From a virus, in the IMG/VR virus record IMGVR_UViG_3300035703_000060, positions 1 to 64,000 of that record: a stretch of 64,000 nucleotides of DNA; one strand, 5' to 3'. Each line of letters begins with the position of its first letter. Position 1 is the first letter of the stretch. Of the stretch, positions 1-64,000 are shown piece after piece. The notes under the pieces were generated by a model that worked only from the letters and a program-made list of their open reading frames with translations, was not told where the DNA came from and ran no database searches. Made by a program: the position numbers and the translations under genes.

Positions 1-20
1 TGAAAAATGAAATCCCTTAG

Positions 21-197
21 ATGAAAAAAAATTCCCCAGAAAATTTTAGACCCCTACAAGTTGATCCAATAAACGGCGACTATTATGTTATAATACCAGA
101 GTGGATTGTAAATGATCTTTCATGGTATGAAGATACACAAATAGAATTCACAATCGATGGTAAAGATATTATACTCTCAGAAAAAGAAGATGACTGA
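21..197 (+). CDS. small AbrB/MazE-like protein (58 aa, not in ORF track)
   Basis: Hand translation MKKNSPENFRPLQVDPINGDYYVIIPEWIVNDLSWYEDTQIEFTIDGKDIILSEKEDD. The V-x-IP...L-x-W...I-x-F...I-I-L pattern resembles swapped-hairpin AbrB domains. Overlaps the next start. Confidence 0.6.
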   Translation: MKKNSPENFRPLQVDPINGDYYVIIPEWIVNDLSWYEDTQIEFTIDGKDIILSEKEDD

Positions 198-381
198 AAC
201 ACTCTATCACATATACTTAAAAGATAAATGCATCTATCATTCACTTACAGAAGATGAATTTAATCTAACCTGGAGAATGATTTCAGAATTTCTTTCAATT
301 ACAGATGACTCTAAGAAAAACGACCTTTCTTATGAGCAAGTAGTCCGTTCAAAAGAACTTGTATTAAATTCATCTCATTGA
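190..381 (+). CDS. small hypothetical phage protein
   Basis: Track ORF 157..381; the ATG at 190 (MTETLYHIY) overlaps the upstream stop and is the more likely start. Confidence 0.65.
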   Translation: MTETLYHIYLKDKCIYHSLTEDEFNLTWRMISEFLSITDDSKKNDLSYEQVVRSKELVLNSSH

Positions 382-406
382 CAATTCACTATATACTTGG
401 TATGAT
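378..406 (+). promoter_or_regulatory. sigma70-type promoter
   Basis: TTGACA (378-383), 17-nt spacer, TG-n-TATGAT (401-406). Confidence 0.8.
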
Positions 407-428
407 ATGAAAGTAACCTATCTTCTTT

Positions 429-902
429 ATGAATTTAAAAGAAAAATTTCATAAGTATCTTCCAGACAATCTTGACAAAAACAAATGTTGGGAATGGAAA
501 GGATCAATAAATCGTGGATATGGTGTAATATGTCACAATAAAAAAACTATTAAAGCACATAGAGTATCATATGAATTATATTATGAAAAACCTTTAAATG
601 ATCTTCATTGTCTCCATAACTGTGATAATCCGTCCTGCGTAAATCCACTACATTTATTTGCAGGAACAAATCTAGATAATGTAAGAGATAAAATAAACAA
701 AGGTAGATGTTATACGGGTCATCAAAAAGGTGAGCATAATGGAGCATCTAAATTAAAAGATGGAGATGTAATTCAAATTAGAGAGTTGTATAATAATCAA
801 AATTATACAACCATAAAATTAGGAAAAATGTATGGAGTTAACCGTGCTACAATTTCCTACATTGTAAATAACAAAACTTATACACATTTATTGGAGGAAT
901 GA
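429..902 (+). CDS. free-standing HNH homing endonuclease with C-terminal helix-turn-helix
   Basis: CWEWKG...AHRVSYE...HNCDNPSCVNPLHL..GTNLDNVRD motif; C-terminal KLKDGDVIQIR...YGVNRATISYI HTH-like tail. Confidence 0.9.
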   Translation: MNLKEKFHKYLPDNLDKNKCWEWKGSINRGYGVICHNKKTIKAHRVSYELYYEKPLNDLHCLHNCDNPSCVNPLHLFAGTNLDNVRDKINKGRCYTGHQKGEHNGASKLKDGDVIQIRELYNNQNYTTIKLGKMYGVNRATISYIVNNKTYTHLLEE

Positions 903-905
903 ATC

Positions 906-1664
906 TTGGCAAAGGGTTTTACAGTAAAGGCAAAGGCACCAATTGTCTCACAGACAACACAAGAATGGGATTATGATTTAGCAAAAGAAATGGTAAAGGG
1001 AAAATCCATTGTCTTTTGTTTGCCAGGAAGAGGAGTGTCATATGCATATTTGAAAAACTTTGTTCAACTTTGCTTTGACATTGTTCAGGCCGGAGCAAGC
1101 ATCCAGATCTCGCAAGACTATTCATCAATGGTAAACTTTGCAAGATGCAAATGTTTAGGTGCGAATGTACTGCGAGGACCTGATCAACTTCCCTGGGATG
1201 GAAAACTTCAATACGATTGGCAACTTTGGATTGATTCTGATATTGTATTCAATACAGAAAAGTTCTGGCAGTTGATTTTAATGGACAAAGATATTGCAAG
1301 TGGTTGGTATTGTACCGAAGATGGTCATACAACTTCGGTGGCTCACTGGATGGAAGAAGAAGATTTTAGAAGTAATGGTGGAGTCATGAATCATGAAACT
1401 CTCGAAAGTATTTCAAAGCGTCGGAAACCATTCACAGTTGATTATGCTGGATTTGGATGGTTAATGATCAAGAAGGGAGTCTTTGAACATCCAGAAATGA
1501 AGTATCCTTGGTTCGCTCCAAAGATGCAAATTTTCGAATCTGGTGAAGTTCAAGACATGTGTGGTGAAGATGTGTCATTCTGTCTGGATGCAAAAGAAGC
1601 AGGATTTGAAATCTGGTGTGATCCTCGTATCAGAGTTGGTCACGAAAAAACAAGAGTTATTTGA
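906..1664 (+). CDS. conserved cyanophage glycosyltransferase-like (GT-A fold) protein
   Basis: WIDSD DxD motif, GFGWLMIKKGVF, GEDVSFC, RVGHEK. TTG start with GGAGG at 893-897. Confidence 0.7.
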   Translation: MAKGFTVKAKAPIVSQTTQEWDYDLAKEMVKGKSIVFCLPGRGVSYAYLKNFVQLCFDIVQAGASIQISQDYSSMVNFARCKCLGANVLRGPDQLPWDGKLQYDWQLWIDSDIVFNTEKFWQLILMDKDIASGWYCTEDGHTTSVAHWMEEEDFRSNGGVMNHETLESISKRRKPFTVDYAGFGWLMIKKGVFEHPEMKYPWFAPKMQIFESGEVQDMCGEDVSFCLDAKEAGFEIWCDPRIRVGHEKTRVI

Positions 1665-1668
1665 GTCT

Positions 1669-1839
1669 ATGACAAATAATCACGAAAAATATAATATCTA
1701 CTGCAATGGTCGCAAAATTTATTCCGATCTTTCAGAGGAAGACTATTTGGATGTGATGCAAGATTTAGCAGAGGAGTTCTATGAAAATGGAACTCCTGCG
1801 CCTTATGAATTAAACACTGAAATTATACAAGGAGATTAA
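1669..1839 (+). CDS. small hypothetical phage protein
   Basis: 3' part of track ORF 1543..1839; ATG 4 nt after the upstream stop. Confidence 0.65.
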   Translation: MTNNHEKYNIYCNGRKIYSDLSEEDYLDVMQDLAEEFYENGTPAPYELNTEIIQGD

Positions 1840-1844
1840 GTCTT

Positions 1845-2000
1845 ATGGCAGTTAAAGCAAAAGGTGGTTTGAACAAGAATAGTTCTTATATTCCAGGGCC
1901 ACCGAAGAAATCTCGTCAAGGAGATGGTATGGGCACCAAGTATGCCGCATCTTCTCGCAATGGGGCACGTAAGAAGTACAGGGGTCAAGGTAAAGGATGA
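1845..2000 (+). CDS. small basic K/R/G-rich protein (51 aa, not in ORF track)
   Basis: MAVKAKGGLNKNSSYIPGAPKKSRQGDGMGTKYAASSRNGARKKYRGQGKG. GGAG upstream, ATGA overlap with the next gene, fills the gap exactly. Confidence 0.75.
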   Translation: MAVKAKGGLNKNSSYIPGPPKKSRQGDGMGTKYAASSRNGARKKYRGQGKG

Positions 2001-2653
2001 GTCAATTAATCACCAACATACCAGCTAAGAAGGTTTGGGTTCGTAAAGAATACTTACGTGATTTGCAAGATGGGCATGGTGAATTTGTAGAGGGCGTCTG
2101 GGTAACGGCAAAGTCCTTACCTGGACGTGCTTTTTATTTTGAAACTTATTTACCAGAATATGGTGCATTGTATGATAAGTTACCCATCTCTGCATTTGTC
2201 TCATCTCCAAAAACACCAGATCCAGATTTAGATCTTCCGAATCTTCAATTTTGGAACTGCATGGATTATGGAGTTCGCTGTATTAAGAAAAAACATATAG
2301 CAGAATTAGATTTTGAGTTAAGAACAAGACATTTTGGAACTATAAAAGGTCAATATGTTTTTAGTCTCGATAATTATCATCCAGAAAATGATATTGTTGA
2401 TTGTGGAACAAGTGAACTTCCAGAGGAACATAAGTCTCATAACTGCATTTTGTTAGAAAATGGACAATTTGCACTATATCCAAACAATAGAATGCGATTG
2501 TACAGTCCATCTAGAACTCCAGAACAAGTGAAAACACCAGACTTTAAAGTTTCTACACATTTTTATCAGGTAGAAACTGGTTTAAACTGGGGAAGATTGG
2601 GAGATACAGATGAATATTTCTGGCAAACTCCTGAAGAAAAGCAAAATAAATAA
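1997..2653 (+). CDS. conserved hypothetical cyanophage protein
   Basis: 218-aa ORF translationally coupled to the upstream gene; no function recognised. Confidence 0.75.
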   Translation: MSQLITNIPAKKVWVRKEYLRDLQDGHGEFVEGVWVTAKSLPGRAFYFETYLPEYGALYDKLPISAFVSSPKTPDPDLDLPNLQFWNCMDYGVRCIKKKHIAELDFELRTRHFGTIKGQYVFSLDNYHPENDIVDCGTSELPEEHKSHNCILLENGQFALYPNNRMRLYSPSRTPEQVKTPDFKVSTHFYQVETGLNWGRLGDTDEYFWQTPEEKQNK

Positions 2654-2673
2654 ATTTTTTGCCAAAAACTGAA

Positions 2674-3015
2674 TTGGAACAGTACTCAATGGGTAAACAC
2701 CTGCTCTTAGAGGTGTATGATGTTGATTTTGAAGCGATTAATGACGTAGAATCGCTTCAAAATTCAATGATCAAAGGTATAAATCGTGCAAAGATGACGA
2801 TTTTGAACACTTTTTCCCATTGTTTTATTCCTCAAGGATGTACAATAGTCATTGCACTCGCAGAAAGTCATGTTTCTTGTCATACATGGCCCGAAAACGG
2901 GTGTCTTGCCATTGATGTTTACACATGTGGTGAAGGAAACCCAAAATTAATTGCACTTGAACTTTTAAAATACTTAAATTCGGACAATTACGCCATCAGA
3001 GAAATAAATCGTTAA
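2674..3015 (+). CDS. speD: S-adenosylmethionine decarboxylase proenzyme (pyruvoyl-dependent, class 1b)
   Basis: GKHLLLEVY, LAESHVSCHTWPE self-cleavage motif, AIDVYTCG. Start uncertain (2659, 2674 or 2689). Confidence 0.9.
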   Translation: MEQYSMGKHLLLEVYDVDFEAINDVESLQNSMIKGINRAKMTILNTFSHCFIPQGCTIVIALAESHVSCHTWPENGCLAIDVYTCGEGNPKLIALELLKYLNSDNYAIREINR

Positions 3016-3081
3016 ATAATAGCAAGGAGATAGCAACCTCCTTCCAAAAAAGTTCTGTTTTTACAAAAAACAGGAGCTAAA

Positions 3082-3333
3082 ATGTCCAATTTACCCGTTG
3101 ATAGAGACAAAGATTACATGTATCAGATGTGGGGAACCACTTCTCTTACCTCTGACTACAATAGTTTAGATCAAAAATCAAAAGTGATTCAAGAAATTAT
3201 GCACGATGATGTTCCAAAAAATCAACATCACCTAAAGGAACAATCTAAACTGCATCAAAAAATTAGAAATTCAAATGATTATGATGATTGGGAATATGGC
3301 ACAGAACCAAATTATGGAGTTTCTTGGAAATAA
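3082..3333 (+). CDS. hypothetical phage protein
   Basis: 83-aa ORF with AGGAG Shine-Dalgarno at 3072-3076. Confidence 0.7.
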   Translation: MSNLPVDRDKDYMYQMWGTTSLTSDYNSLDQKSKVIQEIMHDDVPKNQHHLKEQSKLHQKIRNSNDYDDWEYGTEPNYGVSWK

Positions 3334-3334
3334 C

Positions 3335-3342
3335 CATAAATA
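3335..3342 (+). promoter_or_regulatory. T4-type late promoter
   Basis: CATAAATA in the intergenic gap upstream of gp25. Confidence 0.6.
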
Positions 3343-3365
3343 ACTGAAGAAAAAGTCCTGTTCAG

Positions 3366-3776
3366 ATGGCAGTCAACCCAATTACAAGGATATCTAGATC
3401 ATTCAAGGACATTAGTTTGTCTTTTGAATCACATCCAGTAACCAAAGACTTGCCAATTTTAAAAAATGAAAGAGCGATTATAAGATCAGTACGTAATATT
3501 GTAGAAACAATACCAACCGAAAGATTTTTTAATCCAGATTTTGGTTCTGATGTAAGATCAAGTTTATTTGGTATTATTGACTTTGCAACATCATCAATCA
3601 TTGAAGATCAAATTAAGACATCGATTACTCTTTATGAACCAAGAGTTGAAAATGTTCAGGTGAATGTAAATCCAGAATATGATGATAATGCTTTAGAAGT
3701 TACAGTTATTTTTGATATTATTGGACAGGACTTCCCAACACAAGAGTTTACTTTCATCCTAGAGGCAACGAGATAA
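3366..3776 (+). CDS. gp25: baseplate wedge subunit gp25
   Basis: FKDISLSF..HPVT.D, ERFFNPDFGS, YEPRV motifs; position before gp6. Confidence 0.92.
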   Translation: MAVNPITRISRSFKDISLSFESHPVTKDLPILKNERAIIRSVRNIVETIPTERFFNPDFGSDVRSSLFGIIDFATSSIIEDQIKTSITLYEPRVENVQVNVNPEYDDNALEVTVIFDIIGQDFPTQEFTFILEATR

Positions 3777-3777
3777 A

Positions 3778-5679
3778 ATGCCTTTCACCAATTATACAAA
3801 TTTAGATTTTGATCAGATAAAATCTTCAATTAAAGATTATCTAAGAGCAAATAGTAACTTCACTGATTTTGATTTTGAAGGATCTAATTTTTCAGTTTTA
3901 ATTGATACACTAGCATACAATACTTACATTAATGCATTTAACTCAAACTTAGCTGTTAATGAAGTATTTTTAGATTCTGCAACTCTTCGTGAAAATGTAG
4001 TTTCTCTTGCAAGAAACATTGGATATGTTCCAAGGTCTAGAAAGTGCTCAACTGCGGTAGTGTCATTTAATGTTGAGACTACAAGTGAAATCTCTACACT
4101 TGCACTTCAACCAGAATTAGTTTGTATAGGATCAGTAGATAATAGTTCTTATATATTTTCAATACCAGAAGAAATTACTCGAACTGTAAGCAATGGTATT
4201 GCATCATTTAATAATATTCAAATTTATCAAGGAAGGTTTTTAAGTTTATCTTTTACTGTAAACCGTTCTTTAGATCAAAGATTTATAATTCCAAATCCAT
4301 ATGTAGACACCAGTACAATTAGAGTGTATGTAAGAGGAGTTAGTGAAACTGGTATTGGTAAAAAATATTCTTTAGTTGATAATATTATAACAGTAGATAG
4401 TAAATCAGAAATATTTTTAATTCAGGAAGTTAAAGATGAGAAATATGAACTTTTGTTTGGTGATGGAGTTTTTGGTAAAAAACTTGAAAATGGTAGTGTA
4501 ATTACAGTAAATTATATTGTAACTGATGGTAGAGATGGTAATGGTGCATCAGAATTTTCATTTGCAGGATCAATCAAAAATTCAAATGGTGCTCTTATCG
4601 CTCCATCAAATACTGTAACAGTTACTACAAGTCAATCATCAAGAAATGGATCAAATACAGAGTCAGTTGATTCTATTCGTTATTTTGCACCAAGGTTATA
4701 TTCTTCACAATACAGAGCAGTAACTGCTGGTGATTATGAATCAATTATAAAAAATATTATATACCCAAATGCAGAAGTTGTGAGTGTGGTTGGTGGAGAA
4801 GATTTAGAACCTCCAGAATATGGATCTGTAACAATATCAATTAAACCTAAAGATGGTTTGTATGTTTCACGATTCGATAAAGAATTAATATTATCAAAAT
4901 TGAAACAGTATACAATTACTGGTATAAATCAAAAAATTACAGATATTAAAGTTCTTTATATTGAATTAGATTCATATGTTTATTATAATACTTCAAATTC
5001 TCCTGGTGTAGAAAGTTTAAAAACAAAAGTAGAAAATTCTTTAATTACTTATTCAAATTCTTTAGATATAAACAAATTTGGTGGACGATTTAAGTATAGT
5101 AAATTATTGCAGATTATTGATAATACTGATGTTTCAATTACATCAAATATTACTAAGATTACAATTAGAAGAAATTTAAATGTACTGTTAAATCAATTTG
5201 CAGAATATGAATTATGTTATGGAAATAAATTTCATGTAAACTCTGAAGGAGCAAATATAAAATCTACAGGATTTAAAATACCATCAGAACCTGGGTTTGT
5301 ATATTTAACTGATAAACCAAACAAAGATAAAATTACTGGTACTCTCGCAATAATTAAATTATCACAAAATCCCTCACAATCTCCAACTACAATTATAAGT
5401 TCTGCTGGAGTGGTTGATTATCAAACTGGTGAAATAAGATTAAATGGAATTAATATCATCGGAACGGAATTGCCAAATAGTGTTGTTGAGATACAAGCAT
5501 ATCCAGAATCTAATGATGTAATAGCTCTTAAAGATTTATATCTTTCTTTAGATATTTCAAAAAGTAAAATAAATATGAATAAAGATGTAATATCTTCTGG
5601 AGAAAATACCTCTGGCGTTTTATTCGCCAGAGATTATTATCAATCAAGTTACTCTAACGGAATTTTAATTAGAAAATAA
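3778..5679 (+). CDS. gp6: baseplate wedge subunit gp6
   Basis: LDFDQIK...FTDFDFEGS..LIDTLAYNT, FGDGVFGK, RAVTAGDY. Confidence 0.93.
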   Translation: MPFTNYTNLDFDQIKSSIKDYLRANSNFTDFDFEGSNFSVLIDTLAYNTYINAFNSNLAVNEVFLDSATLRENVVSLARNIGYVPRSRKCSTAVVSFNVETTSEISTLALQPELVCIGSVDNSSYIFSIPEEITRTVSNGIASFNNIQIYQGRFLSLSFTVNRSLDQRFIIPNPYVDTSTIRVYVRGVSETGIGKKYSLVDNIITVDSKSEIFLIQEVKDEKYELLFGDGVFGKKLENGSVITVNYIVTDGRDGNGASEFSFAGSIKNSNGALIAPSNTVTVTTSQSSRNGSNTESVDSIRYFAPRLYSSQYRAVTAGDYESIIKNIIYPNAEVVSVVGGEDLEPPEYGSVTISIKPKDGLYVSRFDKELILSKLKQYTITGINQKITDIKVLYIELDSYVYYNTSNSPGVESLKTKVENSLITYSNSLDINKFGGRFKYSKLLQIIDNTDVSITSNITKITIRRNLNVLLNQFAEYELCYGNKFHVNSEGANIKSTGFKIPSEPGFVYLTDKPNKDKITGTLAIIKLSQNPSQSPTTIISSAGVVDYQTGEIRLNGINIIGTELPNSVVEIQAYPESNDVIALKDLYLSLDISKSKINMNKDVISSGENTSGVLFARDYYQSSYSNGILIRK

Positions 5680-5680
5680 T

Positions 5681-8600
5681 ATGGTACAATCAAACTTTGA
5701 ATCCAAGGTAAGAATTCAAGAAATTATTGATAATCAAATACCAGAATTTATATTAGAAGAAAATCCAAAATTTTCTGAATTTTTGAAGCAGTATTATATT
5801 TCTCAAGAATATCAGGGTGGAAGTGTAGACCTTGTTGAGAATTTAGTAGAGTACTTAAAATTAGATAATTTAACTCCAGAAGTAATTTCGGGTGATACAA
5901 AATTAACAAAAGAAGTAGTAAAATCTTCTACTGAAATTTATGTCGATAGTACAAAGGGATTTCCTAAATCGTATGGTTTGTTGCAAATTGGTGATGAAAT
6001 CATCACATATAAAAACATAGAGCAGAATCAAATCTCCGGAAGTTGTAATGTTTCTATTGGATCTACAATTGCATATACGTCTGGAATTAGTTCTTCTTTG
6101 TATATAGGAAGACCCTTTGTTATTAATTCCTTAAATGTTAGTCCAACCATAGTATCTGTAGCATCTACATTTGTTGTTTTATCAGATGTCGTTGTAAAAA
6201 ACAGTAACGTTAGTGGTTATTCTTCTATTGGTGCATATAATTTTAATATTGATAGTCCAGAGTTTACTGATTGTAGTAGAGGATTTAGTGGAATAGAGTC
6301 CTATGATAGCAAATTAGTCTTTAGTACTACAAAGGCATCTTCTCACGTAAAAAGTTCTAAAGTTATTAATTTAAGTGTATTATTTTTACAAAAATTTTAT
6401 GAAAAAATAAAGTTTACTTTTTTACCAGGTTTGGAAAAAGTAGATCTATACGAATCATTAAATGTAAATAACTTTATTAAAAATTCTAAGTCTTTCTATC
6501 AAGCAAAGGGAAGTAAAGAGTCTTTTAGGATTTTATTTAATGCTTTATATGGAATAGAACCGACTGTAATTGATCTTGAAACATTTTTATTCAAATCTTC
6601 TGCAGCAATTTATAGAAGAAGAAAAGAACTACTGTTTGAAAATTTATCTACAAATAGAAATCCTTTACTACTAACCGGATATCAAGTAACCAAAAATAAT
6701 AATTCTAACGTATTTGGTTCAGTATCTGAAGCGGAGATATTCACTAGAAATAATAAGACTTATTATAAATTTTATATATTTTTAGGATATGATGATTCAA
6801 ATTCCGAAAATAGTGGAGAATTTGAGATTACTCCATCCTCTAAAGTTGTAGAAAAAATATCTGCAGAAGATAATGCAACAGTTATTACTGTTGATTCTAC
6901 CATTGGATTTGGTAATTCTGGTAGTATATTTTGTAATGGAGTTGAGATTTTTTACACCGATAAAAGTATTAATCAATTCTTTGGGTGTTATACGAGCACC
7001 AACAATTATATTGATGCAAATATAGAAAAAACATCATTAGTATATTCTAATGATACTTACTTTGGTTATGAAAATGGTGACAAAACTAAAAAAGTTAATC
7101 TTCGTCTCTTAGGTGTAGTTAATGATATTGAAATTAAAAATGAAAATGAATCAGATTATATTTTTTCTGAAGGAGACAAAATATACATAAAAAATCTGGG
7201 TAATTTAATTAAAAATCCCCCATCAAATAAAAGTAATTTACAAGTAATTGCAAACAGTTTTATTTACAATACTAGTTCTAGGTATGAACTTAGTCAATTT
7301 AATGTAAATTCCAGAACAGCATTTACTTTAAGTGAAATTGATGACTCATCTTTAAAAGAAGGTGATTATGTAGAATTTTTAGAAAGAAATACAGAAATAC
7401 TTGAAAGTGATTTAAGTAATGTAATAGTAACTTCAATAAACAGAGAAACTGGAGAAATAGAGTTTAATTCAAACTTAGGATCATTAAATCCTTTAAAAGA
7501 TTATGATATTAGAAGAAAGTTAAAAACTTCTTCAAGTTCTGTAGTTCCTTTAAAATATGAAAATATTACTTGCGATGTAACAAATGTATATTCTGAAAAT
7601 GATCAAAATTTGTATATTGCTTCAAACTCATTACCTTCTTATCAGATAACTAAAAATTTATTTTCATATAATGCTTCTTCTTTAGTTAATTTTAATACCA
7701 CCGAAGAGAAATATACTTCAGTAAGATTTAATAGTGAAGTATCTTTTTTAAGTGGTGATAGAGTATATTATTCATATTCAAATGCTCCAATATCTGGACT
7801 TTCGGAAGGTTTATATTATGTTACAGTATCTTCTGATAAAAAAGAACTTAAATTATTTGTCTCAAAATCATTTATTTCTATAGATAAATTTGTTTATTTA
7901 GAGTCTATTCCTAGTGGAACACATACATTTACTTTATCATCACAAAAAACCCTTGATAGTGCAATATATCCTCAAAAGTTATTAAAGAAAATTGAATCTA
8001 ATGTAGATACATTTTATGATGGTAAAGATCCTATTGGAACAGAAACTATTGGTGTTCTTGTAAATGGTGTTGAAATTTTTAGTCCAAAATCAAATGATAA
8101 AATTTACTATGGGCCTTTAGAATCAGTTCAAGTTATAAATCGTGGAGAAAGTTATGATGTAATTAATCCACCAATATTAGAATTATCATCTGGAAATGCA
8201 AAATTACAACCAGTTGTTCAAGGTTCTATTGAAAAAGTACACATAGACCCTCAGGAGTTTAATATTGAAAGACCTATAACCCTATCAGTCTCTGGTGGAA
8301 ATGGTAAAGGTACAATTTTATCTCCTATAACTAAATTAAAGAGTAGGGAAGTATTTTTTGATGCAAGAATTATAGAAGAAGGTGGTGGGTTAAGCATAAC
8401 ATCAGAAACTATTACATTTTTAACAGATCATAATTTTTTTGATGGGCAAAAAGTAATCTATGATATTGACAATATTAATAATCAAAAAATTGGAATAGGT
8501 TTATTTCAAGGATCTAATAATGATAGTGGAAGATATTTGGGAAATAATTCTGTTTTTTATACAAAAGTAATCAATTCAAAAACTATACAAATTTATCCAA

Positions 8601-11600
8601 CTTATGGTGACTATGTATCAGGAATAAACACTGTTGGATTTACAACAATAGGAAATTTTGGTATCCATAAGTTTAAAACAGAACCTAAAAAGGTTTTAGA
8701 TTCTATTAAGATTATAGATGGTGGAAGTGGATTTACCAATAGAAAATTAATAGTAAAACCATCTGGAATATCAACTTACAATCATACAGTTAATTTTAAT
8801 GATCATGGATTTTTGAGTGGAGAATTGGTTACCTATGATTTTGAAACAACCTCAATTTCTGGGTTATCTACAACAAATCAATATTATGTTTTAAAAGTAG
8901 ATAAAGACTCTTTTAGACTTTGTAATGCTGGTATTGCTGGTACTGATAATCAACATTATTTACGTCAGAATTATATTAAATTTTTATCTACAGGATCTGG
9001 TTATCAATACTTTAATTATCCAAATATAACTGTAGATGTTTCATATACTTTAGCGGATGGTCAAACAATTAAATCAATTACAGCCACTCCTGTAGTAAAA
9101 GGATCAATAATCCAAACCTATCTTTATGAAAAAGGATCTAGCTATGGATCAAATATATTAAACTTGGAAAATGTGCCTGATGTAAAAATATTAGAAGGTG
9201 AATTTGCACAACTTACACCTGTAATTTTTGCGGGAAGAATAGTAGATGTTTTAGTTTCATATTATGGTTCAGATTATTATTCTGTACCAGATATAATTGT
9301 TGAAAGTAAAAGTGGATCTGGAGCAATATTTAGGGCTAATATTAATAGAACAAATGGTAGATTAGAATCTGTAACTATTTTAAGTGAGGGATATAATTAT
9401 AATCTAGATGATACTACTTTAAAAGTAGTATCTACAGGAAAAAATGCAGTATTTTTTCCAAAGATCAGGGAATTAACTTTAGATAATTGCTATAAGTACG
9501 GTACTCAATATCAAAGTTATAGAGATCAATCGTATGAAATTTTATACAGGTCAAAAAATAATACTCTTCAATATGCAGTAACAGGTTATTCTGAATTATT
9601 AAGATCACTATTTAATGAATCTACTGGAAGACATTCTCCTATAATAGGTTGGTCTTATGATGGTATCCCGATTTATGGTCCTTTCGGATACTCAGATCCA
9701 GAAAACTCCGGATCACAAATAAAACTTATGCAATCTGGTTATTCTTTATTTGAAGTTGAAAATAGAGTTAGCACTACAGATTTTCCTCTAGGTTATTTTA
9801 TTGATGATTATAAATTTACAAATTCTGGGGATCTTGATGAATATAATGGGAGATTTTGTAAAACACCAGAATATCCAAATGGAACTTATGCGTATTTTGC
9901 AACAGCAGAATTAAATCCAGAAAATAATTATATTGGCGTATTTCCGTATTTTATTGGAAAATATTATAGATCAAAATTAATATCAGAAAATGTAAATCCT
10001 AATTTGAATCAAAAATTTGATTTTAATAGTTCAAATTTATTAAGAAATACTTTACCATATAAGTCTGGACAAAAATATGGAAGAAATGACTTTATACCAA
10101 ACTATTTTGGGCAAATATGTCAAGTAGATTCAACATTTTCTGGAAATGTTGAACAAATAAAAGTAACAAATGGGGGAAATAATTATAAAGTTGGTGATTT
10201 ACTATATTTTAACAATAACAAAACTTCTGGTTATGGATTAGAGTGTTCTGTAGAATCTATAAAAGGTAAAAAGGTATCTAACATACATTCAACAGTTAAA
10301 GTATATGAAAATGCTAAATTTTACACAAATTCTACTAATGAATTTTATGTAAAGTACTCACCCAATTTTGATATTAAAGATAATTCAAAAGTAACTATAA
10401 CAGGATTATCATCATCTTTTGCAGATTTAAATGGTCAGCACAATGTTTTTATTGAAGAGTTTAACACTAAATTAATTAATAATATTCCATTTGGTGCTCC
10501 AGGAATAGTAACTGATTTATACTTACAAGATTTTCCAAAAAGGGTTTCTATTGGAAGTTCTATTAAAATAGTTGGAGCAGAGTATGATCAATATTTTAAA
10601 ATATTAAATTATTTTGACGATATTGATGTTTTGAGAGTTGTAAGAACTTCATCATCTGGTTTAAGTACCGCCAATTCTACGATATCATTTTTACCAGACA
10701 TATTGAGAATAAAGGCAAAATCTAGTAGTACGACACAATTAGAAAACTATTTAAGATATTTTAACCCAAATAATTCGATAGGTATTGGAACTTGGTCCGG
10801 AACTTTTACTAGTAAATCTTTTTATAATGGTTCAGAACTAGTAACTATTTCAATACCATCTCAGTCTATATATTTACCTGATCATGGTTTTAGAACGAAT
10901 CAAAAAGTAATTTTAAAGAGACCAAGTGGGACAACAGCAATTCAGGTTAGTAATGATGGAAATACTTCATTCCAGATTTTATCTGGAGGAGAAACAGAAA
11001 GAGAATTATACATAATTAACAAATCCAAAGATTATATTGGTATAGTTACATCAGTTAATTTAACAAACACTAATGGTTTATATTTTACTGGTGCAGTAGG
11101 TTCTAACAATTACCAGTATTCGTTTGAATCAGTATTTGATGAAGTTTTATGTAATATTGTTGATGTTAAGAGTACTGTCTCTGTTTCTACAATTCATAAT
11201 TTATCTTTAAATGATGTTGTAGATATCAATGTTAAACCTAACAAGAGTGTTGGTGTCGGTGGATCTTCATTTATCAATTTAAAATATATTGAAGATATAA
11301 AATCAATTACTACAAAATTATTATCATTTACTCCAACTGAAGTAAATTTATCAACTCATAAAATAAATTTGACTGATCACAATTTATCTACTGGTGATAA
11401 GGTTTATTATATTTCAACTTCTGTAATTGGTGGATTAAGTACTGGAACATATTATGTACATAAAATAGATGCTAATAATATTCACTTATGCGAAACTTAT
11501 ATAGATTCTACTTCATTACCACCAAGTTTTATTAAGTTTACTTCAGTTGGAATTGGAACACAGCAATTCAATTTAGTTCAACCTAAAATAAATGTTATAA

Positions 11601-14600
11601 GAAATAATGATTTAGTTTTTAATGTATCTGATTCATCTTTAGAAGGGTATCAATTTAAATTATACACAAATTCAGATTTAACAAAAGAGTTTGTTTCTAT
11701 AGCGTCTACTGGTGTGTTTTCTCTAGTTGGATTTAACACTATAGGAATCAGTTCAGATGCTTCAATAACTTTAAAATATTCAAATAATTATCCCAAAAAA
11801 CTGTACTATACTTTAGAAAAAAATAATGAATTGGTAGAATTAAAAGACACTGTTATAAATTCATCTGAGATTAGTTTTATTGATAGTTTTTATTCTGGAA
11901 GATATAATATTTTTAATGTTACAAATACAACATTTGATATCAATCTGAAAGACGTTCCAGAAGAATCTTTTTACGATTTTATCGATTGTGATGTTTTAAC
12001 TTATTCTACAAACTCTTTGTCTGCATCTGGAGAAGTAGATAAAGTAAAAATAATTAGTTCAGGTGTTAATTATAAAGATATTCCTAGTTACACATCATCT
12101 TCTTTAACAAATGGTAGAGGATTAAATATTATACCATCATCAAATAATATTGGAAAAATTAATGATATAACAATAAAAAATAGTGGATTTGAATATTCTA
12201 ATGACAAAACGTTATCACCAAAAGCAGATATATCTAAAAATATAAAGATAACTAAATCTAGCACTTTAACTAGAGTAAATGTAATTGATGGTGGAAAAAA
12301 ATATCCATCAGCACCAAATTTAGTTGTTGTTGATTCCGATACTGGTAAAAAAATAGATAGTGGTCTTCTCAGAGCATCTATGTCTGGAGGGGGACTTGGG
12401 AACTCTAACATAGAAAGAGTTGTAATTGAAATACCAGTAAACGGATTACCTTCCACTCCAGTAACTATAAAGGCAGTTGACAATTCAAACGGAATTATTA
12501 TTGATAGAGTCGAATCATCAAGATCGGGAATACTTACATGTTTAATAAAAACTCCTATTTTGGGATTTGTTGATGATCCATTTGAAATTAATGATGAAGT
12601 ATTTGTTGAAAATATTGAAATAGTTCAAAATAGTGGAATAGGTTTTGATTCCGAAAATCATGGTTACCAATTCTTTAAAGTAATTGATTATACTTCTGGT
12701 TCTAATCCCGGAAGAATAGTAATACAAATACCACAACTATATGGTGATCCTGGCATAGCAGTAACATTCCAAATTAATAGTTTTGCATCAATAGTTAAAA
12801 AATTAAACTATCCAATTTTTAGTGTAGATCAAGATTATAGTTTATTTGAATTAGGTGAGCAGATAGCAGTTGTTTCAGATCCAGAAAATGTTATTGTTAC
12901 AGATTTAATCGTTGAAAAATCCAGAGAAAATTATTTAAAACTCTCTGGAGATTATGAATTGATTATTGGTGATGTAATAAAAGGATTTTCTAGTGGTTAC
13001 TTAGCTACTGTAGAAAACATATCGGTTTCTAATGGTATTTTTATGGTAGGTGCAGAAAATACTAAGTCTTTAGATTGGGATGATGAAACTGGAAAAACTA
13101 GTAACGATTCTCAGTTTTTAGCAGATAATGATTACTATCAAAATTTATCATACACAATAAAAAGTGAAAAAACTTGGGATGAAATATCCTCCATAGTTAA
13201 TTCAATGGTACACCCAATTGGAACTAAAAACTTTGCAGATACTCAAATCTCATCATCAACTTCAGGAATAGTTTCTACAGGATTAGTACCAAGTTCTCAA
13301 TTAGATTCTATACAATCATTCATTTCACAGTCTAGAACTGATATAATTAAGAATTTAGACTTTGTTAAAGATTATGATACAATTTCAAATGTATCAAAAA
13401 TTATCAGATTTAAAAATATAAAATTAACTGATTATGTTGAAGCAATATCAAATAGAGTTTTACAAATAGATGATATAAGTGAAGAGTTTTCTAGCACTGA
13501 TGATAACGATCAACGATTAAATCAAATTATACTTGCACTTCCGAAAGATCAATCATATGGTAAGTTTTTAATTCAAATAAAGTCTACTAATCAAAATTTA
13601 GTAGAAAAAGGCATAAATCAAGTACAATTTACAGAAATTATATCCTTAAAAAATAACAATGATGCATTTTTCTTAGAAAAAAACACAATAAGTAATCTGT
13701 ATGGTATAGGTAGTGATTCAAATGTATTTGGAACAAAAATTGCAGACATAACACCAGTTGTGGATGATGTTAAAAATTATTATTTCTTATTTACTCCAAC
13801 TAATCCATATGATATTGATTATGAAATAAAAATACTTGGAAGTAGATTTTTAACCACTTTAGATTCAAATTCTTCCTTAACAGTAGGATCTTCGGACATA
13901 TTTAACACCGTAAACGTAGTATCTCCACAAGAGTCCGAAGATATTTTATCATTAAATTCTTCAAAATATACTTCGTTTTATTCACAAATTCATGTGTTAA
14001 ATAGAACTACTTTTGAGATGAATTATGTTGAGGTTTACACAACTTATGATGGAAATAATGTTTATTATAGTGATTATTATTTTGATGGGACAGAAAAAAA
14101 TGATTTTAGTTATGGATTTATAGGTTCTTTTGGACTATCTGTAAGTGGAGGATTAATAAAATTAAATTATTACAATGAAAATAATAATGATGATATAACA
14201 TTAAGAGCAAAGACTATTTGCTTTAATAATTCATCTTCAGGAATAGGAACATATAGATTTAAATCTACAAGACAAGCAGATGGTAGTGAGAGAACTGTAA
14301 TATTAGAATCCGGAACATCTACAGTTTCAACATCTTCTTCTATTTTTTCTTATGATAGTGAATTATTCTCTAGTATAAAATCTCTTGTTAAAGTCAGCAT
14401 TGGAAATACAAGTTCAATACATCAATTAATGACTATACATGATGATAATAATTCTATTATCACAGAATATCCTATTTTGTTAGTTGGAAATAATTTGGGA
14501 ATAGGAACTTTTAGTTCTTTTGTAGATGAAAATAAATTTGAAGTTATATTTACTCCTAATATTGAATTTAACGGTAAATCAATTAAGGTACAATATTACA

Positions 14601-17600
14601 ATGAGGTATTTTATACATTTTTAGATGAAATTAATACTCCTCAACCACTTTCATTAACACCATTATATGAAAACTTAAATATTGCAAAATATTTTGGTTT
14701 AAATTCAAATAATATCAATAGACTAAACTTTAAATTAAGATACAGAAATGTTCCAATATTTGCCAAAACATTTGATCCATTTGATGTAGAAGTTTTAAAT
14801 CCATCTACTGGAGTCTTTACAATAGATAATCATTTCTTTAGTACTGGTGAAAGGTTAATTTATAAACCAAAATCAACATTTATTGGTTTGGGACAAAGTG
14901 CGATGGGTATTCCATCTGGATCAGTTACAGATATCGGTATTTCTACAAATAGATTACCCTCTAGTGTTTATGCTATCAAACTATCAAATAATCAATTCCA
15001 AATAGCATTGACACAATCTAATGCAAATTCTGGAGTTGCAATTACATTTACTTATCTTGGTGAAGGTAATGCACATATGTTTGAAATGCATAAAAAGAAT
15101 GAAAAGTCTTTAATTACAATTAATAATCTGGCACAATATCCATTAACTTTTACTGGTATAGCACATTCTTTATTTGAAAACGGTGGTCAAATTGGTGCTG
15201 GAGTTACTTTCTTTACTTTAAGTGGTATTAGTTCTATTAAACCAACAGATTTATTAAAAATTGATGATGAATACATGAGTGTTGTCAATGTTGGTATTGG
15301 AACTAGTAGTTCTGGGCCTATATTATTCTTTACAGGTAATAAAAATATTGTTGAAGTTGAGAGAGGATTTGTTGGTTCTTCAGCAACATCTCATTTAGAT
15401 AATTCTAAAGTTCAAGTTTATAGAGGTTCTTATAATATTTCTGAAGATCAAATATATTTTACTCAACCACCTAGAGGAAATATATTTGATTTAGTCCAAA
15501 AAGATGAAAGAAATTTAGAAAGATCTAGAGCAAGTTTTAGTGGAAGAGTGTTCTTAAGACAAGATTATTCTACAAATGTTATTTTTGATGATATTTCTTC
15601 ACAATTTACTGGTATAGGTGAAACTTTCTTACTAAAGTCTCAAGGAATAAACACTGTAGGTTTAGGAACAACATCGGGAAATGGAATATTATTCATCAAT
15701 GGAATATATCAGACTCCATTCACACAAAATGTAACTGATTTTAATTTTAGAATAATTCAGAATCCATCTTCTGGTATTAGTAGTGTTGTATTTACTGGAA
15801 TAAGAAATGATAATAATGAAATTACAATTTCAGAATCTGATGTAAATCAAAATCAATTGCCAAGAGGTGGAATTATTGTATCTTTAGGATCAACAGCAGG
15901 TCTTGGATATGCACCATTAGTTGGAGCAAAAGTAAGAGCAATCTTGGGTGTCAATGGTTCTATTACTGGTGTAGTTGGGATAGCAACAACAGGAAGTCCA
16001 GTAGCATTTACTACAGTTTCATATAATAATCAAACAGGGGTCTTAAATGTTTTTGCACCATCAACTTATAATCTTATTGGTGCAAATCAGGTAAAAATAG
16101 TTGGATTGGCATTTACATGTCCGTCAAATCCTGGCATTGTTTCTTATTTCCCAAGTCACAATGAATCTTTAAATATTATTGGAATTGGAACGACATCATT
16201 CTCTGTTCAAGTTGGTACAAGCACATTACCACATTATTATGTTGGATATGGGACAATATACCCATGGTATGAAGAGTTAAATTTTGGATCAGGATATAGG
16301 GAACCAATTTCAGTAGCAGTGACCGAATCTGGACATACTGGGAGTGCTGCAACAATAACTGCTACCGTTGGGGCAGGTGGCACTCTATCGTTTGTTGTAG
16401 GGGCAGGTGGAACGGGATACAGTAATCCAATAATTCAAATATCACCACCAAGTTATGAAAACTTACCAATTATTGGTGTTTCTCGACTTGGAATTGGTGA
16501 AACTACTGACACTGGAATTGGTATGTTAATGAATGTTGAAGTAGGATCAGCAGTTGGTATTGATACTTTAGGTAATGTTGGGATTGGTTCCACTCTTTTC
16601 CAGGTATCTTCTTTTAAAATTACAAGACCTGGATATAACTTTAAAAGAGGTGACATCTTTAGACCAGTTGGATTAGTAACTGCAAAAGGTCTAACAAAAC
16701 CAATACAAGAATTTAGACTTACGGTACTAGAAACATACAACGATAATTTTGCTGCTTGGCAATTTGGAGAACTTAACTTGATAGATTCTATAAAAAGATT
16801 TCAGGATGGTTCTAGACTAAATTATCCATTATATTATGATGGTGAACTTCTAAGTTTCCAAACAAACGTTGATAATCCAGATTCCCAATTTATAGATTTT
16901 GATTCTTTATTAGTTATTTTTGTGAATGGGATACTTCAAGAACCAAAAATTGCATATGAATTTAATGGTGGATCTGCAGTTAGATTTTTAACGGCACCAA
17001 AAGTTGATGATAATATTGAAATTTATTTTTATGTTGGAACAAGAGGAGTAGACTCTAAGCAAGTTAATGTAGAACCAATACTACAAGTTGGAGATACAGT
17101 TCAAATTTACAGTAATAATGGAAACTTAGAAAATACGGTTACTCAAAATACAAGAATTGTTTTTGATTTAATTTCATCAGATTTGATGGAAACTAATCTT
17201 TATTCTGAGCAAGGAGTGGATGAACAAAATGAAAAACCATTGTATTGGATTAAACAAAAAGAAGACCTTATTATTAATGATATTACATATTCAAAGGCAA
17301 GAGATTCTTTAGAACCACAAGTTTACCCAACTGGAAAAATTATAAAAGATTTTTCAACAACAGATAGTGCGATATTTGTCGATAATGCAAGTTTCTTTGA
17401 CTATGAACAAGAACTACCAACAGAAAAAATTGACCTCTTAATTATTCCGTCAAATGAATCCATAGAGGTTGGTATCTTAACTGCTGTAGTTTCTGCATCT
17501 GGAACTATTCAATCATTGTCAATAGTAAATGGTGGAATTGGTTATACTGGATCTGGTGTAGATGTAAAAATATCAAATCCATATTATGGAATTGGTGTTG

Positions 17601-18265
17601 GAGTTGGAACAACTGCAACGGCGTCTCTTACAATATCTGGCGGATCTATAACTAGCACATCTATAATTAATCCTGGATTTGGATATACTAATACAAATCC
17701 ACCACAAGTTATAGTAGAATATCCCACAATTGAGTACGAAGAGTGTCTCGATGCAAATGTTGTTGATGGATTTGATGGAGTAATTACTGGTATTGGAACA
17801 ACATCAGGAATAGGTGTTAATTTGGCTCTAAAATTTAAGTTATTTAAATCTGATGAAGTTTATTCTGATTTATCAGTTGGTTATCCAATTTATATTTTCA
17901 ATACTAACGTTGGTACTGGATTGACAACTATTGATCAAAATGAAAATGATATTGTTGGAGTATCGACATCAACCTTGGACAATATTTATTATGTACATGG
18001 AATTGATACCATTACTGGCATTATTACGTGTAACATATCAAATAACACAAACATTGTTGGTATTGCAACTACTGGTACAGTAGCAAGTCCTGTAGGTAAA
18101 TTCTCTTGGGGTAGAATAAGTGGATTTAGTCGTTCATCCAATCCAGTTTCTATTGGTGTAAGTGGATATAAAGTAAATTCAGGGTTATCATCATATCCTA
18201 CAGTTCAAAGAAGAGGTTATGGACTAAGAAGTACTGGTGCTCTTAAAAAAGATTTAACAACATAA
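5681..18265 (+). CDS. gp7: giant baseplate wedge initiator gp7-like structural protein (4194 aa) with YHYH-like domain
   Basis: Lies between gp6 and gp8. FLKQYY, FYQAKGS..SFRILF, HSPIIGWSYDGIPIYGP..DLDEYNGRF, YYQNLSY..VHPIG motifs. Confidence 0.8.
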   Translation: MVQSNFESKVRIQEIIDNQIPEFILEENPKFSEFLKQYYISQEYQGGSVDLVENLVEYLKLDNLTPEVISGDTKLTKEVVKSSTEIYVDSTKGFPKSYGLLQIGDEIITYKNIEQNQISGSCNVSIGSTIAYTSGISSSLYIGRPFVINSLNVSPTIVSVASTFVVLSDVVVKNSNVSGYSSIGAYNFNIDSPEFTDCSRGFSGIESYDSKLVFSTTKASSHVKSSKVINLSVLFLQKFYEKIKFTFLPGLEKVDLYESLNVNNFIKNSKSFYQAKGSKESFRILFNALYGIEPTVIDLETFLFKSSAAIYRRRKELLFENLSTNRNPLLLTGYQVTKNNNSNVFGSVSEAEIFTRNNKTYYKFYIFLGYDDSNSENSGEFEITPSSKVVEKISAEDNATVITVDSTIGFGNSGSIFCNGVEIFYTDKSINQFFGCYTSTNNYIDANIEKTSLVYSNDTYFGYENGDKTKKVNLRLLGVVNDIEIKNENESDYIFSEGDKIYIKNLGNLIKNPPSNKSNLQVIANSFIYNTSSRYELSQFNVNSRTAFTLSEIDDSSLKEGDYVEFLERNTEILESDLSNVIVTSINRETGEIEFNSNLGSLNPLKDYDIRRKLKTSSSSVVPLKYENITCDVTNVYSENDQNLYIASNSLPSYQITKNLFSYNASSLVNFNTTEEKYTSVRFNSEVSFLSGDRVYYSYSNAPISGLSEGLYYVTVSSDKKELKLFVSKSFISIDKFVYLESIPSGTHTFTLSSQKTLDSAIYPQKLLKKIESNVDTFYDGKDPIGTETIGVLVNGVEIFSPKSNDKIYYGPLESVQVINRGESYDVINPPILELSSGNAKLQPVVQGSIEKVHIDPQEFNIERPITLSVSGGNGKGTILSPITKLKSREVFFDARIIEEGGGLSITSETITFLTDHNFFDGQKVIYDIDNINNQKIGIGLFQGSNNDSGRYLGNNSVFYTKVINSKTIQIYPTYGDYVSGINTVGFTTIGNFGIHKFKTEPKKVLDSIKIIDGGSGFTNRKLIVKPSGISTYNHTVNFNDHGFLSGELVTYDFETTSISGLSTTNQYYVLKVDKDSFRLCNAGIAGTDNQHYLRQNYIKFLSTGSGYQYFNYPNITVDVSYTLADGQTIKSITATPVVKGSIIQTYLYEKGSSYGSNILNLENVPDVKILEGEFAQLTPVIFAGRIVDVLVSYYGSDYYSVPDIIVESKSGSGAIFRANINRTNGRLESVTILSEGYNYNLDDTTLKVVSTGKNAVFFPKIRELTLDNCYKYGTQYQSYRDQSYEILYRSKNNTLQYAVTGYSELLRSLFNESTGRHSPIIGWSYDGIPIYGPFGYSDPENSGSQIKLMQSGYSLFEVENRVSTTDFPLGYFIDDYKFTNSGDLDEYNGRFCKTPEYPNGTYAYFATAELNPENNYIGVFPYFIGKYYRSKLISENVNPNLNQKFDFNSSNLLRNTLPYKSGQKYGRNDFIPNYFGQICQVDSTFSGNVEQIKVTNGGNNYKVGDLLYFNNNKTSGYGLECSVESIKGKKVSNIHSTVKVYENAKFYTNSTNEFYVKYSPNFDIKDNSKVTITGLSSSFADLNGQHNVFIEEFNTKLINNIPFGAPGIVTDLYLQDFPKRVSIGSSIKIVGAEYDQYFKILNYFDDIDVLRVVRTSSSGLSTANSTISFLPDILRIKAKSSSTTQLENYLRYFNPNNSIGIGTWSGTFTSKSFYNGSELVTISIPSQSIYLPDHGFRTNQKVILKRPSGTTAIQVSNDGNTSFQILSGGETERELYIINKSKDYIGIVTSVNLTNTNGLYFTGAVGSNNYQYSFESVFDEVLCNIVDVKSTVSVSTIHNLSLNDVVDINVKPNKSVGVGGSSFINLKYIEDIKSITTKLLSFTPTEVNLSTHKINLTDHNLSTGDKVYYISTSVIGGLSTGTYYVHKIDANNIHLCETYIDSTSLPPSFIKFTSVGIGTQQFNLVQPKINVIRNNDLVFNVSDSSLEGYQFKLYTNSDLTKEFVSIASTGVFSLVGFNTIGISSDASITLKYSNNYPKKLYYTLEKNNELVELKDTVINSSEISFIDSFYSGRYNIFNVTNTTFDINLKDVPEESFYDFIDCDVLTYSTNSLSASGEVDKVKIISSGVNYKDIPSYTSSSLTNGRGLNIIPSSNNIGKINDITIKNSGFEYSNDKTLSPKADISKNIKITKSSTLTRVNVIDGGKKYPSAPNLVVVDSDTGKKIDSGLLRASMSGGGLGNSNIERVVIEIPVNGLPSTPVTIKAVDNSNGIIIDRVESSRSGILTCLIKTPILGFVDDPFEINDEVFVENIEIVQNSGIGFDSENHGYQFFKVIDYTSGSNPGRIVIQIPQLYGDPGIAVTFQINSFASIVKKLNYPIFSVDQDYSLFELGEQIAVVSDPENVIVTDLIVEKSRENYLKLSGDYELIIGDVIKGFSSGYLATVENISVSNGIFMVGAENTKSLDWDDETGKTSNDSQFLADNDYYQNLSYTIKSEKTWDEISSIVNSMVHPIGTKNFADTQISSSTSGIVSTGLVPSSQLDSIQSFISQSRTDIIKNLDFVKDYDTISNVSKIIRFKNIKLTDYVEAISNRVLQIDDISEEFSSTDDNDQRLNQIILALPKDQSYGKFLIQIKSTNQNLVEKGINQVQFTEIISLKNNNDAFFLEKNTISNLYGIGSDSNVFGTKIADITPVVDDVKNYYFLFTPTNPYDIDYEIKILGSRFLTTLDSNSSLTVGSSDIFNTVNVVSPQESEDILSLNSSKYTSFYSQIHVLNRTTFEMNYVEVYTTYDGNNVYYSDYYFDGTEKNDFSYGFIGSFGLSVSGGLIKLNYYNENNNDDITLRAKTICFNNSSSGIGTYRFKSTRQADGSERTVILESGTSTVSTSSSIFSYDSELFSSIKSLVKVSIGNTSSIHQLMTIHDDNNSIITEYPILLVGNNLGIGTFSSFVDENKFEVIFTPNIEFNGKSIKVQYYNEVFYTFLDEINTPQPLSLTPLYENLNIAKYFGLNSNNINRLNFKLRYRNVPIFAKTFDPFDVEVLNPSTGVFTIDNHFFSTGERLIYKPKSTFIGLGQSAMGIPSGSVTDIGISTNRLPSSVYAIKLSNNQFQIALTQSNANSGVAITFTYLGEGNAHMFEMHKKNEKSLITINNLAQYPLTFTGIAHSLFENGGQIGAGVTFFTLSGISSIKPTDLLKIDDEYMSVVNVGIGTSSSGPILFFTGNKNIVEVERGFVGSSATSHLDNSKVQVYRGSYNISEDQIYFTQPPRGNIFDLVQKDERNLERSRASFSGRVFLRQDYSTNVIFDDISSQFTGIGETFLLKSQGINTVGLGTTSGNGILFINGIYQTPFTQNVTDFNFRIIQNPSSGISSVVFTGIRNDNNEITISESDVNQNQLPRGGIIVSLGSTAGLGYAPLVGAKVRAILGVNGSITGVVGIATTGSPVAFTTVSYNNQTGVLNVFAPSTYNLIGANQVKIVGLAFTCPSNPGIVSYFPSHNESLNIIGIGTTSFSVQVGTSTLPHYYVGYGTIYPWYEELNFGSGYREPISVAVTESGHTGSAATITATVGAGGTLSFVVGAGGTGYSNPIIQISPPSYENLPIIGVSRLGIGETTDTGIGMLMNVEVGSAVGIDTLGNVGIGSTLFQVSSFKITRPGYNFKRGDIFRPVGLVTAKGLTKPIQEFRLTVLETYNDNFAAWQFGELNLIDSIKRFQDGSRLNYPLYYDGELLSFQTNVDNPDSQFIDFDSLLVIFVNGILQEPKIAYEFNGGSAVRFLTAPKVDDNIEIYFYVGTRGVDSKQVNVEPILQVGDTVQIYSNNGNLENTVTQNTRIVFDLISSDLMETNLYSEQGVDEQNEKPLYWIKQKEDLIINDITYSKARDSLEPQVYPTGKIIKDFSTTDSAIFVDNASFFDYEQELPTEKIDLLIIPSNESIEVGILTAVVSASGTIQSLSIVNGGIGYTGSGVDVKISNPYYGIGVGVGTTATASLTISGGSITSTSIINPGFGYTNTNPPQVIVEYPTIEYEECLDANVVDGFDGVITGIGTTSGIGVNLALKFKLFKSDEVYSDLSVGYPIYIFNTNVGTGLTTIDQNENDIVGVSTSTLDNIYYVHGIDTITGIITCNISNNTNIVGIATTGTVASPVGKFSWGRISGFSRSSNPVSIGVSGYKVNSGLSSYPTVQRRGYGLRSTGALKKDLTT

Positions 18266-18273
18266 TATAAATA
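18266..18273 (+). promoter_or_regulatory. T4-type late promoter
   Basis: Exact TATAAATA between gp7 and gp8. Confidence 0.75.
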
Positions 18274-18292
18274 ATAAAAAAAACGGGTTAAT

Positions 18293-19870
18293 ATGCCAGC
18301 CTTTGTTACAGACCAATTTAGAATTTTAAATACAAATAATTTTATTAATTCTATAGATACTGCAACTGATAATTATTATGTTTTTGTTGGACTGCCAAAT
18401 CCAGATCAAAATGGATTTGGTAGAAATGTAAGTTGGGATAGTCCAGATATTATTGGAGATCCAGTTTTACCAAACCCAACTGATAATTTTGATTACCTTC
18501 CACACTACGGTGACACTATTTTATATGGAAAAAAAGTAACATCTCAAAATATTAGAAGATGTGTAAGGAAGATTGAATGGACACAAGGTGTAAAGTATGA
18601 CATGTATCGACATGATTATAGTGTCACTAATCCTTCCGGAGTTACTAATAGGGCAAGATTATATGATTCAAATTATTATGTAATTAATAGTCAATATCAG
18701 GTATATATTTGTATATCTAATGGTTCAAGTGGAATTAACACAACTGGAAATCAATCTCAAGATGAACCATTATTTACTGATTTAGAACCATCGAGAGCAG
18801 GAAATAGTGGAGATGGATATATATGGAAATATTTGTTTACTGTACCACCAACAGATATTATCAAATTTGATTCTACAGAATTTATACCAATACCAAACGA
18901 TTGGGAGACTTCAACACTATCTCAAATAAAATCTGTCAGAGAAAATGGAGATTCTACTCTTAATAATAATCAAATTAAATTTGTATATATCGAAAATCAA
19001 GGAAGTAACTACACTACAGGTGAGGTAAATATTTTAGGTGATGGAACGGGTGCAAGAGTTTATGTTGAAGCAAATGAAGATGGGCAAATAATAAAAACCA
19101 CAGTTACTGCTGGTGGGAGTGGATATACATATGGAATTGTTGACCTTGGACCACTTCAAACTTTAGACACTATAGCATTTCCGGCAAAGTTAATACCAAT
19201 AATTCCACCTTCAAGAGGTCATGGATATGATTTGTATCGTGAAATGGGTTCTGATAAGGTTTTAATTTACTCTAGATTTGATGATTCATCAAAAGACTTT
19301 CCCGTAGACACAAAGTTTGCACAAATAGGAATATTAAAAAATCCAACAAGATTTATATCTACAGAATCTTATACATCAGATAGATTTTCTGGATTAGCAT
19401 CTTTGAAAGTCATAAGATCTGGTAACACTTTACCAACAATAGGTGAAAAAATAGAACAAACTCTGTCTGGTGGAGAAAAAGCAGTTGGTTATGTTGCTTC
19501 TTACGATAGAGACACTAATGTTTTAAAATATTTTAAAGATAGATCTCTTTATTATAATCAATCTTCATATGATCAAACAGATTATGTTGGTATTTCTTCT
19601 TCAGGAAATGCCTCATTAGATTTTAGCAATTCTGGAGGATCTATTAGCGGAGTTGAAAGTGGATTTTTATGTTCGATAGATTCATCATTTAATGCATCAA
19701 CATTAACTGTTCAAAATAGAATAATCAACCTAGATGTATCTTTCACATCAGGTATAGCAAATCCCGAAATAAATAAAACATCTGGAGATATTATCTACAT
19801 TGATAATAGACCTTTAATACAGAGAAACTCTAGGCAAAAAGAAGACATCAAAATTATTCTAGAATTTTAA
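18293..19870 (+). CDS. gp8: baseplate wedge subunit gp8
   Basis: VYICISNG, DGYIWKYLFT, GHGYD, SGDIIYIDNR...QKEDIKIILEF. Confidence 0.92.
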   Translation: MPAFVTDQFRILNTNNFINSIDTATDNYYVFVGLPNPDQNGFGRNVSWDSPDIIGDPVLPNPTDNFDYLPHYGDTILYGKKVTSQNIRRCVRKIEWTQGVKYDMYRHDYSVTNPSGVTNRARLYDSNYYVINSQYQVYICISNGSSGINTTGNQSQDEPLFTDLEPSRAGNSGDGYIWKYLFTVPPTDIIKFDSTEFIPIPNDWETSTLSQIKSVRENGDSTLNNNQIKFVYIENQGSNYTTGEVNILGDGTGARVYVEANEDGQIIKTTVTAGGSGYTYGIVDLGPLQTLDTIAFPAKLIPIIPPSRGHGYDLYREMGSDKVLIYSRFDDSSKDFPVDTKFAQIGILKNPTRFISTESYTSDRFSGLASLKVIRSGNTLPTIGEKIEQTLSGGEKAVGYVASYDRDTNVLKYFKDRSLYYNQSSYDQTDYVGISSSGNASLDFSNSGGSISGVESGFLCSIDSSFNASTLTVQNRIINLDVSFTSGIANPEINKTSGDIIYIDNRPLIQRNSRQKEDIKIILEF

Positions 19871-19872
19871 AA

Positions 19873-22800
19873 ATGGCACAAAAAACTAATCTTAATGTCA
19901 ATCCATATTTTGATGATTTTGATTCAACAAAGAATTTTTATAAAGTTCTTTTCAATCCAGCAAAACCAGTACAGTCTAGAGAGTTAAATACTATACAATC
20001 TATTCTTCAAAACCAAATAGAGTCTTTTGGAAGTCATATCTTCAAAGAAGGTTCTATGGTTATACCTGGTGGAGTATCCTATGATTCAGAATATTGTGCC
20101 GTAAAATTAAATTCTACTTCTTTTGGTATAGACATTTCATTGTATATTGAAAAATATGTCGGACAAATTATTAGGGGAGAAGTTTCTGGGATATCTGCAG
20201 TAATAAAAGAAGTAGTTTTTCCAAATAGTAGTGGTGTAGAAACTATAACTCTTTATGTAAAATACTTAGAGTCAAATAACAGTTTTAATCAGTCATTCTT
20301 TTTAGATGGTGAATCTTTATTATCTACAGAAGCAATATCTTATGGAATTAATAATACAGTAATATCTGACGGAACTCCCTTTGCTTCATTAATATCTGAG
20401 AATGCAACAGCAACGGGATCTTCAGTTTCTATTGATAATGGTGTTTATTTTGTTAGAGGAACTTTTGTAAATGTAAATAAACATACATTAATTCTGGATT
20501 ATTACAATAATATTTCTTCTTATAGAATAGGTCTAAGAGTATCTGAAACCATCATAACAACAAAAGATGATGAGACACTTTTTGATAATGCAAAAGGTTT
20601 CACAAATTTTGCATCCCCAGGAGCAGACAGATTTAAAATAGATTTGTCTCTGACAAAAAAACCTTTAACAGATATTAATGACACAGATTTTATAGAATTA
20701 TTAAGAGTTGAAAATGGTTTTCTTAAAAAGATCGAAAATAAAACAGATTATAATTTAATAAAAGATTACATTGCACAAAGAACTTATGATGAATCTGGAA
20801 ATTATACAGTTACACCATTTACAATTTCTGTAAACAATTCTTTAAACAATTTACTTGGAAATAATGGAATTTATTTTGATGGAGATTTAACAACTGCAGG
20901 AAATACTCCTTCTGATGATTTAATGTGTGTAAGTGTAAGTCCGGGTAAGGCTTATGTAAAAGGTTATGATGTTGAAAAAACTAATACAACTATTTTAGAT
21001 GTTGAAAAACCAAGAGATACACAAACAGTTACTGGTGCTTTAGTCCCATTTAAGATGGGAAATATTTTAAGAATTAACAATATCTATGGTGCGCCAACTA
21101 ACAAATCAACAGTATATTTTTATAGTAAAAGAAGAAATGGTGCTACTTCATCTCCAAATGGAGTCGAATTAGGATCTGCAAGAGTTTATCTATGTAAACT
21201 TACTGATGCAGCGTATGACGGTGCTAAAACCAAATGGGATTTGTATCTTTATGATATACAATTTTACACTCATTTAACTTTAAATAATTCTTTAACTGCA
21301 ACTCAATTACCAGCAACATCTATTATTAAAGGAAATAGTAGTGGTGCAACTGGTTATGTTGTATCTGCAGGTACTAGCGGAAATTTAGCAATTATAAGAC
21401 AAACATCTGGTGTATTTTTACCTAATGAAAATATTACCATAAATGGTACAACACTGACATCTAGAACTATTTTAAATGTAAAATCTTACACTTCTTCTGA
21501 CATTAAATCTGTTTATTCTTCAGGTAGTCCTGCATTTTTAGCAGATTCTGTTTTAGACTCATTTATTCCATCTGGATTTAGTGGACAAGATCAAATCACT
21601 ATAGGATCAGATGGGGTAGTAAGAACTACAAATAAACCATTTAGTGGTATATCTACCGATACCATTGTAAAATATTCTAGACCAGGATTTAGTACAGAAA
21701 CATACAATAGCGTTACTAGTGTTGCTTCAGATGGAACAACATTTACCTTATCTGGAATATCATCAGTAACAAATGTTAATGATGGTGGTGTTACAAGTTC
21801 CAGTCTACAATCTAGATTTTTAGTTGGAAACTCAGTATTAAGAGATCAAAGTTCTGGGTATCTATATTCAGTCTTACCAAACACTAATATTTCTAGTATA
21901 GATCTTAATAATTCTCAGTTAACATTTTCAGCACAATCTACATCCTCAAATGTAATATCTGGAGGATCTTTAACTTTATCAACTGGTGATTTTAATTTAC
22001 CTGGAAATTCTGGATCAATAAAATTTGATACTTTTGATGCAGAAAAATATTCCATACACTATAGTGATGGAACTACTGAAACAATAACAGATGATCAAGT
22101 AACTTTTAATGCAGAGTATACACAAATTACTTTTAATGGAATTACAAATGGAAAAACAACATCAATCATAAATGGCACTTTCGTAAAAACTGGGATACAA
22201 AGTAAAACAAAAGTTCACAAAAAGAGTACAATACTTAATGTCGAATTATCAAAGTATGAGCAATCTGGATCAAATGCAAATTCTTCAGTTAATGATGGAT
22301 TAACATTTAATAGATATTATGGATTGAGAGTTCAAGATGAGGAAATATGTTTAAGATATCCTGATGTAATTAGAGTATTAGCAGTATATGAATCACTAGA
22401 TTCGTCTTTACCAACTTTTGACAAATTAAACTTTTCTTCACTATATGGCATTTCAAGCAACTCTATAGTTGGTGAAAATATAGTTGGAAAGACAAGTAAA
22501 GCATTAGCAAGAATTGTAAAGAAAGACTCTTTATATCCAAACAGTGTAGAAATAGTATATTTAAATAATAATAAGTTTCAAGTTGATGAAGAAGTTACTT
22601 TTGAAGACTCTAACATAGTCGCTCCAATTTCTTCATTATCTTTTGGACGATTTAAAAATATCACAAATATTTTTAAATTAGATAAAGGTCAAAAAAATCA
22701 ATATTATGATTATTCAAAACTAATAAGAAATAATAATGAACCAGAACCTAGTAGGAAAATTACTATAGTATTAGATCATTATGACGTTTCTCCAACAGAT

Positions 22801-25800
22801 TCTGGAGATTTGTACAGTATCTTAAGTTACAATCGTGAAAATTATAGTAAGGATATTCCCAATATAGGATTTTTAAACATTAGAGCTTCCGATACTTTAG
22901 ATTTTAGACCGAGAGTTTCATATTTTAGTAGTTCATCTTCTTCACCGTTTGATTTTTCATCAAGAAATTTTGGAAACACTCCAAAAATAATCTTTACTCC
23001 AAATGAATCGAGTTTAATAAATTATGATTTCTATATTGGTAGAATTGATAAAGTATATTTGGATAGTTATGGATCAATAATTGTTGAAAAAGGTATATCT
23101 TCGATTAATCCAAAAGAACCTTATAAGTCTGGCGATTTGTTAGAAATTGCATCTATTTCCTTACCACCGTATCTTTATGATACCAGTGACGTTAAAATAA
23201 CTTTGGTAGATAATAGAAGATACACAATGCGTGATATTGGAAAAATAGAAGATAGAGTTGAAAATTTAGAAATAGTAACTTCTCTCTCTTTACTAGAATT
23301 AGATACTCAAACTCTTCAAATACAAGATGCTGATGGATTAAATCGCTTTAAAACAGGATTCTTCGCTGACTCATTCAAAAATGACAACTTTATTGATCTT
23401 GGAAACTCTCTCTCAGAAATCTCCGACAATAATGAATTAACTCCATTAATTTCAAAAAATAGTTTAAAAAATCAAATTATCGCGGCATCAAATCCCACTG
23501 ATTTTGAATTAGATTTATCACAAAATTTCGAATTGTTAGACAATAGAGTTAAAAAAACTGGACAAGTAATTACTTTAGATTATGAAAGTGTAGATTGGAT
23601 AGAACAACCGTTAGCAACAAGAGTTGAAAATGTAAACCCATTTCATGTTATTCAATATGTTGGAGATGTTAGATTAAATCCTTTTAGAGATACTTGGATA
23701 AGAACTGTAGAACTTCCCGATAGAGTTATTACCCATAATAATAGTTTAAACTTAGAAAGTAGAGTTAATACTGAAAGAATTACATTAAACAATGTTAATA
23801 ATACTACTGGTACAGGATCTGGAGGATTGGGTGTTGGGCAAGTAAGAGATACATGGACTGAATTAAGTTTAAGTGATGGTACTGTATCTCAAGAAACATT
23901 TAATTCTTCTGATACTAGTACTTCCACTTCTACAGAAAGATCTTTCATTGAAAGTCAATTTGATATATTCATGAGATCTAGAAATACTGAGTTTTCAGTA
24001 TCTAATTTAAGATCTTTTACTCAGTACTATTCATTCTTAGATGGAATTTCTTCAATTGATTTTATACCAAAATTAATAGAGGTTACTAGAGATATAGAAC
24101 TGCAAAATCCTGGAACAGATGGTAGTTTTATTGTTGGTGAAAATATTATAGGTTTTGATAATGGAGTACCAATTATAACATTTAGACTTGCTCAGCCAAA
24201 CCATAAATTTGGTGCGTTTAATAATCCATCAACTACTTATGATGTAAATCCATATTCAAAGTCAGAAATTTTACCTACTGCATATAGCGAATCTTCGACA
24301 GTTTTAAATATTGATACATTTTCACTATCAGAAGAAGCTCAAGGATTATATTCTGGTTATTTAGTTCGTAGAGCGGTATTAATTGGAGAAACTAGTGGTG
24401 CTGCAGCATATGTAAAAGACTTAAGATTAATTACAGATAACTATGGTGATTTAATTGGAACATTTTTTATCAGAGATCCAAACGCACTACCTCCACCGAT
24501 TATAAGAGTTCCTACTGGAAATAAGACTTTTAAATTGTCTTCATCTCCATTAAATGAAAATGGTTTATTGAATGGAACTGATATTTCTTCTGCAGAAACT
24601 AATTACTTGTCAGAAGGTACTGTACAAACTTACCAAAATATTATAAGGGTTCATACAATAAATGCTTCATTAACAACAACTAATAATGTAAGGACAAGAA
24701 CTTTAAATGCAGTAAGAAATGAAAATATATCAACAATAAATCTTCCAGCACCACCTCCACCTGTTATTAATGTAACTCAAAATATAACACAAAATGTAAC
24801 TCAAAATGTAACTCAAAATATAACAAATATTAATAGAATAATTCAACAACAAAGACATGCCGATCCATTAGCACAAACATTCCTTGTTGGTTCTAGTAGA
24901 GGATTAAATTCATTTAATGATGACGTTAATGGTGCATTTTTAACTGCTGTCGATTTATTCTTTGCTAAAAAGGATCAAGGAAATGCTCCTGTTACAGTTC
25001 AAATAAGAACTGTTGAATTTGGAACACCTACGTTAACAATAATAGGTGACCCAGTAATTCTCAGACCAAGTGATATTCAAACTTCCACTGATGGATCAGT
25101 GGCAACTAAAGTAACCTTCCCATATCCAATATTTTTACCACCAGGATTAGAATATGCAATTGTTATTTTGGCACCTCAAAGTGATCAATATGAATTATGG
25201 GTTGCTAGAATGGGTGAAAAAACTAGAAATACACTAAATCTTCCAGATGTTGAAAGTGTAAGATATACTAAACAGTTTGCAATTGGTAGTTTGTTTAAAT
25301 CTCAAAATGGATCAATATGGACTGATGATCAATATGAAGATCTTAAATTCAAACTATATAAAGCAAAATTCACTGAGTTGAATGGAATAGCATATTTCCA
25401 AAATCCAACTTTAAGTAAGAGTAATGGATATGTAAGAAACTTAATAAACAATCCAATTACAACACTACCAAGAAAACTTAAAGTTGGTATAACAACAGTA
25501 TATAATAGCACAATTGTAGATACAATATTAACTATTGGTAGAAAAGTTGGAGAAACTTCAAAAAATTATGTCTACGGAAATATTGTGGGAACAGGATGTT
25601 CAGTATCTAGTGTTGCAATTAGTACTGGTGGTAGAAATTACACTGTTGGAATATCTACGGTAGATACTTTCAATGTTACTGGCAATGGTTCTGGATTAAA
25701 ATTAAATGTTACTGCTGGATCAAACGGAACAATTCAGTCAGTTTCTGTTAATCAATTTGGAAGTGGATATTCAATTGGGGATGTAGTAGGAATTGTTACT

Positions 25801-27384
25801 TCAACAATTACTGGAACTGCAAATTTAAGTAAAGGTCAAAATGCATTAATAACAATAACCGGAAACAATAATGCAATTGATACGTTATACCTATCCGATT
25901 TTCAAGGAAACACATTTACTAATGGAAGTGCCGAATTAGTTTATTATAATAATTCCGGTACAAGAGTTACTTTAGGATCTACTATCATACAATCTTCTGA
26001 GACCTATGGGTCTTATTCGGATGGAAAATATTTTAAAGTTGATCATTTCAATCATGGTATGTATGCTACAAATAATATTGTAGAATTGAGTGGTGTTACT
26101 CCAGACACACCTGGAGTAACTTTATCGTCACAACTACTAAGAACAGATTCTATTTTAAATATACCATCTGCTGATAGTTCATATTTTCAAACTTTTGAAG
26201 GTAGTACTGTAAGTCCTACTAATCCTGGATATTTAATTATTAATAATGAAATAATCAAATATACTTCCACACAATCATCATCATTGGAAGGGTTAGAAAG
26301 AGGTATTGATGGTACTATTGCAATAACTCATCCAGAAAACTCAATTATTCGTAAATATGAATTGAATGGAGTTTCTCTCAGAAGAATTAATAGGACACAT
26401 AATATTGTAGATTCTAATATTGAGTTAGACAGTTATTACTTAGAAATAGATAGAGGTGGATTAGATGGTGGAGATAATTTTGCCTATGATAGATCTGTTG
26501 ATGCTTCACCATATCCAATGTTATCGTTTAATAGTGAAAAGAGTGTTGGTGGTGCATTTGCATACGCATCAGAAAATATTGTCTATGATACTGTAATACC
26601 GTTCTACAATATTATAATACCTGGTGCTACAACCGAAGTGACTTCTCAGATAAGATCTATTACTGGAACAAGTTCTGGTGGAAATGAAATATCATTTAGA
26701 GATCTTGGTTATGAAAATGTTCAAATTAATCAACAAAACAAATTAAATGAACTTAGAATGGTTGCTTCTAAAGTTAATTCTGACGAATATTTAGATGCTT
26801 TACCTAGAAATAAATCTTTAGTAACTGCACTAACTTTATCATCAGATAACTATAATCTTTCTCCCATGATTTTCTTGGATGATACATTTACAGAATTCCA
26901 CAATGCAAGACTGAATAATCCAATGTCAAATTATGTTACTGATGGTAGAGTAAATAGCCTTTTAAATGATCCCCATGCGGCAATTTATGTTTCTAGAACA
27001 GTTAGACTTTCTCAACCATCTAATAGTTTGAGAGTATTATTATCTGCTTACAAGCATCCATCTGCTGATTTTAGAGTTTTATATTCATTAATAAAACCAG
27101 AATCAAATGAATCTTTACCATCTTTTAATTTATTCCCGGGATATGATAATTTAACAACTGACAATAATTTAGATGGTTATTTTGATGTTATTGATGAAAG
27201 TAATAATAGTGGACTATCCGATACTATAGTTCCCAGTAGTTTGGAAAATCAGTTCCTTGAGTATCAATATACGGCAGCAAATGTTGGTCCATTTGTTGGT
27301 TTTACTATTAAAATTGTGATGTCTGGTACAAGGCAAGATAAATATCCAAGATTTAAAGACTTAAGGGCGATAGCATTAGCATGA
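19873..27384 (+). CDS. large virion structural protein, VrlC/DUF4815-like
   Basis: PYFDDFD..KNFYKVLF.P..VQSRELN.IQ N-terminus, RRYTMRDIG, RFKTGFFADSF, DPLAQTF. Confidence 0.85.
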   Translation: MAQKTNLNVNPYFDDFDSTKNFYKVLFNPAKPVQSRELNTIQSILQNQIESFGSHIFKEGSMVIPGGVSYDSEYCAVKLNSTSFGIDISLYIEKYVGQIIRGEVSGISAVIKEVVFPNSSGVETITLYVKYLESNNSFNQSFFLDGESLLSTEAISYGINNTVISDGTPFASLISENATATGSSVSIDNGVYFVRGTFVNVNKHTLILDYYNNISSYRIGLRVSETIITTKDDETLFDNAKGFTNFASPGADRFKIDLSLTKKPLTDINDTDFIELLRVENGFLKKIENKTDYNLIKDYIAQRTYDESGNYTVTPFTISVNNSLNNLLGNNGIYFDGDLTTAGNTPSDDLMCVSVSPGKAYVKGYDVEKTNTTILDVEKPRDTQTVTGALVPFKMGNILRINNIYGAPTNKSTVYFYSKRRNGATSSPNGVELGSARVYLCKLTDAAYDGAKTKWDLYLYDIQFYTHLTLNNSLTATQLPATSIIKGNSSGATGYVVSAGTSGNLAIIRQTSGVFLPNENITINGTTLTSRTILNVKSYTSSDIKSVYSSGSPAFLADSVLDSFIPSGFSGQDQITIGSDGVVRTTNKPFSGISTDTIVKYSRPGFSTETYNSVTSVASDGTTFTLSGISSVTNVNDGGVTSSSLQSRFLVGNSVLRDQSSGYLYSVLPNTNISSIDLNNSQLTFSAQSTSSNVISGGSLTLSTGDFNLPGNSGSIKFDTFDAEKYSIHYSDGTTETITDDQVTFNAEYTQITFNGITNGKTTSIINGTFVKTGIQSKTKVHKKSTILNVELSKYEQSGSNANSSVNDGLTFNRYYGLRVQDEEICLRYPDVIRVLAVYESLDSSLPTFDKLNFSSLYGISSNSIVGENIVGKTSKALARIVKKDSLYPNSVEIVYLNNNKFQVDEEVTFEDSNIVAPISSLSFGRFKNITNIFKLDKGQKNQYYDYSKLIRNNNEPEPSRKITIVLDHYDVSPTDSGDLYSILSYNRENYSKDIPNIGFLNIRASDTLDFRPRVSYFSSSSSSPFDFSSRNFGNTPKIIFTPNESSLINYDFYIGRIDKVYLDSYGSIIVEKGISSINPKEPYKSGDLLEIASISLPPYLYDTSDVKITLVDNRRYTMRDIGKIEDRVENLEIVTSLSLLELDTQTLQIQDADGLNRFKTGFFADSFKNDNFIDLGNSLSEISDNNELTPLISKNSLKNQIIAASNPTDFELDLSQNFELLDNRVKKTGQVITLDYESVDWIEQPLATRVENVNPFHVIQYVGDVRLNPFRDTWIRTVELPDRVITHNNSLNLESRVNTERITLNNVNNTTGTGSGGLGVGQVRDTWTELSLSDGTVSQETFNSSDTSTSTSTERSFIESQFDIFMRSRNTEFSVSNLRSFTQYYSFLDGISSIDFIPKLIEVTRDIELQNPGTDGSFIVGENIIGFDNGVPIITFRLAQPNHKFGAFNNPSTTYDVNPYSKSEILPTAYSESSTVLNIDTFSLSEEAQGLYSGYLVRRAVLIGETSGAAAYVKDLRLITDNYGDLIGTFFIRDPNALPPPIIRVPTGNKTFKLSSSPLNENGLLNGTDISSAETNYLSEGTVQTYQNIIRVHTINASLTTTNNVRTRTLNAVRNENISTINLPAPPPPVINVTQNITQNVTQNVTQNITNINRIIQQQRHADPLAQTFLVGSSRGLNSFNDDVNGAFLTAVDLFFAKKDQGNAPVTVQIRTVEFGTPTLTIIGDPVILRPSDIQTSTDGSVATKVTFPYPIFLPPGLEYAIVILAPQSDQYELWVARMGEKTRNTLNLPDVESVRYTKQFAIGSLFKSQNGSIWTDDQYEDLKFKLYKAKFTELNGIAYFQNPTLSKSNGYVRNLINNPITTLPRKLKVGITTVYNSTIVDTILTIGRKVGETSKNYVYGNIVGTGCSVSSVAISTGGRNYTVGISTVDTFNVTGNGSGLKLNVTAGSNGTIQSVSVNQFGSGYSIGDVVGIVTSTITGTANLSKGQNALITITGNNNAIDTLYLSDFQGNTFTNGSAELVYYNNSGTRVTLGSTIIQSSETYGSYSDGKYFKVDHFNHGMYATNNIVELSGVTPDTPGVTLSSQLLRTDSILNIPSADSSYFQTFEGSTVSPTNPGYLIINNEIIKYTSTQSSSLEGLERGIDGTIAITHPENSIIRKYELNGVSLRRINRTHNIVDSNIELDSYYLEIDRGGLDGGDNFAYDRSVDASPYPMLSFNSEKSVGGAFAYASENIVYDTVIPFYNIIIPGATTEVTSQIRSITGTSSGGNEISFRDLGYENVQINQQNKLNELRMVASKVNSDEYLDALPRNKSLVTALTLSSDNYNLSPMIFLDDTFTEFHNARLNNPMSNYVTDGRVNSLLNDPHAAIYVSRTVRLSQPSNSLRVLLSAYKHPSADFRVLYSLIKPESNESLPSFNLFPGYDNLTTDNNLDGYFDVIDESNNSGLSDTIVPSSLENQFLEYQYTAANVGPFVGFTIKIVMSGTRQDKYPRFKDLRAIALA
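24769..24828 (+). repeat. five 12-bp tandem repeats encoding N(V/I)TQ
   Basis: aatgtaactcaa / aatataacacaa / aatgtaactcaa / aatgtaactcaa / aatataacaaat. Confidence 0.9.
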
Positions 27385-27599
27385 TGGAAGATTTAATATC
27401 GGTTGAAGGGCACCCAAATCTCTTTAGAGATCAAAAAACGGGTGCCATAGTAAACTGTGATAATGTAGCATATAAACAGTATTTGAACAGTGTTTCAAAT
27501 AGGATGAATACAAAAAAAGAAATTGAAAATTTGAAAAGTGATGTTGAAGAAATTAAATCTCTATTAAAGGAGTTAATAAATGAAACCAGAAGAAATTGA
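27381..27599 (+). CDS. small conserved coiled-coil phage protein
   Basis: VEGHPNLFRD..TGAIVN...EIENLKSDVEEIKSLL; ATGA overlap with the upstream gene. Confidence 0.75.
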   Translation: MMEDLISVEGHPNLFRDQKTGAIVNCDNVAYKQYLNSVSNRMNTKKEIENLKSDVEEIKSLLKELINETRRN

Positions 27600-27744
27600 A
27601 TTAGGTGATATTAATAAATTGTTTGAGTATGAAAAACATTGTAGAGTAATTGATGAACTAAGTGTAGAAGAGTTAAAAAATTTTTCAAAATTATACTTAA
27701 AGTTATATTTAAAGCAACAAGAAGTAGTAGCATTATTTAATTGA
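27580..27744 (+). CDS. NblA-like small helical protein (54 aa, not in ORF track)
   Basis: MKPEEIELGDINKLFEYEKHCRVIDELSVEELKNFSKLYLKLYLKQQEVVALFN with AAGGAG at 27567-27572. The ORF is well supported; the NblA likeness is judged by eye only. Confidence 0.55.
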   Translation: MKPEEIELGDINKLFEYEKHCRVIDELSVEELKNFSKLYLKLYLKQQEVVALFN

Positions 27745-27752
27745 CATAAATA
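27745..27752 (+). promoter_or_regulatory. T4-type late promoter
   Basis: CATAAATA upstream of the neck gene block. Confidence 0.6.
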
Positions 27753-27778
27753 ACTCATAGGCATATTTTTGATGGTAA

Positions 27779-28129
27779 ATGGCATCACCATACGTAGTTA
27801 ACTTAAGTATTAATACTGGTACATCATTTACACAAACTTTTACTTTAGCCAACGAAAATGGTTCAGCACTTAATCTTTCCAATTATAGTGTTAAGTCACA
27901 GTTAAGAAAACATCCCCAAAGTAGTTCTTATGTAAATTTTATTTCTACTGCGGTTTCTCCCCCATCTAGTGGGGTAATAAAAATTGAATTAGATCCAAAC
28001 TCCACTACTAGTTTAAAACCTGGAAGATATTTGTACGATATTATTATTACAAATGGTGGAACTGGTGAAAAAACAAAAGTTATAGAAGGTTCCGCAATAG
28101 TTTCAAAAAGCATAACAAGAGATAGTTAA
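27779..28129 (+). CDS. putative virion structural protein (Ig-like beta sandwich)
   Basis: NLSINTGTSF...LNLSNY....QLRK...LKPGRYLYDI..VIEG pattern, common next to gp13 in cyanophages. Confidence 0.6.
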   Translation: MASPYVVNLSINTGTSFTQTFTLANENGSALNLSNYSVKSQLRKHPQSSSYVNFISTAVSPPSSGVIKIELDPNSTTSLKPGRYLYDIIITNGGTGEKTKVIEGSAIVSKSITRDS

Positions 28130-28133
28130 TGTT

Positions 28134-28961
28134 ATGGCAAAACCATCAACAAGACAAGAATTAATTGATTATTGTTTAAGGAGACTAGGAGCTCCAGTTT
28201 TAGAAATAAACGTAGATGATGATCAAATAGATGATTTAGTAGATGATGCTTTACAATACTTCAATGAACGTCATTTTGATGGTGTTGAAAGAATGTATTT
28301 GAAATATCAAATCACACAAGATGATGTCAACAGAGGAAAAGCAAAAAACACTAGTGGTCCAGGAATAGTAACAACTACTGCTTCATCTGCAGGCAATACT
28401 TTTAATTTTTATGAGACATCAAACTATATTCAAGTTCCAGACTCTGTAATTGGTATAGAAAAAGTATTTAAATTTGATACTAGTTCTATTTCTGGTGGAA
28501 TGTTTAGTATAAAGTATCAGTTATTTTTAAATGATCTTTATTATTTTAATTCTGTAGAATTATTACAATATGCAATGGTAAAAAGTTATCTTGAAGATAT
28601 TGACTTTTTGCTGACAACTGATAAACAAATAAGATTTAATAAAAGACAAAATAGAATGTATCTGGATATTGACTGGGGAGCACAGTCAGTTGGTAACTTT
28701 TTAGTAATAGATTGTTATAGAGTACTAAATCCGAATGATTTTACTAAAGTTTATAATGATAGTTTCTTAAAAAAATATTTAACTTCACTTATTAAAAAGC
28801 AATGGGGACAAAATTTAATTAAGTTTAGAGGTGTTAAATTACCAGGTGGAGTAGAATTAAATGGAAGAGAAATGTATGATGATGCACAAAGGGAAATTGA
28901 TGATTTAATGCAAAAAATGTCTATGGAATATGAACTTCCCCCATACGATTTTATAGGATAA
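28134..28961 (+). CDS. gp13: neck protein gp13
   Basis: LIDYCLRRLGAPVLEINV, KKQWGQNLIKF.GV.LPGGV.LNG. Confidence 0.95.
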   Translation: MAKPSTRQELIDYCLRRLGAPVLEINVDDDQIDDLVDDALQYFNERHFDGVERMYLKYQITQDDVNRGKAKNTSGPGIVTTTASSAGNTFNFYETSNYIQVPDSVIGIEKVFKFDTSSISGGMFSIKYQLFLNDLYYFNSVELLQYAMVKSYLEDIDFLLTTDKQIRFNKRQNRMYLDIDWGAQSVGNFLVIDCYRVLNPNDFTKVYNDSFLKKYLTSLIKKQWGQNLIKFRGVKLPGGVELNGREMYDDAQREIDDLMQKMSMEYELPPYDFIG

Positions 28962-28963
28962 TT

Positions 28964-30361
28964 ATGGCATTAAACCCATTTTTTCTTCAAGGATCAGATT
29001 CTGAACAACATCTGATTCAACAATTAATAAATGAGCAATTAAAAATTTTTGGTGTTGAAGTATCCTATTTACCCCAAAAATTTATAAAGAAAGAGACAAT
29101 ATTAAGAGAAGTTAGTGCATCAAAATTTGATGATAATTTTTCAATAGAAGCATATGTAAGTAACTTTGACGGATATACTGGTTCTGGAGATATTTTATCA
29201 AAATTTGGAATGAATCTAAAAGATGAGTTAACACTTATAATATCAAAAGAAAGATTTGAAGATTTTATTGCTCCATTTCTTTCTGATATGGATCCCGATG
29301 AAATAATAATTTCCTCTAGACCAAGAGAAGGTGATTTAATTTATTTCCCTCTTGGTAAAAGATTATTTGAGATAAAATTTGTAGAGCATGAGCAACCATT
29401 TTATCAGTTAGGCAAGACTTATGTTTATGAATTAAAATGTGAATTGTTCGAGTATTCAGATAATATTGGTGGATGGGATAATGTAAATACGACAGTTGAA
29501 GAAATAGATAGAACTTTAGAAAATCAAGGTTATATTAATACACTTAAATTATTTCCATCTGGTTCGCAAGCAACTGCACAAACTTCAATTGTAAATGGTT
29601 ACGTTAGAAAAATAACTCTACTCAATGATGGTTATAATTATAAAACAACACCAACTGTAGCAATTAGTAGCGCACCAGCAGGAGGAATAAATGCACAAGC
29701 AGTGGCAATTACTTCGTGTATAGGGAATTTTTGTTCGGTTAAAGAAATTTTACTGGTAAATCCTGGAGCAGGATATACAGTAGAACCAACAGTTATAATT
29801 TCAAGTACTACAGGAGTTGGAGCAACTGCAAAAGCAGTAATTGAAAAAACATACTCCGGTATTGGAAGTATAACAATTACTAACAGTGGTTCTGGATATG
29901 TTACATCACCATCTATAGGATTCTCATCTCCTACAGTTGGATCTGCAATTACTGCTGTGGCAAGAACTATTGTTAATTCTAATGGTCAAATTGGTCAAAT
30001 ATTAATTTCCGATGCGGGTATTGGATACATATCAAATCCATCAATATCTATATCAAACCCACCGTTACTTGTTGGAATTAATACTTATATCTTTAATGAA
30101 GTAGTTATTGGAGAAACTTCTGGGGCTAAGAGTAGAGTTAAAACATGGGATAGCACCACAAGTACTTTGAAAGTTGGCACTGTAAATGGAGATTTTATAC
30201 CTGGGGAAATTATAGTTGGATCAATATCTTCAGCAAGATATCCATTGCAAAAATATCAAGTTTCAGACTTGTATGATAAATATGAACAAAACGACGAGAT
30301 ACAACAAGAGTCAAATTCTATAGTTGACTTTTCAGAATCTAATTTATTCGGTAATTACTAA
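28964..30361 (+). CDS. gp14: neck protein gp14 (cyanophage-type extension)
   Basis: RPREGDLIYFP, FEIKFVEHEQPFYQLGK.YVYEL.CELFEY, C-terminal DFSESNLFG. Confidence 0.93.
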   Translation: MALNPFFLQGSDSEQHLIQQLINEQLKIFGVEVSYLPQKFIKKETILREVSASKFDDNFSIEAYVSNFDGYTGSGDILSKFGMNLKDELTLIISKERFEDFIAPFLSDMDPDEIIISSRPREGDLIYFPLGKRLFEIKFVEHEQPFYQLGKTYVYELKCELFEYSDNIGGWDNVNTTVEEIDRTLENQGYINTLKLFPSGSQATAQTSIVNGYVRKITLLNDGYNYKTTPTVAISSAPAGGINAQAVAITSCIGNFCSVKEILLVNPGAGYTVEPTVIISSTTGVGATAKAVIEKTYSGIGSITITNSGSGYVTSPSIGFSSPTVGSAITAVARTIVNSNGQIGQILISDAGIGYISNPSISISNPPLLVGINTYIFNEVVIGETSGAKSRVKTWDSTTSTLKVGTVNGDFIPGEIIVGSISSARYPLQKYQVSDLYDKYEQNDEIQQESNSIVDFSESNLFGNY

Positions 30362-31158
30362 TGCTAGGATCATATTTTTATCATCAAAATATTAGAAAAA
30401 CAATTATTGCATTTGGCAATCTTTTTAATAATATATCAATAAAACATCAAGATGGTGATGGTAATGATTATAGTGATGTGAGAGTTCCTTTAGCATATGG
30501 TCCAACTCAAAAGTTTTTAGCACGTTTAGAACAGCAAGCAGATTTAAATAAACCAGTTGCAATAACGTTGCCAAGAATGTCTTTTGAGATGAATTCTATA
30601 AAATATGATTCTTCAAGAAAGTCTGGAATTTCTCAATCCTTTAAAGCTTCTGATGGAAACAACATTAAAAAGGTTTTCATGCCAGTACCATACAATATAG
30701 GATTTGAATTGAACATAATGGCAAAATTAAATGATGATGTTCTTCAAATTATAGAACAAATTTTACCATTTTTTCAACCTGCCTTTAATGTTACTATTGA
30801 TATGGTTGATATAATTGGAGAGAAAAAAGATATTCCCATAGTTTTGGATGATATTTCTTTTAGAGATGATTATGAAGGTGATTTTTCTACTAGAAGAATT
30901 TTACTATACACTTTACAGTTTACAGCAAAAACATATCTCTTTGGACCTATATCAGATAGTACAAGTGGACTTATTCGCAAAGTTCAAGTGGATATGTATT
31001 CATCTACCGATGTTCAAACTGCAAGAAGAGAAGTAAGGTATACAGTAACACCAGATCCTATTGATGCACAACCAGATGATGATTTTGGATTTAATGAGAA
31101 TTGGGAATTCTTTGGAGACGCAAAAGTTTATAGTCCTGTTCAACAAACTGATATTTAA
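30361..31158 (+). CDS. gp15: tail sheath stabilizer / tail terminator gp15
   Basis: YFYH..IRKTIIAFG.LFN, VPLAYGP.QKFL, LPRMSFE, QIIEQILPFFQP. Confidence 0.95.
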   Translation: MLGSYFYHQNIRKTIIAFGNLFNNISIKHQDGDGNDYSDVRVPLAYGPTQKFLARLEQQADLNKPVAITLPRMSFEMNSIKYDSSRKSGISQSFKASDGNNIKKVFMPVPYNIGFELNIMAKLNDDVLQIIEQILPFFQPAFNVTIDMVDIIGEKKDIPIVLDDISFRDDYEGDFSTRRILLYTLQFTAKTYLFGPISDSTSGLIRKVQVDMYSSTDVQTARREVRYTVTPDPIDAQPDDDFGFNENWEFFGDAKVYSPVQQTDI

Positions 31159-31163
31159 ATTCC

Positions 31164-31592
31164 ATGAAATCTAAAAGTTTTGACTCCTTAGATAATGTGT
31201 TGAACACATCTAGTGAAATGCAGGTTTATGAAGAACCAAAATCCTCAGAAATAAAAACTGTTGATCAATCATCAGTTGACATAAAAAAAGATTATGAGTA
31301 TACGAGAGCCAACCTCTATTCTTTAATTGAGAAGGGTCAGGAGGCGATTGATGGAATTATGGAACTTGCTGCGGAAAGTGATCAACCAAGGGCCTATGAG
31401 GTCGCTGGACAACTTATAAAGAGCGTTGGTGATGTAACTGATAAACTTATAGATCTTCAAAAAAAATTGAAGGATATAGAAGATGAAAATATAAAAACGA
31501 CAAACAATGTTACTAATAATGCAGTGTTTGTCGGATCTACATCAGAGTTATCAAAACTACTGAAGCAAGGTTTTCTAAATAATAAAGAGTAG
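31164..31592 (+). CDS. gp16: terminase small subunit gp16
   Basis: DYEYTRANL, PRAYEVAGQLIK, FVGSTSEL. Confidence 0.95.
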   Translation: MKSKSFDSLDNVLNTSSEMQVYEEPKSSEIKTVDQSSVDIKKDYEYTRANLYSLIEKGQEAIDGIMELAAESDQPRAYEVAGQLIKSVGDVTDKLIDLQKKLKDIEDENIKTTNNVTNNAVFVGSTSELSKLLKQGFLNNKE

Positions 31593-31606
31593 TTCTTTTT
31601 GATCTG

Positions 31607-33550
31607 ATGGGTTGGTCGGAAAAATATAAAAAATCTATTGATTGCGACAATCCCAAAGGATTTTCACAAAGATCTCATTGTCAAGGTCGTAGAAAAAAAT
31701 TGAAAGAGCAATTTAAATCATTTAAGACAGTTGAACAAATTGCAAAGAAGCATCGTCTTGATGTTTCTTTCATCCAAAGGCAACTTGATATGGGTGAACC
31801 AATTGAACATGAGCATACTAAAGATCATAAATTGGCCATGGAAATTGCTCTTCAACATTTGGATGAAATTCCAGATTATTATACTCGTTTGAAAAAGATG
31901 GAAGCATCTGCAAAAAAAGAACATAAAAAGTTCAAAGATGCTCCCGTTTCTGAAGGTACATTACATCATTGGTATCAAGGTTCTCGCTCAAAGGGGGGGA
32001 AACCAGGATGGGTTCAACCAGATGGGTCACCCTGTGCCAATGAACCAGGTGAAACTAAAACTCCAAAATGTTTTAGTAGTGCAAGATTAAGATCTCTCAA
32101 GAAAAAAGGTAAAAAAGGAATTTCACTTATCAGATCCGCAGTTAGACGTAAGAGACAAAAAGATAAAGGACAACAAGCAAAATCTGGGGCGGCAGCACCA
32201 ACTAATGTTCCAACATTTGCAAAGGGTAAAAAAGATCCTAACTATGTAAAGGCAGAACCAGGAATTAAAGAAGCAATGGAACTTAACGAAGCAAGAAAAG
32301 ACAAACCTGGAAAAGGTAGTGGAACTAAAGATGCTTGCTACCATAAAGTAAAGTCACGATATGATGTTTGGCCAAGTGCATATGCATCTGGAGCACTGGT
32401 TAAATGTCGTAGAGTTGGTGCTTCAAACTGGGGAAATAAATCAGAATCTTTAAACTATGATTGGGATACTCCCATTCGTGAAAGACCAGATAGATATTGC
32501 CCCAAATGCCAAAAACTAGAACTGAGGAGTGAGTGTAAATATGGTCCGAAATATTGGGATATGTTTTCATTACCTGCAGAATTAATTAGTTCAAAAAAAG
32601 ATTTTAATACAACTATGCCACACCCCGGAAATATGCCAGAGGGATACGATCACGAGTACTCAATGGCACGTTCTGAAATCTCTACAATTATTTCAGCAGC
32701 GAAAAGACTTCGTAAAAAAATGGCAAAAGGTGAGGGAAATGTTGAAGCATGGGTACAATCAAAAATTACCAAAGCAGCAGATTATTTAGATTCTGCCGCA
32801 GATTATGTTGATAGTGGTGAAATGAAGGAGCAAGTTGCAGATACTAATGCAATGTCCGACAAAAAACCATTTGATGTCGCAGTGAAAAAAATCATGGACA
32901 GGAAGGATAAAATGACTCCTAAACAGAGAATCATTGCTCTTAAACAAGCAGGAAAATTTCAAGGAGTTGATGAGCAAATGCTTCCACCAATCAATCCCGA
33001 AAAACATAAACAATTGCAAAAAACACAAAAACTTTATAATAAAGGTGCGAGTACAGATAATCCACATGAAAAAGAAATTTTCTTAAAAAGAACTGGACCA
33101 CAATTACCTTTAGCAAAAAGAGAAACTAAAACTCAAGTTGCACATTATGAACCAGAAGGTGAAGTAATTGATGAAAAGTGTTGGCCTGGATATAAAAAGA
33201 AAGGAATGAAAACAATGTTTGGAAAAAGATATCCAAACTGTGTTAAATCGGAAGAGTTCTCTAATTGGAGAGCGGATTTTGGATTATCAGAAGATTGGCA
33301 AAAAGTTAATCGCAAAGATAAGACTGATGGATTGAGCCAAGCAGCAGTTGATGCTTATCGTCGTGAAAATCCAGGATCAAAACTTCAAACTGCGGTAACT
33401 GAAAAGAAACCAAAAGGAAAAAGAGCAAAGCGTCGTGCTAACTTCTGTCGGCGTATGAAAGGCATGAAGTCTAAACTGACTTCTGCAAAGACTGCAAGAG
33501 ATCCAGATTCAAGAATTAATAAAGCACTCCGTCGTTGGAACTGTAACTAA
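31607..33550 (+). CDS. modular basic multi-domain protein, possible internal head polyprotein
   Basis: 647 aa, K/R-rich, a string of short modules; late-like TCTAAATA at 31574-31581. Confidence 0.7.
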   Translation: MGWSEKYKKSIDCDNPKGFSQRSHCQGRRKKLKEQFKSFKTVEQIAKKHRLDVSFIQRQLDMGEPIEHEHTKDHKLAMEIALQHLDEIPDYYTRLKKMEASAKKEHKKFKDAPVSEGTLHHWYQGSRSKGGKPGWVQPDGSPCANEPGETKTPKCFSSARLRSLKKKGKKGISLIRSAVRRKRQKDKGQQAKSGAAAPTNVPTFAKGKKDPNYVKAEPGIKEAMELNEARKDKPGKGSGTKDACYHKVKSRYDVWPSAYASGALVKCRRVGASNWGNKSESLNYDWDTPIRERPDRYCPKCQKLELRSECKYGPKYWDMFSLPAELISSKKDFNTTMPHPGNMPEGYDHEYSMARSEISTIISAAKRLRKKMAKGEGNVEAWVQSKITKAADYLDSAADYVDSGEMKEQVADTNAMSDKKPFDVAVKKIMDRKDKMTPKQRIIALKQAGKFQGVDEQMLPPINPEKHKQLQKTQKLYNKGASTDNPHEKEIFLKRTGPQLPLAKRETKTQVAHYEPEGEVIDEKCWPGYKKKGMKTMFGKRYPNCVKSEEFSNWRADFGLSEDWQKVNRKDKTDGLSQAAVDAYRRENPGSKLQTAVTEKKPKGKRAKRRANFCRRMKGMKSKLTSAKTARDPDSRINKALRRWNCN

Positions 33551-33551
33551 G

Positions 33552-33866
33552 ATGAAATCTTTTCAACAATTTCTATCAGAAAGTATCAATATTGCTGGAG
33601 ATTTTAATGGAAATCTCTATATGAATTCTGGATCTCAACCAGAACAAGCAACAGAATCTTTCCTTGCTGATGTAGTTTGGCAAGGTAAATTATATCGTAT
33701 GGAAGTAGAGGGTTCTATGATAGATAAGAATTCTCTTACGGAACAACTTCAAGGAGAATATCCTGGAGCAATTGTTCATAATGTTTATCCAGTACAATCT
33801 CAAAGTTCTTTAAGAATTAAAAATACACAAAGATATCAACCAGAAAGACTCACTTGGACTGATTAA
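33552..33866 (+). CDS. hypothetical protein with capsid-targeting-like N-terminus
   Basis: Begins MKSFQQFLSE. Confidence 0.7.
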   Translation: MKSFQQFLSESINIAGDFNGNLYMNSGSQPEQATESFLADVVWQGKLYRMEVEGSMIDKNSLTEQLQGEYPGAIVHNVYPVQSQSSLRIKNTQRYQPERLTWTD

Positions 33867-33868
33867 TT

Positions 33869-35455
33869 ATGGCACAATGGAACAAGTCTACACAAGATTA
33901 TCTAAATCAAGAAAGAACACTTCACGAAGTTTATCTTCGTGCTGATGAGTATGGAAATATTCTAAATGAAAGTGCTTGTGCAAAATCTGCTTTTGGTGAG
34001 AATATTGCTATTCAATTAACACCAAAAGTTCAGGGTGATGCTGTCTATGGACTAGATCCGAGAGAGTTTGAGAGATTTACTTTTAGTTCTAGTGGAATTG
34101 CTACAAATGGTAATTCTAGATTTAGAGTTGGTGCTGGAACAGATGCTAATTCTTATGGTGTTATTAGAAGTACAAACTTTTTAAGATATCGTCCTGGACA
34201 AGGCGCGGTATGTAGATTTACTGCGGCATATTCTTCCAACCCAGTAGGATTTACTCAAAGAGCAGGTTTATTCAATCAAGAACAAGCAATTCAAATTGGA
34301 TATGCCTCCACCAATGGAAAGTTTGGTGTTCTTCGTGCGAATGGTGGTAAAGCACATATTCAAATTTTTACTTTCAGTGCGTTAGCAGACGGAAATGTAA
34401 CAGTTACTCTTAATGGAACTGTTTTTACTGCGGTAACTTTAAATGCAGGGTCTGTTGCCGGAAATATTGCTCTGCTTGTACAAGGATTAGTAAGTCAATC
34501 AGCATTTACTGCTCGTTATGTGGCTGAATATGATGAAACCAGAATAAAGTTTTTAGCAACATCTCTTGGTCCACAAAATGGGACATTTAATGCAACTAGC
34601 ACCACAACAATAACGTTTACAAACACAACAAGTCAAAGTGGCGTAGCACAAACAGAGTATTGGACATTCCAAGAAGATTTTAATTTAGATAAACTTGATG
34701 GCACTGGATACTCTGGTGTTACTTTGAATCCATCAAAACTAAATGTATATCAAATTAACTTCCGTTGGTTGGGTGCCGGTGAAATTCGTTATGCAATTGA
34801 AAATCCTCATAATGGAGATATGATGTTCTTCCATCACGAACATTATACAAATAAATATGAGTTTCCACATCTAGATAATCCATCATTGAAGATTGGATAC
34901 GTAGCAGCAAACTTGGGATCTCCTACAAGTGGTGTTGTAACTTGTACTGGTTCTTCATTCCTTGGAGCTGTTGAAGGAATTGTTGAAAGGACAAGACTTC
35001 CTTATTCTATAACTGCGACCAGAACTGACTCAATGAATACTCCTGGTTCTTTATATCATCTTGTTTCTCTCAAAAATAAACTTGTTTATCAGAATAAAAT
35101 CAATACAAGAGATCTTATTGTTTCAAGACTTACTGGATCAGTAAATACTACCGGTAGTCCCGCAGTCATTTACTTATATTGGAATCCAACAATTACAAAC
35201 TATCTAAGATGGACAACTCAGAGTGATTTTAACGCATCTCTTTATGCAACCCAAGATAGTACAGGATTGTTTATATTAGGAGCACAATCAATACCACCTA
35301 TTGCCGCTTTTCATGTTTCTAATGGAGACACTATTGATGTTAATTTAATTGATATGGGCATTCATATTCCACCAAATAGTTTCTTAACCGCAGTAATTTC
35401 ATCCACAAGCAATATGACTGCTGCCAATGCTTCGTTCGTTTATGTTGAAGATTAA
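33869..35455 (+). CDS. putative virion structural protein
   Basis: 528 aa, rich in G/S/T beta-strand sequence; RYRPGQG and FRWLGAGEIR motifs; lies in the late gene cluster. Confidence 0.6.
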   Translation: MAQWNKSTQDYLNQERTLHEVYLRADEYGNILNESACAKSAFGENIAIQLTPKVQGDAVYGLDPREFERFTFSSSGIATNGNSRFRVGAGTDANSYGVIRSTNFLRYRPGQGAVCRFTAAYSSNPVGFTQRAGLFNQEQAIQIGYASTNGKFGVLRANGGKAHIQIFTFSALADGNVTVTLNGTVFTAVTLNAGSVAGNIALLVQGLVSQSAFTARYVAEYDETRIKFLATSLGPQNGTFNATSTTTITFTNTTSQSGVAQTEYWTFQEDFNLDKLDGTGYSGVTLNPSKLNVYQINFRWLGAGEIRYAIENPHNGDMMFFHHEHYTNKYEFPHLDNPSLKIGYVAANLGSPTSGVVTCTGSSFLGAVEGIVERTRLPYSITATRTDSMNTPGSLYHLVSLKNKLVYQNKINTRDLIVSRLTGSVNTTGSPAVIYLYWNPTITNYLRWTTQSDFNASLYATQDSTGLFILGAQSIPPIAAFHVSNGDTIDVNLIDMGIHIPPNSFLTAVISSTSNMTAANASFVYVED

Positions 35456-35457
35456 TT

Positions 35458-37179
35458 ATGAGCATTCAAGACATTCAACTAAAGCAAAGTGATGCTTATC
35501 TTTCTAACCCAAATTTAAAGAGAGCAAATACACAGATACAGTGGACTAAAGAGCAAATACTTGAGTTTTATGCTTGTAAAGAAGATCCAGTTTACTTTGC
35601 AAAAAATTATATTAAAATTGTTTCTTTGGATCATGGACTTGTTCCATTTGAAATGTATCCTTTCCAGGAAAGACTTGTAAATAATTTCCATAAGAACAGA
35701 TTTAATATCTGCAAGATGCCCAGACAAACTGGGAAAAGTACTACTGTAGTATCGTATCTTTTACATTATGCAGTATTTAATGATAATGTAAACATTGCAA
35801 TTCTGGCAAACAAAGCCTCAACGGCAAGAGATCTTCTTCAAAGATTGCAACTTGCTTATGAAAATTTGCCAAAGTGGATGCAACAAGGTATTCTGTCATG
35901 GAACAGAGGATCATTAGAATTAGAAAATGGATCTAAAATTATCGCCGCATCTACTTCTGCATCTGCTGTTCGTGGCGGATCGTACAATATCATCTTTTTG
36001 GACGAGTTCGCGTTCATCCCGAATCACATTGCTGATGACTTCTTTGCCTCTGTTTATCCTACTATCTCGTCAGGTCAAAGTACAAAAGTCATTATAGTTT
36101 CCACCCCTCGCGGTATGAATCATTTCTACCGCATGTGGCATGATTCTGAGAAAGGTAAGAATGAATATCTTCCTACTGATGTTCACTGGTCTGAAGTTCC
36201 TGGAAGAGATGAAAAATGGAAAGAGCAGACGATTGCAAACACTTCAGAACAACAGTTCAAAACAGAGTTTGAGTGTGAGTTTTTAGGATCGGTCAATACC
36301 CTAATTAACCCATCAAAACTAAGGAATCTTGTATACGAAGACCCTATAAAAAGAAACGCAGGTCTTGATGTTTATGAACATTCAAAAAAAGACAATAATT
36401 ATTTAATAACAGTAGACGTTGCTCGTGGAATAGGGAATGACTATTCTGCATTCGTTGTTTTTGATATCACTAATTTTCCATATAAAACGGTAGCAAAATA
36501 CAGAAATAACGAAATTAAACCAATGTTATTTCCAAGCATTATTAATGAAGTAGCAAAGGGGTATAACAATGCTTGGATTTTAATCGAAGTTAATGATATT
36601 GGAGATCAAGTATCAAATATTCTTCATTTTGATCTTGAATATGATAATATTTTAATGTGCTCTATGAGAGGTCGTGCAGGACAAATAGTTGGTTCTGGTT
36701 TTAGTGGAAAGAAATCTCAACTTGGTGTCCGCATGACAGCATCTGTTAAAAAGTTGGGTTGTTCTAACTTAAAGACTTTATTAGAAGATGATAAATTACT
36801 AATCAATGATTATGAAATGATTAGTGAACTTACAACATTTACTCAACGTCATAACTCCTTTGAGGCAGAAGAAGGATGCAATGATGATTTGGCAATGTGT
36901 TTAGTCATATTCTCATGGTTAGTTGCTCAAGATTATTTTAAAGAGATGACGGACAATGATGTTCGTAAAAGGATATATGAAGAACAAAAAAATCAAATAG
37001 AACAAGATATGTCACCATTTGGATTTATTTCGGATGGTTTAGAAGAATTTGAACCTATTGTTGACAAGGAAAATAATGATAGGTGGATATGGGTAGGGTC
37101 CGATAAAAGTAATCAAGCAATGGAAGTATGGAATATCGACGAATATGGTGACAGATCTTACATGTGGGATTATAGGTAG
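35458..37179 (+). CDS. gp17: terminase large subunit gp17
   Basis: PRQTGKST Walker A, IIFLDEFAF Walker B, VDVARG..DYS, NDDLAM. Confidence 0.97.
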   Translation: MSIQDIQLKQSDAYLSNPNLKRANTQIQWTKEQILEFYACKEDPVYFAKNYIKIVSLDHGLVPFEMYPFQERLVNNFHKNRFNICKMPRQTGKSTTVVSYLLHYAVFNDNVNIAILANKASTARDLLQRLQLAYENLPKWMQQGILSWNRGSLELENGSKIIAASTSASAVRGGSYNIIFLDEFAFIPNHIADDFFASVYPTISSGQSTKVIIVSTPRGMNHFYRMWHDSEKGKNEYLPTDVHWSEVPGRDEKWKEQTIANTSEQQFKTEFECEFLGSVNTLINPSKLRNLVYEDPIKRNAGLDVYEHSKKDNNYLITVDVARGIGNDYSAFVVFDITNFPYKTVAKYRNNEIKPMLFPSIINEVAKGYNNAWILIEVNDIGDQVSNILHFDLEYDNILMCSMRGRAGQIVGSGFSGKKSQLGVRMTASVKKLGCSNLKTLLEDDKLLINDYEMISELTTFTQRHNSFEAEEGCNDDLAMCLVIFSWLVAQDYFKEMTDNDVRKRIYEEQKNQIEQDMSPFGFISDGLEEFEPIVDKENNDRWIWVGSDKSNQAMEVWNIDEYGDRSYMWDYR

Positions 37180-37198
37180 TTCTTAAAGGGGAGGAAAT

Positions 37199-37206
37199 TA
37201 TAAATA
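37199..37206 (+). promoter_or_regulatory. T4-type late promoter
   Basis: Exact TATAAATA upstream of gp18. Confidence 0.8.
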
Positions 37207-37241
37207 TTTTTAGATAATTCTGGACATGTCGGAGAGAAAAG

Positions 37242-39392
37242 ATGCCACTAAATTTAGCATCTCCTGGAATTTTAATAAGAGAGGTTGATTTAACTGTTGG
37301 AAGAATAGATCCAGTATCAGCTTCTGTGGGTGCAATTTCTGCACCATTTGCAAAGGGGCCTGTAGATGAACCAACTTTAGTTGAATCTGAAAATGATTTA
37401 TTGAATACTTTTGGAAAACCATATTCAGTAGATAAGCATTATGAGCACTGGATGGTTGCATCATCCTATCTAGCATATGGTGGAACTTTGCAAGTCGTCA
37501 GAACAGATAGTTCTGACTTAAGAAATGCAGGATATGGGTCAACAATAAAAGTAAAAAGTTTACAACACTATACTGAACTTGGATATTTAGATAATCCAAT
37601 TTCAGGCGTAACTGTCCTTGCACAAAATCCCGGTTCTTGGGCAAATGGGATTAAGGTTTCAATTATTGATGCTCAGGCAGATCAAATTTTAACTGGATTT
37701 ACAACAACTGGAGTTTTAGTTGGGTATGGTGTAACACAAGCAATTGCAAGTACTTTACCTGGTGCTGGAACAACTTCAGTCTTAGATGGCTACCTGAAAG
37801 GGGTTATTACTGGAGTTGGTGCTGGTCGTATCAATGTTAAAGTCATTAGTCATGTATCTGCTGCTGGAACTGAAACTAAAGTCGATTATCAACCTTTAGG
37901 TGTATATAATTTTGCGGACAACGGTACAGTTGGAGTTCATACAACTGCAGTTGGAACAGCATTTACATCTAGATCATATTCTGTTGAATTAGATTGGTTT
38001 GATCAGCAAAAAATTACTCTTGCATCAGGAACACAAATTTCTTGGAACTCTCTTACACCAAGACCAAGCACTTCCGAATTTGCTGCAGAAAGAAATTCCA
38101 GATTTGATGAATTACACATTGTAGTTATTGATGATGAAGGTAAAATTACTGGTAACTCTGGAACAATTTTAGAAAAGCATGTTGGTCTTTCGAAAGCAAA
38201 AGATGCACTTTATTCTTCTGGAAGTCCTTCTTATTGGAGAAAGTATTTAACAACCGGTTCGCAATATATTTTTGCGGGTTCTGCTCCTACTGGTATTGTA
38301 ACTACTGGATTCAGTGAAGGTTTTGAACTTTCATCCGATACTGGTTGGGATCAAGAAGCACAAGATATTATTTTTGCTGGTGCAGCTGCTTTAGATTTAC
38401 CATTAAGTGGTGGAAAGAATTATGATGGAAACACCACTATAGATGTTGCAGGATCTCTTTCAGCAACACTTGGCGAAATAATTAGTGGTTACGATGCATT
38501 TATCAATGAAGAGGAAACTGATATTGATTTCCTTCTCATGGGTTCCGCTGGTTATAATAAATCAGATACTCAAGCATTAGCAAATAAACTAATTGCTGTT
38601 GCAGAATCCAGAAAAGATGCAATCGCATTTATTTCTCCCTACAGAGGTGCAGCAATTACTGACACCTCATCACAAACTGCAGAAACAATTAGAAACATTG
38701 ATACTATCACTGAAAATGTTGTAAGTTTCTATGCACCTATCACATCATCAACTTATGCCGTTTTTGACAGTGGTTATAAGTATATGTACGATAGATTTAA
38801 CAATACTTTCAGATATGTTCCTCTAAATGGAGACATTGCTGGAACATGTGCAAGAAATGATATTAACAACTTCCCATGGTATTCTCCAGCAGGAACCACT
38901 AGAGGTGCAATTTTAAATGCTGTCAAACTTGCATATAATCCAGGAAGAATTCAAAGAGATCGTCTTTATACAAATAGAATTAATCCAGTAATTTTATCTC
39001 CTGGAGATGGCATAATTCTTTTTGGTGATAAAACTGGATATGGTAAGGCATCTGCTTTTGATAGGATTAATGTTCGTAGATTATTTGTTTACCTTGAGAA
39101 TGCAATTTCTGCTGCAGCAAAAGATCAACTCTTCGAATTTAATGATGAACTAACTAGAACGAACTTTGTTAACATTGTTGAACCATTCTTGAGAGATGTA
39201 CAATCTAAGAGAGGTATATATGATTATGTTGTAGTCTGCGATGAAACAAACAATACTCCTGCAATTATTGATGCTAACGAGTTTGTTGCAGACATTTACA
39301 TTAAACCAGCGAAATCGATCAATTTCATTGGTCTGACCTTCATTGCCACCAGAACTGGTGTTGCTTTTGAAGAAGTAATCGGCAATTTCTAA
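37242..39392 (+). CDS. gp18: tail sheath protein gp18
   Basis: SPGILIREVDLT, PWYSPAG..RG, FDRINVRRLF, IYIKPAKSINFI. Confidence 0.97.
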   Translation: MPLNLASPGILIREVDLTVGRIDPVSASVGAISAPFAKGPVDEPTLVESENDLLNTFGKPYSVDKHYEHWMVASSYLAYGGTLQVVRTDSSDLRNAGYGSTIKVKSLQHYTELGYLDNPISGVTVLAQNPGSWANGIKVSIIDAQADQILTGFTTTGVLVGYGVTQAIASTLPGAGTTSVLDGYLKGVITGVGAGRINVKVISHVSAAGTETKVDYQPLGVYNFADNGTVGVHTTAVGTAFTSRSYSVELDWFDQQKITLASGTQISWNSLTPRPSTSEFAAERNSRFDELHIVVIDDEGKITGNSGTILEKHVGLSKAKDALYSSGSPSYWRKYLTTGSQYIFAGSAPTGIVTTGFSEGFELSSDTGWDQEAQDIIFAGAAALDLPLSGGKNYDGNTTIDVAGSLSATLGEIISGYDAFINEEETDIDFLLMGSAGYNKSDTQALANKLIAVAESRKDAIAFISPYRGAAITDTSSQTAETIRNIDTITENVVSFYAPITSSTYAVFDSGYKYMYDRFNNTFRYVPLNGDIAGTCARNDINNFPWYSPAGTTRGAILNAVKLAYNPGRIQRDRLYTNRINPVILSPGDGIILFGDKTGYGKASAFDRINVRRLFVYLENAISAAAKDQLFEFNDELTRTNFVNIVEPFLRDVQSKRGIYDYVVVCDETNNTPAIIDANEFVADIYIKPAKSINFIGLTFIATRTGVAFEEVIGNF

Positions 39393-39409
39393 TTTAGAGG
39401 TTAAATCAA

Positions 39410-40000
39410 ATGGCAACTAGAACACAGTTTAATCCACCTCCTCTTAGAAAAATTACTGACTTCAAAAGTCAGTTAACTGGAGGTGGTGCAAGAAGTAACC
39501 TTTTTGAAGTGGTTATTTCATTCCCAGACATTGCAAAAGTTAGTAATGCAATTTTGGAAAAATCCAGATTCATGATTAAAGCTGCTAACTTACCAGCTTC
39601 TCAAGTCGCAATGATCGATGTACCTTTTAGAGGTCGTACTTTAAAAGTTGCTGGCGACAGATCTTTTGAAAGTTGGACTATTACAGTAGTTAACGATACT
39701 GACTTTGGTATCCGTTCAGCATTTGAAAATTGGGTTAATAAAATTAACAGAGTTTCTGATGGTACTGGTTCAACTGATCCTGCATCTTACACAGCAGATG
39801 CCTTCATTTATCAATTAGATCGTGATGGAAAAACTTTAAGAGCATATCATTTCTATGATTTGTTCCCAACATCAGTTGCTGCGATTCCTGTTTCCGCAGA
39901 CAATTCAAATATTCAGGAATTTACAGTAGAACTTCAAGTTCTTTACTGGGAAGCACTTAAGGGCAATTCTCCAATTTCTGGTGGTACTGACATCAACTGA
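39410..40000 (+). CDS. gp19: tail tube protein gp19
   Basis: GGARSNLFEV, VPFRGR.LKVAGDRSFESWT. Confidence 0.96.
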   Translation: MATRTQFNPPPLRKITDFKSQLTGGGARSNLFEVVISFPDIAKVSNAILEKSRFMIKAANLPASQVAMIDVPFRGRTLKVAGDRSFESWTITVVNDTDFGIRSAFENWVNKINRVSDGTGSTDPASYTADAFIYQLDRDGKTLRAYHFYDLFPTSVAAIPVSADNSNIQEFTVELQVLYWEALKGNSPISGGTDIN

Positions 40001-40035
40001 TAAATAATACATAATAAGCAGTTAAAGTTTATAAG

Positions 40036-41703
40036 ATGGCGAAACTTTTTGGTTTTTCAATTGAGGATAATGAAAAAAAATCCAAATCTATAATTTCCCC
40101 CGTTCCTCCTAACAATGAGGACGGGGTTGATCATTTTATCCAATCTGGATTTTATGGACAATATGTAGATATTGAAGGTGTCTATAGAACAGAATATGAT
40201 TTGATTCGCCGCTATCGTGAAATGGCATTACATCCAGAATGTGATGGTGCTATTGAAGACGTGGTTAATGAAGCTCTTGTTAGTGATTTGTATGATTCTC
40301 CAGTAGAAATTGAGTTAACTAATTTAAATGCAAGTGATAAATTAAAAGAAATTATTAGAAATGAATTTAAATATATTAAAGAAATTATGGACTTCGATAA
40401 GAAGTGTCATGAAATTTTTAGAAACTGGTATATTGATGGAAGAATTTATTATTTAAAAGTTATAGATCTTAAGAAACCTGAAGATGGTATTCAGGAGTTG
40501 AGATATATAGATCCAATGAAAATAAAGCATATACGTCAAGAGAAGAAAGATAAAAATGATGGATATGTTACCATAAACAAAGGAATAGAAGATAATAAAT
40601 TTCCAGAAATTGAAGAATACTTCATATATACACCAACTCCAAATTTCCCAGCAGGAACGATTAGTGGTGGTTCAAAAAAAGGTGTAAAAATCACAAAAGA
40701 TGCTGTTGCATATTGCAATTCAGGATTAGTAGATAGAAATAAAGGAACCGTACTTTCTTATTTACATAAAGCAATTAAAGCACTCAATCAATTAAGAATG
40801 ATTGAGGATTCTCTAGTAATTTACAGATTATCAAGAGCACCTGAAAGAAGAATTTTTTACATTGATGTTGGTAATCTTCCCAAAGTGAAAGCGGAACAGT
40901 ATCTCAAGGAGGTAATGAGTCGTTATCGTAACAAACTTGTTTACGACGCAAATACTGGTGAGGTTCGTGATGATCGTAAGTTTGTGAGCATGATGGAAGA
41001 TTTTTGGCTTCCAAGAAGAGAAGGTGGTAGAGGCACTGAAATTACAACTCTTCCTGGTGGTCAAAATCTTGGAGAACTTGCAGACATTGAATATTTCCAG
41101 AAAAAACTTTATAGAGCACTTGGTGTTCCTGAATCTAGAATTGCAGGTGGTGGTGATGGATTTAATTTAGGTCGTTCATCCGAAATCTTAAGAGATGAAC
41201 TTAAGTTTTCTAAATTTGTAGGTCGTTTAAGAAAAAGATTTGCAAATGTATTTAATGATATTTTACGTACACAACTGTTATTAAAAAATGTTGTTACACC
41301 AGAAGATTGGGATAAAATGTCCGATCACATTCAATATGATTTCTTATATGACAATCATTTTGCAGAATTAAAAGAAGCAGAACTATTGACAAATAGACTT
41401 ACTCTTGCAACAACTGTAGAACCTTATGTAGGGAAATACTATTCAACTGAATATGTTCGTAAGAAAATTCTTAGGCAAACTGATTCTGAAATTATTGATA
41501 TTGATTTACAAATTCAAGATGAAATTCAAAAAGGTATTCTTCCAGATCCTAATGCTCCGGTAGATGAAATGGGAAATCCTCTTCCTGGAGGAGGTGGTGA
41601 CATTCCCCAAGAAGAAGTTCCTGTAGATCAACAAGTTCCTCCTACTGAAGAACAAGTTCCACTCGAACCAGAAATTGTAAAACCAAAAGGCGGCAAAATA
41701 TAA
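40036..41703 (+). CDS. gp20: portal vertex protein gp20
   Basis: YRLSRAPERRIFYIDVGNLPK.KAEQY, EDFWLPRREGGRGTEI. GATAAATA late-like box at 39999-40006. Confidence 0.98.
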   Translation: MAKLFGFSIEDNEKKSKSIISPVPPNNEDGVDHFIQSGFYGQYVDIEGVYRTEYDLIRRYREMALHPECDGAIEDVVNEALVSDLYDSPVEIELTNLNASDKLKEIIRNEFKYIKEIMDFDKKCHEIFRNWYIDGRIYYLKVIDLKKPEDGIQELRYIDPMKIKHIRQEKKDKNDGYVTINKGIEDNKFPEIEEYFIYTPTPNFPAGTISGGSKKGVKITKDAVAYCNSGLVDRNKGTVLSYLHKAIKALNQLRMIEDSLVIYRLSRAPERRIFYIDVGNLPKVKAEQYLKEVMSRYRNKLVYDANTGEVRDDRKFVSMMEDFWLPRREGGRGTEITTLPGGQNLGELADIEYFQKKLYRALGVPESRIAGGGDGFNLGRSSEILRDELKFSKFVGRLRKRFANVFNDILRTQLLLKNVVTPEDWDKMSDHIQYDFLYDNHFAELKEAELLTNRLTLATTVEPYVGKYYSTEYVRKKILRQTDSEIIDIDLQIQDEIQKGILPDPNAPVDEMGNPLPGGGGDIPQEEVPVDQQVPPTEEQVPLEPEIVKPKGGKI

Positions 41704-41706
41704 ATA
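41699..41706 (+). promoter_or_regulatory. T4-type late promoter
   Basis: Exact TATAAATA overlapping the gp20 stop. Confidence 0.75.
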
Positions 41707-41730
41707 ATCTTATAATAATACAATAAATTT

Positions 41731-41907
41731 ATGGATAACATTATAGACTTGATTGCTACTGATTCTTCTCCTGCAGAAATTGCAGATGGTATAAAAGCAG
41801 CACTTTTTGCAAAGTCTGCAGAAAAACTTAATGATATTCGTCCTTATGTGGCTTCATCATTATTTGGTGCAGAAGAATCTGAAAATTCTTTTGAAGATGA
41901 AGAATGA
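41731..41907 (+). CDS. small acidic prohead core protein, gp67-like position (58 aa, not in ORF track)
   Basis: MDNIIDLIATDSSPAEIADGIKAALFAKSAEKLNDIRPYVASSLFGAEESENSFEDEE directly after the portal gene. Confidence 0.7.
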   Translation: MDNIIDLIATDSSPAEIADGIKAALFAKSAEKLNDIRPYVASSLFGAEESENSFEDEE

Positions 41908-41932
41908 TATTTAAATCATAAAGGAAAAAATA

Positions 41933-42208
41933 ATGTCAGCACGAATTAAAATTCTTGGAGCAGAAGCAGCACTTCCAACTACAACTGGAACAGCAACTAG
42001 TTTCAGTTCAGCAACAGTCGTCCGTTTAGTTAATACTGCAACTAGTGCAGATTATCTGGTTACGGTTGTTGAAACACAGGGTGGCAGTGTTATTGGATCA
42101 TTCACACTAATGAGGTCTCAATCAGAATTGTTAGAAAAATTACCATCACATTGCGTTTATGCTGCAAACGCTGCTGTTTTGGGAGCAAAAGTAGGATTTA
42201 CAAACTAA
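41933..42208 (+). CDS. small conserved virion-region protein
   Basis: 91-aa ORF with AAGGA upstream, between portal and protease. Confidence 0.7.
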   Translation: MSARIKILGAEAALPTTTGTATSFSSATVVRLVNTATSADYLVTVVETQGGSVIGSFTLMRSQSELLEKLPSHCVYAANAAVLGAKVGFTN

Positions 42209-42212
42209 GAAA

Positions 42213-42863
42213 ATGAAACTCATCACAGAAGAAGTATCACAAGTAAAATTTATCACCGAAGGAAAAGGTTCTCAGAAAAAACTGTATATTGAAGGAGTTT
42301 TTCTTCAAGGTGATATTTGTAATCGCAATGGAAGAATGTATCCAATGGAGACACTCTCCCGCGAGGTAAAAAGATATACAGAATCTTTTATTAACAAGGG
42401 TCGTGCTCTTGGAGAACTTGGACACCCAGATGGTCCAACAGTAAACCTTGATCGAGTTTCTCATAAAATTGTTTCTCTTACTCAAGAGGGATCTAATTTT
42501 AGAGGTAAAGCACAACTTCTCGAAACTCCAATGGGCAAGATTGCAAAATCTCTTATTGATGAAGGAGTTTGTCTTGGTGTTTCTTCTCGTGGTGTTGGTT
42601 CACTCAAAATGACCAATGAAGGTCACAAAATTGTTGGTGAAGATTTCATGCTTGCTACTGCAGCTGATATCGTTGCCGATCCTTCTGCTCCTGATGCTTT
42701 TGTTCAGGGAATTATGGAAGGTAAAGAGTGGGTATGGGAAGGCGGAATTCTTCGTGAGCAACTTGCAGAATCTACAAAACGTAGAATTAATACTTTAGTT
42801 GATGAAAGAATACTTCAAGAATATAAAGTTGAGTTGTTCCAAGAGTTTCTCTCAAATCTTTAA
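42213..42863 (+). CDS. gp21: prohead core protease gp21
   Basis: LYIEGVFLQ...NRNGR.YP, ALGELGHP, GVSSRG.GS, DIVADPSAPDA. Confidence 0.97.
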   Translation: MKLITEEVSQVKFITEGKGSQKKLYIEGVFLQGDICNRNGRMYPMETLSREVKRYTESFINKGRALGELGHPDGPTVNLDRVSHKIVSLTQEGSNFRGKAQLLETPMGKIAKSLIDEGVCLGVSSRGVGSLKMTNEGHKIVGEDFMLATAADIVADPSAPDAFVQGIMEGKEWVWEGGILREQLAESTKRRINTLVDERILQEYKVELFQEFLSNL

Positions 42864-42865
42864 AT

Positions 42866-42873
42866 TATAAATA
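42866..42873 (+). promoter_or_regulatory. T4-type late promoter
   Basis: Exact TATAAATA upstream of gp22. Confidence 0.8.
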
Positions 42874-42905
42874 AATATAGATTAAATACAAAGATCTAAA
42901 AACAA

Positions 42906-44030
42906 ATGTCCGTTGGTAGAAATTTACAAGAAATGGAAAACGTAGTAACCAAAGGTGCTGCACCTGCCGAACCAATGCACAACACCTCACAGAATGCATC
43001 TGGAGTTGCTACTCCAGGTCAAACTGGTGCTTGGGAAGATTTAGGTGGACCTACTCCAGAAAATTATCGTCCAGATGATGATTCTGCAAAACTCAAGGAT
43101 CCATCAGCGACTCTTGCCCAAGTAAGAGATGTTGTAAATGCTAAGGCAGCAGCAGTTAAAGAAGAAGTTGTTGACGAAGAGGAAGACGTAATTTCTGAAG
43201 AGGAAGAAGTTGAAGAAGAAGACTTAGAGGCAGAAATAGAAGAAGAAGAAGCAGCAGAAGAAAGCGAAGAAGAAGTAGTTGCAGAAGAAGAGTTTGATAT
43301 CGAAGAAGATGTCAATGCTCTCCTCGCTGGTGAAGAGCTTTCCGAGGAATTCCAAGAGAAAGCACGCACCATCTTCGAAGCTGCTATCCGTTCAAAAGTT
43401 TCTGAAATCAAAGAAGAACTTCAAGAGACTTATGAAAATGCACTTATTGAAGAAGTTCAGTTCATTAAAGAAGAATTAACTGAGCGTTTAGACGCTTATC
43501 TTGAGTACGTTGCCGATGAGTGGATTCAAGAGAATGCACTCGCCATCGAGCACGGTCTCAAGACTGAGATGACCGAATCATTCCTTCAAGGAATGAGAGG
43601 TCTTTTTGAAGATCATTATGTTTCAATCCCTGAAGATAGATATGATGTAATCGAGAGCATGGTAGATAAACTTGATGAAATGGAAGAAAAACTCAACGAG
43701 CAAATCGAAAGAAACGTTGCTCTGAACAGAAGATTAGCCGAGTCGGTTGCCGATGTAATCTTTGCAGATGTCGCTGAGGGTCTCGCACTTTCTCAGAAGG
43801 ACAAACTCGCTTCTCTTGCAGAAAATGTTGAGTTTGATGGTGAAGAGAACTATCGTGAGAAACTGGTAACTCTGAGGGAATCATATTTCCCAACCAGAAG
43901 TGCTGGTACTCAAAGAGATGACTCTGAAACTTTATCTGAGTCTGTTTCCTATGATACAAATTTAACTGAATCTGTATCACCTTCTATGGAAGCATATCTT
44001 CAGACTCTTAGCAGAGTCGCTAAAAAGTGA
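42906..44030 (+). CDS. gp22: prohead core scaffold protein gp22
   Basis: LSEEFQEKARTIFEAA, YLEYVADEW..EN, acidic coiled coil between gp21 and gp23. Confidence 0.95.
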   Translation: MSVGRNLQEMENVVTKGAAPAEPMHNTSQNASGVATPGQTGAWEDLGGPTPENYRPDDDSAKLKDPSATLAQVRDVVNAKAAAVKEEVVDEEEDVISEEEEVEEEDLEAEIEEEEAAEESEEEVVAEEEFDIEEDVNALLAGEELSEEFQEKARTIFEAAIRSKVSEIKEELQETYENALIEEVQFIKEELTERLDAYLEYVADEWIQENALAIEHGLKTEMTESFLQGMRGLFEDHYVSIPEDRYDVIESMVDKLDEMEEKLNEQIERNVALNRRLAESVADVIFADVAEGLALSQKDKLASLAENVEFDGEENYREKLVTLRESYFPTRSAGTQRDDSETLSESVSYDTNLTESVSPSMEAYLQTLSRVAKK

Positions 44031-44080
44031 TTTTTAAATTATAACGATCAAACTAAATTTTTTTAAAAGAGGTAAAACAA

Positions 44081-45490
44081 ATGCAAATGTTCAACGCAGA
44101 ATATTTGCAGGAGAAGTGGGCACCTATCCTGGACTACTCAGGACTCGATGAAATCAAAGATTCACATCGTAGAGCTGTAACCGCTATCCTGCTCGAAAAC
44201 CAAGAAAAGGAACTTCGTGAAGCACGCGAATTCCTTTATGAAGCTCCAACCAACTTCACTGCATCTGGTGCAAGTGGTGCTGGTTTTGGTGGTAGTGCTC
44301 AAGGTTTTAGTGCTGGTCCTACCGCAGGTTTCGACCCTGTTCTGATCAGCCTCATTCGCCGTTCAATGCCCAACCTGATCGCTTATGATCTGTGCGGCGT
44401 TCAACCAATGAATGGTCCTACTGGACTCATCTTCGCAATGCGTTCCCGCTACAATAACCAAAGCGGAACTGAAGCATTCTTCAACGAAGTAGATTCTGCA
44501 TTCTCTGGTCAAGATTCTGGATTTAATGTTACTAGTGGATTCACCGCTGGTAGCGTTGGTATGGGTACTACCACACAGCAAGGTACTAATCCTGGTATCC
44601 TTGATGGTACTGCTCCACAAACTGGTGACGCAACTACCTACAACGTAGGTCAGGGTATGCGTACAGACTCTGCAGAAGACCTTGGACAAGGTTCTGGTGA
44701 TCACTTCAACCAGATGGCATTCTCAATCGAGAAGGTCACTGTAACTGCAAAGTCACGCGCACTGAAGGCTGAGTATTCATTAGAACTCGCTCAAGACCTC
44801 AAGGCAATTCATGGTCTGAATGCAGAAGCTGAGTTGGCAAACATTCTGTCAACTGAGATTCTTGCTGAAATCAACCGTGAAATCATTCGTACCATCTACA
44901 ACGTCGCTAAGCCTGGTGCTCAAGCAAACGTTGCAACCTCTGGTACTTTTGACCTTGACGTTGATTCAAACGGTCGTTGGTCTGTTGAGAAGTTCAAGGG
45001 TCTTATCTTCCAAATCGAGCGCGACGCTAACGCGATTGCACAAACAACTCGTAGAGGAAAGGGTAACATGATCCTCTGCTCTGCTGACGTTGCTTCGGCA
45101 CTCACCATGGCAGGTGTTCTTGACTACACCCCAGCACTCAACGCTAACCTGAACGTTGATGACACTGGTAACACCTTCGCAGGTGTTCTCCAAGGTAAGT
45201 ATCGCGTATATATCGATCCTTATGCTGCTAACGTATCTGCTAACCAGTTCTACGTTGTAGGTTATAAGGGTTCTTCACCTTATGATGCAGGTCTCTTCTA
45301 CTGCCCATATGTTCCTCTCCAAATGGTTCGTGCCGTTGGTGAGAACACCTTCCAGCCCAAGATTGGCTTTAAGACCCGTTACGGTCTTGTTGCCAACCCA
45401 TTTGCTGAAGGTGCAACTGTTGGTCAAGGTGCTCTTAACCGTAACGCTAACGCTTACTACAGAAGAGTCAAAGTGACCAATTTAATGTGA
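44081..45490 (+). CDS. gp23: major capsid protein gp23
   Basis: KWAPILD, GVQPMNGPTGLIFAMR, AKSRALKAEYSLELAQDLKAIHG, FQPKIGFKTRYG; strong codon bias. Confidence 0.99.
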   Translation: MQMFNAEYLQEKWAPILDYSGLDEIKDSHRRAVTAILLENQEKELREAREFLYEAPTNFTASGASGAGFGGSAQGFSAGPTAGFDPVLISLIRRSMPNLIAYDLCGVQPMNGPTGLIFAMRSRYNNQSGTEAFFNEVDSAFSGQDSGFNVTSGFTAGSVGMGTTTQQGTNPGILDGTAPQTGDATTYNVGQGMRTDSAEDLGQGSGDHFNQMAFSIEKVTVTAKSRALKAEYSLELAQDLKAIHGLNAEAELANILSTEILAEINREIIRTIYNVAKPGAQANVATSGTFDLDVDSNGRWSVEKFKGLIFQIERDANAIAQTTRRGKGNMILCSADVASALTMAGVLDYTPALNANLNVDDTGNTFAGVLQGKYRVYIDPYAANVSANQFYVVGYKGSSPYDAGLFYCPYVPLQMVRAVGENTFQPKIGFKTRYGLVANPFAEGATVGQGALNRNANAYYRRVKVTNLM

Positions 45491-45510
45491 TTTCGATTCA
45501 CATATCTACC

Positions 45511-45538
45511 AGACCTCCCGAAAGGGGGGTCTTTTTTT
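45511..45538 (+). terminator. rho-independent terminator after gp23
   Basis: AGACCTCCC-GAAA-GGGGGGTCT followed by a T tract. Confidence 0.9.
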
Positions 45539-45559
45539 ATCTAAATAAAAATAAAAAGA

Positions 45560-45973
45560 ATGAAGACTTTTAAGCAGTTTATATCTGAAGCATTACCATT
45601 TGGTGCTGTAGTATCAACTAGTTCTTATGGTCCAGGATTATATGGAAATCCTACTGCATCTGGTGCAAAATTAACTCCATCAACTAGAGGGGTTGCACAT
45701 AAAACTTTACCTCTTGGAAGTCAGGTAAGAATTACAGATCCCAAAACAAAAAGATCAATAACTGCTCCAGTCGTTGATAGAGGACCTTATCATGGAAATC
45801 GCCAATACGACTTAACTACAAAAACAACACAAGATCTTGGATATAAAGACTATAAACAATTTGGTGTTAGAGATCTTGACGTAACACCTATAAAACCAAA
45901 ACCAAAAGTTCCAGATTTGGGTGTAAAGGTTGATATGAGTGTTCCAAAAATTGTTCCAACTAAGAAAAGATAA
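45560..45973 (+). CDS. RlpA-like double-psi beta-barrel lytic transglycosylase with capsid-targeting-like N-terminus
   Basis: SYGPGLYGNPTASG...VAHKTLPLGSQVRIT...VVDRGPY..NRQYDL. N-terminus MKTFKQFISE. TCTAAATA at 45540-45547. Confidence 0.85.
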   Translation: MKTFKQFISEALPFGAVVSTSSYGPGLYGNPTASGAKLTPSTRGVAHKTLPLGSQVRITDPKTKRSITAPVVDRGPYHGNRQYDLTTKTTQDLGYKDYKQFGVRDLDVTPIKPKPKVPDLGVKVDMSVPKIVPTKKR

Positions 45974-46518
45974 TGGCAACTTCACCATTCAATAAACAAT
46001 TACAAAATAGAAACTTTCTATCCCCAGTAGGATTTGAATTTTCTTTGGCAAAGTATCCAAAAGTTTCCTTTTTTTGTAACTCTGCAAAAATTCCACAAAT
46101 ATCATTGCAAACTGAAATTCAATCCACTTATTTAAAGCAAATTGACATTCCTGGTGACCAATTAACATATTCCGATTTAACATTAAGATTTTTAGTTGAT
46201 GAAGATTTAGTTAATTATAAAACTGTGCATAACTGGTTAACTTCTCTTGGATTTCCAGAAACAGCAGATCAATATGCAAGTCAATTGAATGAAAATGGAA
46301 TTAGAGACCCTTTAAATTTTTTCAGTGATGGTACTTTGATTATTTTAAATAGCAATTATAATCCAAAAGCACAAGTAAAATTTAAAGACCTTTTTCCAGT
46401 TTCTTTAACTTCTTTAGATTTTGATTCTACAGCAACAGACATACAATACTTTACGGCAGAGGTATCTTTCAAGTATACTGTCTATAATATCCTTAACATG
46501 CAAAATAAACCATTATGA
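45973..46518 (+). CDS. gp3: tail completion / tube terminator gp3
   Basis: NFLSPVGF.F...PKVSFFC, L.FLVDEDL.NY, FKDLFPVSL; synteny with uvsY. Confidence 0.88.
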   Translation: MATSPFNKQLQNRNFLSPVGFEFSLAKYPKVSFFCNSAKIPQISLQTEIQSTYLKQIDIPGDQLTYSDLTLRFLVDEDLVNYKTVHNWLTSLGFPETADQYASQLNENGIRDPLNFFSDGTLIILNSNYNPKAQVKFKDLFPVSLTSLDFDSTATDIQYFTAEVSFKYTVYNILNMQNKPL

Positions 46519-46946
46519 ATCTTGACGAAATACAGGACATGTGGCAGAGAGATTCTGTCATCGATCCTGATAATTTACATGATGAATCCTTAAAAATTCC
46601 TCAACTACATTCAAAATATTATACAGTTTATAATACAATTACTCTTCTTCGTGAAAAAGCAAGAGAAACTCATAATAGAGTTAAGTTAGAACGATACAAC
46701 TACTACACAGGAAAGGCACCAGCAGAGGTTTACGTAAAAGAACCTTTCCCATATAAAGTCAGAGAAAAAGACGCCTTACAGAGGCATATGGACGCAGATG
46801 AGAAACTTTCAAAAATTGAAATGAAGATTCGATATTATGATATTATGCTTAAGTTTCTTGAGGAAGTGATTAAGATGATTTCTAATCGTAATTATTCCAT
46901 CAAGAACGCAATAGATTGGAACCGCTTCCAGGCAGGGTTTAATTGA
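46515..46946 (+). CDS. uvsY: recombination mediator UvsY
   Basis: W.RDS.ID...L..ESLKIPQLHSKY, RNYSIKNAIDW.RF.AG. Confidence 0.92.
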   Translation: MNLDEIQDMWQRDSVIDPDNLHDESLKIPQLHSKYYTVYNTITLLREKARETHNRVKLERYNYYTGKAPAEVYVKEPFPYKVREKDALQRHMDADEKLSKIEMKIRYYDIMLKFLEEVIKMISNRNYSIKNAIDWNRFQAGFN

Positions 46947-46980
46947 GACAATAAATACTCGTAAGTAATATTATGAGTAT

Positions 46981-48444
46981 ATGTCTCATTTGATTATATC
47001 AAAAAAGAATGAAGTATATCTTCAAGTAAAAGCAGAACCTCACATTTACTACGAACTGGCAGATCAGTTCACGTTTGAGGTTCCAAATGCTAAATTCAGT
47101 CCTCAGTTTCGCAACAAATATTGGGACGGAAAAATTCGTTTGTTCAATACCCAAACTGGTGAAATCTATGTTGGATTATTGGACAAACTTATAAGATTTT
47201 GTGAAAATCATGAATATACTTATGAATTTGTTGATAATAAATTTTATGGTCTTCCTTTTGAGGTAAACAAAAATATCTCAAAAGAAGGTGTAAAGGATTA
47301 TATGAATTCTATCTGCAAGTATGCTCCCCGCGAGTATCAAGTTGAGGGAGTATACGACGCTTTAAGACATAATAGAAAGTTGTTGATATCTCCAACTGCT
47401 TCTGGAAAGTCTTTGATGATATACTCGATTGTGAGATATTACGTTGAGAGAGGACAAAATACTCTGATAGTCGTGCCGACGACATCCCTTGTAGAGCAGA
47501 TGTATAAAGATTTTGCAGATTATGGATGGGATGTGGGTTCATTTTGCCACAAGATATACGCGGGAAAGGAAAGAGAAACAGACTCTCAGGTGATTATCAC
47601 TACCTGGCAGTCCATCTACAAACTTCCCCGACAATATTTCTCAAGATTTAATGTGGTCGTTGGAGATGAAGCACACCAGTTTAAATCAAAGTCATTAGTA
47701 TCTATAATGACAAAACTTTCTGATGCAAAATATCGTTTTGGATTTACTGGTACATTAGATGGATCACAAACTCATAAATGGGTTTTAGAAGGTTTATTTG
47801 GTCCTTCTTATAAGATTATCCGTACAGATGAATTGATGCAAAAGGGTCATGTTGCAAAACTTGATATTAATATTCTTTTATTAAAGCATCCACCAAATAG
47901 ATTTGAAACCTTTGAAGATGAAGTTCAATATATCATTAATCACGAAAAACGAAATAAGTTTATTCGCAATCTTGCTTTAGATCTTAAAGGTAATACACTT
48001 ATTCTTTTTTCAAGAGTTGAAGGACATGGGCAACCTTTGTACGATCTCATAAATAATAGCAAATCTGATCATCGTCATGTTTTTTTCGTTCATGGAGGCG
48101 TGGATACTGAAGATAGAGAACAGGTTAGAGAAATTACTGAAAAAGAAAATGATGCAATCATTGTGGCATCATATGGAACGTTTAGTACAGGAATTAACAT
48201 TAAGAATTTACATAATGTTATTTTTGCATCACCTTCAAAGTCTAGAATCCGTAATCTACAATCAATCGGAAGAGTACTCCGAAAAGGTAACAATAAAGTA
48301 AAAGCAACTTTATATGATATTGCCGATGATATCAGTTATAAGTCAAGAAAAAATTATACACTTAATCATTTAATGGAAAGAATAAAAGTTTATAATGAAG
48401 AAAATTTCAATTATGATATTGTAAACATACCAATTAAAAACTAA
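46981..48444 (+). CDS. uvsW: DNA helicase UvsW
   Basis: WDGKIRLF, SPTASGKS, GDEAH, QSIGRVLR. Confidence 0.97.
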   Translation: MSHLIISKKNEVYLQVKAEPHIYYELADQFTFEVPNAKFSPQFRNKYWDGKIRLFNTQTGEIYVGLLDKLIRFCENHEYTYEFVDNKFYGLPFEVNKNISKEGVKDYMNSICKYAPREYQVEGVYDALRHNRKLLISPTASGKSLMIYSIVRYYVERGQNTLIVVPTTSLVEQMYKDFADYGWDVGSFCHKIYAGKERETDSQVIITTWQSIYKLPRQYFSRFNVVVGDEAHQFKSKSLVSIMTKLSDAKYRFGFTGTLDGSQTHKWVLEGLFGPSYKIIRTDELMQKGHVAKLDINILLLKHPPNRFETFEDEVQYIINHEKRNKFIRNLALDLKGNTLILFSRVEGHGQPLYDLINNSKSDHRHVFFVHGGVDTEDREQVREITEKENDAIIVASYGTFSTGINIKNLHNVIFASPSKSRIRNLQSIGRVLRKGNNKVKATLYDIADDISYKSRKNYTLNHLMERIKVYNEENFNYDIVNIPIKN

Positions 48445-48851
48445 TGGGAGATGAATTCTACGCAATTATAAAATTAGTATCTGGTGAGGAGATCATGTCT
48501 CTTGTAATGGTCGATGAGAATGATGGTGATCCTGTTGTAGTTCTTCAAAATCCAATTACAATGAAAATGATTACAAGTTCTCAAGGATCTTTTGTTAAAG
48601 TAAAGTCGTGGATAGAAATGTCTGATGATGATTTCTTTATTATAAAATTAGATAAGATTATTACTATGACTGAAACTAAAGATAAAAGAATGATCAATCT
48701 TTATAACAACTACATTGAAGATGATTCTACCGTTGAATCTTATGAACCTGGAGGTCATGTTAGACCTTCTTCTAAGATGGGATATCTATCTTCTGTCGAA
48801 GATGCTCGTAAGAAACTCGAAAGAATCTTTAAGGGTATTAAAGAAAGCTAA
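48444..48851 (+). CDS. conserved Sm-like hypothetical protein
   Basis: IKLVSGEEI...LQNP...W pattern; usual position between uvsW and gp55. Confidence 0.65.
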   Translation: MGDEFYAIIKLVSGEEIMSLVMVDENDGDPVVVLQNPITMKMITSSQGSFVKVKSWIEMSDDDFFIIKLDKIITMTETKDKRMINLYNNYIEDDSTVESYEPGGHVRPSSKMGYLSSVEDARKKLERIFKGIKES

Positions 48852-48878
48852 ACTCTCATCTTCAACCGGGACAAAGGT

Positions 48879-48907
48879 AGTCTACATGGTTTTAGGTCTT
48901 ATGTCAA
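48879..48907 (-). promoter_or_regulatory. antisense sigma70-type promoter
   Basis: Minus strand TTGACA (48907-48902), 17 nt, TAGACT (48884-48879). Confidence 0.6.
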
Positions 48908-48921
48908 GCCCTTCAGTTATG

Positions 48922-48930
48922 TGCTATAAT
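48922..48930 (+). promoter_or_regulatory. extended -10 promoter of gp55
   Basis: TG-C-TATAAT about 38 nt upstream of the gp55 ATG. Confidence 0.7.
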
Positions 48931-48967
48931 GGTTATAACATTTTAAAACTTAATAGAATTTATTATT

Positions 48968-49492
48968 ATGCCAAGAGGAAAGGGTAAATCCGAACATTAT
49001 GTTAACAACAAAGAATTTTTAGAAGCTTTGGTTGTTTATCGGAAAAAAGTAGAACAAGACTTTATGAGTAGGAACAGTAGAAGTCCTACTCAAGAAGATA
49101 GGGGAAAGCGTTGGGAAGGTAAACCTCCAATTCCAAATTATATTGGAGAATGTTTTTTAAAGATTGCCACACATCTTTCTTATAAACCAAACTTTGTTAA
49201 CTACATGTTTCGTGAAGATATGATTTCTGATGGAATAGAAAATTGTGTTCAGTACATTCACAATTTTGATCCAGAGAAATCAAGTAATCCTTTCTCATAC
49301 TTTACTCAAATTATTCACTACGCTTTTATACGAAGAATTACAAAGGAAAAGCGTCAGTTAGAAATTAAAACTAAAATTATTGAGAAGACTGGTTTTGATG
49401 AGGTTATGACAATTGATGATGGGTTGCTTTCTGGGAGCAATTCGGATTATAATACAATGAAGGACAACATCCAATATCGTAGTAACAGATGA
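48968..49492 (+). CDS. gp55: late-transcription sigma factor gp55
   Basis: HYVNNKEF, YIGECFLKIA, DMISDGIENC, NPFSYFTQI..AF.RRI.KEK. Confidence 0.96.
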   Translation: MPRGKGKSEHYVNNKEFLEALVVYRKKVEQDFMSRNSRSPTQEDRGKRWEGKPPIPNYIGECFLKIATHLSYKPNFVNYMFREDMISDGIENCVQYIHNFDPEKSSNPFSYFTQIIHYAFIRRITKEKRQLEIKTKIIEKTGFDEVMTIDDGLLSGSNSDYNTMKDNIQYRSNR

Positions 49493-50523
49493 AGGTAGCA
49501 ATTATCACAGATACTCATTATGGGTGTAAAAAGGGTTCTAAGTATATTCATGATTACTTTGAACTGTTTTATAAAAACGTATTCTTTCCTACCCTTGAAG
49601 AGCACGGAGTAGAAGCAGTTATTCATATGGGAGATGCTTTTGATAGTCGCAAGTCAATTGACTATCAAAGTCTTGAGTGGTCAAAACGAGTTGTATTTGA
49701 CCCTCTCAAAAAATATGATGTTCATATGATCATTGGTAATCACGATACTTATTACAAAAATACAAATACTGTAAATTCTCCTGAACTTTTATTGCAAACG
49801 TATTCTAATATTAAGACTTATAGTGATCCAACAGAAGTTAATATTGGTGGTCTAAAGATTTTATTTTTACCTTGGATTAATCAAGAAAATGAAGAAAAAA
49901 CTCTCAAACTTATTCAAAAGACAACTAGCAAGGTTGCGATGGGGCACCTTGAGTGTCAAGGATTTAGAGTTAATCGACAACTCATCATGGAGCATGGTCT
50001 TCAGAGCGAATTATTTGAGAAGTTCGATAGGGTCTACTCGGGACACTATCACACTAGATCGAATAATGGGATAATTTTTTATCTAGGAAATCCTTATGAA
50101 ATGTATTGGACGGATGTAAATGATACTAGAGGATTTCACATCTTTGATACTGAAACCTTAGAACATACTCCAATTAATAATCCTTATAAATTATTTTATA
50201 ATATTTACTATGAGGATACTCCTTACCAAATGTTTGATGCGACAGAGTATCAAAATAAAATTGTTAAAGTGATTGTTCGTAAAAAATCTAAACCAAAAGA
50301 TTTTGAAAAGTTTATTGATAAACTTTATAGTATTGGAGTTCAAGAATTAAAAATTATTGAAAATTTTGAAATTCAAGAAAGTGAAGACTTTAAAGTCGAT
50401 GAAGATGAGAATACACTATCAATTTTAAATCGTTACATTGATGATTCTGAATTTGATTTTGATAAATCTGTTATAAAAAATATTCTTCAAGATCTTTACC
50501 AACAAGCATCGCAGGTAGAGTAA
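49489..50523 (+). CDS. gp47: recombination endonuclease subunit gp47 (Mre11/SbcD-like)
   Basis: ITDTHYG, HMGDAFD, GNHD, SGHYH phosphoesterase motifs. Confidence 0.96.
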   Translation: MKVAIITDTHYGCKKGSKYIHDYFELFYKNVFFPTLEEHGVEAVIHMGDAFDSRKSIDYQSLEWSKRVVFDPLKKYDVHMIIGNHDTYYKNTNTVNSPELLLQTYSNIKTYSDPTEVNIGGLKILFLPWINQENEEKTLKLIQKTTSKVAMGHLECQGFRVNRQLIMEHGLQSELFEKFDRVYSGHYHTRSNNGIIFYLGNPYEMYWTDVNDTRGFHIFDTETLEHTPINNPYKLFYNIYYEDTPYQMFDATEYQNKIVKVIVRKKSKPKDFEKFIDKLYSIGVQELKIIENFEIQESEDFKVDEDENTLSILNRYIDDSEFDFDKSVIKNILQDLYQQASQVE

Positions 50524-50524
50524 A

Positions 50525-50794
50525 ATGTTTCTTCTCACTCTCAAAGACAAAAAAAATGATGGTGCATATGCTGTTCAAGATCAGTATGGGCACAAAGTTT
50601 TATTTCTTTTTGAGGAGGAAGATGATGCGACAAGGTATGCTATGATGCTTGAAGATCAAGAAGATCATGAAATGGATGTTGTCGAAGTTGATGCTGAACT
50701 CGCAATAAAAACTTGTAAATTATATAATTACAAATACTCTATAATTACTCCAAATGATATTGTAATTCCTCCAAAAAATGTTGTTATTTCATAA
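50525..50794 (+). CDS. conserved hypothetical cyanophage protein
   Basis: GAYAV...LFLFEEEDDATRYAMMLE...IVIPP; between gp47 and gp46. Confidence 0.7.
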   Translation: MFLLTLKDKKNDGAYAVQDQYGHKVLFLFEEEDDATRYAMMLEDQEDHEMDVVEVDAELAIKTCKLYNYKYSIITPNDIVIPPKNVVIS

Positions 50795-52490
50795 GATTAA
50801 ATATAAAAACTTTTTAAGTTCTGGTAATCAATTTACAGAAGTTGATTTTAGAAAAAGTAGTACAAATTTAATAATTGGTACAAATGGTGCAGGTAAATCC
50901 ACAATGTTGGATGCACTTACTTTTGTTCTCTTTAATAAAAGTTTTAGGGGAATCACAAAACCTCAACTTGTCAATAGTACCAATGAAAAAGATTGTGTAG
51001 TTGAGATAGAATTTTCAGTTAATAGTAAAAATTATCTTGTTCGACGAGGGATCAAACCTAATATCTTTGACATTGAAGTTAATGGAGTTGCTCTCCATAA
51101 AGAAGCAGATGATCGTGCTAATCAAAGAATATTAGAAGAAAATATTTTAAAGGTAAATTACAAATCTTTTACTCAAATTGTAATTTTGGGTAGTAGTAAC
51201 TTTGTTCCTTTTATGCAACTTACATCTTCAAATCGTCGTGAGGTGATTGAAGATCTTTTAGACATTCGTATTTTTTCTGCTATGAATGCCTTAGTTAAAG
51301 ATAAGATTAAAGAGCAAAAGGAAGAAATTAAATCTTTAAGTTTGAAAAAAGATAATCTTAAAGATAAAATTAAAATGCAAGAGAGTTTTATTGAAGAACT
51401 TGAAAATCGTGGTAATGCCAATATAAATGCCAACAAAGAAAAGATTACCAAGTTAGATGAAGAAATTGGCGTTTATATGTCTGAGAACGCATCAACCGAA
51501 GAAGAAATTTCTAAGTTTATTAAAGAGCAAGAAGAAGTTATTGGTGCTGGAGATAAGTTAGTAAAGCTTAACAATCTAAAAGGTAAGATCTCTCAGAAAG
51601 TATTAACAGTTACTAAAGAACATAAGTTTTTTAGTGAAAATACGGTATGCCCTACTTGTACTCAAACCATAGAAGAAGAATTTCGATTAAATAGAATTGC
51701 AGATGCTCAAAATAAAGCAAAGGAACTTAAAGATGGTTATGAAGAACTTGAACAAACAATAAAGTTCGAACAAGAGAGAGAGCGTCAATTCAATGCACTT
51801 TCTAAGGAGATTACAAAATTAACGCATGGCATTTCTCAAAACAATACTCGGATTTCACTCAATCAAAGACAAATCCGAGATCTTGAATCTGAAATTCAAA
51901 CAATTGCCGAGAACCTTGCAAACCGAAATACTGAACATGAGAAACTAGAAGAATTTAAAGAAAATCTCCAAAATACAATTGAATATCTCTCAGATAAAAA
52001 ACAACAAATCGTTCATTACGATTTTGCCTATTCCTTACTTAAGGATGATGGTGTAAAAACGAAGATCATTAAGAAGTATCTTCCGTTCATAAATCAGCAG
52101 GTGAATCGTTATCTTCAGATGATGGATTTTTATATTAACTTCCATTTAGATGAAGAATTTAATGAAACAATTAAATCTCCAATTCATGAAAATTTTTCAT
52201 ATTCTTCTTTTTCAGAAGGTGAAAAAATGAGAGTAGATTTATCTCTACTTTTTACATGGAGAGAAGTTGCTAAACTTAAAAATTCAGTGAATACAAACCT
52301 GCTGATTATGGATGAGGTATTTGATTCATCTTTGGATGGATTTGGAACAGATGAGTTTCTTAAGATTATTCGTTATGTAATTAAAGACGCAAATATTTTT
52401 GTTATTTCACATAAGACTGGTCTTGAGGACAAATTTGAAAGTGTGTTAAAATTTGATAAAGTTAAAGGATTTAGTAGGTTAGTTGTATGA
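50778..52490 (+). CDS. gp46: recombination endonuclease subunit gp46 (Rad50/SbcC-like)
   Basis: GTNGAGKST, CPTC zinc hook, FSEGEKMR, LLIMDEVFDSSLD. Confidence 0.97.
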   Translation: MLLFHKIKYKNFLSSGNQFTEVDFRKSSTNLIIGTNGAGKSTMLDALTFVLFNKSFRGITKPQLVNSTNEKDCVVEIEFSVNSKNYLVRRGIKPNIFDIEVNGVALHKEADDRANQRILEENILKVNYKSFTQIVILGSSNFVPFMQLTSSNRREVIEDLLDIRIFSAMNALVKDKIKEQKEEIKSLSLKKDNLKDKIKMQESFIEELENRGNANINANKEKITKLDEEIGVYMSENASTEEEISKFIKEQEEVIGAGDKLVKLNNLKGKISQKVLTVTKEHKFFSENTVCPTCTQTIEEEFRLNRIADAQNKAKELKDGYEELEQTIKFEQERERQFNALSKEITKLTHGISQNNTRISLNQRQIRDLESEIQTIAENLANRNTEHEKLEEFKENLQNTIEYLSDKKQQIVHYDFAYSLLKDDGVKTKIIKKYLPFINQQVNRYLQMMDFYINFHLDEEFNETIKSPIHENFSYSSFSEGEKMRVDLSLLFTWREVAKLKNSVNTNLLIMDEVFDSSLDGFGTDEFLKIIRYVIKDANIFVISHKTGLEDKFESVLKFDKVKGFSRLVV

Positions 52491-53275
52491 TTGGAATTAT
52501 TGGAAATGGATTTGTAGGTAATGCAGTTTACCAAAATTTAAGAGACAAAGTATCTTGTAAAGTTTTTGATGTTGACAAGAATAAATCATTCAATACTCTG
52601 GATGAAGTATTAAAGCAATCATTTATTTTTGTTTGTTTGCCAACTCCAATGAAATCTACTGGTGAATGTGATCTTTCGATTTTGGATAATTTTTTTAAAA
52701 ATCTTCCAGAAATAGTCGATGGTATTTTTATTATTAAATCAACTGTTCCTATTGGAACAACTAAAAGATATGCTAAAAAGTATAAGGTGATTCATAATCC
52801 AGAATTTTTGACTGCTAGAAATGCTGTTGAAGACTTTAGAAATTCTGAAAGGAATGTTGTTGGTGGAAGTAAAAATCTGTGCCAACAGTTTGTTAATTTT
52901 TTTATAACTATTTTTCCAAATATTCCAAGTGTAATTACTACATCTGATGAAAGTGAAGCAATTAAATATTTTGCAAATAGTTTTCTTGCTTGCAAAGTTG
53001 CATACTTTAATAAAATGTATGATTTGTGTGAAGTAGTTGGTATGAACTATAATGTAGTTTGTGATGGTGTAACTTCTGATAGTCGAATCGGTAAATCTCA
53101 TACACAAGTCCCTGGTATTGACAATGACCGTGGATTTGGTGGCACTTGTTTTCCGAAAGATTTAAATTCTCTTATAAATCAGATGGAAGCGCACAGCATC
53201 GACGCTGATATGCTAAAATCTGTTTGGTCTTACAATCAACAAGTTCGCACGGTCATTGATTGGTCCGTAACCTAA
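52487..53275 (+). CDS. UDP-glucose/GDP-mannose 6-dehydrogenase family protein (short form)
   Basis: IGIIGNGFVG Rossmann motif, KSTVPIGTT, HNPEFL, EAIKYFAN, GFGGTCFPKD with catalytic Cys. Confidence 0.88.
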   Translation: MIGIIGNGFVGNAVYQNLRDKVSCKVFDVDKNKSFNTLDEVLKQSFIFVCLPTPMKSTGECDLSILDNFFKNLPEIVDGIFIIKSTVPIGTTKRYAKKYKVIHNPEFLTARNAVEDFRNSERNVVGGSKNLCQQFVNFFITIFPNIPSVITTSDESEAIKYFANSFLACKVAYFNKMYDLCEVVGMNYNVVCDGVTSDSRIGKSHTQVPGIDNDRGFGGTCFPKDLNSLINQMEAHSIDADMLKSVWSYNQQVRTVIDWSVT

Positions 53276-53276
53276 A

Positions 53277-53414
53277 ATGAACACTCCAAACTGGCAACAC
53301 CACTCTAAGAAGGAGCAGAAGCGGAAACTGAAACCGCAAGCACTCCGACAAGCAAAGGCACGACGCCAAGCACTCAAGAAGCGTCTCCAACAAGGGGGCG
53401 TTTCTTTTTTATAA
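53277..53414 (+). CDS. small basic protein (45 aa, not in ORF track)
   Basis: MNTPNWQHHSKKEQKRKLKPQALRQAKARRQALKKRLQQGGVSFL, starting 1 nt after the upstream stop. Confidence 0.65.
   Translation: MNTPNWQHHSKKEQKRKLKPQALRQAKARRQALKKRLQQGGVSFL
53376..53410 (+). terminator. rho-independent terminator
   Basis: AAGAAGCGTCTCC / GGGGGCGTTTCTT stem followed by a T tract. Confidence 0.7.
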
Positions 53415-53417
53415 ATA
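53410..53417 (+). promoter_or_regulatory. T4-type late promoter
   Basis: Exact TATAAATA right after the terminator. Confidence 0.8.
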
Positions 53418-53437
53418 TCTAAAAAGTCTTTATAAAA

Positions 53438-54175
53438 ATGAGAGATAAAGAATTTATAGATTTAAGTAATGCTTATAATCAAATTTGTGAGCAAAGTTAT
53501 GGGATTGATGCTTCAAAGCATGGTGGTCCAGATAAACTCTTACAAAAAATGGTTGATGAAAAGAAGAGAAGAGGTGATAAAGATGGTGGGGGAGAAGTAG
53601 TTCAAAGTGGACTTCAAAAAGCAAACTATGAACCAGAAGGTGAATTGGTACTAGAAAAGGACGAAACCGAAGAAGGTATTACTGGACTTCCAATTCCAAA
53701 AAAGAGAATGAGTTCTGCAAAAAGACATGAATTTGAAAAGAAAAGAAGAGCAGAAAGAAAAAAGCGTGGAGATGATAGAGTTGGAGATACTTTCTCTCAA
53801 CATAGAATGACTGGTAGTAGAGGGCGTGGATCTGAATATCAAAATATTCGCACAGTTCGTGAAGAAGTTCTTGTCGATTATCTTCTTGGAGAGGGTTTTG
53901 CTTCTGATGAAAAGTCAGCACAAGCAATCGCTGGTGTAATGAGTGAAGAGTGGAAAGATAATATTCTTGGAGAGGAAAAAAAAGAATTTCCAAGTGATAA
54001 AGTAAGGAAACAATCTGCTAAACATGAAAAAAATTATCTTACCAGACCAAATTCTTATTCTGGGCAAGCATCTAAATCAAAATCTAGAAAAATGAAAGCA
54101 ATTGCTTCTACTGTGGAAGTTGGTGATGACCCAAGAAATACCATGCATGGGCAGGATTTAAGAAAAATTAAATAG
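53438..54175 (+). CDS. charged modular hypothetical protein, possible internal head protein
   Basis: YEPEGE and YL..EG(F/Y)A.....A.AI...MSEEW...I modules shared with other ORFs in the window. Confidence 0.7.
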   Translation: MRDKEFIDLSNAYNQICEQSYGIDASKHGGPDKLLQKMVDEKKRRGDKDGGGEVVQSGLQKANYEPEGELVLEKDETEEGITGLPIPKKRMSSAKRHEFEKKRRAERKKRGDDRVGDTFSQHRMTGSRGRGSEYQNIRTVREEVLVDYLLGEGFASDEKSAQAIAGVMSEEWKDNILGEEKKEFPSDKVRKQSAKHEKNYLTRPNSYSGQASKSKSRKMKAIASTVEVGDDPRNTMHGQDLRKIK

Positions 54176-54176
54176 A

Positions 54177-54233
54177 GACCACTTCCCAAACTGGCACACT
54201 AGAGGGTTTCATCGCCCTCTTTTTTTGTATGAT
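54177..54233 (+). promoter_or_regulatory. composite element: imperfect palindrome, terminator hairpin and -10 box
   Basis: GACCACTTCCCAAACTGGCAC, AGAGGG/CCCTCT plus T tract, TGTATGAT. Confidence 0.65.
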
Positions 54234-54254
54234 ACGCTCATACGCAACAAATCC

Positions 54255-56402
54255 ATGACGGTTCGCCACGAAATCAAATCTCAACTCGCCAAGCTGCTTG
54301 CCACGGAAGATCTGGTGGTTGAGCACAAGAAGGTAGAGACTGCCCAGTTCAACGTTCATACCCGTGTGCTGACCCTGCCTATGTGGGAGAAGGCAAGCAA
54401 CACTGTGTATGACCTGCTGGTGGGGCACGAAGTCGGACACGCTCTTTACACCCCAGATGAGGATTGGACAGTAAACGTAAAGGTTCCTCCACAGTTTGTC
54501 AATATTGTGGAAGATGCTCGTATTGAAAAAATGATGAAGCGTCGTTATCCTGGTCTTGCAAAGACTTTCTTCAATGGATATAAAGAACTCACTGATGATG
54601 ATTTCTTTCAAATCAAAGACGACAATTTGGAAACTTATAACCTTGCTGACCGTGCAAACCTGTGGTTCAAGATTGGTAACTATGTTGATGTACCGATTGA
54701 ACGTGGTGAAGAGACTGAAATTATCAATCTAATTGCTGATAGTGAAACTTTTGCAGATGTTTTGATTGCTGCAGAAGAACTCTATAAGTATTGTAAACAA
54801 TCCCAGAAAGAGGAAACTAATATTCAAATTGATAGTTTGGAATCTCAATCATCTGGGGCAAGTCAGCAACCCTCTTCTGATTTTACTGATCAGCAAGAAG
54901 GTGACAATGATCAAGAAAAAACAGACACTTCTAAACTTCCTAACACTAGCGAAACTGAACAGGAAAAGCAACCTAATAATTCACCTCAAGGTGGTCAAGA
55001 GTCTGAACCAGAAGTTAAGACGATGGAGTCTCTTGAAGAGGCACTAAAAGATCTTGTTAATGATGATGGATATGAGAATGTCTATCTGGAATTGCCTCAA
55101 CTAAATCTAGATGATGTGATTGTTCCCAATTCTGAGATTCACAACAAGTGTAAAGAATATTGGGATGCTTTTATTGGAGATCGTGACTGGAAATATACTG
55201 ATGTATTTGGTAAAGTTGATAAAGAATATCTAGAGTTTAAGCGTTCTGCCCAGAAAGAAGTCAACTATCTGGTCAAAGAGTTTGAATGTCGTAAGGCAGC
55301 AGATTCTTATGCTCGCGCTTCAACTGCACGTACTGGTGTTCTAGACTGCTCTAAACTTCACACATACAAATATAATGAAGATATTTTCCGCAAGGTAACA
55401 ACTCTTGCTGATGGTAAGAATCACGGTTTAGTCTTTGTTCTTGACTGGTCTGGTTCTATGTGTGATGTTATGTTGGATACTGTTAAACAACTATACAATC
55501 TAATTTGGTTCTGTAAAAAAGTTGCAATTCCTTTTGAGGTTTATGCTTTTACAACCGATTATCCTCTTGTCAAGTATGATGAAGCAGGTAAGGCAAATCT
55601 TCGTCAACTTTCCTACAAGAAAAAAGATGGTCTTATTCAGGTTGGTGAATGGTTTTCAATGATGAATCTTCTTACCAGTAAAGTAAACTCTAAAACTCTT
55701 GAAGAGCAAATGAAGAACATCTTCCGTCTTGCCACTTCTTTCCGTTACAATTCATATACTCAATATAATGCTCCTGTTGGAATGAGTCTCTCGGGTACTC
55801 CTTTAAATGAGGCATTGATCTCACTTCATCAAATTCTTCCCAAGTTTCAACGTGAAAATAAACTTCAAAAAGTCCAGTGTGTTGTTCTAACTGATGGTGA
55901 GGCTTGTATGCTTAAATATCACCGCGAAGTTCAACGTCGTTGGGAAGAAGATCCTTACATGGGCACTGCTCATATTGGACCTAATGCTTTTCTTCGTGAT
56001 CGTAAAACTGGCAATACTTATTCTTGTAATTCTGAGTGGCATGAGTTTACTGATATTCTTCTTCGAAATTTGCGGGATAGGTTTGTCGATATGAACTTTA
56101 TTGGTATTCGTGTTTTGGAAGGTCGTGATGCTGGTAGTTTTATTCGTCGCTATTGTGGGTTTTATGGTGATGAGTATGATAAGGTAATGAATTCTTGGAA
56201 AAAAGAAAAGGCATTTACAATTAAGAAATCTGGATATCATTCTTACTTTGGTATTTCTGCTAATGCTCTTGCTCAGGATTCTGAGTTCTCTGTTTCTGAA
56301 GATGCTACCAAGTCTCAAATCAAATCTGCTTTTGCTAAAAGTTTGAAATCCAAAAAAATGAACAAGCGTATTCTTGGTGAGTTTGTGGAACTTGTTGCTT
56401 GA
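54255..56402 (+). CDS. HExxH metallopeptidase-like plus C-terminal VWA (CobT-like) protein
   Basis: HEVGH..NIVEDARIE N-domain, acidic linker, LDWSGS MIDAS, GTPL, LTDGE. Start taken at ATG 54255, downstream of the -10 box. Confidence 0.85.
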   Translation: MTVRHEIKSQLAKLLATEDLVVEHKKVETAQFNVHTRVLTLPMWEKASNTVYDLLVGHEVGHALYTPDEDWTVNVKVPPQFVNIVEDARIEKMMKRRYPGLAKTFFNGYKELTDDDFFQIKDDNLETYNLADRANLWFKIGNYVDVPIERGEETEIINLIADSETFADVLIAAEELYKYCKQSQKEETNIQIDSLESQSSGASQQPSSDFTDQQEGDNDQEKTDTSKLPNTSETEQEKQPNNSPQGGQESEPEVKTMESLEEALKDLVNDDGYENVYLELPQLNLDDVIVPNSEIHNKCKEYWDAFIGDRDWKYTDVFGKVDKEYLEFKRSAQKEVNYLVKEFECRKAADSYARASTARTGVLDCSKLHTYKYNEDIFRKVTTLADGKNHGLVFVLDWSGSMCDVMLDTVKQLYNLIWFCKKVAIPFEVYAFTTDYPLVKYDEAGKANLRQLSYKKKDGLIQVGEWFSMMNLLTSKVNSKTLEEQMKNIFRLATSFRYNSYTQYNAPVGMSLSGTPLNEALISLHQILPKFQRENKLQKVQCVVLTDGEACMLKYHREVQRRWEEDPYMGTAHIGPNAFLRDRKTGNTYSCNSEWHEFTDILLRNLRDRFVDMNFIGIRVLEGRDAGSFIRRYCGFYGDEYDKVMNSWKKEKAFTIKKSGYHSYFGISANALAQDSEFSVSEDATKSQIKSAFAKSLKSKKMNKRILGEFVELVA

Positions 56403-56432
56403 TAAATATTTCTATAAGACTTTTTAAAGACA

Positions 56433-56618
56433 ATGGGCAGATTCACAGATCTTTTTTCTCAAACTGAACAATCAGTTGTAGTTGAACAAATTCACGTTGT
56501 TGAAGAAGTGCATGAAGAACCCCAAGTTCCTTCTGCACAAGAGACTGTAGTTAATGCTGAACTACCAAAAACAAATTTAAAGGAAGTGTCAACTACTTTT
56601 AAAAAGAGTAGAAAATAA
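56433..56618 (+). CDS. small hypothetical protein
   Basis: 61-aa ORF after a GATAAATA late-like box (56401-56408). Confidence 0.6.
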   Translation: MGRFTDLFSQTEQSVVVEQIHVVEEVHEEPQVPSAQETVVNAELPKTNLKEVSTTFKKSRK

Positions 56619-56650
56619 TAAATAAAGGTATAGAAAAATACTTAAAAAAA

Positions 56651-57631
56651 ATGAATTCACAACAAGTAGCGGATTTAAAACTCCTTTATGAGGCAGTTTA
56701 TGATGAAAATTTAAGAGAAAAGGCAGAAGAGTATAATAGTGCTGTATGTGATGAAGACATTATTGAAGTTGCAACTGAATATTTTTATACTTATGGATTG
56801 AATGAAGATGGCATTGACATCTTAATTGAAAAAGTTGGTCTTGATAATTTTGTTGAGTTTGTTTATGATCTCTCTGAAGATCTTGTAGTTCTTACTGAAG
56901 CAAGAGCGGCAAAGAAAAGAACTGGTGGTAAGTCTTATGAAGAAGTGAAAGCAGAAATTGATGCAAGAGAGGCTAAAAAAGCGGCAAAGAAAAAAGCAAC
57001 AAAATCTGCTGAAGAGAGAAAAGAAACTGAAAAGAAAGAACCAGAATCTAAAGGTCCAGATACTGAAGCAAAAGCAGAACAACCTAAATCAAAGAAACCA
57101 ATTAGAGATGCTATTGCAAGACAAATTCTTGCTGGTATGAAGCGTCACCGTGAAGCAACTCAGACTGCTGGGAATCTTGCTAGAGAAACTGGAAAGACTT
57201 TAGGTAAACTTGCTTCAGTAACTCATGAAGCAGGTCGCCGTGCAGGTGAGCATGTTAAAAAGCATGGATTAAAGTCTCTTGCAAATGAAGAGTTTGATAA
57301 TTTTGATATTATTTTTGAATACTTAGTTGCTGAAGGATATGCTGATACAAATGAAGCAGCACTCGCTATTATGGCAAATATGAGTGAAGAGTGGAGACAA
57401 AGTATTGTCGAGGGTTCTACTGGTTTTTCTGTTCCAAGTAGAATTGATGATTTTAATAACAGAAGAGATGAGTTAAAAAATCGCTACAAGCAAGATGTTG
57501 GTCCAAGAATTCCTGGACCTTCTGGTGGTGGTCAATATGGAGAACCACCAGCACCTAAAGCGATGGGTTTGAGACTTGCTAGAGGATCCTCTAGTTCAAA
57601 AAGAGGCGTAGAATCAAAGAACAACGCTTGA
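56651..57631 (+). CDS. charged modular hypothetical protein, possible internal head protein
   Basis: AATAAATA at 56617-56624; K/E-rich tract; YLVAEGYADTNEAALAIMANMSEEWRQSIVE module. Confidence 0.7.
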   Translation: MNSQQVADLKLLYEAVYDENLREKAEEYNSAVCDEDIIEVATEYFYTYGLNEDGIDILIEKVGLDNFVEFVYDLSEDLVVLTEARAAKKRTGGKSYEEVKAEIDAREAKKAAKKKATKSAEERKETEKKEPESKGPDTEAKAEQPKSKKPIRDAIARQILAGMKRHREATQTAGNLARETGKTLGKLASVTHEAGRRAGEHVKKHGLKSLANEEFDNFDIIFEYLVAEGYADTNEAALAIMANMSEEWRQSIVEGSTGFSVPSRIDDFNNRRDELKNRYKQDVGPRIPGPSGGGQYGEPPAPKAMGLRLARGSSSSKRGVESKNNA

Positions 57632-57632
57632 A

Positions 57633-57689
57633 GACAATTTCCAAACTGTCCACTCAGGTGCCCACAAGGCACCTTTTTTCTTGTATAAT
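57633..57689 (+). promoter_or_regulatory. composite element: imperfect palindrome, terminator hairpin and -10 box
   Basis: GACAATTT-CC-AAACTGTC, AGGTGCC/GGCACCT plus T tract, TGTATAAT. Confidence 0.7.
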
Positions 57690-57723
57690 ATGAGAGTTCA
57701 AATGAAACACACCTAATTACATC

Positions 57724-58863
57724 ATGTCTCGCAAACCTTCAGTGAACGACGAACAACTCATTTCCGAACTTAAGTCTCTGTATGGTACAGAGTTTTCTGC
57801 TGGTGATGTTCGCGGTTATTGTGCATCCAAAGGTATTTCTTATCCTACCGTGACTCGTTATCTTGAACCTTTTAAAACAGATCGTGGTCGGTGGAATCTG
57901 GAAGTGACTCAACAACGTGTTGATGAGATTGAGCGTACTTTCCAAGCACCTGCTGTGATTCCTCCCACTGAACAAAATCTCATCCCCGACAAAGATGATA
58001 CCTTCGTCAAGTTTGGTAACTTTGGTGATATTAAAAAAATTATTCAGTCCCGTATCTTTTACCCTGCGTTCATTACGGGTCTTTCGGGTAATGGTAAAAC
58101 GTTCAGTGTTGAGCAAGCGTGTGCTCAACTCAAGCGTGAATTGATTCGTGTAAACATCACGATTGAAACTGATGAAGATGACCTTATTGGCGGTTTCCGT
58201 CTTGTTGATGGTGCCACTGTTTGGCACAACGGTCCTGTTATTGAAGCACTCCAACGTGGAGCGATCCTGCTCCTTGACGAGATTGACCTTGCCTCCAACA
58301 AAATCCTTTGTCTACAATCCGTGCTAGAAGGTAAGGGAGTCTTTCTGAAAAAGATTGGTACTTTTGTAAAACCTGCCCCTGGTTTCAATGTCATCGCCAC
58401 CGCCAACACTAAGGGTAAGGGTTCTGATGACGGCCGCTTTATCGGCACTAACGTGCTCAATGAAGCGTTTCTGGAGCGTTTTCCTGTGACCTTTGAGCAG
58501 TCCTATCCTGCCCCTGCTACGGAGCAGAAGATCCTGGAAGGCATTGCTCTGGACCTTGGCGTGGAAGACCGCGACTTCTGTAAGCGTCTTTGCGATTGGT
58601 CGGACGTGATCCGTAAAACCTTCTACGATGGTGGTATTGAGGAAATCATTAGCACCCGTCGCTTGGTTCATATCATTCGTGCCTATGCTATCTTTAAAGA
58701 CAAAGCAAAGGCAATTCAAGTTTGTGTAAATCGCTTTGACGATGAAACTAAACAGGCATTCTTGGAACTCTATGATAAAATTGATGTGGACTTTCAACTT
58801 CCCAAAGAAGAAAAACCTGAACTTGAATTGACCATTGGGGGAGGTCACGAAGTTTCTTTCTAA
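57724..58863 (+). CDS. cobS: MoxR/CobS-like AAA+ ATPase
   Basis: GLSGNGKT Walker A, LLLDEID Walker B, TANTKG, NEAFLERF, STRRLV. Confidence 0.92.
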   Translation: MSRKPSVNDEQLISELKSLYGTEFSAGDVRGYCASKGISYPTVTRYLEPFKTDRGRWNLEVTQQRVDEIERTFQAPAVIPPTEQNLIPDKDDTFVKFGNFGDIKKIIQSRIFYPAFITGLSGNGKTFSVEQACAQLKRELIRVNITIETDEDDLIGGFRLVDGATVWHNGPVIEALQRGAILLLDEIDLASNKILCLQSVLEGKGVFLKKIGTFVKPAPGFNVIATANTKGKGSDDGRFIGTNVLNEAFLERFPVTFEQSYPAPATEQKILEGIALDLGVEDRDFCKRLCDWSDVIRKTFYDGGIEEIISTRRLVHIIRAYAIFKDKAKAIQVCVNRFDDETKQAFLELYDKIDVDFQLPKEEKPELELTIGGGHEVSF

Positions 58864-58875
58864 TAAAACTTCTTT

Positions 58876-58919
58876 ACTGAAAAGTGTTATTCGTATAAAT
58901 AATAATAGCACTTTTCAGT
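58876..58919 (+). promoter_or_regulatory. 16-bp hairpin with late promoter TATAAATA in its loop
   Basis: ACTGAAAAGTGTTATT (58876-58891) / AATAGCACTTTTCAGT (58904-58919); TATAAATA at 58894-58901. Confidence 0.8.
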
Positions 58920-58924
58920 TTATT

Positions 58925-59434
58925 ATGCCTTATTCAAGAGAACAAAAAATTGAATATAATAAAAAATATCGTCAAAAAATGACGGAAGAACAAAAGGAAG
59001 CAAAGCGTCTTGCTGACAGAGAATACTATCATAAAAATAAAGAAAAATGTAATGAACGTAATTTGCGTTATTATGAAAATCACAAAGAACGAATAAAAGA
59101 AAATGGAGCGAAAAACAACAAAAAAAGACGCCAAAATTTAAGAGAACAAGCAAAACAAAAACTTGGTGGAAAATGTGTGTGGTGTGAAACGACTGAAAAT
59201 CTTGAATTTGACCATATAGACCCAGCACAAAAATCTTTAACTATCGGAAAACTTGATTGTTCTCTTGAACTATGGTGGAAGGAAGTTGAGAAGTGTCGTC
59301 TTCTTTGTAAAATCTGTCACAAAAAACATAGTGATGCTGAAATGGTAGCAAAACACCTCTATTGGATAAATCTTTCTTTTGATGAACGGCAAAAACTTAT
59401 TCAGCAACAACTTGACCAGGAAGCACAATCCTGA
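58925..59434 (+). CDS. free-standing HNH endonuclease with basic repeat N-terminus
   Basis: GGKCVWC...LEFDHID...KCRLLCKICHKKH. ATG 58925 lies downstream of the late promoter; the track start at 58835 overlaps cobS. Confidence 0.85.
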   Translation: MPYSREQKIEYNKKYRQKMTEEQKEAKRLADREYYHKNKEKCNERNLRYYENHKERIKENGAKNNKKRRQNLREQAKQKLGGKCVWCETTENLEFDHIDPAQKSLTIGKLDCSLELWWKEVEKCRLLCKICHKKHSDAEMVAKHLYWINLSFDERQKLIQQQLDQEAQS

Positions 59435-59440
59435 TATAAT
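59412..59440 (+). promoter_or_regulatory. sigma70-type promoter
   Basis: TTGACC, 17 nt, TG-A-TATAAT. Confidence 0.8.
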
Positions 59441-59490
59441 TGGGGAAGGTAAAAAATGTGCCTTTCCTTTGTTCTTTATTTTGAAAAAGT

Positions 59491-60009
59491 ATGTCCGAAA
59501 ACTTTGAAAGCACTTACGAAAACACAATTCCAAAATCCAAAGACTATACAGTTCTTGGTGGATCAAGTTCTACTGATACAATTTCTTTTTCAGGATCTCG
59601 ACTTTCTGGTGGAATTTATGATTCTTCTCAGGATTACTGGTATGAAGATGGTATCAGTTTGACTGGAAATCCTTATTCTGCACCCGATACAATTACTTTT
59701 AATTTGAATATGCCTGAAGACACAAACAAAAACGGTTTCTGGAAGTATAACGAAGATAAAATCCTGAAACAACTTGAAGAGTATATTGCCAGCACTTATC
59801 GTCAGCATTATGTTGATCGAACTGGTGGTGGAAAGGAACAAACTCTCGATAAGATCAAACACAATCGCCGTGAAGGATTTTGCGCTGGTAACGTAACTAA
59901 GTATATTGATCGGTATGATACGAAAGGAACTCCTCGTGCGGATTTGTTCAAGGTTCTCCATTATACTATTCTTCTGATTAATCACCTCAATCTTATTGAA
60001 AACAAGTGA
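59491..60009 (+). CDS. DUF3310-like conserved phage protein
   Basis: KYNEDKIL...TYRQHY, GFCAGNVTKYIDRY..KG...DL.KVLHY. Confidence 0.7.
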   Translation: MSENFESTYENTIPKSKDYTVLGGSSSTDTISFSGSRLSGGIYDSSQDYWYEDGISLTGNPYSAPDTITFNLNMPEDTNKNGFWKYNEDKILKQLEEYIASTYRQHYVDRTGGGKEQTLDKIKHNRREGFCAGNVTKYIDRYDTKGTPRADLFKVLHYTILLINHLNLIENK

Positions 60010-60692
60010 AACTTCAAAATAAAACTATGAAACTCTCTGAAAATACTCTCACAATCCTCAAGAATTTTGCGGGTATTAATAATTCAATTCTTGTGAAACA
60101 GGGAACTAAACTCCGTACAATTTCTGTAGCCAAGAACATTCTTGCTGAAGCGGAAATTACTGAGGATTTTCCACGTCAGTTTGCTCTTTATGATCTTAAT
60201 CAATTTTTGAATGGATTGAGTCTCCATAAAGATCCTGACTTAGATTTTACCGACAATTCCTATATCACAATTCGTGAAGGTAAACGAAAGGTCAAGTATT
60301 TTTATGCAGATCCAAATGTAATTGTTTCTCCTCCAGAAAAGGAAATTCAACTTCCTTCTAAAGATGTATGTTTCCAACTGGATAGTGTTACTTTGGAAAA
60401 ACTTCTTAAAGCATCAGCAGTTTATCAACTCCCAGATCTTTCTGCTGTTGGTGAAGCAGGAGTTATTCGTCTTGTTGTTCGTGATAAAAAGAATGACACT
60501 TCGAATGAATACTCAATTACAGTTGGTGAAACTGATAAAGAGTTTGTCTTTAATTTCAAAGTTGAAAACATTAAAATCATTCCTGGTGCCTATGACGTGA
60601 TTGTGTCAGAAAAATTACTGTCACAGTTCACGAATTCTGCCTACAATCTGAAGTATTATATTGCTCTGGAACCTGATTCCTCTTTCAACTGA
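60006..60692 (+). CDS. gp45: sliding clamp gp45
   Basis: MKLS..TL.ILKNFAGIN.S, FALYDLNQFL, YYIALE. Alternative start at 60027. Confidence 0.95.
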   Translation: MKLQNKTMKLSENTLTILKNFAGINNSILVKQGTKLRTISVAKNILAEAEITEDFPRQFALYDLNQFLNGLSLHKDPDLDFTDNSYITIREGKRKVKYFYADPNVIVSPPEKEIQLPSKDVCFQLDSVTLEKLLKASAVYQLPDLSAVGEAGVIRLVVRDKKNDTSNEYSITVGETDKEFVFNFKVENIKIIPGAYDVIVSEKLLSQFTNSAYNLKYYIALEPDSSFN

Positions 60693-61123
60693 TGCATTTT
60701 CTTCTTTATCTTTCTCCCGAAGGCACTGAAATCTACAATATGATTTCAAGAAAAGTTCGGGTAGTTGAAAACACCCCTATCTGTCGCAAGTATGACATTT
60801 TTGGGTGGTATCAGAACACAACCAAAACTATGGTTTTTTGTACTGATAAAATTGTTTCTAAAGGAAATCCCAAGTATTATGTAAATGAAACTCTCTTTCA
60901 CGAAGCTGCTCATGTTGCTCAGGCATGTAGGCAAAATATGAAAGAAGTAAAACCATTTGGGATTTCTCCCACTAAAATGCATCTTTCTGATGTTAGAAAA
61001 AATGATTTGAAACTATCTTATTCTATTGGGGGTAATGAAGTTCTGTCCATTGAGCGAGAAGCATATTGGATGGAAGATAAACCAGATCAAGTTAAGTATG
61101 TACTTCAAAAGTATTGTTTTTGA
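60692..61123 (+). CDS. HExxH-containing putative metallopeptidase
   Basis: ETLFHEAAHVAQAC...EREAY. Confidence 0.6.
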   Translation: MHFLLYLSPEGTEIYNMISRKVRVVENTPICRKYDIFGWYQNTTKTMVFCTDKIVSKGNPKYYVNETLFHEAAHVAQACRQNMKEVKPFGISPTKMHLSDVRKNDLKLSYSIGGNEVLSIEREAYWMEDKPDQVKYVLQKYCF

Positions 61124-61125
61124 TC

Positions 61126-61638
61126 ATGAACATTTTTGTGACGCATAAATTTCCGGCAGAAAGTGCAATTGTACTTCCTGACAAATTAGTGGTGAAAATG
61201 CCTTTAGAGGCGTGTCAAATGCTCTCTATCGTGGCATCGGGCAAGTGGGGACATGGATACGGTACTCTCCCCAAGGCAGATGGAACCCCGTACAAGACCG
61301 AAAAGGGGGCATTCCGCAATCATCCCTGTACCAAGTGGGCGCTGGAAAGTATCCATAATGCTTACTGGTTGATCAAGCATGGTTTGAACTTGTGCGATGA
61401 GTACACTTTGAGGTATAATAAGGTTCATGCCTGCTATAAGACTCTTGTAGATGCTTATTACTTGTTTCCTAAAGGGAAGATTACTGAAGTAACATCATTT
61501 GCCCGTGCTATGCCCGATGAGTATAAACTTGACACAAGCATTGACACTTTTACTGCTTACAAGATGTATATCGCATCCAAACCTTGGGTTGCATCTAATT
61601 ATCTTCGTATGCCACAACGAAAACCTGAATGGATCTAA
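61126..61638 (+). CDS. pyrimidine-dimer DNA glycosylase / endonuclease V-like protein
   Basis: MNIF...A..LPDK.VVKM.LE.CQML, NHPCTKW, L.DEY..RY.K.H, AMPDEYK. Confidence 0.75.
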   Translation: MNIFVTHKFPAESAIVLPDKLVVKMPLEACQMLSIVASGKWGHGYGTLPKADGTPYKTEKGAFRNHPCTKWALESIHNAYWLIKHGLNLCDEYTLRYNKVHACYKTLVDAYYLFPKGKITEVTSFARAMPDEYKLDTSIDTFTAYKMYIASKPWVASNYLRMPQRKPEWI

Positions 61639-61641
61639 ATT

Positions 61642-61989
61642 ATGAACTCTATTTATTCTGAATGGAACCCTAAGTTAATGGAGGTTTTTTCTCCAAAAGA
61701 GTTAATTATTTTGGAAAATGTGATGATGTATCTGCAGTACGAAAATAATATTGCATATCAAGACAGTATGTATGAAACTGCGCGAGATAGTGGGGAAGAA
61801 TCTGAGTATCTTGATGTTATTCCTGGTGAAGATCGTGAAGTTCAAGAATATAAAGTCTTTAACGACATTTATAAAAAACTTATGATCATTCATGAGGTAA
61901 AATTTGAAGAACTTCCTGAAAATTTAATGACTGAACCAAAATATTCATCAAATATGTCTAACCAGTTTCGTCAAGCAATTATGGGTTGA
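61642..61989 (+). CDS. hypothetical acidic protein
   Basis: 115-aa ORF tightly packed between its neighbours. Confidence 0.6.
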   Translation: MNSIYSEWNPKLMEVFSPKELIILENVMMYLQYENNIAYQDSMYETARDSGEESEYLDVIPGEDREVQEYKVFNDIYKKLMIIHEVKFEELPENLMTEPKYSSNMSNQFRQAIMG

Positions 61990-61991
61990 TT

Positions 61992-62936
61992 ATGACAAGT
62001 GAATTTCTTTATGTGGAAAAGTATCGTCCTCAAGTGATTGAGGATTGTATTCTTCCTGATGATACTAAAAAAACGTTTAAGGAGTTTGTAGAGAAGGGTG
62101 AGATTCCAAATCTCCTTCTTGCTGGACCTCCTGGTATTGGTAAAACAACTATTGCTAAAGCATTATGTAATGAATTGGGGGCAGATTATTATGTCATCAA
62201 CGGATCCGACGAAGGGCGTTTCCTGGATACTGTACGGAACCAAGCAAAGAACTTCGCTTCGACCGTTTCACTTACGGGATCTTCTAAACACAAAGTCATC
62301 ATTATCGATGAGGCGGATAACACAGGCAACGATGTACAACTCCTACTACGGGCGAATATTGAGGCATTTTATAACAACTGCCGATTCATCTTCACCTGTA
62401 ATTACAAGAACAAGATTATTGAACCTCTCCACTCCCGATGTGCAGTCATTGACTTCAACATTAAAGGAAAACAGAAGCAGCAACTGGCAGGAAGTTTCTT
62501 CAAAAGAGTTCTCCAAATCTTGGATCAGGAAAAAATTGAGTATGATGAAAAAGTTGTTGTTGAACTAGTTACCAAACACTTTCCAGATTTTCGTAGGGTT
62601 CTTAACGAATGCCAAAGATACTCTACTGGGGGAAAAATTGACTCTGGCATTCTTGCATCTTTCTCTGACATTTCTGTAAATGAACTTATTAAAAATCTCA
62701 AGGATAAGAACTTTCCTGAAGTCCGAAAGTGGGTGGTCTCCAACTTGGACAACGATGCTTCTAGTTTACTTCGCAGGATTTATGACGCCTCTTATGATTG
62801 CCTTGTTCCCGCATCTATCCCTGCTGCCGTTCTTGTTATTGCTAAGTATCAATACCAATGTGCGTTCGTGGCTGATCAGGAAATTAACCTTCTAGCGGCA
62901 TTAACTGAACTAATGTGTGAGGTTGAATTCAAATGA
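61992..62936 (+). CDS. gp44: clamp loader large subunit gp44
   Basis: VEKYRPQ, GPPGIGKTT, IIDEAD, PLHSRC, FPDFRR. Confidence 0.96.
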   Translation: MTSEFLYVEKYRPQVIEDCILPDDTKKTFKEFVEKGEIPNLLLAGPPGIGKTTIAKALCNELGADYYVINGSDEGRFLDTVRNQAKNFASTVSLTGSSKHKVIIIDEADNTGNDVQLLLRANIEAFYNNCRFIFTCNYKNKIIEPLHSRCAVIDFNIKGKQKQQLAGSFFKRVLQILDQEKIEYDEKVVVELVTKHFPDFRRVLNECQRYSTGGKIDSGILASFSDISVNELIKNLKDKNFPEVRKWVVSNLDNDASSLLRRIYDASYDCLVPASIPAAVLVIAKYQYQCAFVADQEINLLAALTELMCEVEFK

Positions 62937-63139
62937 ATTTATATAAAGTTGATTATAAGTCTTTAAAAGAAGAACGTGTTAAGACTACTCCTGAAAATGT
63001 AAGGGAAGCAAACGAAGCGTTGTTTCGTGCTAAAATGACTCTTCCTGCTGCTGCAAAGCATTGTGGCATGACGCAGAAAGAAATGAAAATGACCTTTCTT
63101 GAGTATTTAAAGTACCATCCCACTGATTATGAAGTCTAA
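62933..63139 (+). CDS. small hypothetical protein with HTH-like segment
   Basis: MTLPAAAKHCGMTQKEMK; ATGA overlap with gp44. Confidence 0.6.
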   Translation: MNLYKVDYKSLKEERVKTTPENVREANEALFRAKMTLPAAAKHCGMTQKEMKMTFLEYLKYHPTDYEV

Positions 63140-63719
63140 TTTTTCTAAACTCCAACCAAAGCAAAAGGATCGTGTTGAAACTTACTGTAGAATTGCTTTT
63201 AATGCTCTAAAGGCAAATGTAGACGAATGGTTTTCTAAGCGAAATTGTAAAGATACAACTCGTGCAATCACTCATTCATTTTATAACACAGTACATTCTC
63301 TTTCAATTCCTTCTGGATTAATTAGTGTTGAAGCAGTAGAAAAGAAAAAACAAGAACCTGAATGGGCTCTTTGTAAAGATCATTGTTATTCTCCACAATT
63401 TGTTGGTAGAATGATCATGGATAACTCTGATAAGTATTTGAATGATTATGATCTTTATCGAGAATTGTTCATCATGGCATGTACAACTATCATCGTTACT
63501 CCAGAAGAAAACAGAAGTCTATCATTTTTGACCTCTAATAGGAATAATGAGTTTAAAATATATGCCCATACTGATCAAAAATATCAACATTTAAATATTC
63601 AGTTGTTAGAAAAAGCAGAAGGTGCAAAGTGGTATAATAAAGATATGAAACCTGCCAGTAACTACATTGAAACACCAACTGAACTTATTGAATATGAAAC
63701 CCAGTTCTTAATCGTATGA
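63129..63719 (+). CDS. hypothetical protein
   Basis: 196-aa ORF overlapping both neighbours. Confidence 0.65.
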   Translation: MKSNFSKLQPKQKDRVETYCRIAFNALKANVDEWFSKRNCKDTTRAITHSFYNTVHSLSIPSGLISVEAVEKKKQEPEWALCKDHCYSPQFVGRMIMDNSDKYLNDYDLYRELFIMACTTIIVTPEENRSLSFLTSNRNNEFKIYAHTDQKYQHLNIQLLEKAEGAKWYNKDMKPASNYIETPTELIEYETQFLIV

Positions 63720-64000
63720 GTTTATTATCCGAAAGTGATGCTATTTGGGCAGCAGATCAATTTATACAATATTATTCTAAGTTTAATCGCATTGATGATT
63801 ATATGCGATTTGTAAAACAAAGTAGAATTGAAAATTCTTCTGGAAAATTATTTGGTCCTGAAGAGGAAATATTTTCTGACTTTTCAGTTGAACCAAATAG
63901 TATGTCTTTTACAATTCATGAGGTGGACACTAGTTCTAAACCAAAGACAAAGTATAATCAGGAATTGTATTCTGAAATTTTAAATATGACTGCTTCTAAT
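63716..64000 (+). CDS. conserved cyanophage protein, truncated by window end
   Basis: MSLLSESDAIWAADQFIQYYSKFNRIDDYMRFVK..., open to the window edge. Confidence 0.65.
   Translation, partial: MSLLSESDAIWAADQFIQYYSKFNRIDDYMRFVKQSRIENSSGKLFGPEEEIFSDFSVEPNSMSFTIHEVDTSSKPKTKYNQELYSEILNMTASN

Follow-up and report, generated by a model that had tools for sequence, protein, structure and literature searches.

A modular basic protein encoded between the terminase genes of a T4-like phage, a probable precursor of gp21-cut head peptides

In phage T4, the prohead protease gp21 cuts its substrates after L/I-x-E, and the capsid targeting leader (CTS) reads MKTYQEFIAE; with Asp at CTS position 10, targeting still proceeds but processing is blocked. 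The prohead core components gp22, gp67 and gp68 are cut by gp21 to small peptides; for the most part these are acidic and are lost from the head. The T4 internal proteins IPI, IPII, IPIII and Alt are single proteins that bear an N-terminal CTS; they shed short propeptides only, and the internal protein loci of T-even phages vary in gene content (PMC9026906). In the giant phages phiKZ, 201phi2-1 and SPN3US, inner-body or ejection proteins are cut several times at S/A-x-E by a gp21-like protease, after which their fragments either stay or are removed (PMC5694885). Polyvalent proteins are described in the accessible text of Iyer et al. 2017 (PMC5512222) as multi-domain proteins of variable architecture that are encoded beside virion genes, and are predicted there to be packaged, delivered and cut into functional units.

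The window analyzed here, a 64,000-nucleotide stretch of viral DNA, encodes a 647-aa modular basic protein, predicted to be a virion protein. It resembles the T4 internal proteins in belonging to a T4-like phage with an S77 protease, in the near-copies of the T4 CTS on relatives or on a neighboring gene (MKTYSQFIEE, MKTFKQFISE and MKSFQQFLSE), in the predicted basic character of its products, in the virion presence of its homologs, and in variable gene content. Whereas each T4 internal protein is single and loses one short propeptide, the cyanophage protein is a chain of many modules with internal junction sites, and the window copy lacks the CTS that the T4 proteins carry; no sequence similarity was found between the 647-aa protein and any T4 internal protein. 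The cutting of T4 core components to small peptides resembles what is proposed here, but the core peptides are mostly acidic, whereas the 647-aa protein is basic and its family is found in mature virions. Since gp67 and gp68 are listed only for non-cyanophage genomes within the genome set of Sullivan 2010, a substitute is plausible. The giant-phage proteins differ in having A/S rather than a hydrophobic residue at P3 and in forming large paralogous families instead of shuffled mini-modules, and no sequence relationship to them was found.

The likeness to polyvalent proteins, as far as the accessible text describes them, lies in longer relatives of the protein, in which the modules are fused to ART-PolyVal, Zeta_toxin/AAA_33, NUDIX, ParBc, lysozyme and LysM domains, and also to CTP_transf_like. 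In addition, the gene sits between terS and terL within the structural block of the phage, and domain architecture varies between orthologs. By the same text, polyvalent proteins carry enzymes and their own peptidase, whereas the window protein contains neither a recognizable enzyme nor a metallopeptidase of its own, its mini-modules measure 30–100 residues, and the proposed cutter is the prohead protease acting at CTS-derived hydrophobic-x-Glu junctions. Neither cyanophages nor cytidylyltransferase came up in a search of the accessible text of PMC5512222.

Genomic setting and module anatomy

The gene occupies positions 31607..33550 (+ strand) and carries the family label phrog_727. It is flanked upstream by the small terminase subunit gene terS (gp16; 31164..31592, + strand; PF11053) and downstream by the large subunit gene terL (gp17; 35458..37179, + strand; PF03237/PF17289), which agrees with the earlier note, made from the sequence alone, that placed the 647-aa ORF between the terminase genes. 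The start given there, 31574, was 33 nt too early, with stop codons in frame upstream of the ATG at 31607. Between this gene and terL lie a 104-aa gene with the CTS MKSFQQFLSE (33552..33866, + strand; phrog_1742) and a conserved neighbor, a 528-aa virion structural protein gene (33869..35455, + strand; phrog_1645). The phrog_1742 domain occurs as an internal or C-terminal module in the polyproteins of relatives, and on this ground the 104-aa gene belongs to the same system. The proposed processing enzyme, gp21, was correctly located at 42213..42863 (+ strand), where a Peptidase_S77 match was obtained (PF03420, E 7.8e-37). The expected gp23 site FLYE-A is likewise present, as REFLYE-AP in gp23 of the same phage (hyphens before a residue mark the cut), and two proteins of the phage bear a capsid targeting leader.

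The 647-aa protein (about 74 kDa) has a pI of 9.8, 15.1% Lys and 13 Cys, every one of which falls within a module (positions 13/25, 143/155, 244/267, 298/301/310, 525/545 and 614/646). Pfam matches were obtained to DUF5661 (PF18905; residues 43–99, 51.7 bits, gathering cut-off 27) and DUF6321 (PF19846; residues 570–644, 49.1 bits, gathering cut-off 28.5), and to no enzyme or peptidase family. M0, M2/L2, M3 and M6, searched singly against Pfam at E<=10, gave no match. When module HMMs were run against all ORFs of the window, the modules were found in no other ORF; a likeness of YEPEGE to ORF 53438..54175 is a short motif only and was not taken as a module.

All eight sequence units quoted in the earlier note were found, and the modules follow one another on the + strand. 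M0 (31607..31708; residues 1–34, pI 9.8) holds Cys13/Cys25 and ends at LKE34. M1, the DUF5661 module (31709..31954; residues 35–116), starts QFKSFK and ends at VSE116, and is followed by M2 with the basic segment L2 (31955..32272; residues 117–222, Cys143/155, pI 10.5), ending at IKE222. An acidic hexapeptide, AMELNE (32273..32290), lies between the conserved sites IKE222 and LNE228. The next stretch (32291..32641; residues 229–345) comprises M3 (KDACYHKVK..WPSAYASGALVKC) and M4 (CPKC..C), and M5 (32642..32830; residues 346–408) is a helical hairpin, AWVQSKITKAADYL, that ends GEMKE408. A variable region (32831..33175) consists of two sub-modules, residues 409–456 ending at VDE456 and residues 457–523 ending at IDE523. 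M6 (33176..33292) contains the CWPGY..PNCV hairpin with Cys525/545 and then the CTS-like FSNWRADFGLSE562. M7, the DUF6321 module (33293..33547; residues 563–647, pI 11.1, Cys614/646), equals stand-alone podophage proteins of 81–84 aa. In relatives, M3 is an intein insertion site.

An AF2 model of the protein shows small helices and hairpins with disordered joins, and pLDDT is below 50 around seven of the nine proposed cleavage sites, E34 and E523 being the exceptions; because the model is poor (mean pLDDT 51), arguments from fold were dropped. Foldseek searches of the model against the PDB returned nothing at E<=0.001; a 23-residue hairpin resembling an alpha-defensin (E about 7–10) was not significant, and a sequence search of solved structures gave one chance match (E=0.1). 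The ESM Atlas pointed to DUF5872 for M3 (score 0.80), a lead that an hmmscan run on the window protein did not confirm; some long relatives do carry DUF5872 alongside the modules.

Family distribution and module shuffling

The window protein is homologous to members of T4-GC119, and the proteins of P-SSM2, P-SSM4 and Syn9 were matched with E values of 1e-20 to 1e-22; in the cultured relative S-SRM01 the protein is 65% identical and has the same architecture. The T4-GC119 annotation is carried by the records PSSM2_123, PSSM4_160, SSM2_109 and PSSM7_194. T4-GC119 is present in 15 of 16 cyanomyovirus genomes (Sullivan et al. 2010), and we found the family in 475 phage records and in more than 8000 protein clusters from metagenomes. 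The earlier proposal that the protein is packaged is supported by the homologs of S-SM1, whose T4-GC119 member is listed as 'Structural protein' with 13 peptides from virion mass spectrometry, and of S-SCSM1, whose gp029 was detected in virions by mass spectrometry and is annotated 'virion protein'. A role for DUF6321 as an ordered protein decorating the capsid was rejected, the P-SCSP1u capsid consisting of the major capsid protein alone (PMC10575957). DUF6321 and DUF5661 are mentioned in no paper that we found.

The suggestion that modules come and go as cassettes is well borne out by homologs, in which they are gained, lost, duplicated and reordered. More than 50 architectures occur among 240 proteins (229 non-redundant proteins were surveyed): M6 has another place in many relatives, its neighbors being M3 and M4 in some and M5 and M7 in others, M1 occurs twice in some relatives, M0 follows L2 in some, and M3 follows M5 in others. 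The modules are autonomous, shuffled units. As the earlier note anticipated, module order varies, with breakpoints and gene splits at x-x-E sites; the M4 boundary does not conform, no consistent hydrophobic-x-Glu site being found there among relatives.

Junction sites, leaders and predicted processing

Our preferred reading is that the 647-aa protein is probably a head precursor which the S77 protease gp21 cuts, after the Glu of hydrophobic-x-Glu junctions, into small peptides. The eight sites cited for such cutting are all present (LKE34, VSE116, LNE228, MPE345, MKE408, VDE456, IDE523 and LSE562), and most module junctions do coincide with them, although two of the eight are weaker. MPE345 lies within M5; among relatives it reads F/M-P-E, and in some it is replaced by ANEEK. 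In the single window protein, enrichment is modest: 13 [LIVM]xE triplets were counted against 6.5 expected (P=0.007, shuffling) and seven [LI]xE against 3.6 (P=0.05). The strong signal appears in the homologs, where conserved sites mark module starts, with a variably hydrophobic P3 and a free P2. In differing sequence surroundings, junction sites were found at module starts in 81/84 cases for M3, 46/47 for M6 and 45/45 for M7, against 6–9% expected, and P3 of the module-start Glu was hydrophobic in 36/38 (M6), 56/58 (M7), 64/67 (M2) and 27/29 (M1); binomial P values for these sites are inflated by the kinship of the sequences and were not read as probabilities. Glu columns fall into two classes, with a hydrophobic P3 either in nearly all sequences (about 100%) or in almost none (about 0%). 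Some M7 junctions of relatives have H, T or R at P3.

These patterns have to be weighed against a virion protein of the 'beads on a string' type that stays uncleaved, in which hydrophobic-x-Glu would be a structural feature of module starts or linkers. The modest enrichment in the single sequence fits such a protein, as do conserved triplets within modules (LDE87 and VTE599) and the modeled helices and hairpins joined by disorder, an arrangement seen in many multi-domain proteins. We nevertheless consider it unlikely. At the junctions P3 may be L, I, V, M or F but P1 remains Glu, and the leaderless stand-alone modules of podophages lack the motif, which is thus dispensable for the fold. Gene splits that occur in nature and leaders of the T4 type, moreover, fall exactly on the junctions. 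In relatives M0 is a separate gene of 39–51 aa with the CTS-like leader MKTFKQFQE, which reads MKTFKQFQE-DWSNKYKK...PVE followed by a stop, with a TAATG overlap with the next gene (SynMITS9220M01_096 is a 39-aa stand-alone example). About 30 relatives begin with the CTS-type MKTFxEFxxI(A/F)E-QFKSHK, which aligns with the window junction KLKE-QFKSFK, and internal leader fossils were recognized in S-SM2_108 (RKTFEEFRE-SW) and Syn9 gp114 (LTFQQFQE-KCW). P-SSM7_194 has the order MKTYSQFIEE-G, KRKR module, Cys module, SVEE-GAAW-M7, and in the T7-like phage P-SCSP1q the KRKR unit and M7 are each encoded by a gene of their own that has no leader. In podophages that seem not to encode an S77 protease, the same modules occur as individual genes without leaders, and stand-alone DUF6321 proteins begin 2–3 residues or less from the predicted new N-terminus. 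The gene splits at junction sites, the leaders with their internal fossils and the leaderless podophage genes all support processing. Against it count the absence of an N-terminal CTS (M-K-T-aromatic-x-x-F-[IL]-x-E) from the window protein, which begins MGWSEKYKK, the stand-alone M7 of S-WAM1, which begins MQSE without a leader, the position of DUF6321 away from head genes in the pelagiphages HTVC034P and Skadi-8, and a virion proteomics study in which Syn9 gp114 was not among the proteins detected. Among the papers that we found, one review alone links the CTS to cyanophages.

A more restricted processing, with cuts only at the leader-derived junctions (E34 and perhaps E562) and the rest forming one or two large internal head proteins, would resemble T4 IPIII or Alt and would fit the best leader homology, which lies at LKE-QFKSFK and SNWRADFGLSE. 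It is improbable, because the M2, M3 and M6 junctions are conserved as well as those of M1 and M7, and the modules between such junctions are separate genes or independently mobile. It is most improbable that the protein is a tail or baseplate part, or an intracellular DNA-binding contaminant, from a mobile hypervariable region: the gene does follow tail-fiber genes in S-SCSM1 and S-SM2, lies outside the structural block in P-SSM4 and P-SSM7, and its cluster T4-GC119 is listed, together with petE, PTOX, zwf and gnd, for a cassette that may be mobile (Sullivan 2010), but relatives bear T4-type CTS leaders, DUF5661 is fused to a head maturation protease in Vibrio phage VPs20, DUF6321 comes after the capsid gene in P-SCSP1q and two genes downstream of the capsid gene in HTVC115P, and the family was detected in two independent virion proteomes.

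The earlier reading of a packaged polyprotein cut by gp21 is thus partly supported. Cleavage itself we infer from the L/I-x-E specificity of T4 gp21 and from the T4 CTS, and the fusion of modules to effector-type enzymes in longer relatives was also counted in favor of the processing model. The 647-aa precursor would be loaded into the prohead, where gp21 would cut after Glu. The sites proposed with most confidence are E34, E116, E222, E228, E408, E523 and E562, which would give new N-termini at Q35, G117, A223, A229, Q409, K524 and D563; E345 and E456 are proposed with less. About ten peptides, between 6 and 117 residues long, are predicted; seven would be basic (pI 9.3–11.1) and five would carry conserved Cys, and at least part of the protein would remain in the mature virion. 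Entry of the leaderless window copy may depend on M1/DUF5661, the domain fused to a head maturation protease in a Vibrio phage, or, alternatively, on the internal leader-like SNWRADFGLSE.

Possible function and significance

The role of the peptides is a matter of speculation: they may neutralize DNA charge in the head or be delivered into the host with the DNA. Once freed, the basic peptides with Cys pairs could serve as DNA counter-ions in the manner of protamines, disulfide-locked in the oxidized virion, or as injected effectors. At the level of the family, we judge the chances evenly balanced that the head cargo of T4-like cyanophages and of related marine myoviruses is a combinatorial system of exchanged mini-modules. 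Its pool would hold at least a dozen modules, which genes would trade as they fuse and split at protease sites, and would include Cys-paired basic peptides, DUF5661, DUF6321, the phrog_1742 domain and DUF192, with kinases, NUDIX, ART-PolyVal and lysozyme in longer forms. A T4-type leader, or inclusion in a polyprotein, would bring each unit into the prohead, the prohead protease would then free it, and the junctions would be fossil targeting leaders.

If this is true, the missing internal head proteins of cyanomyoviruses would be identified, the logic of T4 capsid targeting and gp21 processing would extend from single proteins to a polyprotein, and a link would be drawn to the strategy by which 'polyvalent proteins' are predicted to be delivered, here with a concrete cleavage code defined by sequence. 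T4-like cyanophages and related marine myoviruses are among the most abundant marine viruses, and cyanomyoviruses, nearly all of which carry the family, control Prochlorococcus and Synechococcus populations. The family is currently annotated only as 'hypothetical' or 'structural protein'.

The gene between the terminase genes and its family

The window's phage is a T4-like cyanomyovirus; among isolates it comes closest to Synechococcus phage S-SRM01, with ~80% DNA identity across parts of the region. Its 647-aa modular protein is encoded by an ORF at 31607..33550 on the plus strand. The start at 31574 proposed in the earlier note is 33 nt too early, as stop codons interrupt that frame ahead of the ATG at 31607. 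The gene lies downstream of terS (31164..31592) and is followed by a 104-aa gene directly downstream (33552-33866; phrog_1742), a gene for a 528-aa "virion structural protein" (phrog_1645) and terL (35458..37179). The protein has a pI of 9.8 and contains 15% Lys, and every one of its 13 Cys residues belongs to a module-internal pair or triplet. The short modules and the eight hydrophobic-x-Glu sites quoted in the earlier note were all found in it. Pfam detected only DUF5661 (residues 43-99) and DUF6321 (residues 570-644), and PHROGs returned phrog_727 and partial matches to families of widely differing length. The AlphaFold2 model, built with 92 homologues, was poor (mean pLDDT 51) and consisted of short helices and hairpins linked by long low-confidence stretches.

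Homologues occur in 475 phage records, nearly all from myoviruses of Synechococcus or Prochlorococcus and some from pelagiphages, and in >8000 metagenome protein clusters. Those of P-SSM2 (PSSM2_123), P-SSM4 (PSSM4_160), S-SM2 (SSM2_109) and P-SSM7 (P-SSM7_194) are annotated as T4-GC119, a "Structural protein" in Sullivan et al. 2010 (PMC3037559, Suppl. Table 8) that was present in 15 of 16 cyanophages, S-PM2 being without it, with gene sizes of 276 to 2985 nt. T4-GC119 was detected with 13 peptides in S-SM1 virions and was not detected in Syn9 virions (PMC3037559). The S-SCSM1 genome record annotates gp029 as "virion protein". The family is thus not absent from virions, and the presence of homologues there is well supported. 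The T4-GC119 family marks a hypervariable insertion site adjoining the terminase genes. In Syn9, S-CAM1 and S-WAM1, petE and PTOX are located 1-3 genes after the T4-GC119 gene, corresponding to the "mobile cassette" of Sullivan 2010 (PMC3037559).

Shuffled modules

The protein was divided into nine units, M0 (residues 1-33), M1 (41-112), M2 (116-160), L2 (161-222), M3 (228-285), M4 (296-325), M5 (338-405), M6 (516-550) and M7 (552-647), and one HMM per unit, built from the alignment, was mapped on all collected proteins and loci. Architectures varied widely. Many full-length homologues place M6 between M3 and M4, others place it between M5 and M7, some carry M1 in duplicate, and M0 can follow L2 and M3 can follow M5; the order is M2-M6-M3-M7 in P-SSM2 and M2-M3-M6-M7 in Syn9. 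The internal modules of S-SM2_109, SynMITS9220M01_097 and S-SCSM1 gp029 include DUF192 and the phrog_1742 domain, and relatives of >1134 aa fuse the same set of modules to Zeta_toxin/AAA_33 kinases, CTP_transf_like, LysM, phage lysozyme, NUDIX, ParBc, ART-PolyVal and DUF5872. That the modules are genuine units, autonomous and subject to shuffling, is well supported.

Modules also occur as separate genes. M0 is a 51-aa gene in ~20 IMG/VR loci (MKTFKQFQE↓DWSNKYKKSIDC...KSKPVE; ↓, proposed cut), in which the last residue is Glu and a TAATG overlap joins it to the next gene, which begins at M1 (MPQIKSHKTVEQ...); a separate M0 gene of 39 aa is annotated in GenBank as SynMITS9220M01 096. In T4-like P-SSM7, one 172-aa ORF combines MKTYSQFIEE↓G, a GLWDNIHAKRKR module, a Cys module and SVEE↓GAAWTKK-M7. 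In T7-like P-SCSP1q, M7 and the KRKR module are two separate leaderless genes immediately after the capsid gene; T7-like phages are not known to encode a prohead protease. Among five non-T4 phages whose stand-alone DUF6321 proteins were read, the protein of four opens with MAKSPAW(Q/T)RK, at most 2-3 residues from the predicted new N-terminus of the T4-like polyproteins, and carries no hydrophobic-x-Glu leader. Two observations run against the proposed reading: M7 of S-WAM1 stands alone without a leader, and two pelagiphages carry DUF6321 away from the head genes. A link to head assembly comes from Vibrio phage VPs20, in which a protein adjoining the capsid gene combines DUF5661 with a head maturation protease (phrog_530, DUF2213).

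Several further features were observed. The mini-module GL(W/Y)(A/D)NIHAKRKRGE..PG.KG.P (phrog_16028), which is not in the window's 647-aa protein, is a separate 58-aa gene in P-SCSP1q (gene 19, L018:4201-4377) and occurs as part of a fusion in T4-like relatives (P0134; P-SSM7_194, L183:916-1434). In two relatives, P0050 (921 aa) and P0144, M3 is interrupted by a probable intein of ~270 residues with a weak Hint match (E 0.0011, under the Pfam cut-off), inserted exactly at WPSAYA↓C...N↓SGALVKC (here ↓ marks the intein ends), which corresponds to WPSAYA-SG in M3 at window 32372-32392. Since inteins usually occupy highly conserved, essential sites, this insertion suggests that M3 is functionally important. 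In related marine T4-like contigs (L103:9169-13164, L104:9137-11321), the terL after the leader-bearing module gene is 1331 aa long in one, where it probably contains an intein, and is split into two ORFs in another.

Conserved sites at module junctions and leaders

In the single 647-aa sequence the enrichment of [LIVM]xE was modest (13 versus 6.5 expected, P=0.007). Across distinct sequence contexts, over which sites were counted, a hydrophobic-x-Glu site is nearly constant at module starts: M3 81/84, M6 46/47, M7 (E↓DWQ) 45/45, M2 90/119 and M1 54/81, against a family background for [LIVMF]-x-E of 1.9% per residue. In Glu-anchored alignments, P3 was hydrophobic in 36/38 (M6), 56/58 (M7), 64/67 (M2) and 27/29 (M1); junction P3 is V, I, L, M or F and P2 is free, in agreement with the published preference of T4 gp21 (PMC9026906; PMC5694885). 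Glu columns were bimodal, P3 being hydrophobic in ~100% or ~0% of sequences. The hydrophobic-P3 columns (E34, E116, E222, E228, E292, E345, E408, E456, E523 and E562) lie at or between module edges, and E64, E87 and E599 are module-internal. The pLDDT was <50 around seven of the nine proposed sites, the exceptions being E34 and E523. The site was not consistent among relatives at the M4 boundary, that at E345 is F/M-P-E or missing in some relatives, and P3 is not hydrophobic at some M7 junctions. Relatedness among the sequences makes binomial P values for these sites too optimistic, and the argument rests on the pattern; the junction logic is well supported.

The 647-aa protein carries no N-terminal leader. 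Thirty relatives of 253-337 aa (most about 320-330) begin with MKTF(K/S)(E/Q)(F/L)xxI(A/F)E↓Q(F/I)K(S/G)HK; M1-M2-L2-M3 come next, and most of these proteins finish with a phrog_1742-like part. Those with examined context lie between terS and terL, and in an alignment the leader site of the thirty coincides with KLKE↓QFKSFK, the window junction. Leader fossils are found internally as RKTFEEFRE↓SWSNKYKK in S-SM2_108, which also begins with MKTLKQFLKE, as LTFQQFQE↓KCWQGY in Syn9 gp114, and as KKTFKE↓EW ahead of an internal M0. Of 91 relatives of >1134 aa, ~20 (including P0252, P0270, P0273-P0276, P0292, P0295, P0303, P0304, P0308, P0313, P0314 and P0320) have a leader of a second type, in which MNLFDMFE... 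or MLLNQLF... precedes hydrophobic-x-E↓GGN(L/V)S. All of them resemble the T4 leader in having F or another hydrophobic residue at position 7, and about half do so in having an aromatic residue at position 4.

Predicted processing and known systems

The window encodes gp21 (42213..42863; Peptidase_S77 family match), and its gp23 contains REFLYE↓AP. Near-copies of the T4 capsid targeting sequence open two genes: the 104-aa gene (33552-33866; MKSFQQFLSE, near-perfect) and that of a DPBB/RlpA-like protein (lytic transglycosylase) right after gp23 (45560..45973; MKTFKQFISE), which by its leader would be a second capsid-targeted cargo. Both keep leader positions 4 and 7, which in T4 send the protein to the prohead, and 8 and 10, which direct cutting (PMC9026906). 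As relatives' polyproteins contain the body of the 104-aa protein (YPGAIV motif, phrog_1742) internally or as a C-terminal module, the 104-aa and 647-aa genes belong to one system.

The earlier note interpreted the protein as a packaged polyprotein cut by gp21 into small basic peptides. This interpretation is partly supported: the modular build, the occurrence of homologues in virions and the logic of the junctions have good support, and cleavage and function are inferred. Cuts at E34, E116, E222, E228, E345, E408, E456, E523 and E562 would give ten pieces: 1-34 (34 aa, pI 9.8), 35-116 (82 aa, 8.2), 117-222 (106 aa, 10.5), 223-228 (6 aa, 4.2), 229-345 (117 aa, 9.3), 346-408 (63 aa, 5.8), 409-456 (48 aa, 9.7), 457-523 (67 aa, 8.2), 524-562 (39 aa, 9.6) and 563-647 (85 aa, 11.1), the last similar in size to the stand-alone podophage proteins (81-84 aa). 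Fold and family matches gave no clue to peptide function; roles as DNA counter-ions, disulfide-locked condensers or injected effectors are speculation. The proposed system resembles T4 internal proteins in its capsid targeting sequence and gp21 processing logic, but chains many units in one ORF. The concept of "polyvalent proteins" (PMC5512222) also fits, and the longer relatives bear signature domains of that class; unlike those proteins, the 647-aa protein has no enzymes or built-in peptidase and would use prohead-protease junctions. Literature text searches for DUF5661, DUF6321 and capsid targeting sequences in cyanophages did not find such a cyanophage system.

A 245-aa basic ORF at window 53438-54175, which matched none of the module HMMs, contains NYEPEGELVLE↓K, and its short element YEPEGE-h-h-x-E also precedes M6 in the 647-aa protein.

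What the first reader, a model, noticed from the sequence alone, without database searches (positions are those of the whole stretch)
53410..57679. Self-contained late cassettes in the early region share exact DNA micro-modules with each other and with the polyprotein
Seen: ORFs 53438 and 56651 each have their own late promoter and terminator, a similar N-terminal helix (DLSNAYNQICE / DLKLLYEAVYDE) and the module YL..EG(F/Y)A.....A.AI...MSEEW...I, with the identical 16-mer ATGAGTGAAGAGTGGA (53939-53954 and 57380-57395). ORF 53438 also shares the identical 18-mer TATGAACCAGAAGGTGAA (YEPEGE; 53627-53644) with the polyprotein (33146-33163). Each shared block is followed closely by an x-x-E site and then unrelated basic sequence. 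Inference: conserved linker/targeting modules act both as gp21 processing signals and as recombination hinges for shuffling cargo peptides, forming a dispersed, diversifying internal-protein family.
Basis: partly seen in the sequence, partly recalled or inferred. Interest (0 to 1): 0.72.

Follow-up and report, generated by a model that had tools for sequence, protein, structure and literature searches.

The report
Shuffled late-gene cassettes in a cyanophage
Two small late genes of a T4-like cyanophage belong to a very large, undescribed family of proteins built from a few conserved acidic pieces and freely swapped basic pieces; they are good but unproven candidates for proteins packed inside the phage head.

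Summary
Both exact repeats, both promoter/terminator pairs, the shared N-terminal helix and the shared ~40-aa module are at the stated places.

The window is a freshwater T4-like cyanomyovirus (nearest isolate S-SRM01). ORF 53438 and ORF 56651 are two members of a huge family: the module alone is found in 4189 protein clusters. Members share an N-terminal signature (L-x-E-A-Y-x-x-V-Y), a confidently folded acidic three-helix module ending I-V-E, a YEPEGE linker, and unrelated basic segments between and after these. In related contigs 90% of members carry NATAAATA about 28 nt upstream and 67% a terminator.

Mosaic junctions are real and recent. Phages with 95-98% identical DNA up to the S-I-V-E codons carry unrelated DNA straight after them.

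The exact 16-mer and 18-mer are by-products of conserved peptides plus codon bias. Synonymous sites are not over-conserved.

The internal-head-protein and gp21-processing reading is plausible. The leader resembles the T4 capsid-targeting sequence and carries the same L-Y-E-A as the predicted gp23 cut site. It is untested, because no virion data exist.

First readers of this scan noted the same family in several other genomes. Verdict: partly supported; new variant of a known kind.

The parts
53277..53414 (+). Conserved 45-aa very basic micro-gene at the left border of the variable slot; its 3' end overlaps the hairpin
   Evidence: 85-92% nt identity in most related loci; open in 27 of 27 loci; third codon positions vary 0.22 against 0.09 and 0.10
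53376..53406 (+). Terminator-like hairpin ahead of the ORF A promoter
53410..53417 (+). TATAAATA late-promoter box of ORF A, 28 nt before the ATG
   Evidence: 90% of family ORFs in 80 loci have NATAAATA 21-37 nt upstream against 17% of other ORFs
53438..54175 (+). ORF A, 245 aa, family member: signature, YEPEGE linker, basic segment, module, basic tail
53438..53488 (+). N-terminal family signature of ORF A (L9-S-N11-A-Y13..I16-C17), with Asn where 87% of members have Glu
53612..53656 (+). Linker L-Q-K-A-N-Y-E-P-E-G-E-L-V-L-E, holding the 18-mer 53627-53644. Most relatives start as separate proteins at residue 72-74, just after it
53864..53974 (+). Acidic three-helix module of ORF A (residues 143-179), holding the 16-mer 53939-53954. 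Relatives stop aligning at residue 177
54186..54233 (+). Composite right border: CCAAACTGGC box, hairpin 54201-54220, T run, TGTATGAT extended -10 box for the CobT-like gene
   Evidence: the box follows 63% of family ORFs against 6% of others
54255..56402 (+). CobT-like HExxH + vWA gene (phrog_459 'peptidase'), the conserved core gene between the two variable slots
56617..56624 (+). AATAAATA late-promoter box of ORF B, 34 nt before the ATG
56651..57631 (+). ORF B, 326 aa, family member
56651..56701 (+). N-terminal signature of ORF B (D8-L-K-L-L-Y-E14-A15-V-Y17); L-Y-E-A equals the predicted gp23 maturation site
56756..56905 (+). Second conserved acidic helical module (E-Y-F-Y-x-x-G-L-N-E-D-G-I-D-I-L type), also present in P-SSM7 gene 106
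57287..57412 (+). Acidic three-helix module of ORF B (residues 213-254) ending S-I-V-E, holding the 16-mer 57380-57395; recombination junction at its 3' end
   Evidence: pLDDT 92.5 when folded alone
57413..57628 (+). Variable basic tail of ORF B (pI 10.4); the same tail follows a different module subtype in L049
57641..57689 (+). Composite right border: CCAAACTGTC box, hairpin 57656-57674, T run, TGTATAAT box for the CobS/MoxR gene
33131..33175 (+). Same linker (T-Q-V-A-H-Y-E-P-E-G-E-V-I-D-E) inside the 647-aa mosaic ORF 31607-33550, holding the 18-mer 33146-33163

Best explanation
Shown: ORF A and ORF B are two members of a very large cyanomyovirus family of autonomous late transcription units. 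Each gene has a T4-type late box about 28 nt upstream. Downstream lies a terminator that belongs to a PeSL-like terminator/early-promoter element. The proteins are mosaics. They combine an N-terminal amphipathic signature, acidic conserved modules (a ~40-aa three-helix bundle ending I-V-E and a YEPEGE linker ending [LIV]-x-E) and unrelated, mostly disordered basic segments. The modules are similar enough at DNA level (about 85-90%) for homologous recombination. As a result, near-identical phages carry unrelated DNA straight after the module. The identical 16-mer and 18-mer are by-products of conserved peptides and strong codon bias. Inferred: these are the cyanophage counterpart of T-even internal proteins. 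In this reading the N-terminal signature targets them to the prohead core. The gp21-type protease then cuts at the conserved L-x-E|A and I-V-E sites, freeing basic cargo from the acidic modules inside the head.
For: Family size and architecture: (4189 clusters). Late cassette form: (90% against 17% promoter; 67% against 7% terminator). Borders: and PMC4122927. Mosaic junctions; 40 unrelated tail clusters among 109 relatives, with 74 changes on the N-domain tree (minimum 39, shuffles 86.4 +/- 2.0); DNA pairs 95-98% identical up to S-I-V-E and unrelated after it; L049 shares the window's tail from S-I-V-E on. Codon tests. For the internal-protein reading: a Peptidase_S77 gene is in the window; the predicted gp23 site is F-L-Y-E|A and ORF B has L-L-Y-E|A; the signature has L 90%, E 87%, A 92%, with L at residue 9 in 139 of 168 members, which compares with the 10-residue T4 capsid-targeting sequence cut at L/I-x-E (PMC9026906); I-x-E ends 82% of modules; tails are basic in 99%.
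Against: No virion proteome or N-terminal data exist for any member. The S-SRM01 paper has none and the S-CREM1 table text is silent. The signature stays conserved beyond the proposed cut (Y 98%, V/I 94%, Y/H 88%), so it is more than a cleavage site. ORF A has Asn at P1, and many slot-X relatives lack the signature altogether. [LI]-x-E is a short motif in Glu-rich proteins. No PHROG or Pfam internal-protein family matches. ORF B as a whole is acidic (pI 5.6).
Confidence: 0.45

Rival explanations
1. The proteins are late but not packaged and not processed. In this reading they are nucleic-acid-binding, assembly or host-modulating proteins. The acidic three-helix module would be a LisH-like dimerisation or docking domain, and the basic disordered segments would bind DNA or RNA. 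The mosaic structure reflects diversifying selection on the basic parts.
For: LisH (PF08513) is the commonest Pfam hit among members: 5 of 70 (best E 3.5e-6) and 7 of 44 isolated modules. The module is a confident autonomous fold and is conserved at 75-90% in otherwise unrelated proteins, as expected for a binding domain. The signature is an amphipathic helix conserved past the putative cut. Some late promoters in the window serve non-structural genes such as uvsW.
Against: The LisH hits are weak, and ORF A and ORF B themselves give none. Structure searches give only generic three-helix matches. This reading does not explain the fixed N-terminal position of L-x-E-A or the near-invariant I-x-E at module ends.
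Confidence: 0.35
2. The cassettes work with the flanking CobT-like HExxH/vWA protein and the CobS/MoxR ATPase, for example as substrates or adaptors. That would explain why they sit on either side of the CobT-like gene.
For: Most of the 80 related loci hold members in the slots gp46-[X]-CobT-[Y]-CobS. The CobT-like protein has an HExxH motif and is named 'peptidase'.
Against: Members also sit before uvsW, after replication genes and next to structural genes. They have late promoters, whereas CobT and CobS follow sigma-70-like -10 boxes. Some loci have CobT-CobS with no member between them (L045, L048, L050).
Confidence: 0.08
3. The shared words are chance or codon-bias coincidences between unrelated genes, and there is no family.
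For: Exact 15-16-mers between unrelated genes do occur in the window. Identical codons for M-S-E-E-W have probability 0.13 given the peptide.
Against: BLASTP E 7e-8. Thousands of homologues share the module, the signature and the linker.
Confidence: 0.02

Closest known systems
T4 internal proteins IPI/IPII/IPIII with their capsid-targeting sequence, cut by gp21 (PMC9026906)
   Same: Late genes in variable loci. A short conserved N-terminal leader with a hydrophobic-x-Glu site at about residue 10, ahead of unrelated and often basic cargo. Several paralogues per genome. The phage encodes a gp21-type protease.
   Different: No sequence similarity and no PHROG or Pfam match. The signature stays conserved after the proposed cut. 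There are additional internal acidic modules and linkers. Cargo is swapped inside genes. Presence in the virion and cleavage have not been shown.
PeSL elements (promoter-early stem-loops) of T4-type phages (PMC2839356, PMC4122927)
   Same: A composite terminator hairpin plus early promoter bordering variable ORFs between conserved core genes; proposed to mediate indels by recombination.
   Different: Here the cassette's own 5' signal is a late promoter. The 3' element carries an extra conserved CCAAACTG box. A second layer of shuffling acts inside the coding sequence at protein-module borders.
Conserved-motif-mediated swapping in T-even tail-fibre adhesins (gp37/gp38; PMC3157838 listed, details from my own knowledge)
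   Same: Short conserved motifs delimit hypervariable segments and serve as homologous recombination sites, giving mosaic proteins.
   Different: Different proteins and function. Here the conserved pieces are folded acidic modules and the variable pieces are disordered basic segments.
Protease-processed paralogous inner-body/ejection proteins of phiKZ-like phages (S/A-x-E sites; PMC9026906)
   Same: Families of head-internal proteins cut after Glu at short motifs, with several sites per propeptide.
   Different: Unrelated sequences. Processing is demonstrated there by mass spectrometry and only predicted here.
LisH motif (Pfam PF08513)
   Same: The pattern h-x-x-I-L-x-Y-L-x-x-x-G-Y-x-x-T-x-x-A in helices 1-2 resembles LisH, and the Pfam hits recur.
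   Different: The hits are weak and reach only a minority of members. The module has a third helix (M-S-E-E-W..I-V-E). Dimerisation was not tested.

Membership tests
T4-type internal proteins (CTS-bearing) | N-terminal leader of about 10 residues ending in L/I-x-E | tested here: inconclusive
   ORF B has L12-Y-E14|A15. ORF A has L9-S-N11-A12 (no Glu). Family consensus is L9 (90%)-x-E11 (87%)-A12 (92%). The resemblance is one of pattern only.
T4-type internal proteins (CTS-bearing) | Phage encodes a gp21-type prohead protease | tested here: met
   Window 42213-42863 matches Peptidase_S77 at E 7.8e-37.
T4-type internal proteins (CTS-bearing) | Protein present in the mature head and cut by the protease | not testable with these tools
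   No virion proteome of a phage carrying a member was found; Dreher 2011 is not held.
T4-type internal proteins (CTS-bearing) | Sequence match to a described internal-protein family | tested here: not met
   Only unknown-function PHROGs match (3708, 3477, 22522). There is no Pfam or NCBIfam family.
PeSL-type regulatory cassettes | Stem-loop terminator directly followed by an early (sigma-70-like) promoter | tested here: met
   Hairpins 54201-54220 and 57656-57674 are followed by a T run and TGTATGAT or TGTATAAT. Promoter activity is inferred from the consensus.
PeSL-type regulatory cassettes | Repeated, conserved copies that border variable ORFs between core genes | tested here: met
   CCAAACTGNC occurs 3 times in the window, all at cassette borders (expected 0.27). 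The element follows 63% of family ORFs against 6% of others. Core genes are conserved and the slots are variable.
LisH motif (PF08513) | Match to the Pfam model above its threshold | tested here: inconclusive
   5 of 70 full-length members (best E 3.5e-6) and 7 of 44 modules (best E 0.0019) match. ORF A and ORF B do not. No LisH structure is among the top structural matches.

The most novel reading that the evidence does not exclude
A combinatorial 'acidic chaperone / basic cargo' system. Conserved acidic modules would neutralise adjoining basic, protamine-like peptides in cis until the prohead protease cuts at the invariant L-x-E and I-V-E sites inside the capsid. The same modules, being near-identical in DNA across paralogues and co-infecting phages, would serve as portable homology. 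That homology lets cargo be reshuffled on the time scale of strain divergence. The outcome would be a diversity-generating cargo system for injected or DNA-condensing peptides in cyanomyoviruses.
Probability: 0.2. Interest if true: 0.8.

Novelty: new variant of a known kind. Interest (0 to 1): 0.6.

Why it matters
Internal head proteins of T4-like cyanophages have not been identified. In T4 such proteins include anti-restriction factors injected with the DNA. This family gives thousands of concrete candidates with a recognisable leader, predicted cut sites and cultured carriers (S-SRM01, S-CRM01), so the question can be tested directly by virion N-terminomics. Whatever the function, it is a clear natural case of very recent intragenic module exchange at a folded conserved domain. 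In pairs with at least 95% identical N-terminal domains, only 13% share a tail. This bears on how phages generate protein diversity and on how metagenomic 'hypothetical proteins' should be clustered.

Tried and rejected
Genomic context and DNA came from the search for related loci instead.
- Pfam, PHROGs and NCBIfam give no informative family for ORF A or ORF B. The weak Senescence, TolA and FlhF hits fall on the Lys/Glu-rich stretch.
- A profile of the module against PDB sequences gave nothing below E 0.4.
- Foldseek against PDB gave nothing below E 2.
- VIA-align wide gave best Z 5.7, generic three-helix arrangements. Four ANTAR-domain proteins are among the top 12, but there is no Pfam ANTAR hit, so this was not pursued.
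- The ESM Atlas returned only unnamed viral clusters; its own model has pLDDT 0.49.
- The full-length AF2 model of ORF B is disordered or low-confidence apart from the module. It gives no support for the N-terminal helix packing on the module.
- Rfam: no credible RNA family in 52400-58900.
- No RNA holder is listed among public runs.
- Joints reported by read laying at 85% likeness have short sides and were not used. The 54198-to-57672 joint probably reflects the two similar border elements.
- Literature: no paper mentions DUF6321; there is no proteomics in the S-SRM01 paper; the text of the S-CREM1 supplement does not say whether ORF219 is in the virion.
- No further canonical N-terminal signature was found in the 74.5-kb contig.
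- A first pair-identity count made on treekit's stored alignment looked wrong. It was redone on a fresh alignment.
Full report
**What the window is.** The window is part of a 74.5-kb contig of a T4-like cyanomyovirus.
- The finding's region matches Synechococcus phage S-SRM01 best (77% nt), and the stretch occurs in freshwater metagenomes of eight studies.
- Gene order here, all on the + strand:
  - gp46 (50778-52490)
  - a UDP-glucose-dehydrogenase-like gene (52487-53275)
  - a 45-aa ORF (53277-53414)
  - ORF A (53438-54175)
  - a CobT-like HExxH/vWA gene (54255-56402)
  - a 61-aa ORF (56433-56618)
  - ORF B (56651-57631)
  - CobS/MoxR (57724-58863)
- gp21 (Peptidase_S77), gp22 and gp23 lie at 42213-45490.

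**Checking the observation.**
- Each exact repeat occurs exactly twice, in frame.
- ORF A and ORF B align only over a 35-aa stretch (40% identity, E 7e-8).
- TATAAATA lies 28 nt before ORF A and AATAAATA 34 nt before ORF B. Hairpins followed by T runs follow both genes.
- NATAAATA is strongly strand-biased (23 against 3). It sits 27-44 nt before 14 start codons, including gp18, gp20 and gp22, so it behaves as a T4-type late box in this phage.

**Are the DNA words special?** No.
- The window holds 37 direct-repeat families seeded by 14-mers, among them an unrelated exact 16-mer.
- Given the peptide M-S-E-E-W, identical codons have probability 0.13. Over the whole A/B module, 8 of 14 identical residues share a codon against 7.8 expected.
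- In the YEPEGE block all 10 identical residues share codons (P about 0.004), and within the 18-mer all six codons are the preferred ones. That case was picked because of its DNA identity, so the figure is inflated.
- Across 32 ORF B orthologues, synonymous identity in the module (0.69) equals that of the rest of the gene (0.67-0.70).
- So there is no selection on the DNA word itself.

**The family.**
- ORF B has 1998 relatives in its length band and ORF A has 246.
- A profile of the module finds 4189 clusters at 50% identity (2798 at E 1e-10 or better), many with two or three copies.
- No Pfam, PHROG or NCBIfam name applies, and cultured carriers annotate the genes as hypothetical.
- Members share four features:
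  1. An N-terminal signature, M-x3-[ED]-[ILFV]-x2-L-x-E-A-Y-x2-[VI]-[YH]. The Leu is at residue 9 in 139 of 168 distinct N-termini. ORF A has it with Asn for Glu, and ORF B has a shifted L-L-Y-E-A-V-Y form.
  2. An acidic module that folds alone as a three-helix bundle (pLDDT 92.5). It is the only confident part of ORF B. It ends in I-x-E in 82% of 371 instances.
  3. A linker, L-Q-x-A-x-Y-E-P-E-G-E-x-[LIV]-x-E. It is seen in 13 different contexts, including the 647-aa ORF 31607-33550, and is 18-fold enriched in the family.
  4. Basic, unrelated segments. Tails after the last module have pI above 9 in 99% of 103 cases, while the modules have pI about 4.

**Cassette form and position.**
- In 80 IMG/VR loci, 90% of family ORFs have NATAAATA 21-37 nt upstream against 17% of other ORFs. 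67% have a terminator within 90 nt against 7%.
- The 3' border is a conserved composite: a CCAAACTG box, a hairpin, a T run and TGnTATAAT. It follows 63% of members against 6% of other ORFs.
- This is the layout of PeSL elements of T4-type phages (PMC4122927).
- Most members lie in the slots gp46-[X]-CobT-[Y]-CobS. ORF A-type and ORF B-type proteins exchange slots and even fuse (L039; P0050).
- Others lie before uvsW, after replication genes or beside structural genes.
- 35 of 81 loci hold two or three members.

**Mosaic junctions.**
- Alignments of ORF B relatives stop at residues 214, 230 or 254-256.
- Alignments of ORF A relatives begin at 72-74 and stop at 177. These are the borders of the linker and the module.
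- Among 109 ORF B relatives there are 40 unrelated tail clusters. On a tree of the N-terminal domain they need 74 changes (minimum 39; shuffles 86.4 +/- 2.0).
- Of 388 pairs with at least 95% identical N-domains, only 13% share a tail cluster.
- At DNA level, 21 orthologues have 15 non-homologous tail clusters. Pairs that are 95-98% identical upstream have unrelated DNA downstream, so these are not frameshifts.
- In L009/L012 the switch falls straight after the S-I-V-E codons, and in L037/L038 after E-I-L-D-E.
- L049 carries the window's tail behind a different module subtype, with homology starting at S-I-V-E.
- In metagenomes the summed contig depth peaks on the module: 500, 1281 and 166 in three runs, against roughly 10-40 in the neighbouring bins.
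- The simplest mechanism is homologous recombination within the shared module DNA, which makes the visible switch fall at the module's edge (inference).

**Function.**
  - The predicted gp23 maturation site is F-L-Y-E|A, and ORF B begins ...L-L-Y-E|A.
  - The family leader places L-x-E-A at residues 9-12. In T4 the first 10 residues of IPIII suffice for capsid targeting, and gp21 cuts after L/I-x-E (PMC9026906).
  - The RlpA-like ORF 45560 starts M-K-T-F-K-Q-F-I-S-E, close (from memory) to the T4 leader.
- Points against:
  - The signature remains conserved after the cut.
  - ORF A lacks the Glu, and some members lack the leader.
  - The motif is short.
  - No proteomic data exist.
- A rival is a LisH-like docking or dimerisation module on late DNA-binding proteins.
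- I put the internal-protein reading at about 0.4 and the descriptive part at about 0.9.

**Prior notes.** First readers of this scan flagged the same family in at least four other genomes and the border element in this one. Those notes are unchecked and are not independent evidence.

Noticed in passing
window 53277-53414: A 45-aa, very basic ORF just after gp46 / the UGDH-like gene is conserved at 85-92% nt. It is open in 27 of 27 related loci and shows codon-like variation (third position 0.22 against 0.09 and 0.10). It is a real conserved micro-gene with no family match, and its C-terminus overlaps the terminator hairpin.
   Followed up: partly
window 53286, 54186, 57641: CCAAACTGNC occurs only three times in 64 kb, all on the + strand at cassette borders. 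In the first copy it encodes P-N-W of the micro-gene. In the other two it is non-coding, just ahead of the hairpins. This may be the trace of how the cassettes were inserted.
   Followed up: partly
window 54225-54255: The mechanical TTG start (54225) of the CobT-like gene lies inside its promoter/terminator element. All relatives align from the ATG at 54255. The protein has an HExxH motif plus a vWA MIDAS-like D-x-S-G-S motif.
   Followed up: partly
window 56401-56618: A 61-aa acidic ORF with its own GATAAATA box 32 nt upstream lies between CobT and ORF B. Its DNA is not conserved in most related loci.
   Followed up: no
window 44081-44330 and 45560-45600: gp23 has a likely maturation site F-L-Y-E|A-P-T about 40 residues before the conserved R-R-S-M-P-N-L-I-A block. 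The DPBB/RlpA-like ORF after gp23 begins M-K-T-F-K-Q-F-I-S-E|A, a T4-CTS-like leader.
   Followed up: partly
window 31607-33550; L006 2227-4125; L087 1-2043: The 647-aa ORF between gp16 and the likely large-terminase gene at 33869-35455 (identified by position only; no Pfam family matched it) is a chain of small conserved modules (DUF5661, DUF6321, a C-W-x-G-Y...P-N-C-V unit, the YEPEGE linker). P-SSM7 gene 106 and S-CREM1 ORF219 are similar chains that also hold modules of the ORF A/B family.
   Followed up: partly
L005 5755-5892 (P-SSM2 gene 152): A 45-aa ORF in the same CobT-CobS slot of P-SSM2 consists of little more than a signature-like N-terminus (...G-L-L-A-A-Y-A-K-V-H). It may be a remnant or a minimal member.
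   Followed up: no
window 52487-53275: The UDP-glucose/GDP-mannose-dehydrogenase-like gene is present in only some related loci (L012, L014, L033, L050, L051), so it is itself an indel after gp46.
   Followed up: no
window 44258-44273 and 45653-45668: An exact 16-mer is shared by gp23 and the RlpA-like gene, in frame, encoding T-A-S-G-A in both. It serves as a background example of short exact repeats.
   Followed up: no
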